Positions 1 to 64,000 of a stretch of DNA of 64,000 bases are shown here, piece by piece. The DNA is from Bacillota bacterium (GTDB lineage: Bacteria > Bacillota_I > Bacilli_A > RF39 > UBA660), in assembly GCA_015059485.1 (NCBI GenBank), contig SVAH01000003.1:57627-121626 (forward strand), given 5' to 3'. The translations under genes were made by a program, and so were the position numbers. The notes beneath the pieces were generated by a model. The model had not been told where the DNA came from, ran no database searches, and was given only the letters and a program-made list of their open reading frames with translations. Numbering within the stretch: position 1 is the stretch's first letter; every line of letters begins with the position of its first letter.

Positions 1-13
1 TAGAAAGATTATT

Positions 14-496
14 TATATTTGGATTAATTCCAAGTAATAAAACATTATTTTTTTCTTTTTTTAATATTAATTTAAGAATTAATTGTATATTAATAAATTC
101 ATTAAATTTTATAAAAGTATATTTTTTATCTTTATAATATATTAAATAGTTATCATTAATTTCAATATGAGGTTTATTATCTACTAAATTTTTAGTATTT
201 ATCAATTTTATATCTTTAAAATTACATTCTAGAAAAACATCTAATATTATTTTTTTATCTATATATTTCAAGTTTGGTCCATAAATAATTATGGCATGTT
301 GGTTTGCAAATATTTTTGTTAATTTGTTATTTTTTAGTATATTATTAATCCTTTTTATTAATATTTTTGGCTTTATTATTCTTCCATCACATATATAATT
401 TGTAAATACATACTTACTAATTTCTTTAGTTTTTACATTATATACAAATAAAATATTATCTACAAAATAGAAGATGCATTCTATTTTTTTATTCAT
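14..496 (-). CDS. hypothetical protein, 160 aa (ORF absent from the supplied track)
   Basis: Hand translation of the minus strand. The ATG at 496-494 overlaps the TAA stop of the upstream gene by 1 nt (TAATG). The frame MNKKIECIFYFVDNILFVYNVKTKEISKYVFTNYICDGRIIKPK... stays open to TAA at 16-14. No recognisable motif. Confidence 0.4.
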
Positions 497-1128
497 TAAT
501 TATCTAATTCTTCTACATTCATTTCAAAGAAGTCAAGTGGATTTACTAAATTTCCATTAATATATACTTCCATAAGTAGACTATATTTTTTTTCATTTTC
601 TAATTTGTTTGTACCACTTTTGCCAATAACTGATCCTTGCTCTACTTCATCACCAATTTTTAAATTTGTTGATTCTAATGAATAGTACACTAATGTTGTT
701 TTAGTATTATATTCAATATATACTACTTTTCCCAAGATTTCATCATCTTTAATGTTAGTCACTGTTCCTGATAGTGAAGCTAAAACATCAAATTCTTCAT
801 CACTTGAATATAAAACTCCAGTATTTTGCATATATGTATTTTCATAATAAATTATTGAAGATTCTTTTGACGTATCATCTGCATCTTTATTATAAAAATA
901 CTTACTAATAGTTACATTTTCTTTATCAAAAGGTTTAGATATTGTTTCATTTTCAACATTTATTACGGGACTGATATTTTTGGTAAAAACACTTGTAACA
1001 AAATGATAGTCTAATAAATCTTCTTTTTTTACCTTACTTCCTATGAAAAGTATACTAATAAAAAATACTGAAATAGTTAGCATATAAATTGTTGGCAATA
1101 CAAATGGTCTTAATTTTCTTTTTTTCAT
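496..1128 (-). CDS. membrane-anchored degenerate LytM/M23-domain protein (SpoIIQ-like)
   Basis: N-terminal TM (LRPFVLPTIYMLTISVFFISILFIG). C-terminal M23 fold pattern (GTVTNI..GKVVYIEY..LVYYSL..IGDEVEQGSVIGKSG..LLMEVYINGNLVNP) in which the catalytic His positions are replaced (IEY, YYSL, LLMEV). Lies directly downstream of spoIID. Confidence 0.6.
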   Translation of the reverse strand: MKKRKLRPFVLPTIYMLTISVFFISILFIGSKVKKEDLLDYHFVTSVFTKNISPVINVENETISKPFDKENVTISKYFYNKDADDTSKESSIIYYENTYMQNTGVLYSSDEEFDVLASLSGTVTNIKDDEILGKVVYIEYNTKTTLVYYSLESTNLKIGDEVEQGSVIGKSGTNKLENEKKYSLLMEVYINGNLVNPLDFFEMNVEELDN

Positions 1129-1178
1129 TGGTCATTCTCCTCCTAGTAATAAGTTTGACCAATATTTAAAAGATTATA

Positions 1179-2087
1179 CTATATTTTAGAAAAATCTATA
1201 TTTTGATAATAATAATTCAATATTTCATGATAGTTATATCCTTCTTTTGCCATTCCATTTGCTCCATATTGGCTCATTCCAACACCATGACCATATCCCT
1301 TTGTTTTAATAATAACTTCCGATTCTGATATTTGAATTTTAAAATCTGTTGATCTTAAGTCTAATAATTTTCTAAAATCTGTACCATTAAATACTTTTGA
1401 ATTAATTATTATTTCAGTTGTTCTTCCTGTTTTATCATATTTTTGATTGTTGATAACTATGCTTTGACAGTTGATAAATAATTTATTACAAAAATCTTCT
1501 GTGGAAATCTTGGCGATAACTTCATAATTCTTTAATGAAGGATTATCCCACTGAGATTTAACACTTTTTAAATAAGGATAACTTTCTTTAAAAACTGATG
1601 CTACTTCTTCTGTATAACCATTACTCATTGAAAAATAGAATGATTTTATTACTTCACCGTTATATGTCATAATTTCATTTTTAGTATCATTCACAGCTTT
1701 TTTTACTTTTCTATAATACTCTTCATAATCATCTTGCCATTTTTCTTTCATTTGCTCATTTGTGATATATGCTTGATCTGATATATCAGATATTACATCA
1801 TAAGTTTTATCTGAGTGTATCATTTTATAATATGCGTATGTCCTAGATGCTATTGCTTGAGCTTTCAATGCTTCCATATCAAAAGAAGCTGGCATTTCTG
1901 CTGCAACAACGCCAACTACATAATCTTCTAATTCTTTATTTTCTACATTTCCTGTAATACCATCTTTTACATCAATTCTCTTTGAAAAATCATTTACTTC
2001 AATTTCTTTTAAAATAGTACTTTTAGGCTCTACTGCTAAAATAACTGATAGAATAGTTACTACTGCTAATAATACCTTATTTTTCAT
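1179..2087 (-). CDS. spoIID: stage II sporulation protein D (SpoIID/LytB domain lytic transglycosylase)
   Basis: Signal/TM N-terminus. Characteristic motifs VVAAEMP..EALKAQAIASRTYA, FYFSMSNGYTE, GHGVGMSQYGANGMA. Confidence 0.9.
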   Translation of the reverse strand: MKNKVLLAVVTILSVILAVEPKSTILKEIEVNDFSKRIDVKDGITGNVENKELEDYVVGVVAAEMPASFDMEALKAQAIASRTYAYYKMIHSDKTYDVISDISDQAYITNEQMKEKWQDDYEEYYRKVKKAVNDTKNEIMTYNGEVIKSFYFSMSNGYTEEVASVFKESYPYLKSVKSQWDNPSLKNYEVIAKISTEDFCNKLFINCQSIVINNQKYDKTGRTTEIIINSKVFNGTDFRKLLDLRSTDFKIQISESEVIIKTKGYGHGVGMSQYGANGMAKEGYNYHEILNYYYQNIDFSKI

Positions 2088-2096
2088 AGGGTCTCC

Positions 2097-2294
2097 TTAA
2101 AAAATTTTTGTACAATTTATAAAATCATATATAAAATTAGTTACTAGATAACTAAATGCAAAGCTTAGTATAAATACTATTATTCTTGCTTCTATATTTT
2201 TATTTACTCTTAAAAATTTACTAAAATCAATTGCACTAAATGTATAAATCGATAAAAATGTAAAAAATACATATAAATATATTTTATAGTTCAT
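2097..2294 (-). CDS. small hypothetical membrane protein
   Basis: Two hydrophobic segments (YLYVFFTFLSIYTFSAI, IIVFILSFAFSYLVTNFI). Start moved to the internal Met (MNYKIY) to avoid about 70 nt of overlap with rpiB. No family recognised. Confidence 0.35.
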   Translation of the reverse strand: MNYKIYLYVFFTFLSIYTFSAIDFSKFLRVNKNIEARIIVFILSFAFSYLVTNFIYDFINCTKIF

Positions 2295-2739
2295 TATATT
2301 CTCCATTTTCATATTTAATGATTTTTTCAACACGTTTTTTATGTCTTGTTTCACTTACTGGTTTTGTTGAAATAAATAAATTAACCATTTCCATTACTTC
2401 ATCAATTTCATGTCCATCAGCACCAATAGCAATGATATTAGCACCATTATGTGTTTTTGCTTTAAATACGTCATCAGAATTTACAACTCTTGCACATCTA
2501 ATTCCTTTAACTTTATTAGCAGCAATTGATATTCCTATTCCGTTTCCACATATTAAAATTCCTAAATTATCCCCATCAAGTACTTTTTTTCCTACATCAA
2601 AAGCAAAATCAGGATAATCATCTGTATCACTATTTGGTATACTTGTTTCCACAACTTCAAATCCATCTTCTACTAAATTCTTTATAATTTCTTTTCTTAA
2701 ATTAACTCCTCGATGGTCACTACCTATTATTATCTTCAT
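2284..2739 (-). CDS. rpiB: ribose-5-phosphate isomerase B
   Basis: MKIIIGSDHRG...GILICGNGIGISIAANKVKGIRCA, typical of the RpiB/LacAB family. Confidence 0.9.
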   Translation of the reverse strand: MKIIIGSDHRGVNLRKEIIKNLVEDGFEVVETSIPNSDTDDYPDFAFDVGKKVLDGDNLGILICGNGIGISIAANKVKGIRCARVVNSDDVFKAKTHNGANIIAIGADGHEIDEVMEMVNLFISTKPVSETRHKKRVEKIIKYENGEYNEL

Positions 2740-2742
2740 TAT

Positions 2743-3744
2743 TTATTCCTCTCTTTCCATGGCTTCCTTAAATTTTGGAAGTAATCCTATATTATTTGTT
2801 CTGTGAGGTGGAAGTCCATATAAATCATGTCCAGGAAATTCATTTGCTTCAATAAAACAAATATCGCCATTATTTGTTACACATACATCCCAACCTATGT
2901 ATCCAACTTCTGGCACTTCTAGCGCTGCTTCTTCGCAAAAATCTTTAACTTCATTCCATTTTGGTACTTTAAACCCAACTATTTTCTTATTAGTTAAAGG
3001 ATGAGTATCATATAAGTTTCCTTTTTTATCTATTGCTTTATAAATAATTTCTCCACTTTCAACTTCAATTGGTACACATAATCCTTCATGATTAAAATTA
3101 TCAACATGATTATGATTATTGCCAATTCTAAGAAGTGCAGTTACTACTTTTCCTTTTAATGTAACTACTCTAAGTGTATTAATTGAATCTGGATGCAATT
3201 CTTTAATTTTTCTATTTTGCTCAACTAATTCTTCGGCCAAAATCTGATTACTTGTATACAATTTATCATGTAGTTTTTTAATATTTTGCTTTTTAACTTC
3301 AATTACTTCTACACCTTTTCCACAAGATTCTTTAGTTGGTTTAGCTATAAATTTTGAATGTTTCTTACAAAATTCTTCAAATTCATTATAATTATCTTCT
3401 TTTATTTCTAACCAATCTCTTTTTAGATATTTATCAAATATTTTATTAAATTCTATTTTATCATTAAATATCTTCATATATTTTGGATCATTATATTTTT
3501 TTATTATTTCATTATTAATACCACGAGTTATTACAGTACGTCTTTGATACTTATTCATAGTATACATTTCAAATAAATTGTAATCTATATATCCAGCTTG
3601 ATATTTTATTCCACAATATACAATATCAAAGAAAATTAATAATTTACTTTTATTTGTTTTTTTGTGTACATCTGATATTGTATTAAAAAATCCTTTATAA
3701 TTCATTTTAAAAATTCTTTTAAATAAATATTTTATTTTTCTCAT
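2743..3744 (-). CDS. ATP-grasp domain protein (sugar-transfer-associated / TupA-like ATP-grasp family)
   Basis: N-terminal pattern SKLLIFFDIVYCGIKYQAGYIDYNLFE and C-terminal ATP-grasp-like FIEANEFPG match my memory of this family. Not verified by search. Confidence 0.6.
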   Translation of the reverse strand: MRKIKYLFKRIFKMNYKGFFNTISDVHKKTNKSKLLIFFDIVYCGIKYQAGYIDYNLFEMYTMNKYQRRTVITRGINNEIIKKYNDPKYMKIFNDKIEFNKIFDKYLKRDWLEIKEDNYNEFEEFCKKHSKFIAKPTKESCGKGVEVIEVKKQNIKKLHDKLYTSNQILAEELVEQNRKIKELHPDSINTLRVVTLKGKVVTALLRIGNNHNHVDNFNHEGLCVPIEVESGEIIYKAIDKKGNLYDTHPLTNKKIVGFKVPKWNEVKDFCEEAALEVPEVGYIGWDVCVTNNGDICFIEANEFPGHDLYGLPPHRTNNIGLLPKFKEAMEREE

Positions 3745-3803
3745 ATTATCCCTCTAAAAGTATTATATCATTTATTGAAAAAATTAAAAGAAAAAAACCG
3801 CAA

Positions 3804-4025
3804 TTAAGCAGTTTTCTTTTCGTCTGTAAGTCCATATTTTTTGTTGAACTTTTCAATATTACCAGTTTTTTTAGCTCTTCCTTGAGCACCTGTATAGAAT
3901 GGATGACATTCAGAACAAACTTCTACTTCAATTCCATCTAATTTAGTAGATTTAGTTTTGAATGTTGCTCCACAAGCACATTTAACTGTAATTTCTTGCA
4001 TTTCTGGATGTAAATTCTTTTTCAT
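3804..4025 (-). CDS. rpmE: 50S ribosomal protein L31
   Basis: [19 protein letters not shown]...[18 protein letters not shown] sits 8 nt upstream of the ATG at 4025. The longer track ORF start (4100) lacks an RBS. Confidence 0.95.
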
Positions 4026-4120
4026 TAATAATTCTCCTTTCGCCATGTTATATTCATAACATAGTATTTTTTGCTCATCCACTGTATTATACCATATCAT
4101 GATATTTTATCAACTATTAT

Positions 4121-4633
4121 TTACTTAATTTTTAAACTTTTTTTAACTTTTCCCACTACAAATACTATTTTATCGCATTTTTTTACTGCAATATTCTTTC
4201 CAATTGCTTTTCCACCAACTGTTAATGTTGATATAGCTGATGCGACTACTATTGAAATAATTGCAATATTTATTTTACTTGTATATGAAATAGCTACAGC
4301 TAAAGTTGCTCCTAATGTACCACTAAGTATTCCACATATATCTCCAATAACATCATTACAAATACTACTAATTTTAGCAGAATTTCTAAGTAATGTTATA
4401 CATTCTTTAGCTCCATATTTCTTTTTAGAAGCTAAAGCATGAAATCCTTCTTCTTTACTTGTTAATACTGATACTCCTACCATATCAAATATAATCCCTA
4501 TAAATATTACAAGAAGCAAGATAATTGCAAGTACTAGATTATTTACATTTGATATAAGTGTTGCAATAGTGCCAAATATAGCAGCTAAAACAAATGTTAA
4601 TATAAATATTTTAATAATCCACTTATCTTTCAT
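4121..4633 (-). CDS. small four-TM membrane protein, DUF21/CNNM-TM-like, Lys-rich C-terminal tail (OapA-like candidate)
   Basis: Four hydrophobic helices. The loop LTSKEEGFHALASKKKYGAKECITLLRNSAKISS resembles the DUF21 pattern (sls..l..la..g.kgAk..l.ll.n). Basic tail KAIGKNIAVKKCDKIVFVVGKVKKSLKIK. GGAGAG RBS precedes the ATG at 4633; the track start at 4645 is a TTG inside the RBS. Confidence 0.6.
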   Translation of the reverse strand: MKDKWIIKIFILTFVLAAIFGTIATLISNVNNLVLAIILLLVIFIGIIFDMVGVSVLTSKEEGFHALASKKKYGAKECITLLRNSAKISSICNDVIGDICGILSGTLGATLAVAISYTSKINIAIISIVVASAISTLTVGGKAIGKNIAVKKCDKIVFVVGKVKKSLKIK

Positions 4634-4649
4634 AATTCTCTCCAAAACA

Positions 4650-5147
4650 TAAAAAAAATGAATGGTCTACTATAAATTAATTTTATGGCTTAGGTCGAGT
4701 AGAATTTCTCCATTATCTACCTTAGGTTACCCACCGGCGATTTCTCTTTAAAGATAACGGCTAGTCGTTTCCGAGTTAGCGACTCGATTACCACTTAGTC
4801 CATACCTCAAAACTTATAGTAATACACTCTAGAGGTTTTCCCAAACACATAGTGACTGTCCTTATTCGCTTTTGCAATTTTTGTTTCATTCGAAATTCAA
4901 ATTGTAACTTTATCGTGAAATCGAAATCCCCAAAAATCACTCACGACATGTGCTTTTTTCACTTATTCGCGCAGTACAAGGAATATTTTATATGCCATTA
5001 TAAGGTATCCTTATACTTTAAATCATATATCCACCCCAATCTGGGCGAAAGAAGCAGATATACAAAGTGCGTTTTGCACAATTGGTAGATTTTTAGCCCT
5101 ACCTTCAAACAATGTATGTGACTAGAATAATGCACCACACATTATAC
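4650..5147 (-). ncRNA. candidate large structured non-coding RNA / long leader (OLE-like?), about 500 nt
   Basis: A 550-bp gap with no credible ORF. Visibly GC-richer than its surroundings (e.g. ccaccggcga, ggctagtcgtttccgagttagcgactcg). Many local hairpins on the minus strand (AAUGUGUG/CAUACAUU, UAUAAGG-aua-CCUUAUA, CGAGU-cgcua-ACUCG, CAAUUU/AAAUUG, GGUAG/CUACC). A perfect promoter lies upstream. No internal terminator before the downstream 4-TM gene. Ends are approximate. Confidence 0.5.
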
Positions 5148-5151
5148 GTAA

Positions 5152-5180
5152 ATTATAGCATATTATTATTATTTTGTCAA
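5152..5180 (-). promoter_or_regulatory. consensus sigma-A promoter with extended -10 (TTGACA-17-TGCTATAAT)
   Basis: Minus strand reads cTTGACAaaataataataataTGCTATAATttacgta. The -35 is at 5180-5175 and the -10 at 5157-5152, with an exact 17-nt spacer. Both hexamers are perfect and a TGn is present. Confidence 0.7.
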
Positions 5181-5195
5181 GTTTGTGTAAACGCT

Positions 5196-6452
5196 TTATT
5201 CTTCTATTTTAATATCAGCTCCAACATTTGACAGTTTTTCAATAATATTTTCATAACCTCTTAAAATATGCTCAACATTACTTATTTCTGTTTGCCCTTC
5301 AGCTATTAATCCCGCAAGTACCATTGCAGCTCCAGCTCTTAAATCTGTTGCTTTAACTTTTTTTCCCTTATACTCTGTTTTTCCACAAATTATTTCTGTA
5401 TTGTCTTTAACTTCTATATTAGCTCCCATATTATTTAAATACTTTACATGTCCCATTCTATTATCATAAATAGTTTCTTCAAAAAATGATACACCATTTG
5501 CTTGTGTTAATAGTACACACATTGGTTGTCCCATATCTGTAACAAATCCTGGGAATACTTGTGATTTTATTGACGTATGCTTTATCTTTTCAGCGGCACT
5601 TATCGTTAACTCAAAATCTTTAATATTATATTTTATTCCCATTTCATCAAACTTAGATAATAATGACTCTAAATGTTCTTCTATTACGCCATTAATTTTT
5701 AAGTTATCACCAATTAAAGCTCCAGCTATTATATATGTTGCTGCTTCTATTCTATCTGGAATTACTTCAATTATTCCTTTATGTAAATAATCAACTCCTG
5801 TTATTTTTATTTCACTGGTTCCTGCGCCAGTTATTTTAGCTCCCATATTATTTAAAAATGTTGCTATATTAACAATTTCTGGTTCTTTTGCTGCATTATA
5901 TATTACTGTTTTTCCTTTAGCTTTTACTGCGGCAAGCATTATGTTTATAGTTGCACCAACTGATGGAAAATCGAGATATATTTTACTTCCTTTTAACTCA
6001 TCAGCATGTATTATATATTTATCATCTTCAATTGTAATAGTAGCACCTAATTGTTCAAATCCTTTTAAATGAAAATTAATTGGTCTAGAACTTTTTCCGA
6101 TGTTACATCCTCCTGGTAAAGCTATTTCAACATGCTTACATTTTCCAAGTAACGCTCCCATAAAATAATAAGAAGCTCTCAATTTAGAAGAAAGATCTTC
6201 TTTTATATATACATTTTCTAACTTAGAACTATCAATTATTAAAGAATCTTTTTCATCTGTAACATTACAATTTAGTGTTTCTAATATATTTATTAGTGCT
6301 TTTTTATCAGTGATATTAGGCACATTATATATTGTAGTATTTTCATCAGAAAGAATTGCTGCGGGTATTAAAGCCACAGCGCTATTCTTAGCTCCACCAA
6401 TGTTAATAGTACCACTAAGTTTATTACCACCATTAATTATTATTTTTTTCAT
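5196..6452 (-). CDS. murA: UDP-N-acetylglucosamine 1-carboxyvinyltransferase
   Basis: MKKIIINGGNKLSGTINIGGAKNSAVA..., active-site region LPGGCNIGKSSRPIN. The ATG at 6452 has an AAAGGA RBS. The GTG at 6461 is too close to the RBS. Confidence 0.95.
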   Translation of the reverse strand: MKKIIINGGNKLSGTINIGGAKNSAVALIPAAILSDENTTIYNVPNITDKKALINILETLNCNVTDEKDSLIIDSSKLENVYIKEDLSSKLRASYYFMGALLGKCKHVEIALPGGCNIGKSSRPINFHLKGFEQLGATITIEDDKYIIHADELKGSKIYLDFPSVGATINIMLAAVKAKGKTVIYNAAKEPEIVNIATFLNNMGAKITGAGTSEIKITGVDYLHKGIIEVIPDRIEAATYIIAGALIGDNLKINGVIEEHLESLLSKFDEMGIKYNIKDFELTISAAEKIKHTSIKSQVFPGFVTDMGQPMCVLLTQANGVSFFEETIYDNRMGHVKYLNNMGANIEVKDNTEIICGKTEYKGKKVKATDLRAGAAMVLAGLIAEGQTEISNVEHILRGYENIIEKLSNVGADIKIEE

Positions 6453-6495
6453 ATTATCCACTATCCTTTGTTACTTATATTTTATAATATAACTT

Positions 6496-7029
6496 TCAAA
6501 TAATCAAATACATTGCCATTATTAAAAGAATTATTATTCCAAATATCGAAGATAATCTTCCAATTTTTTCGTTTATATATTTACCAATTATTATTCCTAA
6601 CATAGTAAAAATGAAGCTAATTATCATGAAGATCATACTTGCATTGTAAATATTACCGGTTAAAGCCTGCAATCCTATACCAGTAGTAAATGCATCGAAA
6701 CTAACACTAATTGATATAATAAACATTCCTAAAACATTTAGTGAAATTTTATCTTCTTGTTCTATATATAAATCATAAATCATTTTAAATGCTAACACTA
6801 AAAAAATTACTCCTAGAAAAAAATTATGTTCTAACGGCAAAATTTTTAATACAATTTTGCCTATTTTCGTTCCTAAAAGAGGCATAATAAAATGCATTAA
6901 TCCAATCAAAAATGATAGTATAAAGCCTTTTTTTATGTCAATGTTTGCAGTACCTAAACTAAGTGAAAAAGAGAATGTATCCATACTAAGAGCAATTGCA
7001 ATAAGTGGTATTGTAATGATTTCTTGCAT
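6496..7029 (-). CDS. DUF204 membrane protein (YtaF / MntP family)
   Basis: IALSMDTFSFSLSLG and the second half-repeat SISVSFDAFTTGIG are typical of the two-repeat DUF204 fold. Adjacent to spoIIR, as expected for the sporulation YtaF type. Confidence 0.7.
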   Translation of the reverse strand: MQEIITIPLIAIALSMDTFSFSLSLGTANIDIKKGFILSFLIGLMHFIMPLLGTKIGKIVLKILPLEHNFFLGVIFLVLAFKMIYDLYIEQEDKISLNVLGMFIISISVSFDAFTTGIGLQALTGNIYNASMIFMIISFIFTMLGIIIGKYINEKIGRLSSIFGIIILLIMAMYLII

Positions 7030-7068
7030 AATAAAAAGCCTCCTAGAAAAATATATTCCAGAATGCGC

Positions 7069-7566
7069 TTATTTATTATTTAATATTTTGCTAACTAAAG
7101 TTGTATATTCTATATCTGTAGTATTTTCATCATCGATTAAACATAATGGTGGATATAAAACGCACCACCAATTTTCTCCTAAACCGCTTCCTATTGTTAT
7201 AACTAATGATTCATAGTTTCCCGATTCATAATTTATTCCTTTATATGTTTTTTCTGGGAAAAAATTACTACCAAATGTTACTTTATATTCATCTGTATAT
7301 CGATTAACTATTGAATTTATTTTATTTAAATTGTTTACAATTAATTGCCTACTTTCATCTATATTACTTGATTTTTCAAGTATCGGCATAACTTCTTTAT
7401 TAATATCATTTTTAATTTTTAATTTTAAAGCCTGATCTTCTAAATTATTACTATTAGCAATAATTCTATATCTTATAGATGCTGCTGGAATAATCATTTC
7501 ATCTTGTTTATTAAAATATAAAAATACTATTGTTAAAATAAATAAAAACACTACTATTTTTTTCAT
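7069..7566 (-). CDS. spoIIR: stage II sporulation protein R
   Basis: Signal peptide, then IRYRIIANSNNLEDQALKLKIKN and GENWWCVLYPPLCL motifs. Confidence 0.9.
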   Translation of the reverse strand: MKKIVVFLFILTIVFLYFNKQDEMIIPAASIRYRIIANSNNLEDQALKLKIKNDINKEVMPILEKSSNIDESRQLIVNNLNKINSIVNRYTDEYKVTFGSNFFPEKTYKGINYESGNYESLVITIGSGLGENWWCVLYPPLCLIDDENTTDIEYTTLVSKILNNK

Positions 7567-7605
7567 ATTATCACCTAAAATAATAGTGTTATAATTTATT
7601 AATTT

Positions 7606-8322
7606 TTATTCACTTTTGACATATATAAATCTATCAAATCCAGAATAATCTTTTTTACATTCGATAATTGCCTGTGGATAATATTTTTTTACTATGTTTA
7701 TAACTTGTTCTTTTTGTTGATAACCTATTTCAAAGGCATAATATTTTGCTTTAAATTTTCTTATTATATTATCATAAAATATTAATCCATTATTATCCGC
7801 AAATAATGCTATTTGTGGTTCATATTTAGTTGATTTGCCAACTGTTTCGTTTTTATCAATATATGGTGGATTTGAAACTACAATATCATATTTAATATCA
7901 ATATCATCAGTTAATACATCATGATTAAAAAACTTAACATTAGTTCCATTCAATAGTGCATTTTCACGTGCTACTTTAAGTGCATCTTCAGATATGTCAA
8001 TTGCACAAACTGTTGCATCTTCAAATTTCTTTTTTAAAGATATGGCTATGCATCCACTTCCTGTGCAAACATCAACTATTCTAAGATTCTTTTTATCTAG
8101 TTCTTTAATAAATTGTATTAAATCATTTGTCATTATTTCAGTTTCAAATCTTGGAATTAGTACTCTTTCATCAACAAAAAATTTATTATCACAAAATTCT
8201 ACATCACCAATTAAATATTGATATGGATAGTTTTTATTAAAATATTCTTCTAACTTATTAGAAGAATATTTATTTGTTAATATATCCCAATCTTTAAACG
8301 AAATATATTCTGGCTTATTCAT
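7606..8322 (-). CDS. prmC: peptide chain release factor N5-glutamine methyltransferase
   Basis: SAM motif VDVCTGSGCIA and catalytic NPPY (VVSNPPYI). Overlaps the prfA stop by 8 nt. Confidence 0.9.
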   Translation of the reverse strand: MNKPEYISFKDWDILTNKYSSNKLEEYFNKNYPYQYLIGDVEFCDNKFFVDERVLIPRFETEIMTNDLIQFIKELDKKNLRIVDVCTGSGCIAISLKKKFEDATVCAIDISEDALKVARENALLNGTNVKFFNHDVLTDDIDIKYDIVVSNPPYIDKNETVGKSTKYEPQIALFADNNGLIFYDNIIRKFKAKYYAFEIGYQQKEQVINIVKKYYPQAIIECKKDYSGFDRFIYVKSE

Positions 8323-9376
8323 TATTACCCTCTAGTTTTAATCTTTGATCTTCCGTGATTAATGCTTCAATAATTGGTTCTAAATATCCATCCATTACTT
8401 TATCAAGTTCCATAATAGAGAATCCTATACGATGATCTGTAACTCTATTTTGTGGATAGTTATATGTTCTGATTTTTTCTGATCTATCACCTGTACCTAT
8501 TTTATTTTTACGTTCTGATGATATTTCTGCTTCTTGTTTTCTCATTATTTCATCATTAATTTTCATTTTTAATATTTCAAGTGCTTTTTCATGGTTTTTA
8601 ACTTGACTTCTTTCATTTTGACAAGTTACTACTACTCCAGTTGGAACGTGTGTAAGTCTAACAGCTGAGTTTGATGTATTTACTGATTGTCCTCCGGCTC
8701 CAGATGAATGATAAACATCCATTTTTATATCACTTTCTTTAATTTCAATATTAACAGTTTCTACCTCAGGCATTACAGCAACTGTTGCAGTTGATGTATG
8801 AACTCTACCTTGTGTTTCAGTTGATGGAACTCTTTGTACACGGTGTGAACCACTTTCAAATTTCAATTTTGAATAAACATTTTCACCCTTAATTAAAAAT
8901 TCAACTTGTGAATATCCTCCACTTGCTCCAGGTGTTTCATTTATTACTTCAATTTTCCAACCATTATTATTTGCATAATAAGTATACATACGATATAAAT
9001 CTCCCGCAAAAATATTTGCTTCATCTCCACCTGCTGCTCCACGGATTTCCATTATTACATTCTTACCATCATTTTCATCTTTTGGAATTAATAATATTTC
9101 TAACTTAGCAGTAAGTTCTTCTATTTTTGCTGTGTTCTCTTCAATTTCTAAACTAGCCATTTCTCTTAGTTCAGGATCATTTACTAAAGTTTTTGCTTCA
9201 TCTAAATTTTGTTTAGCTGTTTTATATTCTTTATAAACATTAACTGTTTCTTCTAAATCTTTCTGTTCTTTTGATAATGTTTTTAATTTTTCAAAATCAT
9301 TTAGAACTTCTTGACTAGATAAAATTTCTGTTAATTCATTATATCTTTTTAAAATGCTTTCTAATCTATTTTCCAT
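8315..9376 (-). CDS. prfA: peptide chain release factor 1
   Basis: GGQ motif (SGAGGQSVN), PxT-type region VPSTETQGRVHTS, RF-1 N-terminal coiled coil. Confidence 0.95.
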   Translation of the reverse strand: MENRLESILKRYNELTEILSSQEVLNDFEKLKTLSKEQKDLEETVNVYKEYKTAKQNLDEAKTLVNDPELREMASLEIEENTAKIEELTAKLEILLIPKDENDGKNVIMEIRGAAGGDEANIFAGDLYRMYTYYANNNGWKIEVINETPGASGGYSQVEFLIKGENVYSKLKFESGSHRVQRVPSTETQGRVHTSTATVAVMPEVETVNIEIKESDIKMDVYHSSGAGGQSVNTSNSAVRLTHVPTGVVVTCQNERSQVKNHEKALEILKMKINDEIMRKQEAEISSERKNKIGTGDRSEKIRTYNYPQNRVTDHRIGFSIMELDKVMDGYLEPIIEALITEDQRLKLEGNNE

Positions 9377-9412
9377 ATACTTTCCTCCCTTAAATACGAA
9401 AAAGAAAACAAA

Positions 9413-9841
9413 CTACTCATTTGTTTCTTCATCATCTATTACTACTAAGTCTTTTAAATCATCCTCAGCATCATCGTCATCAGGATTTCCATCATAGAAG
9501 ATATCTTCTTCTTCCTCTTCTTCTTCATCATCGTCGTCTTCTTCAATTAGTTCTTCTTCATCATCTTCGTCTTCATCCATAACTAATTTTTGACTATGAT
9601 TAATTCTTAAATCCCATGAACCATCTTCTAACATAGTAAATCTTTTATCTGTACTCATTATTTCAAAGAAATCTGCAATTTGACTTTCAAATACACTATC
9701 ATCAAGTTCTAATACATCACATATTCTTTTAAATAAATCATTTATTTTCATTTCTTTTTTTTCTTCACTAAGAATAAGAAATGCTATATCATCATAATTC
9801 ATTGATTCTAATTCTTCTTTTGAAATATCTTTTAATTTCAT
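9413..9841 (-). CDS. rpoE: DNA-directed RNA polymerase delta subunit
   Basis: N-terminal HARE-HTH-like domain (MNYDDIAFLIL...FFEIMSTDKRFTMLEDGSWDLR) followed by a long Asp/Glu tail. AAGGAGG RBS sits 8 nt before the ATG at 9841. Confidence 0.85.
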   Translation of the reverse strand: MKLKDISKEELESMNYDDIAFLILSEEKKEMKINDLFKRICDVLELDDSVFESQIADFFEIMSTDKRFTMLEDGSWDLRINHSQKLVMDEDEDDEEELIEEDDDDEEEEEEEDIFYDGNPDDDDAEDDLKDLVVIDDEETNE

Positions 9842-9936
9842 GAATGTTTCCTCCTTGTTCATACAATATTAATTTTTATATTATATGCCTCGACGTTGAT
9901 AATTGTAACATAATATAATCATTTGTCAAGATTTTT

Positions 9937-11682
9937 TTACATTCTATCTGGAACTTTAATTCCTAATATGTCAAGTAGCTTTATGTTATTATCATAAACT
10001 ATCTTAGTTAATGCTAGCCATGATTTCTTATTTACTTCATTTTCTTCAGTTAACACTCTTACACTAGAATAGAAGTTATTATAAGAGTTTGTTAACTTAT
10101 ATAGTAATTCTGTTATTTCATTTAATGATCTTGAGTTAAATGATTTTACTACTACTTTATTAATGCTAAGTAAGTTAAGTACTATTTCTTTTGTATTTTC
10201 ATCTATTACTTCTACATTTTTATAATCTATACCTGTCTCTTTTGCTTTTTTTAGAAGTGACTTCATACGTATTGTTGAATATAAAAGATAAGGTGCTGTT
10301 TTGCCATTCAAATCACTAAATTTAACAGGGTCAAATGAATAATCTGTTGATCTATATGGAATTAAATCAGCATATTTTACAGCTGCAACACCAACCATCT
10401 CAGCAATTTCTTGTCTATCTTCAACTATATTAGGTAATAATTTTTTTTCACATTCAGAAACTACCATATCAATTAAGTCATTGAGTTGCATTACTCCACC
10501 ATCACGTGTTTTAAATGGTTTTCCATCTGCACCATTCATAGTTCCAAATCCATCATTTTCTAAAACTATGTTCTCTTTTACTATACCAGCTTTTCTTGCT
10601 GCTCTAAATACTGTTTCAAAATGAAGTGCTTGCCTTGAATCTGTTATATACCATATTTCATCTGGATTAAATCTTCTAACTCTATCAAATATACCAGCTA
10701 AATCTGTTGTTTGATATGATGCTCCACCATTTGATTTGACAAGCATCATTGGCGGATATTCTACTTTATCATCTTCACGTGCAACATCAATAACTATAGC
10801 CCCTTCACTTTCACGAGTAATATTAAGCTTATTTATGTATTCCATCATTTCAGGGATAACTTTATAACAATCGCTTTCACCTTCCCATAGGTCAAAAGTT
10901 GCATTTAACCTATCATAAGTTTTTCCTATATCAGTAGAAGATACTTCCATTATTTTTTTCCATAGTTCATTATATCCTTTATGTCCTTCTTGTAAAGCCT
11001 TAGTTACTTCTCTTGCTTCTTCAAGGTATGCTTCATCTTCTTTAGCCTTAGTAGATGCGGTTGGATATATCTCCATTAAATCTTCATTTGTAACAGGCGA
11101 CTTTTCTGGATACTCACCATCAAAACTATCATCAAAATAACAAAGCTCTGGATGTCTTTTCTTAATTTCTAAGATTACTAACCCTAGAGGTCTTCCCCAG
11201 TCTCCTAAGTGTACATCTGATATTGTTTTATTTCCTAGAGCATTTGCAAGTCTTTTTAAAGCCTCACCAATATTAGCTGATCTTAAATGTCCTACATGAA
11301 GCGCCTTAGCTACATTAGCTCCACCATAATCTAAAAATATGGTTTTAGGGTTATCATATTCATAACTAATATTTATATCGCTGTTTAATTCATTAACATA
11401 ATCTTTTAATGATTCATTAGTAAACGTAATATTAATAAATCCAGGACCAGCAATATTAACATTAGTAAATTCTTCTAATTCATTTAATTTATCAGATATT
11501 TCTGTAGCTATATCTCTTGGGTTTTTACCTATTTTTTTTGCTATAGCCATTACTCCATTATATTGAAAATCACCAAATTCTTTTCTTGAAGATGGTATTA
11601 ATTCAACATTTTCTATTTCATATCCCAATTCTATAATAACATTTTTAATTTTATTTTCCATTTTACTTAAAAAACTTTTCAT
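9937..11682 (-). CDS. argS: arginine--tRNA ligase
   Basis: Class I HIGH-type motif ALHVGHLRS, ArgRS N-terminal domain, DALR anticodon-binding C-terminus ending in M. Confidence 0.95.
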   Translation of the reverse strand: MKSFLSKMENKIKNVIIELGYEIENVELIPSSRKEFGDFQYNGVMAIAKKIGKNPRDIATEISDKLNELEEFTNVNIAGPGFINITFTNESLKDYVNELNSDINISYEYDNPKTIFLDYGGANVAKALHVGHLRSANIGEALKRLANALGNKTISDVHLGDWGRPLGLVILEIKKRHPELCYFDDSFDGEYPEKSPVTNEDLMEIYPTASTKAKEDEAYLEEAREVTKALQEGHKGYNELWKKIMEVSSTDIGKTYDRLNATFDLWEGESDCYKVIPEMMEYINKLNITRESEGAIVIDVAREDDKVEYPPMMLVKSNGGASYQTTDLAGIFDRVRRFNPDEIWYITDSRQALHFETVFRAARKAGIVKENIVLENDGFGTMNGADGKPFKTRDGGVMQLNDLIDMVVSECEKKLLPNIVEDRQEIAEMVGVAAVKYADLIPYRSTDYSFDPVKFSDLNGKTAPYLLYSTIRMKSLLKKAKETGIDYKNVEVIDENTKEIVLNLLSINKVVVKSFNSRSLNEITELLYKLTNSYNNFYSSVRVLTEENEVNKKSWLALTKIVYDNNIKLLDILGIKVPDRM

Positions 11683-11684
11683 AC

Positions 11685-12032
11685 TTACATTATCTCCAAT
11701 TCTATTTTATTTAAACAATCATCTGTTTCTAATTGATATTCTATAATAACTTGATTCTTTTTTCTTTTAAAATTGCATCTTTCTACTTTTATATCAAGTA
11801 ATGTATCAGTTTCTTTCAAAAGGTATGTAGCCTCTTCTTCATTAGTATCTAATATAAATCTAAACTCATCATTTTCTCGAGTAAATAGACATCCATAATC
11901 TTGAAATTCAAACATATTATTAATATTTTCTATATCAAATTCAATAATATTATCTTCATTTTTAGCTTCTTTTTCTTTTACATCGTAGTATTTTTCACTA
12001 TCTTTATACAGTTTCATATTAATTAAAGACAT
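11685..12032 (-). CDS. DUF1934 family protein (YwiB-like)
   Basis: Small beta-barrel-type protein directly upstream of argS, as ywiB-argS in B. subtilis. AAGGTGA RBS precedes the ATG at 12032. Confidence 0.6.
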   Translation of the reverse strand: MSLINMKLYKDSEKYYDVKEKEAKNEDNIIEFDIENINNMFEFQDYGCLFTRENDEFRFILDTNEEEATYLLKETDTLLDIKVERCNFKRKKNQVIIEYQLETDDCLNKIELEIM

Positions 12033-12085
12033 AATATCACCTTTTTTCAATGTAGATTATAACATATATGTATTAAAAAAAGAAC

Positions 12086-12523
12086 TTAATCTTTTAAATT
12101 AAATTCATTTTGAACCATTTGTAACATTTTATTCTTTTCATCTTCAGTAAAAATATCTTTTTGACGTTTTTCTGGATCTAATAAATATTTTCTAAAGTTT
12201 TGTCCAAAATGAATATCATTATATTTTTTACCAAGTATTACTCTTTCTCCTTTGTATCTTGGAGATAAATGCCAATGTACATGTGGTGTATTTCCATCTC
12301 TATATGCATCATTCATCAAACAAACAAAATTAAACATAGTTGCGTCAAATACCTTTTTCATTACTCTTTCTAGTTCTTTTTCAATTCTACCTAATTCTAT
12401 CCAATCACTATCAGATAAATCACTTAAACTTTTTTTATCACATGAAATAATTGAATATCCAGGAAATTCTTGATTCCATTCACAAAATACTACTTCAAAT
12501 GTTTTTCCTTGATAAATTTTCAT
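12086..12523 (-). CDS. HIT family protein
   Basis: Histidine-triad motif HVHWHLSPRY. Confidence 0.75.
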   Translation of the reverse strand: MKIYQGKTFEVVFCEWNQEFPGYSIISCDKKSLSDLSDSDWIELGRIEKELERVMKKVFDATMFNFVCLMNDAYRDGNTPHVHWHLSPRYKGERVILGKKYNDIHFGQNFRKYLLDPEKRQKDIFTEDEKNKMLQMVQNEFNLKD

Positions 12524-12609
12524 TTATTTTCACCATCCTTATAAAGGAATTATAACAAATTTTATTATATTTTTATATTTTTTTTACATAATAAATTTAG
12601 GTGGAATAT

Positions 12610-14550
12610 ATGAAATTGATAAAAACTTTTTTTAAAATTAGCTTATTTATTTCTATTGTATGTTTTATTTTTTTAGTTGGATTGTATACTTATGCTTACC
12701 TTTCTCCTCCACTTGAGTTATCTAAAGTTGGAAAAATATATTTATATGATAATCAAAATAATATAATTGAAACTGGTTCTGCCGCTACTGAATGGATTTC
12801 TATAAACGATATGTCAAAAGATTTTAAAAATGCAATAATATCTGTTGAAGACAAAAATTTCTACAAACATAATGGTTTTGATTATGCAAGAATTTTAAAA
12901 GCTATGTTTTTAAACATAAAAAAGAAAGCTATTGTACAAGGTGCATCTACTATTTCTCAACAATATATAAAGAATATGTATTTAGATTTTGATAAAACAT
13001 GGAAAAGAAAAATTGATGAAGCTTTTTTAACACTTGAACTAGAAGTACATTATGATAAAGATTATATTTTAGAGGGATATTTAAATTCAATAAACTATGG
13101 TCAGGGGCAATTCGGAATTAAAGAGGCTTCTAAATATTATTTCAATAAAAAACCTTATGAATTATCACTAGAAGAATCTATTATGCTTGCAGGCATTCCA
13201 AAAAACCCAAATAATTTCAATCCAATAAGCAACTATGATAACGCTGTAAAACGAGCTAAAGTAGTAGCTTATACTATGTTACAAAATGATTATATTGATA
13301 AAGACACTTATGATAATTTATTTTTAAACAAATTAGAAATATATGGTAAAAAGAATGATTATGATTCGGATATGATAATGTACTATGAAGATGCTGTTTA
13401 TAATGAACTTAATAATTTAAAAGAAATACCAAAATCTTTAATCGAAAGTGGTGGATTAAAAATATATACTACTTTAGATTCTAAGTCGCAAGAAACACTT
13501 GAAAAAAATATTAAAGATAATATTATTGATGAAAATTTACAAACTGCTAGTGTAATAATTAATCCAATTAATGGGGCTGTAATTTCTTTGGTTGGAGGAA
13601 CAAACTATTCTAAAAGTCAATATAATAGAGCTTTAATGTCTAAAAGACAAGTTGGTTCTACTATGAAACCATTTTTATATTATGCTGCTTTAGATAATGG
13701 TTTTACTTCTGCATCTACTTTTTTAAGTGATGAAACTACATTCAATTTTGAGCATAACCAAAAATATTCACCAGCTAATTATAATAATATATATGCACAC
13801 AAAGATATTTCTATGGCTGCAGCTATTGCATACTCCGACAATATTTATGCTGTTAAAACTCATATTTTTTTAGGAGAAGATACTCTTGTTAATACTGCTA
13901 AATCATGTGGAATAAATGAAGATTTAGAAGAAAATCCATCTTTAGCATTAGGAACAAGTGAACTTAATATGATAGACTTCGCAACTGGATATACAACTCT
14001 TGCAAGTAATGGATATAAAAAAGATCTCTATTTCATAGAAAAAATTGAAGATTTAAAAGGAAATGTTTTATATGAACATAAAGATAATTCAAAACTAGTA
14101 TTAAATCAAAACAATGTATATATTTTGAATGAATTATTAACTAATACAACTAATGCTAGTTTTAATGATTATACAACTCCAACTGCATTATCAATAAGTA
14201 AAAAACTAAAACATAAATATGCTTTAAAGACTGGAACTACTAAAACTGATTATTGGACGGTTGGATATAATAAAGATGCTTTAATGCTTATTTGGATGGG
14301 TTATGATGATTCAAAAGAAATAGATCAATCAGTCAGTACTCAAGCTAAAAATATATGGCTCAATACTATTGAAAGTTATGAAAATAATGTGGAAAATGAA
14401 TGGTATAAGCAACCACCAAATGTAATTGCTACTATTAGAGATTCTGTTACAGGCGGAGAAGTTAATGACAAAAATAAATCTACACTATATTATTTTATTA
14501 AAGGAAGTGAAAATGCATCGCAAGCTGTAATAGCAGAATTTGAAGAATAA
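12610..14550 (+). CDS. class A penicillin-binding protein (glycosyltransferase GT51 + transpeptidase)
   Basis: N-terminal TM. GT51 motifs EDKNFYKHNGFD, GASTISQQ, RKIDEA. Transpeptidase SxxK (GSTMKP) and KTGT (LKTGTT). AGGTGG RBS before the ATG at 12610. Confidence 0.9.
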   Translation: MKLIKTFFKISLFISIVCFIFLVGLYTYAYLSPPLELSKVGKIYLYDNQNNIIETGSAATEWISINDMSKDFKNAIISVEDKNFYKHNGFDYARILKAMFLNIKKKAIVQGASTISQQYIKNMYLDFDKTWKRKIDEAFLTLELEVHYDKDYILEGYLNSINYGQGQFGIKEASKYYFNKKPYELSLEESIMLAGIPKNPNNFNPISNYDNAVKRAKVVAYTMLQNDYIDKDTYDNLFLNKLEIYGKKNDYDSDMIMYYEDAVYNELNNLKEIPKSLIESGGLKIYTTLDSKSQETLEKNIKDNIIDENLQTASVIINPINGAVISLVGGTNYSKSQYNRALMSKRQVGSTMKPFLYYAALDNGFTSASTFLSDETTFNFEHNQKYSPANYNNIYAHKDISMAAAIAYSDNIYAVKTHIFLGEDTLVNTAKSCGINEDLEENPSLALGTSELNMIDFATGYTTLASNGYKKDLYFIEKIEDLKGNVLYEHKDNSKLVLNQNNVYILNELLTNTTNASFNDYTTPTALSISKKLKHKYALKTGTTKTDYWTVGYNKDALMLIWMGYDDSKEIDQSVSTQAKNIWLNTIESYENNVENEWYKQPPNVIATIRDSVTGGEVNDKNKSTLYYFIKGSENASQAVIAEFEE

Positions 14551-14625
14551 TTTATTTGAGCATTAAAAAAGGATAAATACAATGATGTCTACTCTAAGGG
14601 GTGCATTTCACAAACTTATCCTTTT

Positions 14626-16581
14626 TTAATATTGTGATTTCATTTCAAATAATATATCTCTAAGTTCCATTGCTCTTTCAAAGTCTAATTCTTTTGCTGC
14701 CATTCTCATCTCTTCCTCTATTGACTCAATTGTTTGTTTCATTTCTTTTTTAGATATTTTCTTATTATCTACTTTTTCTTCTATATCATTTGACACTACT
14801 TCTTTAATATCTTTTTTAATAGTTTTTGGAACTATATTATGTTCTTTATTAAATTTTTCTTGTATTTCTCTTCTTCTTTTTGTTTCTTTAATAGAATTCT
14901 CCATTGCTTCACTTATTGTATCAGCATACATTATTACATGTCCATTTTCATTTCTGGCACATCTACCAATTGTTTGTATTAAACTTCTCTCACTTCTTAA
15001 AAATCCTTGTTTATCAGCATCCAATATACATATTAAACTAACTTCTGGAATATCTATTCCTTCACGTAATAGATTTATACCTACTACACAATCATAAAGT
15101 CCCGCTCTTAAATCATGAATTATTTTCAATCTTTCAAGTGTTTTTATTTCACTATGTAGATATGCTACCTTTATTCCAACTTCCTTTAAGTAATTAGTTA
15201 ATTCTTCAGACATCCTAATAGTCAATGTAGTTATTAATACTCTTTCATTTTTTCCTTTTCTTATTCTTATTTGTTCCATTATGTCATCTATTTGACCTTT
15301 TGTTTGTTTTACTTCTATAGTTGGATCTAAAAGTCCAGTAGGTCTAATTACTTGCTCAACAACTTTATTATCTACTAAATCTAATTCATAATCTCCTGGT
15401 GTTGCTGACACATATATTACTTGATTAGTTTTTTTCTCAAATTCATCAAATTTAAGTGGTCTATTATCAAGTGCACTAGGTAATCTAAAACCGTAATCTA
15501 CTAGCGTTTGTTTTCTGGCTCTATCTCCATTATACATTCCTCTTATTTGTGGCACTGTCACATGTGATTCATCTATAAACAGTAAATAATCATCATCAAA
15601 AAATTCTAGTAAACAATTTGGAGTTGATCCCTCTTCTCTTAAAGCTAGATGACAAGAATAATTTTCTACTCCAGAACAAAATCCTGTTTCTTTTAGCATT
15701 TCCATATCATAATTTGTTCTTTCTTTTAATCTCTGAGCTTCAAGTAGTTTATTATTATCTTCAAAATATTTTAATCGTTCATCTAATTCATTTTTAATTC
15801 TTCTCAATGCTTCTTCCATTTTTTCGTCGCTTGTTACAAAATGACTTGCTGGAAATATCGCTATTGTTCTTTTTTCAGTAATAATACTTCCAGTTACTGG
15901 ATCAAATATAAGTATTCTATCAACTTCATCTCCAAATAATTCTATTCTAATACCATGTGATTTTTCACCTACAGGAATAATATCTATAACATCACCATGC
16001 ACTCTAAATGTACCCCTATGAAAATCAATTTCATTTCTTTCATAAGTCATATCTATAAGCTTATTGATAATATCATTTCTTTTAATGATCATACCTTTTT
16101 CTAAATTAAGCATCTTATTTATATATTCTTCTTTTTCCCCAATATTATATATACAAGATACACTTGATACAACTATTGTATCTCTATTATTTATAAGTGA
16201 TGCTGTAGCAGCATGTCTAAGTTCATCTATTTCATCATTAATCGAAGAATCTTTTTCTATATAAGTATCACTTTGTGGAACATATGCCTCTGGTTGATAG
16301 TAGTCATAATAAGATACAAAGTATTCAACATGATTTTCTGGAAATAACTCTTTCATCTCTGCATAAAGCTGGCCAGCTAATGTTTTGTTATGTGCGAGTA
16401 TTAGAGTTGGCCTATTACATTTTTCTATAATATTAGCCATAGTAAATGTTTTACCTGTTCCAGTTGCTCCAAGTAATACTTGCGATTTTTTTCCTTCATT
16501 AATTCCTTCAACTAATTTTTCTATTGCTTGTGGCTGATCACCACTCGGTTTATAGTTTGATACTAATTTAAAATTAGACAT
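14626..16581 (-). CDS. uvrB: excinuclease ABC subunit B
   Basis: [11 protein letters not shown], Walker [14 protein letters not shown] box (IDESHVT), C-terminal UVR domain. Confidence 0.95.
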
Positions 16582-16783
16582 ATTATCCACTCCATAATCT
16601 AGTATTATTATATCCTAAAACAAAAGAAAAACAAGAATAACCTTGTTTTTTATCTTTGAATAGTAGTAATTCTACTTAGATAACTTCTAAATTATTATTT
16701 TAATTATAATTGCTTTAAATATTACCATAAGTATTAAATTAGCTAATTCTTTTATAGTTGCACTTTTTGACAAATTACGTCTT

Positions 16784-18142
16784 CTATTTTATATAGTTTA
16801 AAACTGTTTCTTTATCACTAAAGTGATGTTTTTCAGTACCAATTATTTGATAATCTTCATGACCTTTTCCAAGTATCATTAATATATCATTTTCAGTTAA
16901 TAAATCAATAGCTCTTTCTATAGCTTCTTTTCTATCATAAATTACTTCATGATTTTCTTTTTTTATACCTTCTAAGATATCATTCATTATTTGTTTTTCA
17001 TCTTCTGTTCTTGGATTATCATTAGTTAAAATAACATAATCAGAGTTCTCTTCTGCAGCATGACCCATGATTGGTCTTTTAGTTCTATCTCTATCTCCAC
17101 CACACCCAATTACAGTAATTATTTTTCCTTTCTTATATTCGAATGCATTTTTTAAAACATTTATAACTGCATCTGGAGTATGCGCATAGTCGATGAATAT
17201 ACTATTAGATTTATAATCTATTTTTTCCATTCTACCTGCAGGTGCATGTAAGTCACTAGATAAAGCTAATATATCATCAATTGATATTCCTAATTTATGT
17301 ACAAGTAATAATGATGTTAAATAATTATATACGTTATATCTACCAACCATTTTTATTTTAGTTGTGTACAATTTATTTTCGAATTCAAACTGTATTTCAG
17401 TATTTAAATGCGACAGTTCAATTTTTTTGATTAGTAAATCGCCTTTTTTTTCACTTATTAATATATTATTATTATCTTCATTTATAAATTCTTTATAATA
17501 ATCCGCATCTGCATTAATTATTGCAATTTTATCATTACGAGTTTTAGTAAATAATTTTTTCTTTGCATTAATATAGTTTTCAATAGTCTTATGATAATCT
17601 AAATGATCTTGTGTTAAATTTGTGAATGCCACTTCATCAAATTCAAAACCATACATTCTATCATAATCAAGAGCATGACTACTTGCTTCCATTACAATAT
17701 ATTCACAACCATACTCTTTTGCTTCTAAAAACATTTCATATAGAAGATCAGTATTTGGAGTTGTATTATTTAATTCTTTTTTTACATCACCATAATAAAA
17801 CCCTATTGTTCCTATATATGCACATTTCTTTCCTAGTTTTTTTAATATTTGGTAAACCAAATAACATATAGTTGTTTTTCCATTTGTTCCAGTAACACCA
17901 ATTAATTTCATATCTTTTATCTTAGGATAATAATTTTTATATAAATATTCTTTTAAATATTTAGTAGTATCTTCTACTATTTCTGTTTCAACAGAATATT
18001 TACCATGTTCACATATTATTTTTGTTGCACCATTTTCTATTGCTTGCTCTATGTAATCATGCCCATCTCTTGCAACATTTTTAATTGCAATAAATGTGTC
18101 TCCAGGTTTTACTTTTCTTGAATCTGATTTAATATTTACCAT
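16784..18142 (-). CDS. murE: UDP-N-acetylmuramoyl-L-alanyl-D-glutamate--2,6-diaminopimelate ligase
   Basis: Mur ligase P-loop GVTGTNGKTT. The DNPR motif (TNDNPRTED) indicates the meso-DAP-adding type. AGAGGTG RBS before the ATG at 18142. Confidence 0.9.
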   Translation of the reverse strand: MVNIKSDSRKVKPGDTFIAIKNVARDGHDYIEQAIENGATKIICEHGKYSVETEIVEDTTKYLKEYLYKNYYPKIKDMKLIGVTGTNGKTTICYLVYQILKKLGKKCAYIGTIGFYYGDVKKELNNTTPNTDLLYEMFLEAKEYGCEYIVMEASSHALDYDRMYGFEFDEVAFTNLTQDHLDYHKTIENYINAKKKLFTKTRNDKIAIINADADYYKEFINEDNNNILISEKKGDLLIKKIELSHLNTEIQFEFENKLYTTKIKMVGRYNVYNYLTSLLLVHKLGISIDDILALSSDLHAPAGRMEKIDYKSNSIFIDYAHTPDAVINVLKNAFEYKKGKIITVIGCGGDRDRTKRPIMGHAAEENSDYVILTNDNPRTEDEKQIMNDILEGIKKENHEVIYDRKEAIERAIDLLTENDILMILGKGHEDYQIIGTEKHHFSDKETVLNYIK

Positions 18143-18244
18143 TTTATTCACCTCTTATCTACATTATAGCACAACAATTTAATAATAGACTTTAAATTAT
18201 AAATTTGATACAATTAATTAAGAAAAAAGATAGGAATTGGTTAT

Positions 18245-18631
18245 ATGAAATATATAAAAAAATATCATAAATATATTGGATTATTTGGATGTTTATTAAT
18301 TGCAATTTCCTGTTTTTTACCATTTATTAAATATTCAATATTAAATATTAATGAAACTAATAATTTCTTTAATGGAGATGGTAAATTAGTGTTAGCAATT
18401 AATATAATTACTATTTTATTAATATTATTTAACAAGGATAAAACTAGTTTAATATCTACTGTTTCAATAGTGGTAATTCTTATTCAAAATATTTTAACAA
18501 TTAATAAAGATATTATAAGTATTGGTAAATTAGGTTATATTCATTTTAGTATAGGATTTTATTTATTAATAGCTGGTATAGTTATATGTATAGTTTATCC
18601 TTTTTTACCAAAAGAAAAAAATATTAGTTAA
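18245..18631 (+). CDS. hypothetical polytopic membrane protein
   Basis: Four hydrophobic segments. No recognisable family. Confidence 0.5.
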   Translation: MKYIKKYHKYIGLFGCLLIAISCFLPFIKYSILNINETNNFFNGDGKLVLAINIITILLILFNKDKTSLISTVSIVVILIQNILTINKDIISIGKLGYIHFSIGFYLLIAGIVICIVYPFLPKEKNIS

Positions 18632-18644
18632 TTCTAATATTTTT

Positions 18645-19118
18645 TTATACTTCACGACTTTCTATTATTTCATATGTTACATTTGTATAATTTATATTAT
18701 CCGATAAATAGTCAATATTATACGTAACATTACCACCAACTACTGTTCCTTTTACTAACTTATAATATATATATTTATTATCTTCTTTATATTTTTTACT
18801 ATTTAATGAGTATTTTTTATCATTAATTATTACCTCTAAGTTATCATCAATTGATTCTTTTTCAATCTTAACTACTAAATCATATCCTCTTTTTGTATTT
18901 GTTTCATTCCATATGGTTACAGCATCATAAAAATCGTTTGTAGATACATATTTGTCTATATCTAAATATAAATAGTTCATGTTTGCATATGAAGATGCTA
19001 TTTTTGCCATTTCAGACTTATCTAAAAGCTTCCATACAGGATAACTTATTATTACAAAAATAACTACTACCACTATCTCTAAAACATAGTTTCTTATTAA
19101 TTTATCGATATCTTTCAT
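18645..19118 (-). CDS. hypothetical membrane-anchored protein (last gene of the sipW cluster)
   Basis: Single N-terminal TM (VLEIVVVVIFVIISYPVW) and a beta-rich extracytoplasmic part. Follows sipW on the same strand after a 100-bp gap. Confidence 0.5.
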   Translation of the reverse strand: MKDIDKLIRNYVLEIVVVVIFVIISYPVWKLLDKSEMAKIASSYANMNYLYLDIDKYVSTNDFYDAVTIWNETNTKRGYDLVVKIEKESIDDNLEVIINDKKYSLNSKKYKEDNKYIYYKLVKGTVVGGNVTYNIDYLSDNINYTNVTYEIIESREV

Positions 19119-19218
19119 AATTAACCAACCCCCATTGGTACATAAAGTATAGCATAAAAAAGAAAAAATGTCAAATTTGTGTATAGTTTTGTACTTTTAG
19201 CTTTACAAAAAAAGAAGA

Positions 19219-19839
19219 TTATAAATCTTCTCCATTAGTTTCTCTTAATTTTTTCTTAGCAATATTTAATTTAATAATTTTAAATGTATCATTTACAATT
19301 ATAAACAATGCTGGTATTAATACTACTATTAACCATCCACCACTTGATGCTATAAAGAATTGCAACCTTCCTAATTGTGGTATTCTTAACACTACTTTAC
19401 CAAGCACATTATAATCCTTTGCTGTATCTGTATCTTGTGTTAAATTATTATCACCTTTAGTAACAAATTCAACTCCATTTTCACCTTTAATAACATTGTC
19501 TACTCTATGAGTAACTGTCATTCCATTTGATATATTACTTGTCGATATAAAAGTTATTACATCACCTTTTTTTATTGTTGATTTGTCATCTACTCTAATA
19601 TTAAGTACAACATCATATACCTTTATCTGTGGTTCCATACTAGGACTAACAATTGTATACAATGAAAACTTTGGCTCATACTTTTCACCTTTAGCTGCAT
19701 ATATATTTGCAGATACAAGGTAATAAACTAAAAATGCTATTATTAACACCAATATCACAAATAATGTCCATGATATCACAGTAATTATCATTTTCAATAT
19801 TTGTCTAATTTTTTGAAAAGTTCCTTTACTAGTATTCAT
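19219..19839 (-). CDS. sipW: signal peptidase I, SipW (archaeal/ER) type
   Basis: VSPSMEPQ (catalytic Ser), GDVITF, THRV (catalytic His) and TKGDNN motifs, plus the C-terminal TM, align with B. subtilis SipW. Confidence 0.85.
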   Translation of the reverse strand: MNTSKGTFQKIRQILKMIITVISWTLFVILVLIIAFLVYYLVSANIYAAKGEKYEPKFSLYTIVSPSMEPQIKVYDVVLNIRVDDKSTIKKGDVITFISTSNISNGMTVTHRVDNVIKGENGVEFVTKGDNNLTQDTDTAKDYNVLGKVVLRIPQLGRLQFFIASSGGWLIVVLIPALFIIVNDTFKIIKLNIAKKKLRETNGEDL

Positions 19840-19855
19840 AATTACACCTTATTTC

Positions 19856-21133
19856 TTATTTTGAAATTACAACATTTATTTTTGCACTAAATTCTTTTCC
19901 TTGATCAATATTTTGATCTTCTTCACTATATTTATATTTATAAATCATATAATATCTATTTATACTATTTGCTGGAATTAACATGTTTGTTATAATTTCC
20001 TTATCATTAGCAGGTAATATTCCTGTTTTTATTAGTTCATCATCTTTATACAAATAGAATTCTAAATCTTCTTTTCTTTCAAATCCGTTATCAACATTAC
20101 TCCATTTGAAATCAATATTTGTGTTATATGTGCTACTATTAGTAACAGTTATTTGTTGTTTATTTGATTCCCATCCTGGTACAATATCTGATATTAAAAT
20201 TGAACCATCTACACCTATTACAACATCTTCATTTATCTCTTCAGGAGTTTTATCAGAATTACTAGGAGTAGCATTAGGATATTCAACACTTATTTCAACC
20301 ACTTTTTGCTCAATCTCTTTATCTTCACTTACTTCTAAGTATAAATAATACGATTTAGAATTTCCATTATTATCTTTAACAATTATTTCTAATTTATTAC
20401 TTCCAATATGTAGTTCTTTTTTTACATCAAACCATATTCTATATATATCTCTTTGCTTGACTAATGGTCTTCCAATAGCATAACCATTTAATTTTACTTC
20501 TACTTTATTATTTTTATCAAATAATTCAAAATTAACTACTGTTATATCTTCACTGGTTTTTATTCCTGTAGCCAAATATAATATTCTATCTCTTCTAAAC
20601 GGAGAACTTAAATCATGTTTTAAAACACTTAAACTTATTAAATCTAAATTTGTCTCTTCTACAGTTTGTGGAACAATTACATGTATTATATATTCTTCAA
20701 CTTTTCCTGTTTTGTCATTAATTACAGTCACTTTTACTTTATTATCACCAAATTTCAAATCATCTTGGCCTTCTATTTTAACATTACATTTTTCACATGA
20801 TAATACATATTTAGTATTAACACTTTTTGTACCTTCTTTTACAAAAACTGTATACTCATATACATTTTTATCGAAAACATAAGCATCTTCGTATTTTTCT
20901 ACATATAAATTTTTTAATCCTTCGTCAACCTGCTGTTGTTTATTTCCTATATAAATTTGAAAATATGAGAAAGTTGTCCCAAACATAAACAAAAATAGAA
21001 ATAAAAAGCATATTAAAAGTATCAAGTATCTCTTTTTTTTCTTATCTTCTTCTATTTCTGTTTCAAGCATTGCATATTGTTCTTCTAAATCTTTTTTTAA
21101 TTCTTCATTATTTTCATTTATATCCATATGCAA
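19856..21133 (-). CDS. SipW-substrate-like envelope protein: acidic N-terminal extension, signal-anchor, cadherin-like beta-sandwich, TasA-like C-terminal domain
   Basis: The TM ends in FGTTFSYFQ, the same motif class as GATFAYFS in the neighbouring gene. The middle part YEYTVFV..VKIEG..LKFGDNKVKVTVINDKTGKVEEYIIHV looks cadherin-like. C-terminus VPGW..ITVTNSS...QNIDQGKEFSAKINVV parallels TasA. Confidence 0.6.
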   Translation of the reverse strand: MHMDINENNEELKKDLEEQYAMLETEIEEDKKKKRYLILLICFLFLFLFMFGTTFSYFQIYIGNKQQQVDEGLKNLYVEKYEDAYVFDKNVYEYTVFVKEGTKSVNTKYVLSCEKCNVKIEGQDDLKFGDNKVKVTVINDKTGKVEEYIIHVIVPQTVEETNLDLISLSVLKHDLSSPFRRDRILYLATGIKTSEDITVVNFELFDKNNKVEVKLNGYAIGRPLVKQRDIYRIWFDVKKELHIGSNKLEIIVKDNNGNSKSYYLYLEVSEDKEIEQKVVEISVEYPNATPSNSDKTPEEINEDVVIGVDGSILISDIVPGWESNKQQITVTNSSTYNTNIDFKWSNVDNGFERKEDLEFYLYKDDELIKTGILPANDKEIITNMLIPANSINRYYMIYKYKYSEEDQNIDQGKEFSAKINVVISK

Positions 21134-21230
21134 AAACTCCTTACTATTGCCAACATTATATCATAATAGTTTTTTCACAACAAGAAAAAGCAAGAAAAAA
21201 AAGCAAATTAATTGCTTTTCTTTACACTTT

Positions 21231-22022
21231 TTAGCTTCTTAATGAACCTGCGTCAATACCATTAGATGTAACTGTTACAGTTGTTCTGAATGTTTTTCCT
21301 TGATCTTCATTTTGATCAACTGGAACTCCACTTTCAACAGCATCAACATATGTTACTGTAATATCAAAGCTTTCTTTAGAGTGTGCTGGAATAAATACTC
21401 TAACAACTCTTTGAGCAGAACCTGTACCATAAGTAACTGTTCCATCTTGTGCTACTGAAGCAGTAGCATCAGTTGGAAGTGTTCCAGATGCTGCAAATGT
21501 TGCTTTAGTTGAATTTGCAACTGAATTTGCATTTGCTGCAGTCATATCAATCATTTGAACATTTCCTGCATGTGCATCTCCACCAGCTGTTGGAGCAACA
21601 TATGATGCTGCAATTGAATAAGTTAAATCTTGAGTTCTTGAAAAATTATTAACAACTTTTGTCCAGTTGATATCAAAAGTCATATCATAATCACTTGTAT
21701 TTTCAACAGTAAATAGTTTATGTCCAATTGATCCTGGTTCCCAACTACTTCCACTTACACAATTGTAGCTTCTATGAGCTGGATCTCCACTTTGTGGAAT
21801 TGTTGTGTTAGTGTCATCTGTAGCTGTTCCATTTGAACAATCAGTTGTAATTTCTTGAGTTCCCTCAAAAGTTATTCCTAATTCAGCAGTTCTTAATTTA
21901 GTTTCAGTTTTATTATTTTCAACAACTCTTGCACTAAAATATGCAAATGTTGCTCCAACAACTGCAACTAATAATGTTGCTACCGCAATAACAGTTAGTA
22001 ATACTTGATTTTTCTTGTCCAT
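21231..22022 (-). CDS. TasA/camelysin-family secreted fibre protein (SipW-dependent signal peptide)
   Basis: Signal LLTVIAVATLLVAVVGATFAYFSA. Then RTAELGITF, WEPGS..FTVENTSD and the C-terminal QNEDQGKTFRTTVTVTS parallel B. subtilis TasA (ASGTLDLS, LKPGD, QNKYQGNSIKLQFSFEATQ). GGAGG RBS 7 nt before the ATG at 22022. Confidence 0.75.
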   Translation of the reverse strand: MDKKNQVLLTVIAVATLLVAVVGATFAYFSARVVENNKTETKLRTAELGITFEGTQEITTDCSNGTATDDTNTTIPQSGDPAHRSYNCVSGSSWEPGSIGHKLFTVENTSDYDMTFDINWTKVVNNFSRTQDLTYSIAASYVAPTAGGDAHAGNVQMIDMTAANANSVANSTKATFAASGTLPTDATASVAQDGTVTYGTGSAQRVVRVFIPAHSKESFDITVTYVDAVESGVPVDQNEDQGKTFRTTVTVTSNGIDAGSLRS

Positions 22023-22175
22023 TTTATATCCTCCTCTATGATAAAATATTATCAAATTACTAACATTAAATCAAGTATTTTTTATCATTTAATCATAAGT
22101 TTTTTACACTATAATTTTTGGCATTTAATTGATTGACAAACATATATTATTATTGTAAAATAACTATATGTGTAT

Positions 22176-22249
22176 GGGGCTTTAGCCAAGTGGTAAGGCA
22201 AGGGACTGCAACTCCCTGAGCACCAGTTCGAATCTGGTAGGCCCCTCCA
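22176..22249 (+). tRNA. tRNA-Cys (anticodon GCA), CCA encoded
   Basis: Cloverleaf by hand: acceptor GGGGCTT/AGGCCCC, anticodon arm AGGGA-CTGCAAC-TCCCT, T-arm CACCAGTTCGAATCTGGT, 3-prime TCCA. Confidence 0.9.
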
Positions 22250-22261
22250 AATAAAAAAATC

Positions 22262-22289
22262 AAGTACATCATTAATGATGTACTTTTTT
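22262..22289. terminator. bidirectional intrinsic terminator
   Basis: Perfect 24-nt palindrome AAGTACATCATTAATGATGTACTT, flanked by an A-run and a T-run. Lies between the tRNA-Cys 3-prime end and the stop of the convergent 532-aa gene. Confidence 0.7.
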
Positions 22290-23887
22290 CATTTTAAATT
22301 AACTATATATTTTTGATTTCTTATTGTTAATAATAAATTTAATTTATTTGAATTAATTATATTTTCTGGGACAACTAAAACTATTTTGTTTTTTAAATTT
22401 GATGGAGTAACATTTTTAGTTGTTGATTCTATTCCATCATACTCAATTGTGAAAAAATTTTCATAAAATTCATTCATGTTTTGAATCGCATTATAATAAA
22501 CGCTTTCTTTATCTATTTTTGTATCAACATCAAGTACTAATAAAGTTGTTTTAACTTTACTATTTCCATAACCAATTGATACAACATCATTTAATTCTCT
22601 ACAATTATTTTTTGTACTACATAATTCATATGTATAATAATAGTTATCTGTTATTTCATAACTATTTATTACCACCTGACTATCATTAAGCAACGAATCA
22701 TCTAAACTGATTTTTTCTTTTAGCTTGTATTTTCCTCTGTTATTAATATCTAATATTTTTTTGGGCCTAATATTCAATATTTTATAATGTGCTGTTAAAT
22801 CTCCAATTTTATATTCTATATTTTCTAGAATTTTTATTTTATAATTTTTCTTAATTTGCTTTTTATTTAATTCATAAACTAAATTATAAATACCACTCGT
22901 TCCTTGTGAAATTTTTCCACCATTATAGCTTTTTCCAAAATCAACAAAATATTCTGATCTATCTAACGTTGGTACTAAATAGCCATCATCAATTTGTAAT
23001 CTAAAATTGTCAGTATCAAGTTCTACATTTGTTATAGAGTTATTATCAATTCTTACTTGCAGTACTAAATAATATTTGTCCTTAGTTATAGTTTTTCCAT
23101 TATAATCCATATTAGTAATCATTGTATCTAATACATTCATAGTAAAGGCATTATGAGAAAATTTATGATTTTTTGTATATGATTTATTATATACATTAAA
23201 GTGCATATATAATGTAGTTGTTAATACAAGTATAAAAACTGCTGACAATACAGAAAATACAAATTTGTTTTCTAAAATATAATATTTAAATTCCCTAATA
23301 AACCTTCTAATTGTTCTTTTATATTTGTATGTCTCAACTCCCAAAACAAATTCAAATTCTTCATTATCTTCATCGGATATATCTAAATCTTTTAAATCAA
23401 GCTCAAATCTAAATGATTTAATATCAAACCCGAATCCTCTGAAAGCGGAATAGAATATAAAGAAATATTGAGGAAATGTTAATAGTAGTGTTATATCCCT
23501 ATAAGCACGAGATGTACTCGCAGCTAAATCATTTCTTTCCATATCACTTAGTACATTATGAAAAAACGTAAATATAACAAATAATATAAGATAGTAAACT
23601 ATATAAGCTACATATAATTTTGTTGGTTTTTCTTTTTGTTTCATCAAGTAATAAACAGTTAATGAAATACCTACAATGATTAGTATTGATAAATACATAA
23701 ATAGATTAATATAGCTCCCAGCTAAATTACTTATAGTTTCATATGAATAGCTATTAGAAATATAACTATTAAAAAATGAAAATAAATTATTCGATTTTAT
23801 TAATAAGTATAATACTGGTAAGCATAATAATATATGAATAATTTTAAAATGCTTTATTAAAAATTTATAAGGTTTTCTAAGTATCAT
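22289..23887 (-). CDS. polytopic membrane protein with extracytoplasmic DUF4352-like beta-sandwich domains
   Basis: About 5 N-terminal TMs, an acidic linker, a further TM, then FTMNVLDTMITN..YYLVLQVRIDNNS..NFRLQIDDGYLVP resembling DUF4352. Confidence 0.5.
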   Translation of the reverse strand: MILRKPYKFLIKHFKIIHILLCLPVLYLLIKSNNLFSFFNSYISNSYSYETISNLAGSYINLFMYLSILIIVGISLTVYYLMKQKEKPTKLYVAYIVYYLILFVIFTFFHNVLSDMERNDLAASTSRAYRDITLLLTFPQYFFIFYSAFRGFGFDIKSFRFELDLKDLDISDEDNEEFEFVLGVETYKYKRTIRRFIREFKYYILENKFVFSVLSAVFILVLTTTLYMHFNVYNKSYTKNHKFSHNAFTMNVLDTMITNMDYNGKTITKDKYYLVLQVRIDNNSITNVELDTDNFRLQIDDGYLVPTLDRSEYFVDFGKSYNGGKISQGTSGIYNLVYELNKKQIKKNYKIKILENIEYKIGDLTAHYKILNIRPKKILDINNRGKYKLKEKISLDDSLLNDSQVVINSYEITDNYYYTYELCSTKNNCRELNDVVSIGYGNSKVKTTLLVLDVDTKIDKESVYYNAIQNMNEFYENFFTIEYDGIESTTKNVTPSNLKNKIVLVVPENIINSNKLNLLLTIRNQKYIVNLK

Positions 23888-23960
23888 ATCTTATCCCCTC
23901 TTCTATTAGATATATTTTATCATAATAAGAAAAAAATAAAAACTCAAAATTAATTTGAGT

Positions 23961-24413
23961 TTATCTATTTTTGTTTACTAATAATTGTCCTGGCAATAAA
24001 TATATAGTTTGGTTATATTTTTCAAAATTATCTTTCGTTGTATTGAAAGTTTTCATAACACTTTCTATGGTATCCCCTTCTTTAGTTATGTAATAACTAT
24101 ATCCGCTTTTTGGAATTAAAATATCTTGTCCAGGATAAATATAATCATCATCATCAAGACCATTTAAGCTTTCTAATAATTGCGGATTTATATTATATTT
24201 TTTACTTATTTGATACATCGAGTCTCCTTTTTCAATTGTATATACTTCATAATAGGAATTTTTATTTTTAGGAACTACTAGATCCATTCCTTCCTTCAAT
24301 TGATCACTGAAATAAATATTATTAATGTCTTTTAAATAATTTTCATCTGTTTCAAATCTATTAGCAACATCTTTTAATGATTCTCCATATTTCAATTTAT
24401 ATTTTTCAAACAT
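23961..24413 (-). CDS. LysM repeat protein (three LysM domains)
   Basis: Three repeats of the Y.V/I..GDS/T....A/S..Y/F...... L...N pattern (YKLKYGESLKDVANRF, YTIEKGDSMYQISKKYN, YITKEGDTIESVMKTFN). Confidence 0.8.
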   Translation of the reverse strand: MFEKYKLKYGESLKDVANRFETDENYLKDINNIYFSDQLKEGMDLVVPKNKNSYYEVYTIEKGDSMYQISKKYNINPQLLESLNGLDDDDYIYPGQDILIPKSGYSYYITKEGDTIESVMKTFNTTKDNFEKYNQTIYLLPGQLLVNKNR

Positions 24414-24461
24414 TTCATCACTTCCTAAAATATAGTATGAAACTAATTAAATTTAGTGATG

Positions 24462-25568
24462 CTAATCATAAATATAAATCATATTTTCATAGTTAAAGTT
24501 TAACTCAAAATACTCAAGAATTTTGTTTTCACCATGTAAGAAATCATACTTATAAAGTTTATCATCTACTATATAGTAAACTCTATTATTATCTGAGTAA
24601 ACAATATTTTTAATGTTTTTATCACTTATTTTAGTCTGAACATCAGTATTATTAACTTTCTTTAATAACCCATCTTTTATTTTATAATTCACAACATTAT
24701 CATTATCAAATGTTATATTATTTGTTATTATTTTATTAAGTTTAATATTTTCCCATTTTCCATTTTTTATAACTTTTCCAAGTTTATTTTTATTTATCTT
24801 ATCAAAATTTTTATTTTTTATATTTATTTCATATTCTTTTTTATTTTTATTATCTATAATGTAAATATTATTTTTATTTTTTCCAATAATTCTTGAATCA
24901 AATGATATATCTTCATCTAACTCTATTTGATCTATTTTGTTATTTTTTAAATTAACTCTAATTAATTTATTATAATTATATTTTTCATTATAATCTGCAA
25001 TTACAAGATATTTTCCAACAATAGTTACAATATCAATATTATATACATCGTCTTTAAATAATGTTATAGTTTCTAATTTTTTATTGCTTAGCTTATAAAA
25101 TCCTGTATAATTCCAAATTAAATATGTACTGGAATCTATTAAATTTATATTTATATTTTCATATTTTTTCTTATTATTTTTGTATTTATTCTTATATTTT
25201 TTAGGAATTATATTCAATAAATTGTAATCAATGTATTGACCATTTTTTTTACATATAATATTTTCATCTATTTTTTCTGATTTAAGAATTATGCACATCT
25301 CTTCATTTTTTTTATATTCTTTTATACTTTTTATTAATTTTCTTTTTTTAGAATATTTTTGCACACTAAAAGTTTCAAATATTTGATTATTTTTCTTTAT
25401 TTTAAATGTATACATTTTATCCTTTTTTAAATAAGATTCTACAATATCATATTTATCAATTTTATAACTAATCTTGTAGTCCTTGGGAATTAATTTATAA
25501 ATAGTAAAAATTAAAACTACTACTAAAAATAATACTAATTTTTTTATTTTTTTCTTACTCAACATCAT
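24462..25568 (-). CDS. hypothetical Asn/Lys-rich membrane-anchored protein
   Basis: The start is placed at the ATGATG overlapping the upstream stop, followed by a TM (LVLFLVVVLIFTIYKLI). Repetitive beta-strand-like Y.I.D...Y segments. No family recognised. Confidence 0.45.
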   Translation of the reverse strand: MMLSKKKIKKLVLFLVVVLIFTIYKLIPKDYKISYKIDKYDIVESYLKKDKMYTFKIKKNNQIFETFSVQKYSKKRKLIKSIKEYKKNEEMCIILKSEKIDENIICKKNGQYIDYNLLNIIPKKYKNKYKNNKKKYENININLIDSSTYLIWNYTGFYKLSNKKLETITLFKDDVYNIDIVTIVGKYLVIADYNEKYNYNKLIRVNLKNNKIDQIELDEDISFDSRIIGKNKNNIYIIDNKNKKEYEINIKNKNFDKINKNKLGKVIKNGKWENIKLNKIITNNITFDNDNVVNYKIKDGLLKKVNNTDVQTKISDKNIKNIVYSDNNRVYYIVDDKLYKYDFLHGENKILEYFELNFNYENMIYIYD

Positions 25569-26070
25569 CGTACTTTTTGTACGGCATTTCTTTAACATAT
25601 TCATCATAGCTTTTTTTATTTTTTTTACAATGTTCTTCATGACTACCATATTTCTTTTTTTCTTCCATCATAAATTCGGTAATTGCTGTTTCTATTTCTG
25701 GTAAACTTCTTTTTGATAAATTAGTTAGTACTACTTCTTCTTTTACTGTATCAATAGTAATTGTTCCCCAAATTATTCCTTGATAAACTTCTAAATCATT
25801 GAACATATCTGGTGTAATAGTTGTAAACATATATCCCCATAGCATTCTTTTTCTACCAATTAGTATTCTTTTATTTGACAAGACTACAACACTTGTACTC
25901 CACAAATCGTAAAAGCAAGCGTTTTTTTGTCCTGCAAACGCATATAATATTTTTTCTCCAGGGTTCATATGCTTTTCAACTACTTCACTATGCTTTTTTA
26001 ATCTCCACCATGTAACCGTACCTGGATACTTTTTTTTAAATTCTTTTACTTTTTCATAAACTTCTCCCAT
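25555..26070 (-). CDS. bacterial PH-domain (bPH/YdbT-like) protein
   Basis: The pattern GEKILYAFAGQ...VVVLSNKRILIGRK...ITIDT is typical of bacterial PH-like domains. Moderate certainty. Confidence 0.5.
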   Translation of the reverse strand: MGEVYEKVKEFKKKYPGTVTWWRLKKHSEVVEKHMNPGEKILYAFAGQKNACFYDLWSTSVVVLSNKRILIGRKRMLWGYMFTTITPDMFNDLEVYQGIIWGTITIDTVKEEVVLTNLSKRSLPEIETAITEFMMEEKKKYGSHEEHCKKNKKSYDEYVKEMPYKKYDDVE

Positions 26071-26142
26071 TTATATCACCTATATATATTTTACTAAAAT
26101 TTTTTTAAAAATACAATTACATTAATTTAAAGAAAAAGATAA

Positions 26143-28524
26143 TCAATCTAATAATTGATTATCTAATGTCCAATTCTTTACTTCTGGTATGTCTATACCA
26201 TTTTCAAATATGTATTGTTTATGTTTGATTAATTTAGAATTACAATAATTTTCAAGTGCAATTGTATCATCATTTCTATATCCTAAGTGTTTTAACGCAA
26301 GTAATACTAAATGATATCTATCTATTTCATTTTGAACTCTCATATCAAATGGTGTTGTTATTGTACCTTGTTCATTATATCCTCTTACATGTAAATTTTG
26401 ATTTGTTCTACTATAAGTAAGTTGATGTACTAATGATGGATATCCATGGAACGCAAATATTATAGGTTTATCTACTGTAAATAGCATATCATATTCTTTT
26501 TGTGATAAACCATGTGGATGTTTTTCTTTATCTTCTAATCTCATTAGATCAACAACATTAACTAATCTCACCTTTACATTTGGTAAGAATTTTCTTAAGA
26601 TTCCTGATGCCGCTACTGCTTCAAGTGTTGGGGTATCACCACAGCATCCAAGTACTATATCTGGAGTCTGACCGTTATCATTTGACGCAAATCCCCATAT
26701 TCCAATACCATTTGTGCAATGCTTTATTGCTTGTTCCATATTCAACCATTGAATTGATGGATGTTTTGAAGCCACTATAACATTTATATAATTTTTACTT
26801 TTTATGATATGGTCAAAACATGATATTAAACAGTTTGCATCTGGAGGTAAATACATTCTTGATATACTTGCTTTCTTAGTTGCAATATGATTCAAAAATC
26901 CAGGATCTTGATGAGTAAATCCATTATGATCTTGTTGCCATACATGACTTGTTAAAACATAATTTAATGACGCAATATCTTTTCTCCAATGAAGTTCATG
27001 GCACACTTTTAACCATTTCGCATGTTGACTAGTCATTGAATCAATAATTCTAATAAATGCCTCATAACTTGTAAAAAAGCCATGTCTTCCTGTTAAAATA
27101 TAGCCTTCTAACCAACCTTCACATAAGTTTTCAGATAACATAGAATCGATAACTCTACCTGCATTTGCTATGTATTCATCATTTTCCAATATTTTACTAT
27201 TCCATTGTCTTCTTGTTACTTGAAATATTGGATTTAATCTATTAGATAATACTTCATCTGGAGCAAATACTCTAAAATTACTTGGATTATTTTTTATTAC
27301 ATCTCTTATATAGGTTCCAAGTTGCATCATGTCACTAGTAGTATCTATTCCAGGCCTTATCACTTTAAAATCATATTTTCTAAAATCCGGTAATTTTAGT
27401 TCTTTTAACATCAAACCTCCATTTGCATTTGGGTTTAATGACATTCTCCTATCACCTTTTGGAGCTATTTCTCTAAATTCTTTTTTAAATGTTCCATTTT
27501 CATCAAATAGTTCCTCTGGATGATAGCTTTTTAGCCAACTTTCCAATATATCTAAATTCTTTCCTGTTTCTTTATCTACTTGCATTGGAACTTGATGTGA
27601 TCTAAATGTTCCTTCAATTTCTTTGCTTTCAACTTGTTTTGGACCTGTCCATCCTTTTTTAGTTCTTAAAATTATCATTGGATATTTAGGCCTTTCAGTT
27701 TTTCCATTTTCACGAGCATCTGTCTGAATTATTTGTATTCTTTTTACTATTTCATCTAAAGTTTCTGACATGATTTTATGCATAGTCATTGGATCATCAC
27801 CAGCTACATAATAAGGATCCCAACCACATCCTTCAAAAAAACTAGTTAATTCATCTTCACTCATTCTCCCAAATATTGTTGGGTTAGCTATTTTATATCC
27901 ATTTAAATGTAATATAGGTAAAACTATTCCATCTTTCTTTGGATTTAAAAATTTATTTGAATGCCATGATGTTGCTAGAGTTCCTGTTTCTGCTTCTCCA
28001 TCTCCAACTACACAAGAAACTATTAAATTAGGATTATCTAAAACTGCTCCAAATGAATGAGCAAGACTATATCCCAATTCCCCACCTTCATTTATTGAAC
28101 CTGGTGTCTCTGGTGCTACATGGGAAGATATTCCACCAGGAAAACTAAATTGTTTACAAAGTTTTTCTAAACCTTTTTCATCTTGAGTAATATTAGGATA
28201 TACTTCACTATAACTTCCATCTAAATAACTTTGAGCAACCATTGCTTGTCCGCCATGACCTGGTCCAGATACATAAATCATATTTAAACCATACTTATTA
28301 ATAATTCTATTTAGATGAACATATATAAAATTTTGACCTGGGGCTGTTCCCCAATGTCCTACTAATTTTGATTTAATATGTTCTGTAGTGAGAGGTTCTC
28401 TTAAAAGCGGATTTTTATATAAATATAATTGTGCTACTGATAAATAATTTGCTGCTCTAAAATATGCATCAATTTTTGATAATTCATCATTTGTTAAGCT
28501 ATTTTTTACTTCAACTTTCTTCAT
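26143..28524 (-). CDS. xfp: xylulose-5-phosphate/fructose-6-phosphate phosphoketolase
   Basis: [33 protein letters not shown] and GDGEAETG are phosphoketolase/ThDP signatures. About 790 aa. GAGGG RBS before the ATG at 28524. Confidence 0.95.
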
Positions 28525-28618
28525 AAATAACACCCTCTATTCTATATTAGTATATCAAAAAATTAAAAATAAAAAAACATCTTTAAATGTTTTTTTACTT
28601 TTTATGTAAACTTATATA

Positions 28619-30424
28619 TCATTTAATTCTTTTACTAAATAATATCAAAATCATAGGCATAATAAATATATATGGCATAGTATATCTAAAATATGTATTA
28701 ACAGGGGATGCTACACAAATTAACAATGATACAAAAAGTGGACTTAAAACTATTAAATATTCTCTTTTCTTTTTTAGAATAAGATACATTGATATTCCAA
28801 TGAGAATCCAAGTATTAAAGCCAATATTAGATATTAAACCTATAAATGGAAGATATGGAAAACCTTGACCATAGCTTGATAATACTAACCTTAAACTATC
28901 TAATTTATTATAATGGTAATTTACTAAATTATCTTCTGTAATTCTTGTATCATACTTATGATATACATACCAATTTGTATCTTGGGGACTAAAATATCCA
29001 TAGGTATTATGTAACGTAGCTTCTATATAAACAAGAGGATGTCTAAAAAAGCATTTAAACCATACTTTAAAATAATTTTTCAAATCTTCACTCGTTGCAT
29101 ATCTATTATATTTATTTTTTACAGGATCTGATATCTTTGGATTATATCTTTTTGCAAGTGTTTTATATTTTAATACTTTATCAATCTTATTAATCTCATC
29201 TTTTGATAAATCTTTTTCATAGTATTTTACATATCTTGCAGTCTGTTGAAAAGGAATTGATAAAGTTTCTCTAATACTTCCTGGTGTTATTTTATAGTAT
29301 GGAAGTATTACTTTATCAAATGTTGTATAAAATGATACTACCACTAAGAAAACTAGTAATAATTTTTTTAAGTTTGTTTTACTGAAAATTATTGCAAATG
29401 GTAACGATAAGGAAACAACATATATTCCATTATTTCTAAATAGTGTCAATCCTATTAAATCAATAATTAATAAAATTACAGTTTTTATTTTTAAATCTTT
29501 ATTTTTATTTCTTATTAATTTATCCAAAAATATTACATACCAGATTATAAAACATGTATAATATGTATCTTTAACTGCGCTCATTGAATACATTGCATAC
29601 ATTGGAACAAGACAATATATACATAATAATAAGAATAGTATTTTTTTATTTATTTTATTTTCTTTTAAATACTTAATAGTATATGCTAAAGTACTTATTA
29701 AAAATATACTTTGAATAAAACTATATATAAATAATCCAAAATTATCACTTATTAAATACTTCCCTAATTTTAATGAATAACCTAATAAGAGTGTGTGAAT
29801 AACTGGATGATGATTTGTTAAAAATATAGTTTTATCAAGTAATATTGCATAATCAGCATATTTAGTTCTAACATTAAAAAATTGTTTTATTTGAAAGCTT
29901 GGATCTGGAGATAGTATAATTGGATAAAAAGCTATCATATATATACTAAAAAATAAAAAAATTACTATAAAACTTGTCATAAACGGATAATCTTCAAGTA
30001 AAGTTAAAAATTTATTATTACTATTTTTTATTTTATAATTTTTTATTACATTTTCTATTAATATAAGAGTTCTTTTTAATACAATATAATTTAATATTAA
30101 AAATAAAATTGTATACAATATATTTTTAATATTGCTATATATATAAGATAAATCTCCAGTTTTAGTAAAGGCATTAGATATAAGTAAAAATAAATCTAAA
30201 ATTATTAAATAAAACTTTTTAACTTTACAAATTTTTTTATTATCAATTTTAAAAAATAATAATGTTGTATATATTACAAAACTTATTTTACTAACTATAT
30301 CAACATAAAATTGTAAATTATGTTCAATATTAAACTCTGTTTCTGGTAAGACTAATAATTTGTGATTTATTATTAGTACAACTCCAATTAATAAACCTAT
30401 AATTATTTTTTTTATTTTATTCAT
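28619..30424 (-). CDS. large polytopic membrane protein, GT-C-like (DUF6020-like) putative glycosyltransferase
   Basis: About 12-14 TMs over 601 aa with a soluble loop near the C-terminus. The architecture is typical of GT-C enzymes. Family assignment is from memory only. Confidence 0.45.
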   Translation of the reverse strand: MNKIKKIIIGLLIGVVLIINHKLLVLPETEFNIEHNLQFYVDIVSKISFVIYTTLLFFKIDNKKICKVKKFYLIILDLFLLISNAFTKTGDLSYIYSNIKNILYTILFLILNYIVLKRTLILIENVIKNYKIKNSNNKFLTLLEDYPFMTSFIVIFLFFSIYMIAFYPIILSPDPSFQIKQFFNVRTKYADYAILLDKTIFLTNHHPVIHTLLLGYSLKLGKYLISDNFGLFIYSFIQSIFLISTLAYTIKYLKENKINKKILFLLLCIYCLVPMYAMYSMSAVKDTYYTCFIIWYVIFLDKLIRNKNKDLKIKTVILLIIDLIGLTLFRNNGIYVVSLSLPFAIIFSKTNLKKLLLVFLVVVSFYTTFDKVILPYYKITPGSIRETLSIPFQQTARYVKYYEKDLSKDEINKIDKVLKYKTLAKRYNPKISDPVKNKYNRYATSEDLKNYFKVWFKCFFRHPLVYIEATLHNTYGYFSPQDTNWYVYHKYDTRITEDNLVNYHYNKLDSLRLVLSSYGQGFPYLPFIGLISNIGFNTWILIGISMYLILKKKREYLIVLSPLFVSLLICVASPVNTYFRYTMPYIFIMPMILILFSKRIK

Positions 30425-30488
30425 CTACATCACTCTTTTTCTTAATACTTATAAATATAATTATATCATTTTTTTATAAAAAAAGAGA

Positions 30489-31718
30489 TTATCTTTTTAA
30501 ATCTCTAATTTCTTGCGGAATTTCCTCTATAGTTTGATTAATTTGGGTGCCAATATTATTAACCTGATTAAATAATAATCTAAATTGTTGTTCATATATT
30601 TGCAACTTTTGTAATTGTTCTTTTAACTGTTCATTTTCTAATTTTAAGTCTTCATTTTCTACTCTTTGATGTTGAAGTACTTCTTTAATATTCTCTAATT
30701 CTTTTCTATATTTATCTTTATCTTCAACAACTTTACTAAATTCTCCTTTTGAATATAAATCAACTTTTGAAGATGATAAATGTATGTCATTATGTTCTTT
30801 TACTAATTCAATTATAGATATATCTAATTTTTCAAGTTCTTCTTCTTCCAAATTTATTATTATATTATTGCTAATTGCATAACTTATTTTTTCGAATATA
30901 ATTTCTAGTTCTTTACTTTGAATTCTATTATTTGAAATGAATTTTGATAAGTATTTCATTTGATATATATGATTTTTTATTGTATTAGGTATTGCTCCAG
31001 TCATATTTTGATAACTATATAAAATTTCAAGTAATCTATATGTATCTATATTTTTAACTATAAATTCACCAGTATATCCATTATAAGGATTATTAATTAC
31101 TGATTTACTAACATAAGTTATTTCTTGGCCGTTCAATAATCCATATAATTGTTCCTCTTTGATTACTCTAGTAGTTTGAGGTATATAAATACAATTATCA
31201 TATTCTTCATTTTGCCTTACAAGCCCTAAAAGAATAATATTATCATTTTCATCTTTTGAGGCTAAATAATAGTCAGCAGTTAAACCATCTACTTTTTTTT
31301 CAGTATAATTTTTAGATCTATCGTATTTGCAAACAAATTCGTATTTCAAAATATTTGGATTATCTATTTGTTTTTTAAAAGCATCTATTTTATCGTCAAT
31401 ATATGTTGAAAATACTGACCCAAAGCCGTTAAACTTTTCAATAGCATTATAAGTTCCATATGAATCATTAATTAGTTCTTTTAAAGCTCCGTATGAATCT
31501 GTTGATTTTACTATTTTATTACTTATTAGTATTTGCGTATTTACTCCTAATAAATGTGCAATATTATGATTAGTTACAGTATAATTTATTACATCTCCAT
31601 TTGCCAAGTACATTTTAATTCTATTATTTCTAGTTATACTATTCTCATAATATTCAACCATTTCTTTTAATTTTTCTATTAAACAATCATAATTGGCTCT
31701 TATTTTTAAATTTGACAT
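30489..31718 (-). CDS. hypothetical cytoplasmic protein with C-terminal coiled coil
   Basis: No TM. Globular N-terminal 300 aa (contains TNHNIAHLLGV). The C-terminal 90 aa has a heptad-rich coiled coil (ELENIKEVLQHQRVENEDLKLENEQLKEQLQKLQ). Confidence 0.5.
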   Translation of the reverse strand: MSNLKIRANYDCLIEKLKEMVEYYENSITRNNRIKMYLANGDVINYTVTNHNIAHLLGVNTQILISNKIVKSTDSYGALKELINDSYGTYNAIEKFNGFGSVFSTYIDDKIDAFKKQIDNPNILKYEFVCKYDRSKNYTEKKVDGLTADYYLASKDENDNIILLGLVRQNEEYDNCIYIPQTTRVIKEEQLYGLLNGQEITYVSKSVINNPYNGYTGEFIVKNIDTYRLLEILYSYQNMTGAIPNTIKNHIYQMKYLSKFISNNRIQSKELEIIFEKISYAISNNIIINLEEEELEKLDISIIELVKEHNDIHLSSSKVDLYSKGEFSKVVEDKDKYRKELENIKEVLQHQRVENEDLKLENEQLKEQLQKLQIYEQQFRLLFNQVNNIGTQINQTIEEIPQEIRDLKR

Positions 31719-31736
31719 TTTTTATTCACCCCTAAA

Positions 31737-32720
31737 TTATTTTATCTTACTTAATACTAATTCATCATGTTTATAACTATTATACTTCATACATATACTA
31801 TCCATATCATATGTAAGTACTGGTATTCCGTATCTATCTAAAGCTTCCATTATTTCTTTACCATACTTATTAGTCATTTCTTCATATTTAGAACTATTAA
31901 TTGTTATTAAACCTCTGTCAACTACATAACCTAATGGTTCTATATTGATTATATCTAGTATATCATTAAAATTTGTTGATATTTGTTGACCATTTATTTC
32001 TTGTATTTTTCCAATTATTATTGTAGAACCATTTTCTGAATAAATTAGGTTAATACTATCTTTATTGTATATACCTGTTTTTTTAGAATTAGTTAGACAT
32101 ATTGTGTCGTTAAATTCGTCATTAAACTCTGAATTAATTAAATCTAAATCATCTTCTGAAATTTTCTTATTATATTTAGCTAAACAACTATTATATTTAA
32201 ATAATGTCTGTTCAGTGATTGTCATTGATATAATTTCATTATATATTTTATTTATATCTTCTGAATCAAATACATATAATAATTCATTACCAGATATTGT
32301 TTTAGATGTATCTATAGAAACAGGTTTAATTTTAAAATCTTCTAAATAATATCTTAAATCACATATTGGGTATAAATCTACACTTCCATCATTAATTAAT
32401 TCTATTCCAGTTAAGTAATCAACTGTTGGATTATCTGGATTTACAATCACTATTTTTTCATTATTATACTTGTATACTTTATAATCTAATGAAACTACTA
32501 ATGTTTCTTGTTGATTCTTTATTTCAATAATTGAATATTTTTTTATAAGATCATTAAACTTATCGTCACTAATTTCAAATTTTTTTTCTTCTTCCATTTT
32601 ATTTTCTGAAATAGTTACTTGTTCAGTATTATTTACTTTATTTCCACATCCATTTAAAGATGATGCCATCATTGATAATGATAAGCCTGTTAGCATTGCA
32701 TATTTTTTTATATTATTCAT
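31737..32720 (-). CDS. lipoprotein, function unknown
   Basis: The ATG at 32720 is preceded by AGGAGGG. The signal peptide ends in the lipobox SLNGC. The longer track ORF start has no RBS. Confidence 0.65.
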   Translation of the reverse strand: MNNIKKYAMLTGLSLSMMASSLNGCGNKVNNTEQVTISENKMEEEKKFEISDDKFNDLIKKYSIIEIKNQQETLVVSLDYKVYKYNNEKIVIVNPDNPTVDYLTGIELINDGSVDLYPICDLRYYLEDFKIKPVSIDTSKTISGNELLYVFDSEDINKIYNEIISMTITEQTLFKYNSCLAKYNKKISEDDLDLINSEFNDEFNDTICLTNSKKTGIYNKDSINLIYSENGSTIIIGKIQEINGQQISTNFNDILDIINIEPLGYVVDRGLITINSSKYEEMTNKYGKEIMEALDRYGIPVLTYDMDSICMKYNSYKHDELVLSKIK

Positions 32721-32796
32721 ACCAATCCCTCCTAAAAATAAATAAAAACCCCATTTGATGGGGCATATAATAACATATTTGTTAAAAAAAATCAAA

Positions 32797-34263
32797 TCAG
32801 TATTTCTTAAACAAAACATATTTTTCGTTTTCTTCCATTATAATTGCAAAATCATTATCTTTGATTAAATAATAATATATTGGCGTGTTTTTAAAAACTA
32901 AAGCATAATCAATATTATATATATCAAATATAAATTTATATGATTGATAATCTTCTACTTTAATATAGTCATTCATTATATCTTTACCACCATTAAATTC
33001 TTTAATATATACTTCTGCTCTAGAATCAATAAAGACTTTAATATTATTAAATTCTAAAAATGAACCATAGTTAAATTCATTAAATAATCTTATATTTTTG
33101 TAATCTAAATTATTTTTTATATATTTTACTGTATTAACAGGATATTCTTTTTTCTCATTATAATCAAAACTTTTTAAATTCATATTATTAATTAATAATG
33201 AAAAAATAATTATTAATGCAATATTCATAATAACTAGTTGATATTTTTTTAATTTTATACAATTTAACTTGTTTATAACTATATAATTACTTATAATTAT
33301 CCCAATAATTGTAGGAACTATTAAAAGAAAATATGATGTGTGTCTATTTGCAAGAAAAGCTAATATTGAAAGTCCAAATATATAACAAACATCTCTTACT
33401 CTTATTTTAATATTCAATAAAGTTACTATAATAACTGAAAATAGTAAAATTACTAAATATGATGTGTTATTAACTAATACTGTTTTTTGCATTTCAACTA
33501 TTATTTCATAACATTTATTTCCAATTGTTTTTATAAAAAAGGTATATGGTAATAATTTATATGGTGATAATATTCCCACCGATAATGATAATAAAAACGT
33601 AAATACAAATAATTTTTTATTTTTAGAAGAATTATATATTATTTTTTTAGAGATAATTTCATTTAATTTTGTTTTTTTCAAATCGCTTAATATTTGTTCC
33701 ATAAAGAATGGCAGAAACAATACTGGATATATTATCCATACTGACATATGTAAATTAACTAACAAGACAGATAATAAAATCAAATAAATAGAATATTTCA
33801 CTTTACCAGTATCATATAAACGATTTAAAAAATAAAATTCTAAATAAAAAATTATATATGAAAGGCTTTGAACTCTAGTAGTATAAAATATTCTCATATT
33901 AAGTAGTGTCAATAAACTTATAAGAAGTGAAATAATTTTATTATCAATATACTTATTAACAACATAAAAAATTAAAAATCCAAGTAATATATATAATGAT
34001 AAATAAAATATAAAGAGACTACTAAAAGATTTAATACTAAATATAAATAAAATTATTAAATTATACAAGTAATGATTATTAACATATTTTAAGCCTTCAA
34101 TAAAACTAAAATGATCTTTAAAATCTAAACCATATTTTAATAAATAATCTCCAGATTTTAAATCAAAGTATAAATCATTTTGACTCGTTTTTGGTATTAA
34201 CAGTAGGCATATTATCATTATTATTAATGTATAAGGTAAAATTTTTAATATTTTATTTTTCAT
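32797..34263 (-). CDS. polytopic membrane protein, GT-C-like putative glycosyltransferase
   Basis: About 11 TMs. The first-loop motif DLYFDLKSGDYLL..G...KDHFSF......YVNNHYL resembles the acidic first-loop motif of GT-C/PMT-like enzymes. Confidence 0.45.
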   Translation of the reverse strand: MKNKILKILPYTLIIMIICLLLIPKTSQNDLYFDLKSGDYLLKYGLDFKDHFSFIEGLKYVNNHYLYNLIILFIFSIKSFSSLFIFYLSLYILLGFLIFYVVNKYIDNKIISLLISLLTLLNMRIFYTTRVQSLSYIIFYLEFYFLNRLYDTGKVKYSIYLILLSVLLVNLHMSVWIIYPVLFLPFFMEQILSDLKKTKLNEIISKKIIYNSSKNKKLFVFTFLLSLSVGILSPYKLLPYTFFIKTIGNKCYEIIVEMQKTVLVNNTSYLVILLFSVIIVTLLNIKIRVRDVCYIFGLSILAFLANRHTSYFLLIVPTIIGIIISNYIVINKLNCIKLKKYQLVIMNIALIIIFSLLINNMNLKSFDYNEKKEYPVNTVKYIKNNLDYKNIRLFNEFNYGSFLEFNNIKVFIDSRAEVYIKEFNGGKDIMNDYIKVEDYQSYKFIFDIYNIDYALVFKNTPIYYYLIKDNDFAIIMEENEKYVLFKKY

Positions 34264-34473
34264 ATCATCACCATCTTAATAAATTATATCATCAATTTAT
34301 TGATTAAAGATTTTTTTTATTTAACATTGTACAAATTTCTAAGATATCAGATATTACTAAAATGCTTATGTATAGTGTAATGATATCAACTGTTTTTTGT
34401 GTATCAATTACTTGACTTTTATTTATATAAGAAATAAAATTTATTATATATTAAAATAAATTTTGGAGGATTT

Positions 34474-35295
34474 ATGATTAAGTATATTCAACAATATAGA
34501 GAAAAATTATTATTAATTATTGCTGCTTTAATATTTGTTATTATATTTATTTATAGTGGATTTAATATTTTAATATGGCATTATGATAATAAGAAAATTG
34601 ATAAACAAGTAGAAGTTATATTTAAAAAAACAAATATAAATGAAGTTAAAGATAATAAAAATACTGAAATAATTGAAAATAAAGTAGACAAAAGTGATCC
34701 GTATTGGGATTATATAAAAATGAATTTAATAAATGTTGATTTTTATGAATTAAAAACACAAAATAAAGATACTGTTGGATGGATACAAGTTAATGGTACT
34801 AATATTAATTATCCATATGTTCAAACTAACAATAATGATTTTTATCTTAATCATCAATTTGACAAAAAATCAAATGGTGGTGGTTGGGTATTCTTAGATT
34901 ATCGTAATAATTCTAGAGATTTTGATAAAAACACGATTATATATGCTCATGGAAGACAAAATAAAACAATGTTTGGAAGTTTAAAAAATATACTAAATAG
35001 TGGTTGGACAAATAATACAAATAATTATGTGATTAAACTATCTACTGAAACAGAAAATACTTTATGGCAAGTTTTTAGTGTATATAGAATTCCTACTACT
35101 AGTGATTATTTGCAAATTTATTTTAATAGTGATGATGAATTTGAAAGATTCTCTAATATGTTGAAAGATAGAAGTAATTTTAATTTTAATACATCTGTTA
35201 ATGGCAATGATAAAATACTAACGTTATCTACTTGTTATAATAACGATGATAAAGTAGTACTTCATGCAAAACTTATAAAAAAAGAAACTCGTTAA
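34474..35295 (+). CDS. srtB: class B sortase
   Basis: N-terminal TM, VGWIQVNGTNINYPYVQTNNNDFYLNH, IIYAHG and the catalytic TLSTC motif. Confidence 0.85.
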   Translation: MIKYIQQYREKLLLIIAALIFVIIFIYSGFNILIWHYDNKKIDKQVEVIFKKTNINEVKDNKNTEIIENKVDKSDPYWDYIKMNLINVDFYELKTQNKDTVGWIQVNGTNINYPYVQTNNNDFYLNHQFDKKSNGGGWVFLDYRNNSRDFDKNTIIYAHGRQNKTMFGSLKNILNSGWTNNTNNYVIKLSTETENTLWQVFSVYRIPTTSDYLQIYFNSDDEFERFSNMLKDRSNFNFNTSVNGNDKILTLSTCYNNDDKVVLHAKLIKKETR

Positions 35296-35675
35296 TTAAA
35301 AGCGAGTTCTACATTTAAATCTTCATCAGTTAATGCAATATATAAAAATATTAAACCACTTATAAAGATTAAAAGTGAGGCAAAGAAAGATAAAAATAAT
35401 AAATCTTTCTTTTTCTTTGGATCAAATGGATTAATTGATTTTAAAGAATTAAAAGAATCTTTTAAAAAGTATAAATAAACTATTACTAAAATAGAAAATA
35501 TTATTATCATAATAGTTCTATATTTTTTCTTACTTTCTTCATTTTTATATACAAAATAATTTCTTTCTAAACTATTTGAATACCAACTAAGAAATATTAT
35601 TCCTATATATATTAACCATATATAATCTTCTATTTTAAGTTGATTTAATTTTTCTTTTAATCCATCATAATCCAT
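35292..35675 (-). CDS. hypothetical three-TM membrane protein
   Basis: Three hydrophobic helices. Its end overlaps the srtB stop convergently by 4 nt. No family recognised. Confidence 0.45.
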   Translation of the reverse strand: MDYDGLKEKLNQLKIEDYIWLIYIGIIFLSWYSNSLERNYFVYKNEESKKKYRTIMIIIFSILVIVYLYFLKDSFNSLKSINPFDPKKKKDLLFLSFFASLLIFISGLIFLYIALTDEDLNVELAFN

Positions 35676-35693
35676 ATTACATTTTATGATTCA

Positions 35694-37322
35694 TTAATTA
35701 TTATTTATTCTTTTTAGTACGCTACCTTGTTCATTAGTATATCCAAAGCTACCTTTTATAGCAGCTATTTGTTTAATTAGTTCACTTTGTAAAGCCAAAG
35801 CTTTTCTTTCATAATCATTAATTACTTCTTTTATTTGTTCATCTTGTCTTTTTCTCTCTTCTAATTCTTTTTTAGTAGACTCTAAAATACTTCTTTTTTC
35901 TTCTATTTCTTTATCTAAATCACTTATTTGATCTACTTTTTGTTTTTCTTCTGGTGTGATACTTATTGTTCCATCATTTGGTCTAAATATATTAACATTT
36001 CCTATAGTTTCATCTCTTTTAATTATTATTCCACCAGTCTTTTTAAATGATTCATCAATGTTTTCTTGAGCATATGCTTCAATTACATCTTCATCCATTT
36101 CTTCATAATTTTCAGGTAAAGATTTTATAAGATCTAATCTTTCTCCCCTATTTATAAAGCAAGTATAAAATTTTCCACCTTCTACTGGGCTTTTCTTACT
36201 AGGAAGAAGATATAAATTAACGTTGCTTGATGATTTTTTTATAAATTCTTTTTCTTTTTTAAAAAAGTAATTCATTTCTTCTACCAAATAATATGTTTTA
36301 GGTAAATTTGATAATTTATTATATAGTAATTTGAATGCATCTTTTTTATCTGGATATTTTGAAATAATAATATTTTCAAGTTCATTTATTACTACTTCAT
36401 CTTCAAACTTGTACCCCATTAATAATAATTTAGCAAGTTGTCTTAAATCTTCTCCTTTTATTCTATTATCATTAGAATATATTGTTGCATTTCCACTTAA
36501 ATATGTAGTTAGTGATGATGGAACTATATAATCAGGTAATTGGGATATTCTTTTAGCATTTTTTATAGCTTCCATTGTATATTCATGATCGTTCTTATAA
36601 ATAAATTCTTTTCTTTTTTCTTTTGCAGACATTTCTTCTAATATATAATCTATTTCATAATCAGAAATTAATGCTCCAAATATTTGTTCTTTTGTTTTTT
36701 CAACTTTATCTAGTGGTATATTAGTTTTAAACACAATATTGTCAATTGTTGTTTTTATTTCTTCAATTTCTGCTCCATTTAAATATGCACTAGTTAATTC
36801 TTTTATATCATTCGTTTTATATTTTTTATAAAAATCATTACTATTAACTGCTTTTAATAAATGTCTATTTAATTCTGATAACCCTACTTTAGGTAAATCT
36901 TTTAATTCAAAACACATATTTATTGATTTAATAACTTCTTCATGTGCTTTTTTCTTAGTTTCTTTTTCTATTTCATATAATTTTTGATTTTTTAAACTTA
37001 TTTCTTGTAATAAGTTATCTATTGTTCCTTCATTTACTATTTCTACGTATTTTTTTTCGATTTCTTTTAATTCTACATTTGGATAGTTTTCTTTAACTAT
37101 ACTGATAAAATCTTCTCTTACGTCAGGTGATATAAATGTACAGTGATTTAATATAGACGTTAAAATTTTCTTTATATTAGCCCTATTCATTTTTCTTTTA
37201 TATTTTAATTTTTCTTGAAGATATAAAACTATATTTATAAATGATATATCTAATAGTTCTTCTTCGCTTGTTGATTCTATTATCTTTTTCAAAACCTTAT
37301 TATGTCTTTCTGTTTCAGTCAT
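35694..37322 (-). CDS. hypothetical cytoplasmic protein, 542 aa, C-terminal coiled coil
   Basis: No TM and no motif I recognise. C-terminal DKEIEEKRSILESTKKELEERKRQDEQIKEVINDYERKALALQSEL coiled coil. AAGAGG RBS. Confidence 0.5.
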   Translation of the reverse strand: MTETERHNKVLKKIIESTSEEELLDISFINIVLYLQEKLKYKRKMNRANIKKILTSILNHCTFISPDVREDFISIVKENYPNVELKEIEKKYVEIVNEGTIDNLLQEISLKNQKLYEIEKETKKKAHEEVIKSINMCFELKDLPKVGLSELNRHLLKAVNSNDFYKKYKTNDIKELTSAYLNGAEIEEIKTTIDNIVFKTNIPLDKVEKTKEQIFGALISDYEIDYILEEMSAKEKRKEFIYKNDHEYTMEAIKNAKRISQLPDYIVPSSLTTYLSGNATIYSNDNRIKGEDLRQLAKLLLMGYKFEDEVVINELENIIISKYPDKKDAFKLLYNKLSNLPKTYYLVEEMNYFFKKEKEFIKKSSSNVNLYLLPSKKSPVEGGKFYTCFINRGERLDLIKSLPENYEEMDEDVIEAYAQENIDESFKKTGGIIIKRDETIGNVNIFRPNDGTISITPEEKQKVDQISDLDKEIEEKRSILESTKKELEERKRQDEQIKEVINDYERKALALQSELIKQIAAIKGSFGYTNEQGSVLKRINNN

Positions 37323-37323
37323 T

Positions 37324-37470
37324 TTAATACCTCTTTTCTAAAAAAATAGTAAAACTATTATAGTACACATAACTCATAAATTCTAATTTATTACTATTCA
37401 ATATTATTTTAGTAATTACCAATAAAAATATTATTACTAAAGAAGGAATATATAATAATTTTTTCTTCAT
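37324..37470 (-). CDS. possible 48-aa single-TM micro-protein (below the track threshold)
   Basis: Hand translation MKKKLLYIPSLVIIFLLVITKIILNSNKLEFMSYVYYNSFTIFLEKRY. Its stop lies 1 nt before the ATG of the 542-aa gene, and its last codons contain that gene's RBS. Its own RBS is weak. Confidence 0.3.
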   Translation of the reverse strand: MKKKLLYIPSLVIIFLLVITKIILNSNKLEFMSYVYYNSFTIFLEKRY

Positions 37471-37491
37471 CTCAGTACCTATTTTTTTTAA

Positions 37492-37884
37492 TTAAAAATT
37501 AATTACTTTTGGTTCTTCTGTAAATGAATATATTGTTGCTATTCCTGATTCAAAGTATAAAACTATAGTATTATCATCATTTTCATTATACATTCCTCTT
37601 AAGTTAGGATTTTTATCTAGCATATCTTTCTTTGCTTCTTTTCTATTATCTACTTGTAAATTTCCTGCTACTCTTATCCACTTTCCATCTATATATCCAC
37701 ATAATTCAACATTATTATTTTTTTCAATTTGCTTAAATACATCTTTTTTCTTACCCGTTTGAATATATAAATGATCCTCAAATATTTCTGCTGTACCAAA
37801 TGGTCTAACTTTAGGTTTATTTCCATCAACAGTCGCTAAATAATATATCCCACATTTTTTTAAAAATTCTTGAACTTCTTTCAT
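37492..37884 (-). CDS. pyridoxamine 5-prime-phosphate oxidase-like FMN-binding protein
   Basis: YYLATVDGNKPKVRPFG...LYIQTGKKKDVFKQIEKNNNVELC fits the PNPOx-like split-barrel pattern. AAGGAG RBS before the ATG at 37884. Confidence 0.55.
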   Translation of the reverse strand: MKEVQEFLKKCGIYYLATVDGNKPKVRPFGTAEIFEDHLYIQTGKKKDVFKQIEKNNNVELCGYIDGKWIRVAGNLQVDNRKEAKKDMLDKNPNLRGMYNENDDNTIVLYFESGIATIYSFTEEPKVINF

Positions 37885-37907
37885 CTTTATTCTCCTTTTC
37901 AACATAT

Positions 37908-38459
37908 TTAATTTATCTTACTAATTTCCTCTATAAATTTATTTAAAGAGTGATACCATTCAAATATACCTTTTTTTCTAGTAGCATATTTTTGAAATTC
38001 TTCTTCATTATATTTGTTTTTTAGTTTCCATCTATTTAATAATCTTTGATAACATGTATTAATACTTGTTCTCATAACTATTACTTTTCCTTTTAAAATA
38101 GAATAGTCTTTTATATTTCTATATTGTGCTGAATCAATAACTAATGTTTTATTACTATCTTTGAAATAATCTAATACTTTTAAATAAAATTCATCAAAAT
38201 TAGCAATCAAATAATCTTTTTGTTTATCACTAAAAATAGTTCTTAATTCAACACTTTCTAGATTGGCTGATAGTTTATTACTAAATACTATATCTGTATC
38301 TATCACTATATAATTATCATCTTTAATGTATTTATCGCTAAAAAAAGATTTTCCTGATCCAGATTCACCCGTAATATTAATTATTTTATCATCAGTTATA
38401 TTTTTTATATATGGATCCTTATCAATATTTAAATCTATATAAATTGATTTTTCAATCAT
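37908..38459 (-). CDS. P-loop NTPase / small kinase-like protein
   Basis: Walker A ITGESGSGKSF and Walker B-like LVIDSAQ. Size and layout resemble nucleotide/zeta-type kinases. Confidence 0.5.
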   Translation of the reverse strand: MIEKSIYIDLNIDKDPYIKNITDDKIINITGESGSGKSFFSDKYIKDDNYIVIDTDIVFSNKLSANLESVELRTIFSDKQKDYLIANFDEFYLKVLDYFKDSNKTLVIDSAQYRNIKDYSILKGKVIVMRTSINTCYQRLLNRWKLKNKYNEEEFQKYATRKKGIFEWYHSLNKFIEEISKIN

Positions 38460-38489
38460 ATAATCACTCTCCTTTTATATTATATCATA

Positions 38490-38513
38490 AGAAAAAGTCT
38501 TCGATGAAGACTT
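38490..38513 (-). terminator. intrinsic terminator of ssrA
   Basis: Minus strand reads AAGTCTTC-atc-GAAGACTT followed by TTTTCTT, about 12 nt after the tmRNA CCA end. Confidence 0.7.
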
Positions 38514-38525
38514 AATTATCAAATT

Positions 38526-38882
38526 TGGTGGAGTAGATGGGAGTCGAACCCATGTCCATAATACCCTATTATACAACGTCTACAAGTTTAGTGAGATTTA
38601 TTATTTAATTATATTACTGGCTATCACGTACCTATAATATAACGAGTTTAGTAAGTATTCATTAATTTACCTAAACAATAAATTAGTATATCCTATATAG
38701 TTAAACCTTTATAATTCCCTATAGGAGAAGGTCTTATAAAAGTGCTCCTACCTATCTATTAGGCAAATGCTGGAGCAAAGCTATAATCAGCTTTGTCATT
38801 TAATTTTATTTGTGCATTTAAAGTATGCCTACTACTTGCAGTCATATCTAGTAGTACATGTCGAAACCAATAAAACTACCCC
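38526..38882 (-). ncRNA. ssrA: tmRNA (transfer-messenger RNA)
   Basis: The 5-prime end GGGGTAGTTTTATTGGTTTCGACATG and the 3-prime end GGGTTCGACTCCCATCTACTCCACCA form the tRNA-like domain. Internal tag ORF at 38815-38762: GCA CAA ATA AAA ... GCA TTT GCC TAA TAG = AQIKLNDKADYSFAPAFA. Confidence 0.92.
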
Positions 38883-38931
38883 ATATGTATCAGTATTTTA
38901 TCATAAATTTAAAAAAAAAGATAGATATTTC

Positions 38932-38961
38932 TTGACTTTATAAGTGTTTTATTAGTATAAT
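38932..38961 (+). promoter_or_regulatory. sigma-A promoter of rpmH (TTGACT-18-TATAAT)
   Basis: TTGACT at 38932-38937 and TATAAT at 38956-38961, about 34 nt upstream of the rpmH ATG, which has a GGAGGGG RBS. Confidence 0.55.
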
Positions 38962-38994
38962 AACCATGCAATTTAGATTGGAGGGGCAAGACCT

Positions 38995-39117
38995 ATGAAA
39001 AGAACTTATCAACCAAATAAGAGAAAAAAGGCTAAGAAACATGGATTCTTTGCACGTAAAGAAGGTAAAGTTTTAAAAAATAGAAGAAAAAAAGGACGTA
39101 AAGTATTATGTAAGTAA
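38995..39117 (+). CDS. rpmH: 50S ribosomal protein L34 (40 aa; not in the ORF track)
   Basis: Hand translation [50 protein letters not shown]. Immediately upstream of rnpA. Confidence 0.9.
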
Positions 39118-39142
39118 TCACATCTAAAAATGTGATTTTTTT
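39117..39142 (+). terminator. hairpin + T-run between rpmH and rnpA (partial terminator/attenuator)
   Basis: ATCACAT-ctaaaa-ATGTGAT followed by TTTTTTT, starting at the rpmH stop codon. Confidence 0.5.
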
Positions 39143-39160
39143 GTAAAAAAGGGTAAGATT

Positions 39161-39487
39161 ATGAAGAAATATGAAGTTGTGAAAGAAAAAAGAATATTTG
39201 ATAAAATCATAAAAGAAAGTAAATTTGTTAAAAATGAAACTTTTGTTATCTATTATGAAGAACATAGTGAAAATTTTCCAAAATTTGGAGTAGCTGTTGG
39301 TAAAAAAATAGGTAATGCAGTTACACGTAATAAATATAAGAGAATTATAAGAAATTTAATAGATAGTAATAAATTTTTATTTAAAAATACTTATGATTAT
39401 ATTATAATAATAAAGAAAAGTTGTTTAAACAAGTCATATAATGAATTAAATGATAGTTTAAACCAATTAATAAAGGAGAAGCTATGA
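39161..39487 (+). CDS. rnpA: ribonuclease P protein component
   Basis: Basic 108-aa protein with RNR-like motif KIGNAVTRNKYKRIIRN. Position rpmH-rnpA-yidC. Confidence 0.9.
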   Translation: MKKYEVVKEKRIFDKIIKESKFVKNETFVIYYEEHSENFPKFGVAVGKKIGNAVTRNKYKRIIRNLIDSNKFLFKNTYDYIIIIKKSCLNKSYNELNDSLNQLIKEKL

Positions 39488-40500
39488 AAAAGAAATTTTA
39501 TGCAATGTTATTAGTAGGTATAATCTTGGTATCAACAGGTTGTGGTAGTAATGATTATATAAAAAAAGATAAGAAAACAATTGTTACTTATGAAAAAACT
39601 GGTCAAAATTTACAAAAAAACATTTTGTGCAGACCTGAAGAAGAGGATTTATTGAGTCTGTATAAAAAGTATGAAAAACAAATGGATGTTAAATTAGATG
39701 ATTTACCAGCATGTACAGAATTTAAAGTAAATTCTGGTAAATATACAAGTTTGTGGAATTCATTATTTGTTAAACCACTTGCTTATTTAATTTTAAAAAT
39801 AGGTAAATTTATTAAAAACTATGGTGTATCAGTAATGTTAGTTGGACTTGCAATAAGAATATTATTACTTCCATTTTCAATTAAAACTGTTAGACAATCT
39901 GAAGGAATGAAGAAAGCTGGCCCTGAATTAAAAAGACTTGAAAAGAAATATGAGAATAAAACAGATCAAGAATCTATGATGGCAAAATCACAAGAAATGA
40001 TGATGATTTATAAAAAATATAATATTAGTCCTTTAGGATCTTGTTTACTTGCATTTGTTCAACTTCCATTATTCTTTGGATTCTTACAAGCAATTAATAG
40101 AGTTCCCGCTATATTTGAAGATTCATTCTTAGGGCTTAAACTTGGTATGACACCAATTAAAGGAATAAGTAATAGTCAATATACATATTTAATTTTACTT
40201 GTACTTATTATTTTTACAACTTATTATTCATTTAGAGATACGATGAAACAAAATAATAGTGGTAATATTGAAGCTGAAAAACAAATGAAAATGACAATGA
40301 TGTTTATGATATTTATGATATCTATTGCTTCATTTAGTCTACCAACAGCTATAGCATTATATTGGATTGTAACAAATGCATTTATAATAATTCAAAATAA
40401 AGTATTAAAGAAAATTATTGCTATGGAAGATAGTAAAGATAAATTAATTAAACCAGTGAAGAATAAAAAAAATAATAGTAAAAGTAGTAAGAGAGGATAA
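39484..40500 (+). CDS. yidC: membrane protein insertase YidC/SpoIIIJ (lipoprotein type)
   Basis: Signal with Cys (LVSTGCGS). Conserved YidC core (MMIYKKYNISPLGSCL..LVQLPLFFGF, YWIVTN). Confidence 0.9.
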   Translation: MKKKFYAMLLVGIILVSTGCGSNDYIKKDKKTIVTYEKTGQNLQKNILCRPEEEDLLSLYKKYEKQMDVKLDDLPACTEFKVNSGKYTSLWNSLFVKPLAYLILKIGKFIKNYGVSVMLVGLAIRILLLPFSIKTVRQSEGMKKAGPELKRLEKKYENKTDQESMMAKSQEMMMIYKKYNISPLGSCLLAFVQLPLFFGFLQAINRVPAIFEDSFLGLKLGMTPIKGISNSQYTYLILLVLIIFTTYYSFRDTMKQNNSGNIEAEKQMKMTMMFMIFMISIASFSLPTAIALYWIVTNAFIIIQNKVLKKIIAMEDSKDKLIKPVKNKKNNSKSSKRG

Positions 40501-40506
40501 TTAATT

Positions 40507-41109
40507 ATGAAAGTAGTAACAGAAGCAAAAACAAAAGAAGAAGCTTTAGAAAAAGCTTTAAAAGATTTAAAATTAAATGAGAGTGATATTTTCTATAAAG
40601 TTGAAGAAATAAAGGGAAAGTTATTTAAAGCTGGTAGTGTTAAAATAACTGCTACTCCTAAAGAAGATATACTTGAAGAAATGAAATCTTTTATTAAAGA
40701 ATTATGTAATAATATGGGAATTGATGTTTCTTTTGAAAGTAATATAAGAGAAACTCAATTTAATATAAAAATGTTTTCTGATAATAATGCAATATTAATA
40801 GGCAAGGGTGGTAGAACAATGAAATCTATTGAAACTATCACTAAACAAATGATTCAAACTAAATATGGTGTTAGAGTCAAATTATTCTTAGATGTTGAAA
40901 ATTATAATGATAAAAGAATTAAACAATTAGAAAGACTTGCTATTAATACTGCTAAAGAAGTTAGAAATACTAAAGTTGAAGTTCATTTAGATAACATGAA
41001 TTCTTATGAAAGAAGAGTAATACATAATAAACTAACTGATTTTAAAGGTGTTACTACTGAAAGCGAAGGGGAAGAACCTAACAGACATATTGTTATTAAA
41101 CCAGAATAA
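40507..41109 (+). CDS. jag: RNA-binding protein Jag/KhpB (Jag_N + KH + R3H)
   Basis: KH-like GKGGRTMKSIE and R3H ERRVIHNKL motifs. Position after yidC. Confidence 0.85.
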   Translation: MKVVTEAKTKEEALEKALKDLKLNESDIFYKVEEIKGKLFKAGSVKITATPKEDILEEMKSFIKELCNNMGIDVSFESNIRETQFNIKMFSDNNAILIGKGGRTMKSIETITKQMIQTKYGVRVKLFLDVENYNDKRIKQLERLAINTAKEVRNTKVEVHLDNMNSYERRVIHNKLTDFKGVTTESEGEEPNRHIVIKPE

Positions 41110-41138
41110 AACAATTGATATAAAATCAATTGTTTTTT
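41108..41138. terminator. bidirectional terminator between jag and the convergent ABC gene
   Basis: AAAACAATTGAT-ataaa-ATCAATTGTTTTTT. The right arm overlaps the ABC gene stop. Confidence 0.6.
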
Positions 41139-42856
41139 AATTCTAATTCATATAACTTTTTATAGCCTTTACAAGTTTTCAATAATTCATTATGAGTTCC
41201 TTCAGCTTTTATTTTACCATCTTCAAGATATAATATCTTATCACTTCCAACAATTGTTGAAAATCTATGAGCTATTATCAAGATAGTATATTCACCTTTC
41301 ATATTGTTTATTGCTTCTTGTATTGATTTTTGTGTTTCATTATCTAATGCTGATGTTGCTTCATCAAATAAAATAATTTCTGTTTTTTGAACTAAAGCTC
41401 TTGCTATAGCAAGTCTTTGTCTTTGTCCACCTGATAGTGAAATACCACCTTCACCAACTACTGTATCATATTTATTAGGTAAACTTTCTATAAATTCTTC
41501 TAAACATGCAAGTCTACATGCTTCTTTTATTTCTTTTTTGGTTGCTCTTGGATTAACCAATTTCATATTATCATAAATACTCATATTAAATATATATGGT
41601 GATTGATTAATAATTGTCATATTTCCACGAAGTGAATCTTCATCAAGTTCATCTATATCTATTCCATCTATTGTTATAGTTCCTGAATCTTTTTGATATA
41701 GCTTAGATAGTAATCCAAATATAGTAGTTTTACCAGCTCCTGATTTTCCAACAAATGCAACTGTAGTATTAGCATCTACTTTAAAACTAACATCATTAAG
41801 AACTGGAATATTATCTTTATAACTAAATTTAACATTCTTAAATTCAAAATCTCCATATGCTTTCTTTAAAACTTTATTACCAAATGTCTCTCTTTCATAA
41901 GAATCTCCATCTATTATTTCAAATACACGATGAGATGATAGTTTAAAATCTTCAAGCTGTTCTTGCAAACTAGTGTAAAAATTAAACATATTATAAATTC
42001 TATCTTTATATAAATATATAGCAAGAAAACCTGGTAAAGTAATTTTTTTATTTGTTAATAAAATTATTCCTATAATAACTAAACTAAAATTTAGTAAATC
42101 ATGAATTGATCCAGTTAATAGATCATATCTTCTTAAACTTCTTCTTCCTATATAAGCAGTTTCATTGCTTGCTTTTATTCTAGATTCAGTTTCATTTAAA
42201 AAAGATTTATTGGCATTTAATACCTTTATATCACGAAGTCCTCTTATTAACTCTGCAATAAACGATGTAACTTTTTCATTTTGGCTTCTTCTTTTTTTAT
42301 CAAATTCAAACCATTTTTTTATACGTATATTTTTAAATATAAATATTATTATTGCTCCTCCAAGTAAGAAGAAAAATAATATTTTATTAATTATAAATAT
42401 TGTAATTATTATTCCCATATTTGTAATTATTCCAAGTAAATTATCTACAATAGATGGAATTATATCAGCCATTTTATTACAATCTGTATTTACACGTTCT
42501 ATAATAACTCCTGATGGAATTTCATCTAAACTTTTATTTTGAATATTCATTATAGCTTTTAAAGCTCTCATTTTTAATATTCTCATAGATTCTCTAAAAT
42601 ATATCATTAAATTTTGCCATGAAAAGTAATTACAGATATTTCTAAGTAGTTCTAATCCTAAAACTATCAATGATACTTTTAATAATTGTTCATATGAAGC
42701 TTCATTTAAAAATACTATTTGTCTTGCTGACAAAATAGGCGCTATAATACTTATTCCACTTAAAAATGGTACAAATATAACATAAAACAATAAATATTTC
42801 TTATATCCTCTTGTATATTTATATACTTTTTTAATACTTTCTATAACTTCTTTCAT
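41126..42856 (-). CDS. ABC exporter, fused permease/ATPase (MsbA/type I exporter fold)
   Basis: Six N-terminal TMs. Walker A GKSGAGKTT, signature LSGGQRQR, Walker B ILFDEATS. Confidence 0.9.
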   Translation of the reverse strand: MKEVIESIKKVYKYTRGYKKYLLFYVIFVPFLSGISIIAPILSARQIVFLNEASYEQLLKVSLIVLGLELLRNICNYFSWQNLMIYFRESMRILKMRALKAIMNIQNKSLDEIPSGVIIERVNTDCNKMADIIPSIVDNLLGIITNMGIIITIFIINKILFFFLLGGAIIIFIFKNIRIKKWFEFDKKRRSQNEKVTSFIAELIRGLRDIKVLNANKSFLNETESRIKASNETAYIGRRSLRRYDLLTGSIHDLLNFSLVIIGIILLTNKKITLPGFLAIYLYKDRIYNMFNFYTSLQEQLEDFKLSSHRVFEIIDGDSYERETFGNKVLKKAYGDFEFKNVKFSYKDNIPVLNDVSFKVDANTTVAFVGKSGAGKTTIFGLLSKLYQKDSGTITIDGIDIDELDEDSLRGNMTIINQSPYIFNMSIYDNMKLVNPRATKKEIKEACRLACLEEFIESLPNKYDTVVGEGGISLSGGQRQRLAIARALVQKTEIILFDEATSALDNETQKSIQEAINNMKGEYTILIIAHRFSTIVGSDKILYLEDGKIKAEGTHNELLKTCKGYKKLYELELKNN

Positions 42857-43012
42857 AAATCACCTCTTGTAACACATTGTATCATATATTGTAAATAAGT
42901 ATAGCCTTTTATTTTTAATAAAAGTATGCTATAATAATAACATCAAAAGAAAAGTGATTACATAGTGTAATTACTTTTTATTTGTGCTATAATACGTGCG
43001 AGGTGAAATTCC

Positions 43013-44368
43013 ATGGAAGATACAATTTGCGCTATTTCAACTGCTTTAGGTGTTGGGGCTATTTCAATAGTTAGAGTTTCTGGCAATGAAAGTATAGAAA
43101 TAGTAAGTAAAATATATAAAGGGAAAAATTTAAATCAAGTAAAAAGTCATACTATTAACTATGGCTATATTTATGATGGAGAGGAATTAATAGATGAGGT
43201 ATTAGTAAGTATTATGAAAGCTCCTAAAACATACACTATGGAAGACATTATAGAAATAAATTGTCATGGTGGAATTTCAACAACTAATAAAATATTAGAA
43301 TTATTATTAAAAAAAGGATGTAGATTAGCTGAACCTGGTGAATTTACTAAAAGAGCTTTCTTAAATGGAAGAATAGATTTAACTCAAGCAGAGGCTGTAT
43401 CTGATTTACTTAATGCAACTAATGATAAACAAAGAACTACTGCTTTAAATGGATTGAATGGTAGACTTACTAAAATCATTAAAGATTTAAGAAGTAAATT
43501 ATTATCTATTATGGCTAACATAGAAGTAAATATAGATTATCCAGAATATGAAGATGCTTTAGAGATAACACATGAAAATTTACTTCCTATGTTAAATGAA
43601 GTAAATGATGAATTTATTAAAATCCTTGAAGATGCCAAGAACTATAAAGTTATAAAAAATGGAATTGATGTTGCTTTAGTTGGTAGACCAAATGTTGGTA
43701 AGAGTTCTCTTCTTAATGCATTAACTGGTGAAGACAGAGCAATTGTTACATCCATTTCTGGTACTACTCGTGATATCATTGAGGGCTCTATGAATTTAAA
43801 TGGTATTAATCTAAATATAATAGACACTGCTGGTATTAGAGAAACAGATGACACTGTTGAAAAAATTGGAGTAACTAAATCTAAAGATATGATTAATAAA
43901 GCTGATTTAGTTATTCTACTTCTTAATAATAATGAAGAATTAACTAATGAAGATAAAGAAATATATAATTCTGTTAAAGATAATAAGCATATAATATTTG
44001 TTAATAAAACTGATCTAGATAAAAAATTAGATGTTGATAACTTGTCTAAAACTAATGTAGTTTATGGAAACACTGTTGATAATGGTGGACTTTCAGAATT
44101 AAAAAAGAAGATTGTAGATTTATTTAATCTTGGAGCTTTAGAATCTAAAGATTTAACATATCTATCTAATGCAAGACAAGTTGATATTTTTACCAAAGCA
44201 AAAAATTCTTTAGAAAATGCAATTGATAATTGTAAAGGTGAAACACCAATTGAAATGATTGATGTTGATATTAAAGATACATGGGATTTATTAGGTGAAT
44301 TAATTGGAGAAACTTATCATGATGAATTATTAGATGAGTTGTTCTCTAAATTTTGTTTAGGAAAGTAG
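43013..44368 (+). CDS. mnmE: tRNA modification GTPase MnmE
   Basis: G1 GRPNVGKSSLLNAL, DTAGIR, C-terminal FCLGK (CxGK) motif. Confidence 0.95.
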   Translation: MEDTICAISTALGVGAISIVRVSGNESIEIVSKIYKGKNLNQVKSHTINYGYIYDGEELIDEVLVSIMKAPKTYTMEDIIEINCHGGISTTNKILELLLKKGCRLAEPGEFTKRAFLNGRIDLTQAEAVSDLLNATNDKQRTTALNGLNGRLTKIIKDLRSKLLSIMANIEVNIDYPEYEDALEITHENLLPMLNEVNDEFIKILEDAKNYKVIKNGIDVALVGRPNVGKSSLLNALTGEDRAIVTSISGTTRDIIEGSMNLNGINLNIIDTAGIRETDDTVEKIGVTKSKDMINKADLVILLLNNNEELTNEDKEIYNSVKDNKHIIFVNKTDLDKKLDVDNLSKTNVVYGNTVDNGGLSELKKKIVDLFNLGALESKDLTYLSNARQVDIFTKAKNSLENAIDNCKGETPIEMIDVDIKDTWDLLGELIGETYHDELLDELFSKFCLGK

Positions 44369-44377
44369 GTGAGATAT

Positions 44378-46243
44378 ATGAAATATGATGTAATAGTAGT
44401 AGGCGGTGGACATGCTGGATGTGAGGCTGCTCATATCGCTGCATTTATGGGAAAAAAGACTGCCTTAATTAGTATGAATATAAAAAATATTGCTGATATG
44501 CCATGTAATCCAGCTATTGGTGGCACAGCTAAAGGTATTATTGTTAGAGAAATAGATGCTCTTGGCGGAATTATGGGAAAAGTTGCTGATATATCTCATT
44601 TTCAAATAAAGATGTTGAATAATGCAAAAGGCCCTGCTGTTAGAAGTTTACGTGCACAAGCAGATAAAATAACTTATCCTAAAAATATGTTAAAAGTATT
44701 AAATGAAACTGAAAACTTAGATATTATCGAAGGAATGGTTGAAGACTTAATTGTTAAAGACAACAAGGTATGCGGTATTGTTTTTGAAGATGGTAAAAGT
44801 TTAGAAAGTGAAAGTGTTATATTAACAACTGGTACATATTTAAAAGGAAGTATATTAAGAGGAGCAGAAAATACACCTTCAGGACCTCATGGTGAAAGAA
44901 GAAGTAATCATTTATCAGATAAATTAAAAGAATATGGGTTTACTATTCAAAGATTAAAAACAGGTACTCCACCAAGAATTAAAAAAGACAGTATTGATTT
45001 TTCTAAGATGTCAATTGAACTTGGAGATGATACTTATTGGACTTTCTCATTTGATAATAAACCTTCATATGATATTAATAAACAACAAAGATGTTATCTT
45101 TTATATACTAATGAAAATACACATAAAATTATATTAGATAATTTAGATAAAAGTGCTATGTATGGGGGATATGCTACTGGTATTGGTCCAAGATACTGTC
45201 CATCTATTGAAGATAAAATTGTTAGATTTAGAGATAAAGAAAGACATCAACTATTTTTAGAACCTGAAAGTTTATTTTATGATGAGTGGTACTTACAAGG
45301 ATTCTCTACAAGTATGCCAATTGATGTTCAAGAAAAAATGGTTAGAAGTTTAGAAGGACTAGAAAATTGTGTTATTTCTAAATATGCATATGCTATTGAA
45401 TATGATGCAATTGATCCATTACAATTAAAACCTTCTCTTGAAACTAAGGTTGTTGAAAACTTATTTACTGCTGGACAAATTAATGGAACAAGTGGTTATG
45501 AAGAAGCTGCTGGACAAGGTTTAATAGCTGGTATTAATGCTGTTTTAAAATTAAGAAATGAAGAACCACTTATTTTAAAAAGAAATGAAGCTTACCTAGG
45601 AGTTTTAATAGATGATCTAGTAACAAAAGGAACTAAAGAACCATATCGTATGCTTACATCACGTGCTGAATATAGATTAATACTTAGACACGATAATGCT
45701 GATTTAAGATTAAGAGAATATGCCCATCAAGTAGGATCTATTACAGATAAACAATATCAAAATTTAATAAATAAGAAAAATAAAATTAAAGAAATTAAAG
45801 ATTTATTACAAGTTAACAAATTAAAATTAAATGATGAAACTAAACAAATATTTAAAGAAAATAATTTGGATATACCTAATGGTTCTATTAGCTATGAAGC
45901 TTTATTAAAAAGACCTCAAATAAAAATAGATTTCTTAAAAAATTTTATGGAATTAAATTATGATGATGATATTTTAGAAATAGTGGAAATAGATATTAAA
46001 TATGAAGGTTATATTGCTAAAACTTATAAAGAAGTTAATAAAATGATTAAATTAGAAGAAAAACAAATTCCAGAAGATTTAGATTATGATAAAATTGTTA
46101 ATTTAGCGAGTGAAGCTAGACAAAAACTTAAACAAGTAAAGCCTATATCAATTGGACAAGCATCACGAATTAGTGGAGTTAATCCATCAGATATTGCCAT
46201 TCTTGCAGTATATTTAAAAAAGGAGTACTCAAAAGATGAATAA
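44378..46243 (+). CDS. mnmG: tRNA uridine 5-carboxymethylaminomethyl modification enzyme MnmG
   Basis: FAD motif YDVIVVGGGHAGCEAA and full-length GidA architecture. AGGTG RBS before the ATG at 44378. Confidence 0.95.
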   Translation: MKYDVIVVGGGHAGCEAAHIAAFMGKKTALISMNIKNIADMPCNPAIGGTAKGIIVREIDALGGIMGKVADISHFQIKMLNNAKGPAVRSLRAQADKITYPKNMLKVLNETENLDIIEGMVEDLIVKDNKVCGIVFEDGKSLESESVILTTGTYLKGSILRGAENTPSGPHGERRSNHLSDKLKEYGFTIQRLKTGTPPRIKKDSIDFSKMSIELGDDTYWTFSFDNKPSYDINKQQRCYLLYTNENTHKIILDNLDKSAMYGGYATGIGPRYCPSIEDKIVRFRDKERHQLFLEPESLFYDEWYLQGFSTSMPIDVQEKMVRSLEGLENCVISKYAYAIEYDAIDPLQLKPSLETKVVENLFTAGQINGTSGYEEAAGQGLIAGINAVLKLRNEEPLILKRNEAYLGVLIDDLVTKGTKEPYRMLTSRAEYRLILRHDNADLRLREYAHQVGSITDKQYQNLINKKNKIKEIKDLLQVNKLKLNDETKQIFKENNLDIPNGSISYEALLKRPQIKIDFLKNFMELNYDDDILEIVEIDIKYEGYIAKTYKEVNKMIKLEEKQIPEDLDYDKIVNLASEARQKLKQVKPISIGQASRISGVNPSDIAILAVYLKKEYSKDE

Positions 46244-46943
46244 AGAGGAGTTTATTTTAGAACTTAAAAAGATAAATATTGAATTATCTGAAGATAAGTT
46301 AGATAAATTAGATAAATATAAAGATATATTATTAGAATATAATAAACACACTAATTTAACTGCAATTAAAGAAGATAATCTTGTTTATTTAAAACATTTC
46401 TATGACTCTTTAACTATAGCAAATGATTTAAAATCCGGTAAAGTTCTTGATATAGGAACAGGTGCTGGATTTCCTGGCATGGTTTTAGCAATAGTAAGGG
46501 ATGATCTTAAATTTGTTTTACTTGATTCAAATAACAAAAAAATAAAATTTTTAGAATATTTATGTACTAAACTTGGTATAAATAATGTCACTCTAATACA
46601 TGATAGAGCAGAGAATTATATTAGAAATAATGTTGCAGCTTTTGATTATGTAACATCAAGAGCTGTTGCAAGGCTTAGAATATTATCTGAACTTGCAATT
46701 CCTGCATTAAAAGTTGGTGGTTCATTCATAGCAATGAAAGGTATTTTGGATGATGAATTGGTTGAAGCAATGACTACTATCGAAATATTAAACTCATCTA
46801 TAGGAAGTCGTAAAAAATTTAAATTACCAATAGAATTGAGTAATAGAGAAAATATTATTATTACTAAAAATGGAGATACAGATAATGAATATCCTAGAAG
46901 CTATGATAAAATTTTAAAAAAGCCACTTGTAAAAATTAAATAA
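46236..46943 (+). CDS. rsmG: 16S rRNA (guanine527-N7)-methyltransferase
   Basis: SAM motif DIGTGAGFPG. Position after mnmG, with an 8-nt overlap. Confidence 0.9.
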   Translation: MNKEEFILELKKINIELSEDKLDKLDKYKDILLEYNKHTNLTAIKEDNLVYLKHFYDSLTIANDLKSGKVLDIGTGAGFPGMVLAIVRDDLKFVLLDSNNKKIKFLEYLCTKLGINNVTLIHDRAENYIRNNVAAFDYVTSRAVARLRILSELAIPALKVGGSFIAMKGILDDELVEAMTTIEILNSSIGSRKKFKLPIELSNRENIIITKNGDTDNEYPRSYDKILKKPLVKIK

Positions 46944-46967
46944 ATATTATAAAATTAATAGTAGAAT

Positions 46968-48440
46968 ATGGGGCTGATTAGTATGAATATGGAAGAAAAG
47001 ATATTACAAGTACCTATTGAGGATATAATTCCTAATAGATTTCAACCAAGATTAACGTTTGATGATGAAGCTTTACAGGAATTAGCAACTTCAATTAAGG
47101 AACATGGAATAATTCAACCTTTAGTATTAAGAAAACTTGGAGATAAGTATGAAATAATTGCTGGTGAAAGAAGGTATAAAGCTGCACAAATTGCTGGGTT
47201 AACTTCAGTTCCTGCAGTTATTTCTGATATAGATGATGATAAAAGTGCCGAAGTAGCTCTTGTTGAAAATATTCAAAGAAAAAATTTGACTGCTATTGAA
47301 GAAGCTAAATCATATAAAAATATTTTAGATAGAGGATATTTAACACAAGAACAATTAGCTGAAAAAATTGGAATATCTCAAAGTACAATTGCAAATAAAA
47401 TGAGACTTTTAAATTTGTGTGATGAAGTTCAAGATGCTTTGCTAAAAGAAAAAATTTCTGAAAGACATGCAAGAGCTTTACTTGCTATTAAAGATCCAAC
47501 AGAACAAATTAAATGGTTAAATAAAATATTAAATGATAGATTAACAGTAAGACAATTGGATATTGAAATAAAAAAAGCTTTAAAGGGTAATAAAGAGGAT
47601 GATGATTCTGATATTCCAATAGTTGAACTAACACCTAATATTGATAAGATTAAAGAAAATGCTTTAGATATTAATCCAACTCAAGGTTTACATGATATCG
47701 AAAGTATGCTAAAACCTACAGAAGAACAACAACAGAAAGAAGCACAATTAGAAAAACAGGATAAATATGATTTAGATGAAGTTGAATTATTAGATATTGA
47801 TGGAATTGATACTTCTAATAAAAATGAAATGCCTAATAAATTCTTTAATTTCTTAGAAGATGAATCTGCAAATATGAATAATGACAGCACCATTGATGAC
47901 TTATCTTATAAACCTGAAATTAAGGATAATAGTAATGATATTGAAACATTACTTGGAAACGAATCTAATACTTCAAATAATAACATTTTAGATGAAGCTG
48001 AGTTCTTAAGTGACAATACATTTGATAATAATAACGACATGCCTACAATTGAGGAAGCACCTGAAGAAAAACATCATAAAAATACTTTCTTTAATTTTGA
48101 TTTTGATGAAAATGATAAACAAGAAAATAATACTATTGTAGATAATAATGATTCATTTGATGATTTTAATTCAATTAATACTATTGATAATGACAACAAT
48201 AATGTAATTGAATTAAATGAAGAGAAAAAAGAAGATATATTTGATCCTATGAGTATGGTTAATACTCTAGAACCTGGATATGAAGAAAAAGTAGAAGAAG
48301 AACAAGAACTTGATTTAAAAACTGCTATTGAAAAGTTTAGAGAAACAAAAGAAACACTTGAAGCAATGGGATTTATAATTTCTTTTGATGAAGCTGATAC
48401 AGGTAATAATTACAACATAAATATTAATATAATAAAATAA
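46968..48440 (+). CDS. noc: ParB-family protein of the Noc (nucleoid occlusion) type with a long low-complexity insert
   Basis: IPNRFQPR, GERRYKAA, recognition helix GISQSTIANKMRLLNL and ISERHARAL match B. subtilis Noc (PNRFQPR, GKGQSTIANKLRLLKL, ITERHARAL) rather than Spo0J (PNPYQPR, GKSRPHIANHLRLL). Position after rsmG, as in B. subtilis. About 230 aa of Asp/Asn/Glu-rich sequence lies between the DNA-binding core and the C-terminal domain. Confidence 0.7.
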   Translation: MGLISMNMEEKILQVPIEDIIPNRFQPRLTFDDEALQELATSIKEHGIIQPLVLRKLGDKYEIIAGERRYKAAQIAGLTSVPAVISDIDDDKSAEVALVENIQRKNLTAIEEAKSYKNILDRGYLTQEQLAEKIGISQSTIANKMRLLNLCDEVQDALLKEKISERHARALLAIKDPTEQIKWLNKILNDRLTVRQLDIEIKKALKGNKEDDDSDIPIVELTPNIDKIKENALDINPTQGLHDIESMLKPTEEQQQKEAQLEKQDKYDLDEVELLDIDGIDTSNKNEMPNKFFNFLEDESANMNNDSTIDDLSYKPEIKDNSNDIETLLGNESNTSNNNILDEAEFLSDNTFDNNNDMPTIEEAPEEKHHKNTFFNFDFDENDKQENNTIVDNNDSFDDFNSINTIDNDNNNVIELNEEKKEDIFDPMSMVNTLEPGYEEKVEEEQELDLKTAIEKFRETKETLEAMGFIISFDEADTGNNYNININIIK

Positions 48441-48466
48441 GATAATTTGATATTATCTTATTTTTT
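48439..48466 (+). terminator. intrinsic terminator after noc
   Basis: AAGATAAT-ttgat-ATTATCTT then aTTTTTT, overlapping the stop codon. Confidence 0.6.
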
Positions 48467-48492
48467 GTTTAAAATAAGTATGGGTGATATAT

Positions 48493-49254
48493 ATGAAAGT
48501 TTTAATTACTGGCGCATCTTCTGGTATTGGGAGAGATATGGCATATTATTTTTCTAAATTGGGATATGATTTAGTATTAGTTGCAAGAAGAACAGAAAAA
48601 ATGGAAGAAATTAAAAATAATGTTGATACAAACGTAGAAATTATAAGTATGGACTTACAGGAAAAAGAGAACTGTTTCAAACTTTACCAACAATTGAAAA
48701 ATGAAAATATAGACATCTTAGTTAATAATGCTGGTTTTGGATTATTTGGAACATTTGATAAAACTGACTTGGATAGAGAACTTGAAATGATTAATTTAAA
48801 TATTATTGCTACTCATATTTTAACGAAATTGTTTTTAAAAGATATGATAAAAAAAGACAGTGGTTATATTCTAAATGTTTGTAGTAGCGCAGGTTTTATG
48901 GCAGGGCCAAGGCTAAATACGTATTATGCTACCAAAAATTATTCACTAAAGTTAACAATGGCTATATATGAAGAATTAAAAAAAATGAAAAGTAATGTTA
49001 ATATTAGTGCGCTATGTCCTGGACCTGTAGATACAGAGTTTAATAAAGTAGCTAAAGGTGTATTCAATTTAAAAGAAGCAAATAGTTATTATGTTGCAAA
49101 ATATGCTGTGGATAACATGTTTAAAAAGAAACTATTAATAATTCCACAGTTTAAAATAAGACTAACCATATTTTTACTTAGATTTATTCCTTATAAACTA
49201 CAACTGTTGATAACATATCACATACAAAAGCGCAAAAATACGGGGAAATTTTAA
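48493..49254 (+). CDS. short-chain dehydrogenase/reductase (SDR) family oxidoreductase
   Basis: TGASSGIG cofactor motif, NNAG, catalytic YYATK. Hydrophobic C-terminal tail. Confidence 0.85.
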   Translation: MKVLITGASSGIGRDMAYYFSKLGYDLVLVARRTEKMEEIKNNVDTNVEIISMDLQEKENCFKLYQQLKNENIDILVNNAGFGLFGTFDKTDLDRELEMINLNIIATHILTKLFLKDMIKKDSGYILNVCSSAGFMAGPRLNTYYATKNYSLKLTMAIYEELKKMKSNVNISALCPGPVDTEFNKVAKGVFNLKEANSYYVAKYAVDNMFKKKLLIIPQFKIRLTIFLLRFIPYKLQLLITYHIQKRKNTGKF

Positions 49255-49255
49255 G

Positions 49256-49434
49256 TTTTCCACAAATTCCACAGGCCTGTTTATAATTATTATAAACAGG
49301 TTTTTAATTTGTTTATAAAAAATTTGTGGATTTTGTTGATATGTGTCGAATTTTGCGATATTATAAGCAATAAGTAGTGGAATTCATGTTGATAACTATG
49401 TTATTAAAAATTTAAGTCTTTAAATTTATCAACA
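49256..49434. promoter_or_regulatory. oriC part 1: DnaA-box cluster upstream of dnaA
   Basis: 9-mers close to TTATCCACA. TTTTCCACA at 49256-64 and AATTCCACA at 49265-73. TGTGGATTT at 49325-33 and TGTTGATAT at 49334-42. TGTTGATAA at 49387-95 and TTATCAACA at 49426-34. Confidence 0.65.
49276..49305 (+). terminator. intrinsic terminator of the SDR gene
   Basis: CCTGTTTATAAT-t-ATTATAAACAGG followed by TTTTT. Confidence 0.7.
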
Positions 49435-49479
49435 ATTAAGCTACAATTAATTTATGGAGATTATTCGTCAGATTGTGGG

Positions 49480-50835
49480 GTGATAAATTTGAAAATTGAG
49501 GAAGTTTGGAATGAGTTTATGAATAAGTTAGAGAAAGAACTTGCTCCAACTACTTTTAGAACATGGTTTAAAGATATAAAGTTAATTAATGAATATAACA
49601 ACAAATTAACAATTCAAGTACCCATGGAAATTCATAAGAGTATTTTAAGAGAAACATATGGTAATTTAATTGAAGATACTTTATTTAGTATAACAAATGA
49701 AAATTTTGAATTTAATTATATTACTGAAGCTGAAAATCTTGATACTCTAACAGAAATTAATGCTGAATTAAATGAAAATGATACTTCATTTGAAACAAAT
49801 TTGAATAAAGATCTCAATTTTGATAATTTTGTAGTAGGTTCATCCAATAGACTTGCTTATGTATCAGCAATGACTGTTGCACAAAATCCTGGTAAAATTC
49901 ATAATCCATTATTTATATATGGCAAAAGTGGAATAGGAAAAACTCATTTAATGCATGCTATAGGAAACTATATACATCAAAATACCAATAAAAAAGTATT
50001 ATATACAACTAGTGATGCATACATGACTGATTTTACTGGGATTGCTGATATAAAAAATTTAGATAATCAAATTGAATATGCAAATAACTTTAAGAATAAA
50101 TATAGAAATGTTGATGTATTAATAATAGATGATATACAATTTTTAGCTAATGCTGAAAAAACTCAACAGGAATTCTTCAATACATTTAATGATTTACAGC
50201 AATCTAATAAACAATTAATAATATCATCTGACAAAAGTCCAAATGATTTAAAAAAAATCGAAGAAAGACTTAGATCAAGATTTACATGGGGATTACCTGT
50301 AGATATCTATCCACCAGATTTTGAATTAAGGGTAGAAATTATTAAACAAAAAATCAAAAATACCTCATTAGCTGGACTAATGGATAATAATGTAATTGAG
50401 TACATTGCAAATTCTTGTACAAATGATGTTAGACACTTAGAGGGTACAATTAATAGATTAATGGCTTACACAGCAATGGTTGTACCTGAAAAAATAGATG
50501 TTGAATTTGCAAATGCGGCATTAAATGATTATTTAAATAAAAACATTTATTCTGAAAATAATATAGAAAGTATTCAAAAAGCGGTTAGTGATTATTACAA
50601 TATAACTGTTGAGGATTTAAAAGGTAAAAAGAAAAGTGCTAAATTTACTTTTCCAAGGCAAGTTGCAATGTATCTTTCTAGAATGCTTACTGACGAATCA
50701 TTCCCAAGAATAGGCTTAGAATTTGGTGGAAGAGATCATTCCACAGTTATCCACAGTATCAACAAAATCGACAGTGAATTGAATACAAATTTAGATTTAA
50801 AAAATGATATTGAAAACATTAAAAATAATTTATAA
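49480..50835 (+). CDS. dnaA: chromosomal replication initiator protein DnaA
   Basis: AAA+ Walker A GKSGIGKTHLMHAIGN, Walker B LIIDDIQF, domain IV RDHSTVIHS. The start codon is uncertain (GTG at 49480 or TTG at 49489). Confidence 0.95.
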   Translation: MINLKIEEVWNEFMNKLEKELAPTTFRTWFKDIKLINEYNNKLTIQVPMEIHKSILRETYGNLIEDTLFSITNENFEFNYITEAENLDTLTEINAELNENDTSFETNLNKDLNFDNFVVGSSNRLAYVSAMTVAQNPGKIHNPLFIYGKSGIGKTHLMHAIGNYIHQNTNKKVLYTTSDAYMTDFTGIADIKNLDNQIEYANNFKNKYRNVDVLIIDDIQFLANAEKTQQEFFNTFNDLQQSNKQLIISSDKSPNDLKKIEERLRSRFTWGLPVDIYPPDFELRVEIIKQKIKNTSLAGLMDNNVIEYIANSCTNDVRHLEGTINRLMAYTAMVVPEKIDVEFANAALNDYLNKNIYSENNIESIQKAVSDYYNITVEDLKGKKKSAKFTFPRQVAMYLSRMLTDESFPRIGLEFGGRDHSTVIHSINKIDSELNTNLDLKNDIENIKNNL

Positions 50836-50843
50836 TGTGTAAG

Positions 50844-50934
50844 TGTGGATAAATTGAATTTAAACACACAATAATTCAACACATTAAATCTTAAATATTT
50901 ACTGAAAAATAAAGTAATATTTAAGTTATCAACA
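50844..50934. promoter_or_regulatory. oriC part 2: DnaA boxes and AT-rich stretch between dnaA and dnaN
   Basis: Perfect box TGTGGATAA (50844-52) and TTATCAACA (50926-34) flank a very AT-rich spacer, a possible unwinding element. Confidence 0.6.
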
Positions 50935-50983
50935 TAATAAACCGTAATAATATAATTAATAAAAAAAGAAAGAAGGAATTGAA

Positions 50984-52102
50984 ATGAAATTTACAATTAA
51001 AAAAAATATATTATTAGATAATTTAACTAATACTATAAAAGCAATATCAACTAAAAATGTTATACCTATTTTAAATGGTATTAAGTTTGAGTTGAATGAA
51101 AAAGGTTTAGAATTAACAGCTAGTGATAGTGAGTTAACTATTAAGACATTCATAGATAAGAAAGAAATAGATAATATTGAAAAAGAAGGAATTGTAATTA
51201 TACAAAGTAAATATATATTAGATATAATTAGAAAGATGCCTAGTGATAGTATTAATTTTGAACTTGTGGATAATGCCAGAATTAAAATATACACAGATAA
51301 TAATCAATATAATTTAAATTGTTTAGATTATAGAGAATATCCTAATGTTAAATTAGAAGAAAATAAAGATCCTATTATAATAAAGGGAGATCTATTAAAA
51401 TCAATTATTAACCAAACTGTATTTGCTATATCAAATCAAGAATTAAGACCTTTACTTACTGGTTTAAATATAAAAATAACAGGTGATATTTTAGAATGTA
51501 TAGCAACAGATTCTTATCGTCTGTCTAAAAAGACTATAAAAATATCAACCCCTGTTGTTAGTGATATTAATATAGTAATACCTGGTAAAAATATAATTGA
51601 ATTAGAAAAAATATTAAATGATGATGAGGATGTAGAAATCCACATATTCAATAATAAGATATTATTTAAATATAAAAATATAATATTTCAGTCTAATTTA
51701 TTATCTGGAACTTATCCTAATACTTCTAATTTAATTCCTACAGAATTTGAAATTACATCAACAGTTAATTTAAATGATTTCTATGATGCAATTGATAGAG
51801 CCTCATTATTAACTCAAGGAAAAGATAAAAATATAGTTATTATGAAAATAGAAAATAATGATATGACAATTAATTCATATGCTTCAGAAATAGGTAAAGT
51901 TGAGGAAAAGCTTATTGTAAATTCCACAGATAATGCTTCAATAAACATTTCATTTAGTTCAAAGTATATGTTAGAGGCTTTGAAAGTATTTAAATCAGAA
52001 AATGTTGATATATTACTTAACAATGATGTAAAACCAATTATTATTAAATCAAAAGAGGATGATAGTTTGTTTGAGTTAATTTTACCTATAAAAACATATT
52101 AA
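50984..52102 (+). CDS. dnaN: DNA polymerase III beta sliding clamp
   Basis: Three-domain 372-aa clamp with typical N-terminus MKFTIKKNILLDNL. Position after dnaA. Confidence 0.95.
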   Translation: MKFTIKKNILLDNLTNTIKAISTKNVIPILNGIKFELNEKGLELTASDSELTIKTFIDKKEIDNIEKEGIVIIQSKYILDIIRKMPSDSINFELVDNARIKIYTDNNQYNLNCLDYREYPNVKLEENKDPIIIKGDLLKSIINQTVFAISNQELRPLLTGLNIKITGDILECIATDSYRLSKKTIKISTPVVSDINIVIPGKNIIELEKILNDDEDVEIHIFNNKILFKYKNIIFQSNLLSGTYPNTSNLIPTEFEITSTVNLNDFYDAIDRASLLTQGKDKNIVIMKIENNDMTINSYASEIGKVEEKLIVNSTDNASINISFSSKYMLEALKVFKSENVDILLNNDVKPIIIKSKEDDSLFELILPIKTY

Positions 52103-52129
52103 AGTTGATAATTTTTTCAACTTTTTTTT
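52101..52129 (+). terminator. intrinsic terminator after dnaN
   Basis: AAAGTTGA-taattttt-TCAACTTT followed by a T-run. Confidence 0.55.
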
Positions 52130-52208
52130 ATTTATTCCACAGTTTGACATTTTTTTCAGGACTTATATGTTATAAAAGAGTTAATTTATTTCATAAAGGG
52201 GGGAAAAA

Positions 52209-52661
52209 ATGAGCGAATATGAGATAAATGAAGATACATTAGCATTAATTTCGTTAGATGAAAAAACAAAAGTCTTTGAAAAAGGAAAATCATTTGTTGT
52301 AAATAAACAAGTATTTGAAATAATGGAAGATAGTTGTGAATACTTTGGAAGTTCATTAAGTGGTAGACAAAAGGGAACAGAAAAGTTAATAGGAGTTTCA
52401 TATAAAGCTCCAATAATAGTGGAAGAATCCAAAAATATCATATTTTTTCCAACAGCATCACCTAGATTAAAAAATTGTAGTTGGATTTCATTAAACAATT
52501 TAGAAAGATATTATTCAAAGAATAAAAAGTTAGTCTTAGAGTTTAAAAATAAACAAAAAATTATGATAAATACTTCATATGGAATTATAGATAATCAAAT
52601 ACTTAGAGCAACTCGTTTAGAATCGGTATTAAGAGGTCGAAAAAATCAAAAAAAGCTTTAA
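52209..52661 (+). CDS. comK: ComK-family competence transcription factor
   Basis: Aligns by eye with B. subtilis ComK. YEINEDTLALI vs YEVNGATIAVL. DSCEYFGSSLSGRQKGT vs RSCRFFGSSYAGRKAGT. KAPIIVEESKNIIFFPTASP..CSWIS vs KPPIMVDPSNQIFLFPTLSS..CGWIS. NQILRATRL vs NQVYRTAWL. Confidence 0.8.
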   Translation: MSEYEINEDTLALISLDEKTKVFEKGKSFVVNKQVFEIMEDSCEYFGSSLSGRQKGTEKLIGVSYKAPIIVEESKNIIFFPTASPRLKNCSWISLNNLERYYSKNKKLVLEFKNKQKIMINTSYGIIDNQILRATRLESVLRGRKNQKKL

Positions 52662-52753
52662 AAAAGGCTTTTTTTTTGATATAATTAATAGTAGGTAGAG
52701 GAGTACATAAAAAACCTAAATTTTAATATATGGTCGTAAAAAGAGTGATAAAA

Positions 52754-53854
52754 ATGGAAATCAAAAATTTAAAGCTTACAAATTTTAGAAATTATGAAAA
52801 ACTTGATGTAACATTTAATGATCATTTGAATCTGATTCATGGAAATAATGGTATGGGAAAGACTAATTTGGTTGAAGCTATATGTGTTTTAGCTTTAACA
52901 AGGTCTTTTAGACCTATTATGGATAAGAATTTGATTATGAAAGAAAAGAATGTAGCAAAAATTGAGGGAATAGTAAAAAAAGAATATGTAAACAATTATA
53001 AAGTATTAATTGAACCTCAAGGAAAAAAAGTAAAAGTAGATAACAATAAAATTTCTAAAATAAGTGACTATATATCAAAAATAAACGTTGTAATTTTTAA
53101 TCCAGAAGATTTAAAAATTATAAAAGATACTCCAAGTATTAGAAGAAAAAATATTAATATTGAAATTTCTCAAATAAGTATTACATATTTGCAAAATTTG
53201 AATAATTACAATAAAATACTTAAACAAAGAAATGCATATTTGAAAACTATGGCAATTAATTCTAATACTAGTACCGACTATTTAGATGTTCTCACAAATA
53301 AATTGGTTGAATTAGGTATAAAAATTTATGAAGAAAGAAGAAATTATTATATATTAATAAATAAATATATTAATAATTTCTATAAAAAGATTACTGGATT
53401 TAATAATTTAGAAGTGAGATATATTTCTGACTTTGATAATAAGAAAGATATTGAACTATTAGATTTATATAAGAAAAATCTAAAAAAAGACTTATTTATT
53501 GGTAAAACATCAGTTGGAGTTCATCATGATGATTTAGAATTTTATTTAGATGATATGAATCTGAAAGTATATGGCAGTGAAGGTCAACAAAAAAATGCAA
53601 TAATTTCTTTAAAATTATCAGAAATAGAAATAATAAAAGAAAAAAAGAATGATTATCCAATATTAGTTTTAGACGATTTATTTAGTGAACTAGATAATAT
53701 AAAGATTAATAATATAATCAGACTTTTAAACAATGATGTTCAGACTTTTATAACCACAACAAATATTGAAAATGTCTCAAAAAGTCTATTGAATAATTGC
53801 AAAGTTATAAGGGTTAGTGATGGTAAGATTGAGGAGGATAGTACTTATGAATAA
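52754..53854 (+). CDS. recF: DNA replication and repair protein RecF
   Basis: LKLTNFRNY, Walker [15 protein letters not shown], signature SEGQQK, Walker [12 protein letters not shown]. Start placed at MEIKNL. Confidence 0.93.
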
Positions 53855-55760
53855 TGAACATTATAGTGATAGTGACATTCAGGTTTTAGAAGGGCTTGAA
53901 GCAGTACGTAAGAGACCTGGTATGTACATAGGTTCAACTGGAGAAGTTGGATTGCACCATTTGGTATGGGAAATTGTGGATAACGCAATAGATGAGGCAT
54001 TAGCTGGTTATTGTGATGACATTGAAGTTACCATTGAAAAAGGTGATGTTATTTGTGTAAAAGATGATGGACGTGGAATTCCAACAGGTATTAATTCAAA
54101 AACAGGATTATCTACAGTTGAAACAATTTTTACAGTATTACATGCTGGTGGTAAATTTGGTGGAGGAGGATACAAGGTATCTGGAGGACTTCATGGAGTT
54201 GGTGCATCTGTTGTTAATGCATTATCTACTTGGTTAGAAGTAACAATATACCGTGATGGAAAAGAATATTTTCAAAGATTTGAAAATGGTGGAAATTCCA
54301 CAGCTCCATTAAAGGAGGTTGGTCCTGCACCAGAAGGAAGAACAGGTTCTACAATAAGATTTAAAGCAGATCCTGAGATATTTAAAGAAACAACAATTTA
54401 TAAATATGAAATATTATCTAAAAGATTACAAGAACTTGCTTTTTTAAATAAAGGTTTAAGAATTATTTTAAGAGATGATAGAGAAGATGGTAAAGTTGAT
54501 ACTTTCCATTATAATGGTGGAATTATTGAATTTGTTCAAATGTTAAATAAAAATAAACATCCACTTCATGAAGATGTAATATATTTAGAAGGCAGAGAAG
54601 ATGATATTGTTATAGAAGTTGCAATGCAATATAATGATTCATATAATCCAGCGATTTATTCTTATACAAATAATATTCATACACATGAAGGTGGAACACA
54701 TGAAGATGGTGTCAAAAGAGCTCTTACAAGAATTATTAATAATTATGCAAAGAATAATAAACTTTTAAAAGACAATGATGAAGCACTATCAGGTGATGAT
54801 GTTCGAGAAGGTTTAACAATGGTTGTTTCTTGTAAACATCCAGATCCACAGTTTGAAGGACAAACGAAAACTAAATTAGGAAATTTTGAAGTGAGAAAAA
54901 TAGCGGATGATGTATTTGCCAATGGATTTGAAAGATTTTTACTAGAAAATCCTGCAGAAGCAAGGACAATAATTGAAAAATGTATAGTTGCATCACACGC
55001 TAGAATAGCTGCTAAAAAAGCAAGAGAAGTTACAAGAAGAAAATCTGATTTAGATTTGCCTGGTTTTATGGGAAAACTATCAGATTGCAAAAGTAAAGAT
55101 AGATCTGAGTGTGAAATATTCCTAGTCGAGGGAGATAGTGCCGGTGGTTCCGCTAAATCAGGGCGTGATAGCATGACACAAGCAATACTTCCACTTCGTG
55201 GTAAAATATTAAATGTTGAAAAAGCTAGACTTGATAGAGCTTTAAACAATGAAGAAATAAGAACTATTATTACTGCATTTGGTACTGGAATTGGTGATGA
55301 ATTTGATCTATCTAAACTAAGATATGATAAAATAATAATAATGACCGATGCCGATGTTGATGGTTCACATATTAGAATATTGTTGTTAACATTATTCTAT
55401 AGATTCTTTAGACCAATAGTTGAAGCAGGACATGTTTATTCAGCAACACCACCTTTATATAAGGTAACACGCGGAAAAACTATTAAATATGTTCTAGATG
55501 ATGAAGAATTAAATGAATATACTAAAGATTTTGCTCCTAATTCATATGAAATGCAACGTTTCAAAGGTTTAGGTGAAATGAACGCAGCTGAGTTAAAAGA
55601 AACAACAATGTCTAAAGAAAATCGTATATTAAGACAAATAACAGTTGATGATGTAATGGCAGCTGATAAAGTATTTGAAACATTAATGGGTGAAGAAGTA
55701 GCACCTAGGCGTGAATTTATTGAAGAAAATGCCAAGTACACTACTAATTTGGATGTATAG
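53847..55760 (+). CDS. gyrB: DNA gyrase subunit B
   Basis: [60 protein letters not shown] before the ATG at 53847 (8-nt overlap with recF). Confidence 0.96.
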
Positions 55761-55774
55761 GGAGGTTTTAAATT

Positions 55775-58276
55775 ATGGATAGAATTAATTCAAAAAATAT
55801 AGTTCAAGAAGTACAAGATTCATTTATGGATTATTCGATGAGTGTTATTGTTGCACGTGCTTTACCAGATTTAAGAGATGGTTTAAAACCGGTTCATCGT
55901 CGTATTTTATATTCAATGTTTGAAAGTGGATATACTCCTGATAAACAATATCGTAAATGTGCGAGAGTTGTTGGAGATGTAATGGGAAAATATCATCCAC
56001 ATGGTGATTCATCAATATATGAAGCTATGGTACGTATGGCACAAGATTTTAGTTATCGTCATATGTTAATTGATGGACATGGTAACTTTGGAAATATGGA
56101 TGGAGATGGTGCAGCGGCAATGCGTTATACAGAATCTCGTCTCTCAAAAATATCTTTAGAACTATTAAGAGATATAAAGAAAGATACTGTGGATTTTGTA
56201 CCAAATTTTGATGAAACAGAAAAGGAACCAGCTGTATTACCAAGTAGATTCCCTAATATTTTAGTAAATGGAACAATGGGTATTGCAGTAGGTATGGCAA
56301 CTAATATTCCACCACATAACTTAGGTGAAACAATTGATGCATGTGTTGCTTACATTGATAACCATGAAATAACAATACCTGAAATGATGCAATATATTAA
56401 AGGACCAGATTTTCCAACAGGAGGTATAATTCTTGGAAATAGTGGCATTAAAAAAGCATATGAAACAGGTAGAGGTTCTATTACTATTAGATGTAAGGCT
56501 GAAATAGAAGAAGGAAATGGTAGAAGTAGAATTGTTATATCTGAATTGCCTTATGGTATTAATACTAATAATTTAAAAACTAGAATAGCAGAATTAGTTA
56601 GAGATAAAGTTTTAGATGGTATAGCTGATTACCACGATGCAACATCTATAGAGACAGGTGTAAATATTATTATTACTGTAAAAAAAGATGCAAATGCAAA
56701 TGTGGTCTTAAATAATTTATATAAGCATACTGACTTGCAGTCAACTTTTGGAATTATTTTCTTAATGCTTGATAATGGAACTCCTAGAACATTAAACATA
56801 AAAGAAATTATTTCAAAATATATTGATTATCAGAAAGAAGTTATAATTAGAAGAACTAGATTTGATTTAAAGAAGGCTGAAGAAAGAGTTCATATCTTAG
56901 AAGGATATAAAATTGCTTTGGATAATATAGATGAAGTTATTAAGATAATAAGAGCAGCTCAAACTGATATTGAAGCTTCTGAAAAATTGATAAGTAGATT
57001 TGGTTTATCTGAAATTCAAGCAAAGGCAATACTTGAATTAAGATTACGTAGACTTACTGGAATGGAAAGAAGTAAGATTGAAGAAGAATTAAATAACTTA
57101 TTGAAAGATATAGAAGAATATAGAGCAATATTGGGTTCTGAAGAAAAAGTATTGGCTATAATAAAAGAAGAATTATTGGATATCAAGTCTAAATATGCTG
57201 ATGAAAGAAGAACTAATATTGATATGACTGCAATTGAATATATTGAGGATGAATCTTTGATTCCTGAAGAAAATATAATGATTGCACTTACAAATAAAGG
57301 ATATATAAAGAGAACAACGTCAGACACATTCAAATCTCAACGTAGAGGTGGTGTTGGAGTAAAAGGAATGAATACAAATGAAGAAGATTTTGTAGAACAA
57401 ATTATAACTACATCAACTCATGATTATGTATTATTCTTTACAAATCGTGGTAAAGTATATCGTATAAAAGGTTATGAAATTCCTGAATTCAGTCGTCAAT
57501 CAAAAGGAATTCCTATTATTAATCTTCTTCAAGTTGAAAAAGAAGAAAAAATTAGTTCAATGATAAATGTAAGTAAAGAAGAAGAATATAAGTATATATT
57601 ATTTGCAACTAAAAAAGGTATCATTAAGAAAACTAATATATCAGAATTTGAAAATATTCGTAATTCCGGTAAAATAGCTATTAGTCTTAAAGAATCTGAT
57701 GAATTAATTTCAGTTAAAAAGACAACTGGTAACGATATGATTCTTATGGGTGCATCATCAGGACGTATGGTTAAGTTTAATGAAGAAGAATTACGTGTTA
57801 TGGGTAGAACTGCTAGCGGCGTAAGGGGAATAAACTTAGATAATGCTGAGTGCATAGGTGCTGAAGTTACTACTGAATTGGATAAAGTATTGATTGTAAC
57901 TAAGAAAGGTTACGGAAAGCAAACAAGTGTTTCTGAATATAGACAGACAAAAAGAGGAAGTAAAGGTGTTAAAGCATTAAATATCACTGATAAGAATGGT
58001 GAAATGGCAGCATTTAAGATTGTTAGTGAAAACCAAGACGTAGTAATTGTTACTGACACAGGTATGATAATAAGAATTCCACTTGATCAAGTAAATACGC
58101 TTGGAAGAGTTACTCAAGGTGTAAGATTAATGAATCTTAAGGATAATCAATTAGTTTCAACAATGAGTTTAATTGATACTAATAAAGATGATGAAGAGGA
58201 TATTAGTAATTCAAATTCTGAAGTCACAGAAAGCACTGAAGTTTCAGCTAATAATGATGTAAAAGATACTGAATAG
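55775..58276 (+). CDS. gyrA: DNA gyrase subunit A
   Basis: [20 protein letters not shown] region [20 protein letters not shown], active-site AAMRYTE, C-terminal beta-pinwheel repeats and an acidic tail. Confidence 0.96.
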
Positions 58277-58280
58277 AAGA

Positions 58281-58305
58281 AGAAAGCTAAACAGCTTTCT
58301 TTTTT
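58281..58305 (+). terminator. intrinsic terminator of gyrA
   Basis: AGAAAGCT-aaac-AGCTTTCT followed by TTTTT. Confidence 0.8.
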
Positions 58306-58311
58306 ATATAA

Positions 58312-58327
58312 TGTTTCACGTGAAACA
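58312..58327. promoter_or_regulatory. parS site 1 (perfect palindromic TGTTTCACGTGAAACA)
   Basis: Exact match to the palindromic Firmicute parS consensus. Embedded in a 30-bp perfect palindrome at 58305-58334. Confidence 0.85.
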
Positions 58328-58525
58328 TTATATAGAACATATTTTATTTATTTCAAATAAGTAATATGCAATTCTAAATTTGAGAAATAAAAATGATAGT
58401 TTACTCTTATGAAGTAGTGTCAGATATAATTTTTTTGAAATAATTATAAAATTAGTATATAAAAAAAAATAATACTCTTTAGTATCAAATATAATTAGGT
58501 AATATATAACTATATGAATATTTAA

Positions 58526-58541
58526 TGTTTCACGTGAAACA
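58526..58541. promoter_or_regulatory. parS site 2 (TGTTTCACGTGAAACA)
   Basis: Exact 16-mer, with an 18-bp palindrome ATGTTTCACGTGAAACAT. Confidence 0.85.
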
Positions 58542-58576
58542 TATAAAATACTTTTTTTATTTGTATATAAAAACAA

Positions 58577-58592
58577 TGTTTCACGTGAAACA
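58577..58592. promoter_or_regulatory. parS site 3 (TGTTTCACGTGAAACA)
   Basis: Exact 16-mer inside a 26-bp perfect palindrome at 58572-58597. Confidence 0.85.
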
Positions 58593-58730
58593 TTGTTAGC
58601 AACTATTGCAAAAAGTAATTTTATTTGATAAATTAATAACGTGCAACAAATATATTGTAAATTGGTCAGGATTGGAAAATAGCAGCCATATCAATCACTA
58701 TTTGTGTGCACTTTTTTTATGGAGAGTAAT

Positions 58731-59147
58731 ATGAATGAAAAAATATATAATGAATTAATAAAATTATCAAAAAAAGCAATGAAAAATGAAGAAGTACCCG
58801 TTGCAGCAATTATAGTTAAAAATAATAAAATAATTGCAAAATCATTTAATAAAAGAGAAAACAAAAATGACATATTAGGACATGCAGAAATAATATGCAT
58901 AAGAAAAGTAAATAAAAAATTGAAAACATGGAAATTAGAAGAATGTACAATGTACTGTACATTAAGACCATGTTCAATGTGCGAAAAAATAATATATGAA
59001 TCGAGAATAAAAGAAGTTATATATATATTAGAAAAAGAAAAAAATAAAAAAGAATATTTAAAAACAAAAATATATAAATATGATGATAAACATTATGAAC
59101 AAGAAATAAAAAAAATAATGCACACTTTTTTTAAAAATAAAAGATAA
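58731..59147 (+). CDS. tadA: tRNA-specific adenosine deaminase
   Basis: CDA zinc motifs HAEIICI and PCSMC. Position before dnaX. Start placed at MNEKIY after a GGAGAG RBS. Confidence 0.85.
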   Translation: MNEKIYNELIKLSKKAMKNEEVPVAAIIVKNNKIIAKSFNKRENKNDILGHAEIICIRKVNKKLKTWKLEECTMYCTLRPCSMCEKIIYESRIKEVIYILEKEKNKKEYLKTKIYKYDDKHYEQEIKKIMHTFFKNKR

Positions 59148-59240
59148 TACAAATGTTCGGCTATAAAAATGTACAATTTTGCTTGCACTTAATGACTTTT
59201 ATATATAAATTTGTTAAAATATAATTGTGGGGTGAAAACG

Positions 59241-60827
59241 ATGGAATATAAAGTTTTATATAGAAAATATAGGCCTGATACATTTGAAAAAATTGTAGGT
59301 CAAGATTATACAGTAAATATATTAAAAAACGCGATAATTAATGAAAAAATAGCCCATGCATATATTTTTAATGGACCAAGAGGAACGGGAAAGACGAGTA
59401 CTGCAAAAGTATTTGCAAAAACAATTAATTGTGAAAATCCAAAAGATGGAGAAGCCTGTGGTAAATGTAATTCGTGCATAAATTTAAATAATAATCCAGA
59501 TATAATAGAAATAGATGCAGCATCAAATAATGGCGTAGATGAAATAAGAGAATTAATTAATAATATAAAGATAGCACCATCTTATAGTAAATATAAGGTA
59601 TATATAATAGATGAAGTTCATATGATGACACAAAGTGCTTTTAATGCACTATTATTAACATTAGAGGAGCCTCCAAAACACGTAGTATTTATACTTGCTA
59701 CAACAAATATAGAAAGTGTCCCAATAACAATATTATCTAGATGTCAGAAGTTTGATTTTAAAAAAATAAGCAATGATGTAATAGAAAATAACATTTCAGA
59801 AATTTGTAAAAAAGAGAAAATAAAAATAACTGAAGATGCAATGAAAGAAATAGCATATTTGTCAGAAGGTGGAATGAGAGATGCACTGAGCATACTAGAT
59901 CAATTGGCATCAGAAAATATTGAAATAACACTTGATTTAATAATAGATAATTTTGGTTCTGTTCCTGCAGTCTTAGTTGATAATATAATAGATGCATTAA
60001 ATAATAATGAATTTGACTTATTAAAAGAGAATATTGATAAATTAAAAAATGGAAATGTAGATTATAAAATTTTTATAAAAAGGTTAATAGATAAATTATC
60101 CTATCTAGTATTTGAACAAGGTAAATTGAATTACTTGGATGCTGAAAAAATAAAATTAATAGTATTTGATTTAATAAAAGTAATAAATAATTATAATATA
60201 AATATTAATCCTTTTATATTAATTGAATTAGTTTTAATAGAGCATTTAGAAATTAAATCTATGGAAAATAATTCAAAAAATATTTCCCGGGAAATAATTA
60301 GCAATGAAAATGTCCAACAAAAAGAAGAAAAAAATATTGAAAATAGCAATAATGAAATAATGATAAATAAAGAAATAAGAATTAATAATTGTTTTGTTGC
60401 TGCAACAAAAGATAATTTGAAATCAGCACAAGCAGCAATAAAAAAAATAATTGAGGAAAATAGTGATGATAAACTATTATTATCTATGTTAGTGGATTCA
60501 TCAGTAGTAGCGGCATCAGATAAATATTATATATTGTGTTCTTCACTTGATAGTATAGTCAAAATTATAAATATAAATCATATTTTAATAGAAAAAAAAT
60601 TGGAAAATATAAAAGTAATAGCACTAACGGAAGAAGAATGGTTAAATGAAAAAAATAAATATATAATTAATTTAAAAAATAATGTAAAATATAATTATAT
60701 TGATGAAGAAGATTCTAGAAATGATACATTAAAAATTGAAGATGTTAAAGATTCAATAGTAAAAAATGAATCAATGGAGGAAATAGCAGAATCATTATTT
60801 TCATCAAATAAAATAGAAATAGAGTAA
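59241..60827 (+). CDS. dnaX: DNA polymerase III subunit gamma/tau
   Basis: LYRKYRP, Walker A GPRGTGKTSTAKVFAK, zinc module CGKCNSC, DEVHM, SRCQKFDF. GGGGTGA RBS before the ATG at 59241. Confidence 0.95.
   Translation: MEYKVLYRKYRPDTFEKIVGQDYTVNILKNAIINEKIAHAYIFNGPRGTGKTSTAKVFAKTINCENPKDGEACGKCNSCINLNNNPDIIEIDAASNNGVDEIRELINNIKIAPSYSKYKVYIIDEVHMMTQSAFNALLLTLEEPPKHVVFILATTNIESVPITILSRCQKFDFKKISNDVIENNISEICKKEKIKITEDAMKEIAYLSEGGMRDALSILDQLASENIEITLDLIIDNFGSVPAVLVDNIIDALNNNEFDLLKENIDKLKNGNVDYKIFIKRLIDKLSYLVFEQGKLNYLDAEKIKLIVFDLIKVINNYNININPFILIELVLIEHLEIKSMENNSKNISREIISNENVQQKEEKNIENSNNEIMINKEIRINNCFVAATKDNLKSAQAAIKKIIEENSDDKLLLSMLVDSSVVAASDKYYILCSSLDSIVKIININHILIEKKLENIKVIALTEEEWLNEKNKYIINLKNNVKYNYIDEEDSRNDTLKIEDVKDSIVKNESMEEIAESLFSSNKIEIE
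60282..60295. promoter_or_regulatory. candidate Noc-binding site (ATTTCCCGGGAAAT)
   Basis: Exact match to the B. subtilis NBS 14-mer consensus as I recall it. Extended 16-bp palindrome TATTTCCCGGGAAATA. CCCGGG stands out in this AT-rich DNA. Lies inside the dnaX linker-coding region. Confidence 0.55.
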
Positions 60828-60846
60828 AAGAAAGAAGGAATAGAAT

Positions 60847-61143
60847 ATGAATATGCAGAAATTAATGGCTGAGGCTCAAAAGATGCAAAGAGATATTACA
60901 AAAAAACAAAGTGAATTAGAAAGTACAATCTTTGAGGGAAAATCAGAATGGATTGAATTGTCAATGAATGGTAAGTATGAGATGAAATCATTTAAAATTA
61001 CATATAATGGGCCAATTGAGGAAGATGATAAAGAAATGTTAGAAGATATGATTAATATAGCTTTAACAGATGCAATAAAGAAAATTAATAATCAAAAAGA
61101 AAAAATGATGAGTTCATATGGTTCAATGGGTGGCTTGTTTTAA
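60847..61143 (+). CDS. ybaB: nucleoid-associated protein YbaB/EbfC
   Basis: MQKLMAEAQKMQRDITKKQSEL... and the C-terminal GMGGLF-type tail. dnaX-ybaB-recR synteny. Confidence 0.9.
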   Translation: MNMQKLMAEAQKMQRDITKKQSELESTIFEGKSEWIELSMNGKYEMKSFKITYNGPIEEDDKEMLEDMINIALTDAIKKINNQKEKMMSSYGSMGGLF

Positions 61144-61748
61144 TGATATATCCTAAAAAATTAGAACAATTAATTGAATGGTATAAAAAACTTCCTACTA
61201 TTGGGGAAAAAAGTGCTGAAAGATTAGCATTAGCAACATTAGAAATGCAACTTGAAGATGTAGAAAATTTTTCAAAATCTTTATTAGATGCTAAAAAATG
61301 TATAACAAAATGTAAGGTATGTGGTAATTTATCTGATACAGAAACTTGCTTTGTATGTTCTAATGAAAATAGAAAAAAAGATATAATATGTGTAATAGAG
61401 GATTCTAAAAGTTTATTTAGTATTGAAAAAGTTGGTAATTATAATGGAACGTATCATGTATTAAATGGACTTATTTCTCCTAAGGATGATATAGGAATAG
61501 ATGATATTAATTTGTCGTCTTTAGTTAAAAGAGTTGAAAATTTAGATAATCCTGAATTGATATTAGCACTTAAATCGTCTATGGAAGGTGAAACAACTAT
61601 ATTGTATATAAAGAAATTATTTGAAAAAAATAAGAAAGTTAAAATTTCTAGATTGTCTTATGGAATACCAATGGGAGCTGAATTGGATTATTTGGATGTT
61701 ATCACATTAGATAAAGCGTTGGAAGATAGAAAAACAATATCTGAATAA
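61143..61748 (+). CDS. recR: recombination protein RecR
   Basis: HhH N-terminus LPTIGEKSAERLAL, C4 zinc finger CKVCGN..CFVC, Toprim domain. Confidence 0.95.
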   Translation: MIYPKKLEQLIEWYKKLPTIGEKSAERLALATLEMQLEDVENFSKSLLDAKKCITKCKVCGNLSDTETCFVCSNENRKKDIICVIEDSKSLFSIEKVGNYNGTYHVLNGLISPKDDIGIDDINLSSLVKRVENLDNPELILALKSSMEGETTILYIKKLFEKNKKVKISRLSYGIPMGAELDYLDVITLDKALEDRKTISE

Positions 61749-61799
61749 GATTCATTTTATATTAATTTTTATCATATAATTATTTGAAGGATGATATAT

Positions 61800-61988
61800 A
61801 TGATGAAAATTTTAAAATTATTTGTAAAAAAAGTAGTATTAGCATTTGTACTATTATATGGATTAAATATGATAACTACTTCAATAAATGTATTTATACC
61901 AATAAATTATATTACTTTATTTATTGTATCTTTTTTGGGGGTACCAGGATTGTTGGCACTTATATCATTATTTTTTTTAATAAATTAG
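61800..61988 (+). CDS. bofA: pro-sigma-K processing inhibitor BofA
   Basis: Two-TM 62-aa protein with the LGVPGLLAL motif. Located after recR, as in B. subtilis. GAAGG RBS 9 nt before the ATG at 61800. Confidence 0.7.
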   Translation: MMKILKLFVKKVVLAFVLLYGLNMITTSINVFIPINYITLFIVSFLGVPGLLALISLFFLIN

Positions 61989-61998
61989 AGGTGATGTA

Positions 61999-62823
61999 AT
62001 GAAATTAATAAATAATATAAATCATATAATTAATAGCTATAATGAGAATAAACTTTCTCATGCTTTTTTAATTGAGTCAAACAATATTGATAAATGTTTA
62101 AAAGATGTAAAAAAGGTAATTAAAATAATAAATTGTGAAAAGAAATATGAAGAAAATTGTGAAATATGTAACTTATGTTATCAAATAGACAATAATACAT
62201 TACCTAGTTTTATAATAGTAGAGCCTGATGGTTCTTCAATAAAAAAAGAGCAGATAATAGAATTGAAAGAAAAAATGTTTACTAAACCTATCTATTCAAA
62301 GTACAATACCTATATAATAATGAACGCAGAAAAATTGAATAATTCATCCGCAAATACAATGTTAAAATTTATTGAGGAGCCAGAAGAAAATATAATAGGT
62401 TTTTTTATAACAAATAATAAAAAAAATATCATTGATACGATAAAAAGTAGATGCCAAGAAATAGTACAAAATTATGAAGAAGAACAGATAGAATTTGATC
62501 AAGAAAAATTAGAATTAGTGAAAGAATATATCAAAAATATTGAACTAGATAATAAGCATGCAATGATGTATAATAAGAATGTATTTCTTGAACAAAATTA
62601 TACTCGTGAAGAGATAATAAAAATATTTAAAAAAATTTTTAATATATATAATTCAATTTATAATAATGATGTTACTTTACAAAAAGAATTTGAATATTTA
62701 AATATACAAAATAGAGAAACATTAGCAAGGAAATTGTTAAAAATAAATAAAACAATTGAAAATATTTCAAAAAATGGTAATATAAATTTGATTTTAGATT
62801 CATTTGTAATAGAAATGAGGTAA
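61999..62823 (+). CDS. holB: DNA polymerase III delta-prime subunit
   Basis: LSHAFLIE, zinc-module-like CEICNLC, SANTMLKFIEEP and SRCQ motifs of clamp-loader delta-prime. Confidence 0.85.
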   Translation: MKLINNINHIINSYNENKLSHAFLIESNNIDKCLKDVKKVIKIINCEKKYEENCEICNLCYQIDNNTLPSFIIVEPDGSSIKKEQIIELKEKMFTKPIYSKYNTYIIMNAEKLNNSSANTMLKFIEEPEENIIGFFITNNKKNIIDTIKSRCQEIVQNYEEEQIEFDQEKLELVKEYIKNIELDNKHAMMYNKNVFLEQNYTREEIIKIFKKIFNIYNSIYNNDVTLQKEFEYLNIQNRETLARKLLKINKTIENISKNGNINLILDSFVIEMR

Positions 62824-62827
62824 TAGT

Positions 62828-63619
62828 TTGAGAGTATATGGTGTTAAATTTAATGACAAAGGGAAAACATATAATTTTAAATCAGAAATAGAGTGTCCTA
62901 TCAATGTTACAGTAATAGTAGAAACCGAGAAAGGACTTCAATTTGGTAAAGTAGTAAAAGAAATTGAAATAGACAATAAAAAATTTGATGAAAATTATAA
63001 AGACATAATAAGAATATCTACTAAAGATGATTATCATATTTATTTAAACAATTTAAAGGATGCAGAAAAAGCTTTGAAAAATGCGAAGAGTATTGTTAAC
63101 GAATTAAAATTAAATATGAATTTGATAGATGCTAATTATACATTTGATAGAAAGCAGTTATTATTCAATTTTTATGCAGAAGAACGTATTGATTTTAGAG
63201 AATTAGCAAAAAAGTTAGCAGCATCATATAAAACTAGAATAGAACTTCGTCAAATCGGAGCTCGTGATAAGGCAGAACAGATTGGCGGAATAGGAATGTG
63301 TGGTAGAGCATTATGCTGTTCTGGATTTTTAAAAAATAAGGAGACTGTAACAATAAATATGGCAAAAAATCAAAACTTATCTTTAAATCCATCAAAAATT
63401 AATGGATTATGTGGAAGACTTTTATGTTGTTTAGGATATGAAGATGAAGAATATACATGCTGTAGAAAGATGCTTCCAGAAATTGGTGAATCTGTAAAAA
63501 CCGAGTACGGTATGGGAGTTGTTACAAGTCTAGATATATTAAATAAAAAATATCAAATAGAAAAAGATGGTGAAATCTTTAATATTGAAGTAAGTGAAAA
63601 AAATGAAAGTAATAAATGA
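62828..63619 (+). CDS. ricT: PSP1-domain protein YaaT/RicT (stage 0 sporulation)
   Basis: PSP1 core (FDRKQLLFNFYAEERIDFRELAKKLA) and Cys cluster GMCGRALCCSGFL..LCGRLLCCL. Position after holB. Confidence 0.88.
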   Translation: MRVYGVKFNDKGKTYNFKSEIECPINVTVIVETEKGLQFGKVVKEIEIDNKKFDENYKDIIRISTKDDYHIYLNNLKDAEKALKNAKSIVNELKLNMNLIDANYTFDRKQLLFNFYAEERIDFRELAKKLAASYKTRIELRQIGARDKAEQIGGIGMCGRALCCSGFLKNKETVTINMAKNQNLSLNPSKINGLCGRLLCCLGYEDEEYTCCRKMLPEIGESVKTEYGMGVVTSLDILNKKYQIEKDGEIFNIEVSEKNESNK

Positions 63620-64000
63620 TTTGTTTGATTATGAAAATTTAAAAATTGTTCAAGATGAAGATTATTTTAAATTTTCTATAGATTCAATACTTCTAGCAGA
63701 ATATACCAAAATAACTAATAAAGATCAGAGTATATTGGATTTATGTAGTGGCAATCTACCAGTTCCATTTATATTAAATTACAAGTATAAAAAAAATATA
63801 AACGCTATAGAATTACAAGATGAAATATACGATTGTGGAGTAGAATCAATAAATATAAATAAACTAGGTAGTAGTGTTAATTATATCCATGATAATGTAA
63901 AAAATGTATTCGATTATTTTAAAGAAAATAGTATGGATGTAATAACATGTAATCCACCATATTTTAAAAATAGTTTAAAAAATGAGAACAATGTTAAATC
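63603..64000 (+). CDS. N6-adenine SAM-dependent methyltransferase (YabB / tRNA m6A37 TrmN6-like), 3-prime truncated by the window edge
   Basis: Hand translation MKVINDLFDYENLKIVQDEDYFKFSIDSILLAEY...LDLCSGN...VITCNPPYF (NPPY motif). The ATG overlaps the end of ricT. The ORF runs off the window. Confidence 0.7.
   Translation, partial: MKVINDLFDYENLKIVQDEDYFKFSIDSILLAEYTKITNKDQSILDLCSGNLPVPFILNYKYKKNINAIELQDEIYDCGVESININKLGSSVNYIHDNVKNVFDYFKENSMDVITCNPPYFKNSLKNENNVK

Follow-up and report, generated by a model that had tools for sequence, protein, structure and literature searches.

This locus raises the question of what lies between murA and the small membrane-protein gene that follows it on the minus strand, where the 562 bp from the murA stop codon (5196) to the downstream ATG (4633) hold no supported open reading frame. 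An earlier interpretation of this DNA, here called the sequence-only reading, had described the gap as devoid of any credible ORF and richer in G and C than its surroundings, and both descriptions are accurate: the ORFs that can be drawn in the gap are short (46-78 aa), none of them with support, and G+C amounts to 35% in 4650-5100 compared to a mean of 25.1% for the window (the whole 64-kb stretch of DNA analysed) and 17-31% in the flanks. The same reading had proposed a divergent, shorter ribonucleoprotein of the OLE/OapA type, with a different large RNA class or an unusually long regulatory leader as fallbacks. The features that frame the gap are the following.

5196-6461, minus strand: murA (NCBIfam equivalog, above cut-off)
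4646-5154, minus strand: OLE RNA gene, short form (RF01071 match, canonical pairs, covariation, fold z)
5138-4662, minus strand: structured core of the RNA from P1 to P1, 477 nt (model placement and covariation)
4121-4633, minus strand: oapA, 170 aa (ORF, homology, hydropathy, predicted structure)

Scanning the whole window with Rfam 15 produced a match to the OLE (ornate, large, extremophilic) RNA family (RF01071), whose hosts are Bacillota, typically anaerobic or extremophilic ones, at 4646-5154 on the minus strand, which scores 259.5 bits (E 2.5e-72) against a gathering score of 50 bits and covers model positions 1-616 without truncation. A permissive Rfam scan of 4500-5300 yielded no family but OLE at E <= 1, and with it no riboswitch, RNase P, ROOL, GOLLD or raiA signal. 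When the Rfam OLE structure is placed on the window sequence, 99 of its 110 pairs are canonical; the 477-nt core has a minimum free energy of -121.8 kcal/mol (z = -3.12, with 0/100 shuffles equally stable), and its unconstrained minimum free energy fold recovers the long-range helices independently. The Infernal search with the Rfam OLE model, suggested beforehand as a check, has therefore returned a full-length match. We conclude that the murA-oapA gap almost certainly represents an ole-oapA unit, in which a short-form OLE RNA gene without P7 and P8 is followed 28 nt on by oapA. The leading proposal of the sequence-only reading is upheld by this model match together with the covariation, the OapA homology and the CNNM-like fold described below, while its fallbacks find no support. 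The OLE family was reportedly published in 2006 (by Puerta-Fernandez et al.) and the OapA partnership is said to have followed in 2011 (Block et al.). The relation of OapA to CNNM proteins and the existence of short OLE variants were published in 2024 (PMC11332333). The RNA-protein system and its short form are thus both already described, and the unit is not a new kind of element.

A new large RNA class, similar to OLE merely in preceding a small membrane protein, could be argued from the length of the RNA, which is about 100 nt below that typical of OLE, and from its other gene neighbourhood. This reading is refuted by the OLE model match and the covariation: the RNA aligns with the OLE covariance model over its entire length and has the conserved loop and single-stranded sequences at the expected positions, the length gap is mainly the loss of P7/P8, and a short form of OLE has already been published (PMC11332333). 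We consider it exceedingly unlikely.

The OLE RNA is about 480-510 nt long here, and its elements can be assigned as follows.

5138-5134 with 4666-4662, minus strand: P1 (99% paired, U-A/A-U swap)
5133-5122 with 4832-4824, minus strand: P2, which includes an invariant CUAG (covariation test)
5120-5107 with 4861-4846, minus strand: P3/P3.1 (both-side changes at 5/6 pairs in P3 and 7/7 in P3.1)
5084-5103, minus strand: P4 hairpin with the A-rich loop CUAAAAAU at 5097-5090 (100% paired; loop invariant in 60/60)
5080-5076 with 4953-4949, minus strand: P4a, a long-range helix that encloses P5/P5.1 and P6/P6.1 (92.7% paired, both-side changes at 5/5 pairs)
5066-5022, minus strand: P5/P5.1 with the loop GCCCA at 5046-5042 (model and covariation)
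5017-4973, minus strand: P6/P6.1 with the loop AUGGCA at 4998-4993 (model and covariation)
4972-4954, minus strand: 19-nt linker at the site of P7/P8 (comparison with full-length OLE)
4865-4947, minus strand: P9, 83 nt, of intermediate length (helices 11-13 of the covariation set)
4843-4833, minus strand: P10 hairpin (model, covariation)
4822-4667, minus strand: P12-P14 multi-stem domain (model, covariation; helices 16-23)
4780-4760, minus strand: P13 with a GAAA tetraloop at 4771-4768 and a one-base bulge (model placement)
4738-4719, minus strand: P14.1 with a GUAA loop (model placement)

Several of these elements correspond to parts of OLE for which a role has been put forward. P3 and P3.1 together comprise 13 bp, where about 12 bp are typical and have been proposed to span the membrane (PMC12265935), and the L4 loop forms an A-A dimer bridge in the cryo-EM structures (PMC12286853, PMC12265935). 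The L4 loop CUAAAAAU, the L5.1 motif GCCCA, the L6.1 motif AUGGCA, the CUAG in P2 and GGACUAAGUGGUAAUC all occur in the window, and 59-60 of the 60 relatives have them too. P13 reads GCUA(A)(C)UCG-GAAA-CGA(C)UAGC and is closed by a GNRA loop in 57 of the 60 relatives; a GNRA tetraloop and a single-base bulge in P13 are the determinants of OapB binding (PMC7936274).

The shortness of the RNA is due mainly to the loss of P7 and P8, and in addition to a shorter P9 tip and the absence of one small hairpin. Between P6 and P9 the model has two hairpins, 44 and 36 positions long, at about 198-277; in the window this part is reduced to 15 nt, and a Clostridiales full-length OLE (L058; 629 nt, 454.9 bits) has both hairpins there. 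We refer to the missing hairpins as P7 and P8 because of their order in the model. The distal part of P9 is longer here than in 51/60 relatives; the self-complementary apical loop of P9, which serves as a dimer kissing loop, was sought in the window and not found, and some relatives carry UGAUCA or UUUGCAAA at this loop. The motif GAUGAAG, taken from the AUCGAUGAAG segment, is likewise absent from the window and from all of the short forms (0/60); in full-length OLE this segment follows P4a and contributes a palindrome and one of the two strands of the k-turn to which OapC binds (PMC9723947). That k-turn is formed by J4a/5 with J5/6, and one built from other nucleotides may exist in the window copy. 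With P7, P8, the AUCGAUGAAG segment and the palindromic P9 loop missing, this form may have other protein partners and dimer contacts than the OLE of the model species. A tblastn search with the reference proteins revealed no homolog of OapC or bS21 in the 64-kb window, a length at which such a result is uninformative.

With the 170-aa protein as a query against one genome per species, 80 loci were obtained. They come almost without exception from uncultured gut MAGs, whose labels read Bacilli, Tenericutes, Mycoplasmatota, Candidatus Coprovivens or Erysipelotrichaceae; OapA shares 44-60% identity with its nearest species-level relatives (best 57-60%). Rfam places OLE immediately before the protein gene in 17/17 loci scanned (204-239 bits, 464-519 nt), and an nhmmer profile does so in 78 of the 80. 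Sixty distinct short-form OLEs were aligned by MAFFT, so that the alignment was not fitted to the structure. For the test, five long-range helices were added by hand to the Rfam pairs; they belong to the current published model but are unpaired in Rfam, and their RNA coordinates are as follows.

17-21 with 489-493: P1
22-26 with 327-331 and 30-33 with 323-326: P2
35-40 with 304-309: P3
42-48 with 294-300: P3.1
75-79 with 202-206: P4a

Across the 60 sequences, 89.5% of 8,228 pair cells are paired; sliding the partners by 1-3 columns lowers this to 35.5-44.8%. Changes on both sides occur at 87 of 142 pairs (26-38 in the slid controls), the covariation score is 0.351 (at most 0.088 in the slid controls), and 0/500 shuffles reach the pairing, both-side-change or covariation values. 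Helices P1-P6, P9, P10 and P12-P14 are maintained by compensatory changes in the 60 related RNAs, and the covariation test in orthologous regions that had been called for supports the OLE fold.

The same alignment bears on whether the gap instead encodes a small protein, be it the 78-aa plus-strand ORF at 4852-5088 or one of the minus-strand ORFs of 46-50 aa. Such ORFs exist mechanically, but the substitutions are pairwise-compensatory as expected for an RNA, many indels are not multiples of three, the plus-strand ORF runs against the transcription of the neighbourhood, and OLE explains the entire stretch; this reading has next to no chance of being correct.

The hairpins that had been listed from inspection of the minus strand are mostly not borne out. 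GGUAG/CUACC stands, being the conserved helix P4, whereas four others that were tested do not covary: AAUGUGUG/CAUACAUU, UAUAAGG/CCUUAUA, CAAUUU/AAAUUG and the local CGAGU/ACUCG are 57.8% paired in the 60 RNAs, with 297/500 shuffles as good. These four show no excess of compensatory change, and they overlap and exclude supported helices. AGUCG/CGACU falls on helices that do have support, those at 368-373 and P13. After P4, the long-range P4a, which covaries, was preferred to a local GUGC/GCAC hairpin, and a terminator-like match at 5049-5030 turned out to be the tip of stem P5.

The boundaries of the RNA are accompanied by two elements that define the expression unit.

5152-5180, minus strand: sigma-70-type OLE promoter, with -35 TTGACA at 5180-5175, a 17-nt spacer, TG at 5159-5158 and -10 TATAAT at 5157-5152
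4634-4661, minus strand: OLE-oapA spacer of 28 nt, with U8 at 4658-4651, the ribosome-binding site GGAGAG at 4643-4638 and no promoter

The promoter matches the consensus at 12/12 positions plus the TG and is the best site in the scanned region 3700-5400, so the description of a textbook promoter at the start of the gap was apt. With a criterion of at least 5/6 matches in the -10 element plus a spaced -35, an equivalent promoter is found 8-14 nt upstream of P1 in 58/60 related OLEs, of which 48 score at least 11/12 and 57 have the TG, and a dedicated strong promoter at P1 is therefore a conserved feature of the clade. Transcription would start at about 5146-5144, 6-7 nt before P1, and would proceed through OLE into oapA to give one transcript. 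Among the relatives, the OLE-oapA spacer measures 21-39 nt in 42/53 and carries a motif resembling a Shine-Dalgarno sequence in 43/53; such a short spacer leaves no room for a second promoter, and co-transcription is thus likely the rule. The claim that the RNA runs straight into the ribosome-binding site past no terminator holds insofar as no canonical hairpin terminator was found between the OLE RNA and oapA; a U8 tract does come directly after the last helix (P1), resembling the U-rich 3' tail with which the Rfam consensus ends. A few relatives with spacers of 60-94 nt have an AU-rich hairpin and a U-run at the same position. The U8 tract here and the terminator-like hairpin in some relatives suggest that part of the transcripts may end before oapA.

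Such an arrangement also speaks for a reading in which the gap is a long cis-regulatory leader, made up of a riboswitch or Mg2+ sensor and filler, that controls the membrane gene without giving rise to a stable functional RNA: OLE forms the 5' part of the oapA transcript, with the promoter before OLE, the ribosome-binding site in the 28-nt spacer, no promoter between and the U8 tract after the last helix. However, the permissive scan of 4500-5300 contained no riboswitch or leader family at E <= 1, the conserved OLE fold with about 20 helices goes far beyond the needs of a leader, and OLE of H. halodurans is abundant and stable and has knockout phenotypes of its own (PMC12265935). A mere leader is very unlikely on these grounds, and we retain the reading of an OLE RNA gene followed by oapA.

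The most probable start of oapA is the ATG at 4633, behind GGAGAG, and its homologs begin at the same place. Hydropathy indicates four hydrophobic transmembrane helices (about residues 9-27, 34-52, 95-115 and 121-139), with the N-terminus, the loop 58-90 (7 K/R) and the tail sharing one side and 10 K/R among the last 29 residues, in agreement with the four helices and Lys-rich tail described earlier. The DxxxD motif, described as distinctive of OapA and absent from CNNM domains (PMC11332333), is present as DVIGD (residues 94-98), with D94 and D98 unchanged across 36 homologs. Compared by BLASTP with the reference OapA (PMC12286853 supplement), whose sequence was machine-read from a PDF and may contain small errors, the protein is 40% identical over 173 columns (E 2e-30).

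The 170-aa protein alone matched no Pfam or NCBIfam family significantly, and a search of PDB sequences with it returned nothing. Against PF01595 (CNNM, the former DUF21) it scores 13.6 bits, below the gathering score of 28.4, and weak PF01595 matches occur in 30/36 homologs. The AlphaFold2 model is all-helical (pLDDT 85.5, pTM 0.76), and its top four PDB matches by Foldseek are CNNM domains, including archaeal CorB (7M1T, 7M1U) and bacterial CorC (7CFF), with a probability of 1.00, TM-scores of 0.52-0.64 and an rmsd of 2.7-3.0 A over about 130 residues. CorB 7M1U is also the best structural match of OapA in PMC11332333. The relation to CNNM is thus visible only through the homolog set and the structure comparison, the latter having been among the proposed checks, and the earlier likening of OapA to the DUF21 transmembrane domain proves sound. 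Homology and the predicted structure identify the 170-aa protein as an OapA homolog with a predicted CNNM-like fold. It resembles OapA in lying directly after ole, in its four transmembrane helices, invariant DxxxD and basic cytoplasmic face, and in having no CBS or CorC domain, and is shorter than the reference (170 versus 194 aa). With the CNNM/DUF21 transporters MpfA, CorB and CorC it has the transmembrane fold in common, yet the sequence similarity to PF01595 is weak, there are four transmembrane helices rather than the three of CorB (PMC11332333), DxxxD is present, and the CBS pair and CorC domain are lacking. Being below the Pfam threshold and without CBS/CorC domains, it does not belong to the transporter family itself.

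The losses in the RNA might alternatively mark a decaying, non-functional OLE remnant in a lineage of reduced genomes, since P7, P8, the k-turn segment and the palindromic P9 loop are gone and related organisms have reduced genomes largely without OapB and OapC (PMC11332333). Against this, compensatory changes keep the helices across 60 diverged genomes whose OapA proteins are 44-60% identical, the alignment contains 150+ invariant positions, a near-consensus promoter is kept in 58/60, and oapA is intact with its motif invariant. Helix compensation, invariant positions, the kept promoter and intact oapA point to purifying selection, and decay is accordingly most improbable. The short-form OLE thus appears to be a maintained RNA.

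The order of genes in the window is prfA-prmC-spoIIR-(mntP)-murA-OLE-oapA-rpmE-(ATP-grasp)-rpiB-spoIID, and it recurs in related loci, where murA was detected in 16/80 and rpmE in 25/80, with contig ends truncating many of the loci. The murA/rpmE context is thus conserved synteny in part of the group and not peculiar to this genome. The context with which it had been contrasted, ispA/dxs, is given as the classical one for ole in the sequence-only reading. Published work groups ole with genes of metal-ion homeostasis, translation, sporulation and cell-wall synthesis (PMC12265935) and reports a correlation between OLE and sporulation proteins (PMC11332333); the neighbourhood in the window fits both.

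Among the known forms of OLE, Fernando and Breaker (2024, mSphere, PMC11332333) describe a "variant 2" that "entirely lacks P7 and P8", a form often encountered among RF39-clade uncultured gut Bacilli. By this published description, the window OLE is a short form of variant 2: P7/P8 are entirely gone, the other conserved nucleotides and helices are kept, and the hosts are of the uncultured gut Bacilli type. Its Infernal score of 259.5 bits is intermediate and well under that of full-length OLE (455 bits for L058); the bit-score cut-offs of 235-310 given in PMC11332333 come from a different model. The window copy departs from variant 2 in keeping the P13 GNRA loop and bulge, in a P9 that is longer than in most relatives, and in its position among sporulation genes, whereas the RF39 and TANB77 clades are described in PMC11332333 as reduced-genome symbionts. 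With full-length OLE (H. halodurans and Clostridium acetobutylicum, about 577-630 nt) it shares the two-domain architecture, P1-P6, P9, P10 and P12-P14, the L4/L5/L6 loops, CUAG in P2, GGACUAAGUGGUAAUC and an oapA directly downstream; it is about 100-120 nt shorter and lacks P7, P8, AUCGAUGAAG and the UGGCCA-type P9 kissing loop. Furthermore, the window ole has a strong promoter of its own, whereas ole of H. halodurans lies inside a long polycistronic operon (PMC12265935).

A possible mechanism can be outlined from the better-studied systems. According to work on H. halodurans and two Clostridium species (PMC12265935, PMC12286853, PMC10898510), OapA recruits OLE to the membrane by binding it, and OLE pairs into a homodimer via L4, L5/L6(/L7) and the P9 loop; for H. 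halodurans, the binding and the location were examined by EMSA or filter binding and by imaging (cited in PMC12265935). Recent cryo-EM work suggests that the OLE dimer spans the membrane. From the same work on the three species, cells depend on the OLE particle under stress from cold, alcohol, Mg2+ or carbon source, and OapA might transport divalent cations as a relative of MpfA. For the window copy, if both parts come from one transcript, OapA would insert into the membrane beside the RNA that it binds, and by analogy with Halalkalibacterium halodurans the OLE RNA would dimerise and be held at, or span, the membrane via OapA. The particle may then help against excess Mg2+, cold, alcohols and poor carbon sources, one possible route being control of divalent-cation flux by the CNNM-like OapA. 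By the same analogy, we infer that the window copy would play the same role as known OLE through fewer contacts, with L4 and L5/L6 kept and P7 absent, and its particle is probably made without OapC. OLE is among the largest bacterial non-coding RNAs with a biochemical function still to be found, and we know of no species in which its biochemical activity is known.

Against this background, we tentatively consider, as a conjecture that may well prove wrong, that the locus encodes a natural minimal version of the OLE particle: a single RNA, transcribed from a near-consensus promoter of its own, that functions in the absence of P7, P8, the P9 kissing loop and the OapC k-turn and is functionally tied to a conserved envelope, sporulation and translation block, spoIIR-mntP-murA-ole-oapA-rpmE-rpiB-spoIID. 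If true, the minimised particle would mark the irreducible core of OLE function and offer a smaller target for structure determination and reconstitution. The window copy brings nothing categorically new, yet it is a clean example of the minimal form and of modest use for defining a minimal OLE particle, with its 477-nt core, L4 and L5/L6 dimer bridges, 13-bp P3/P3.1, dedicated promoter and conserved cell-wall and sporulation neighbourhood. It also illustrates that a known large RNA can be recognised from raw sequence alone.

As a side observation, the OLE copy sits among sporulation genes (spoIID, spoIIR and a spoIIQ-like gene), and the window encodes sporulation genes of the Bacillota type as well as RNA polymerase delta.

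The P9 stem is truncated in 51 of the 60 aligned short-form OLE RNAs and extended in the remaining nine, several of which carry a self-complementary apical loop in distal P9 (related loci L009, L013, L014 and L043). These loops read UGAUCA in three cases and UUUGCAAA in another, and as sequences they would fit a P9 kissing-loop dimer contact that is kept while its sequence is altered. A search of the P9 tip of the window's own OLE (stem at 4865-4947) for a self-complementary apical loop found none.

The spacer between OLE and oapA also varies, measuring just 21-39 nt in the window and most relatives and 60-94 nt in L009, L013 and L015. In these three loci it contains a hairpin rich in A and U with a U-run after it (for example, AAAAAGAUUCAUAAUGAAUCUUUUUU), an arrangement that resembles an intrinsic terminator or attenuator. 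An nhmmer search of the 493 nt upstream of the oapA homolog (494-1003) in a further related locus, L004, gave no match to OLE, unlike the 78 other loci in which OLE was matched. L004 may represent an oapA gene without OLE, or else a divergent or misassembled copy.

With the Rfam model, the short-form OLEs of 17 relatives (within L005-L077) score 204-239 bits, and the 2024 census of Fernando and Breaker (PMC11332333) counted this form, its 'variant 2', only from at least 235 bits under its own model. Because the scores of the relatives extend below that floor, the published counts may have missed some short forms. The Rfam and census models are not directly comparable.

Downstream of oapA on the minus strand, the oapA stop codon is followed by a promoter, a ribosomal-protein leader and then rpmE, with the promoter and leader occupying 4034-4113:

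4113-4086, minus strand: second TG-extended promoter, TTGATA-16-TATAAT, immediately 3' of the oapA stop
4064-4034, minus strand: L31-Firmicutes ribosomal-protein leader (Rfam RF03156, 35.7 bits), preceding rpmE

The L31-Firmicutes leader also adjoins rpmE in three relatives.

The OLE unit is flanked by sporulation genes (496-2087 and 7069-7566). Of these, spoIID and spoIIR exceed their curated cut-offs; one for a SpoIIQ-like protein scores under its own. The nearest relatives of the source organism are gut MAGs labelled Tenericutes or Mycoplasmatota-like, and, given that an organism with such relatives has these genes, the lineage is probably capable of sporulation.

Rfam searches identified three other RNA genes in the window:

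22176-22246, plus strand: tRNA
38526-38882, minus strand: tmRNA
58635-58720, plus strand: small SRP RNA

The genes change over from the minus to the plus strand near 39 kb, with the tmRNA gene on one side and rnpA (39161-39487) on the other, and the GC skew changes sign at the same point (within about 38000-40000). All genes of the series rnpA-yidC-jag-mnmE-mnmG-rsmG-parB-dnaA-dnaN share one orientation, including:

49480-50835: dnaA

Given this co-orientation and the skew switch at about 39 kb, the GC skew reaches its minimum some 10 kb upstream of dnaA rather than next to it.
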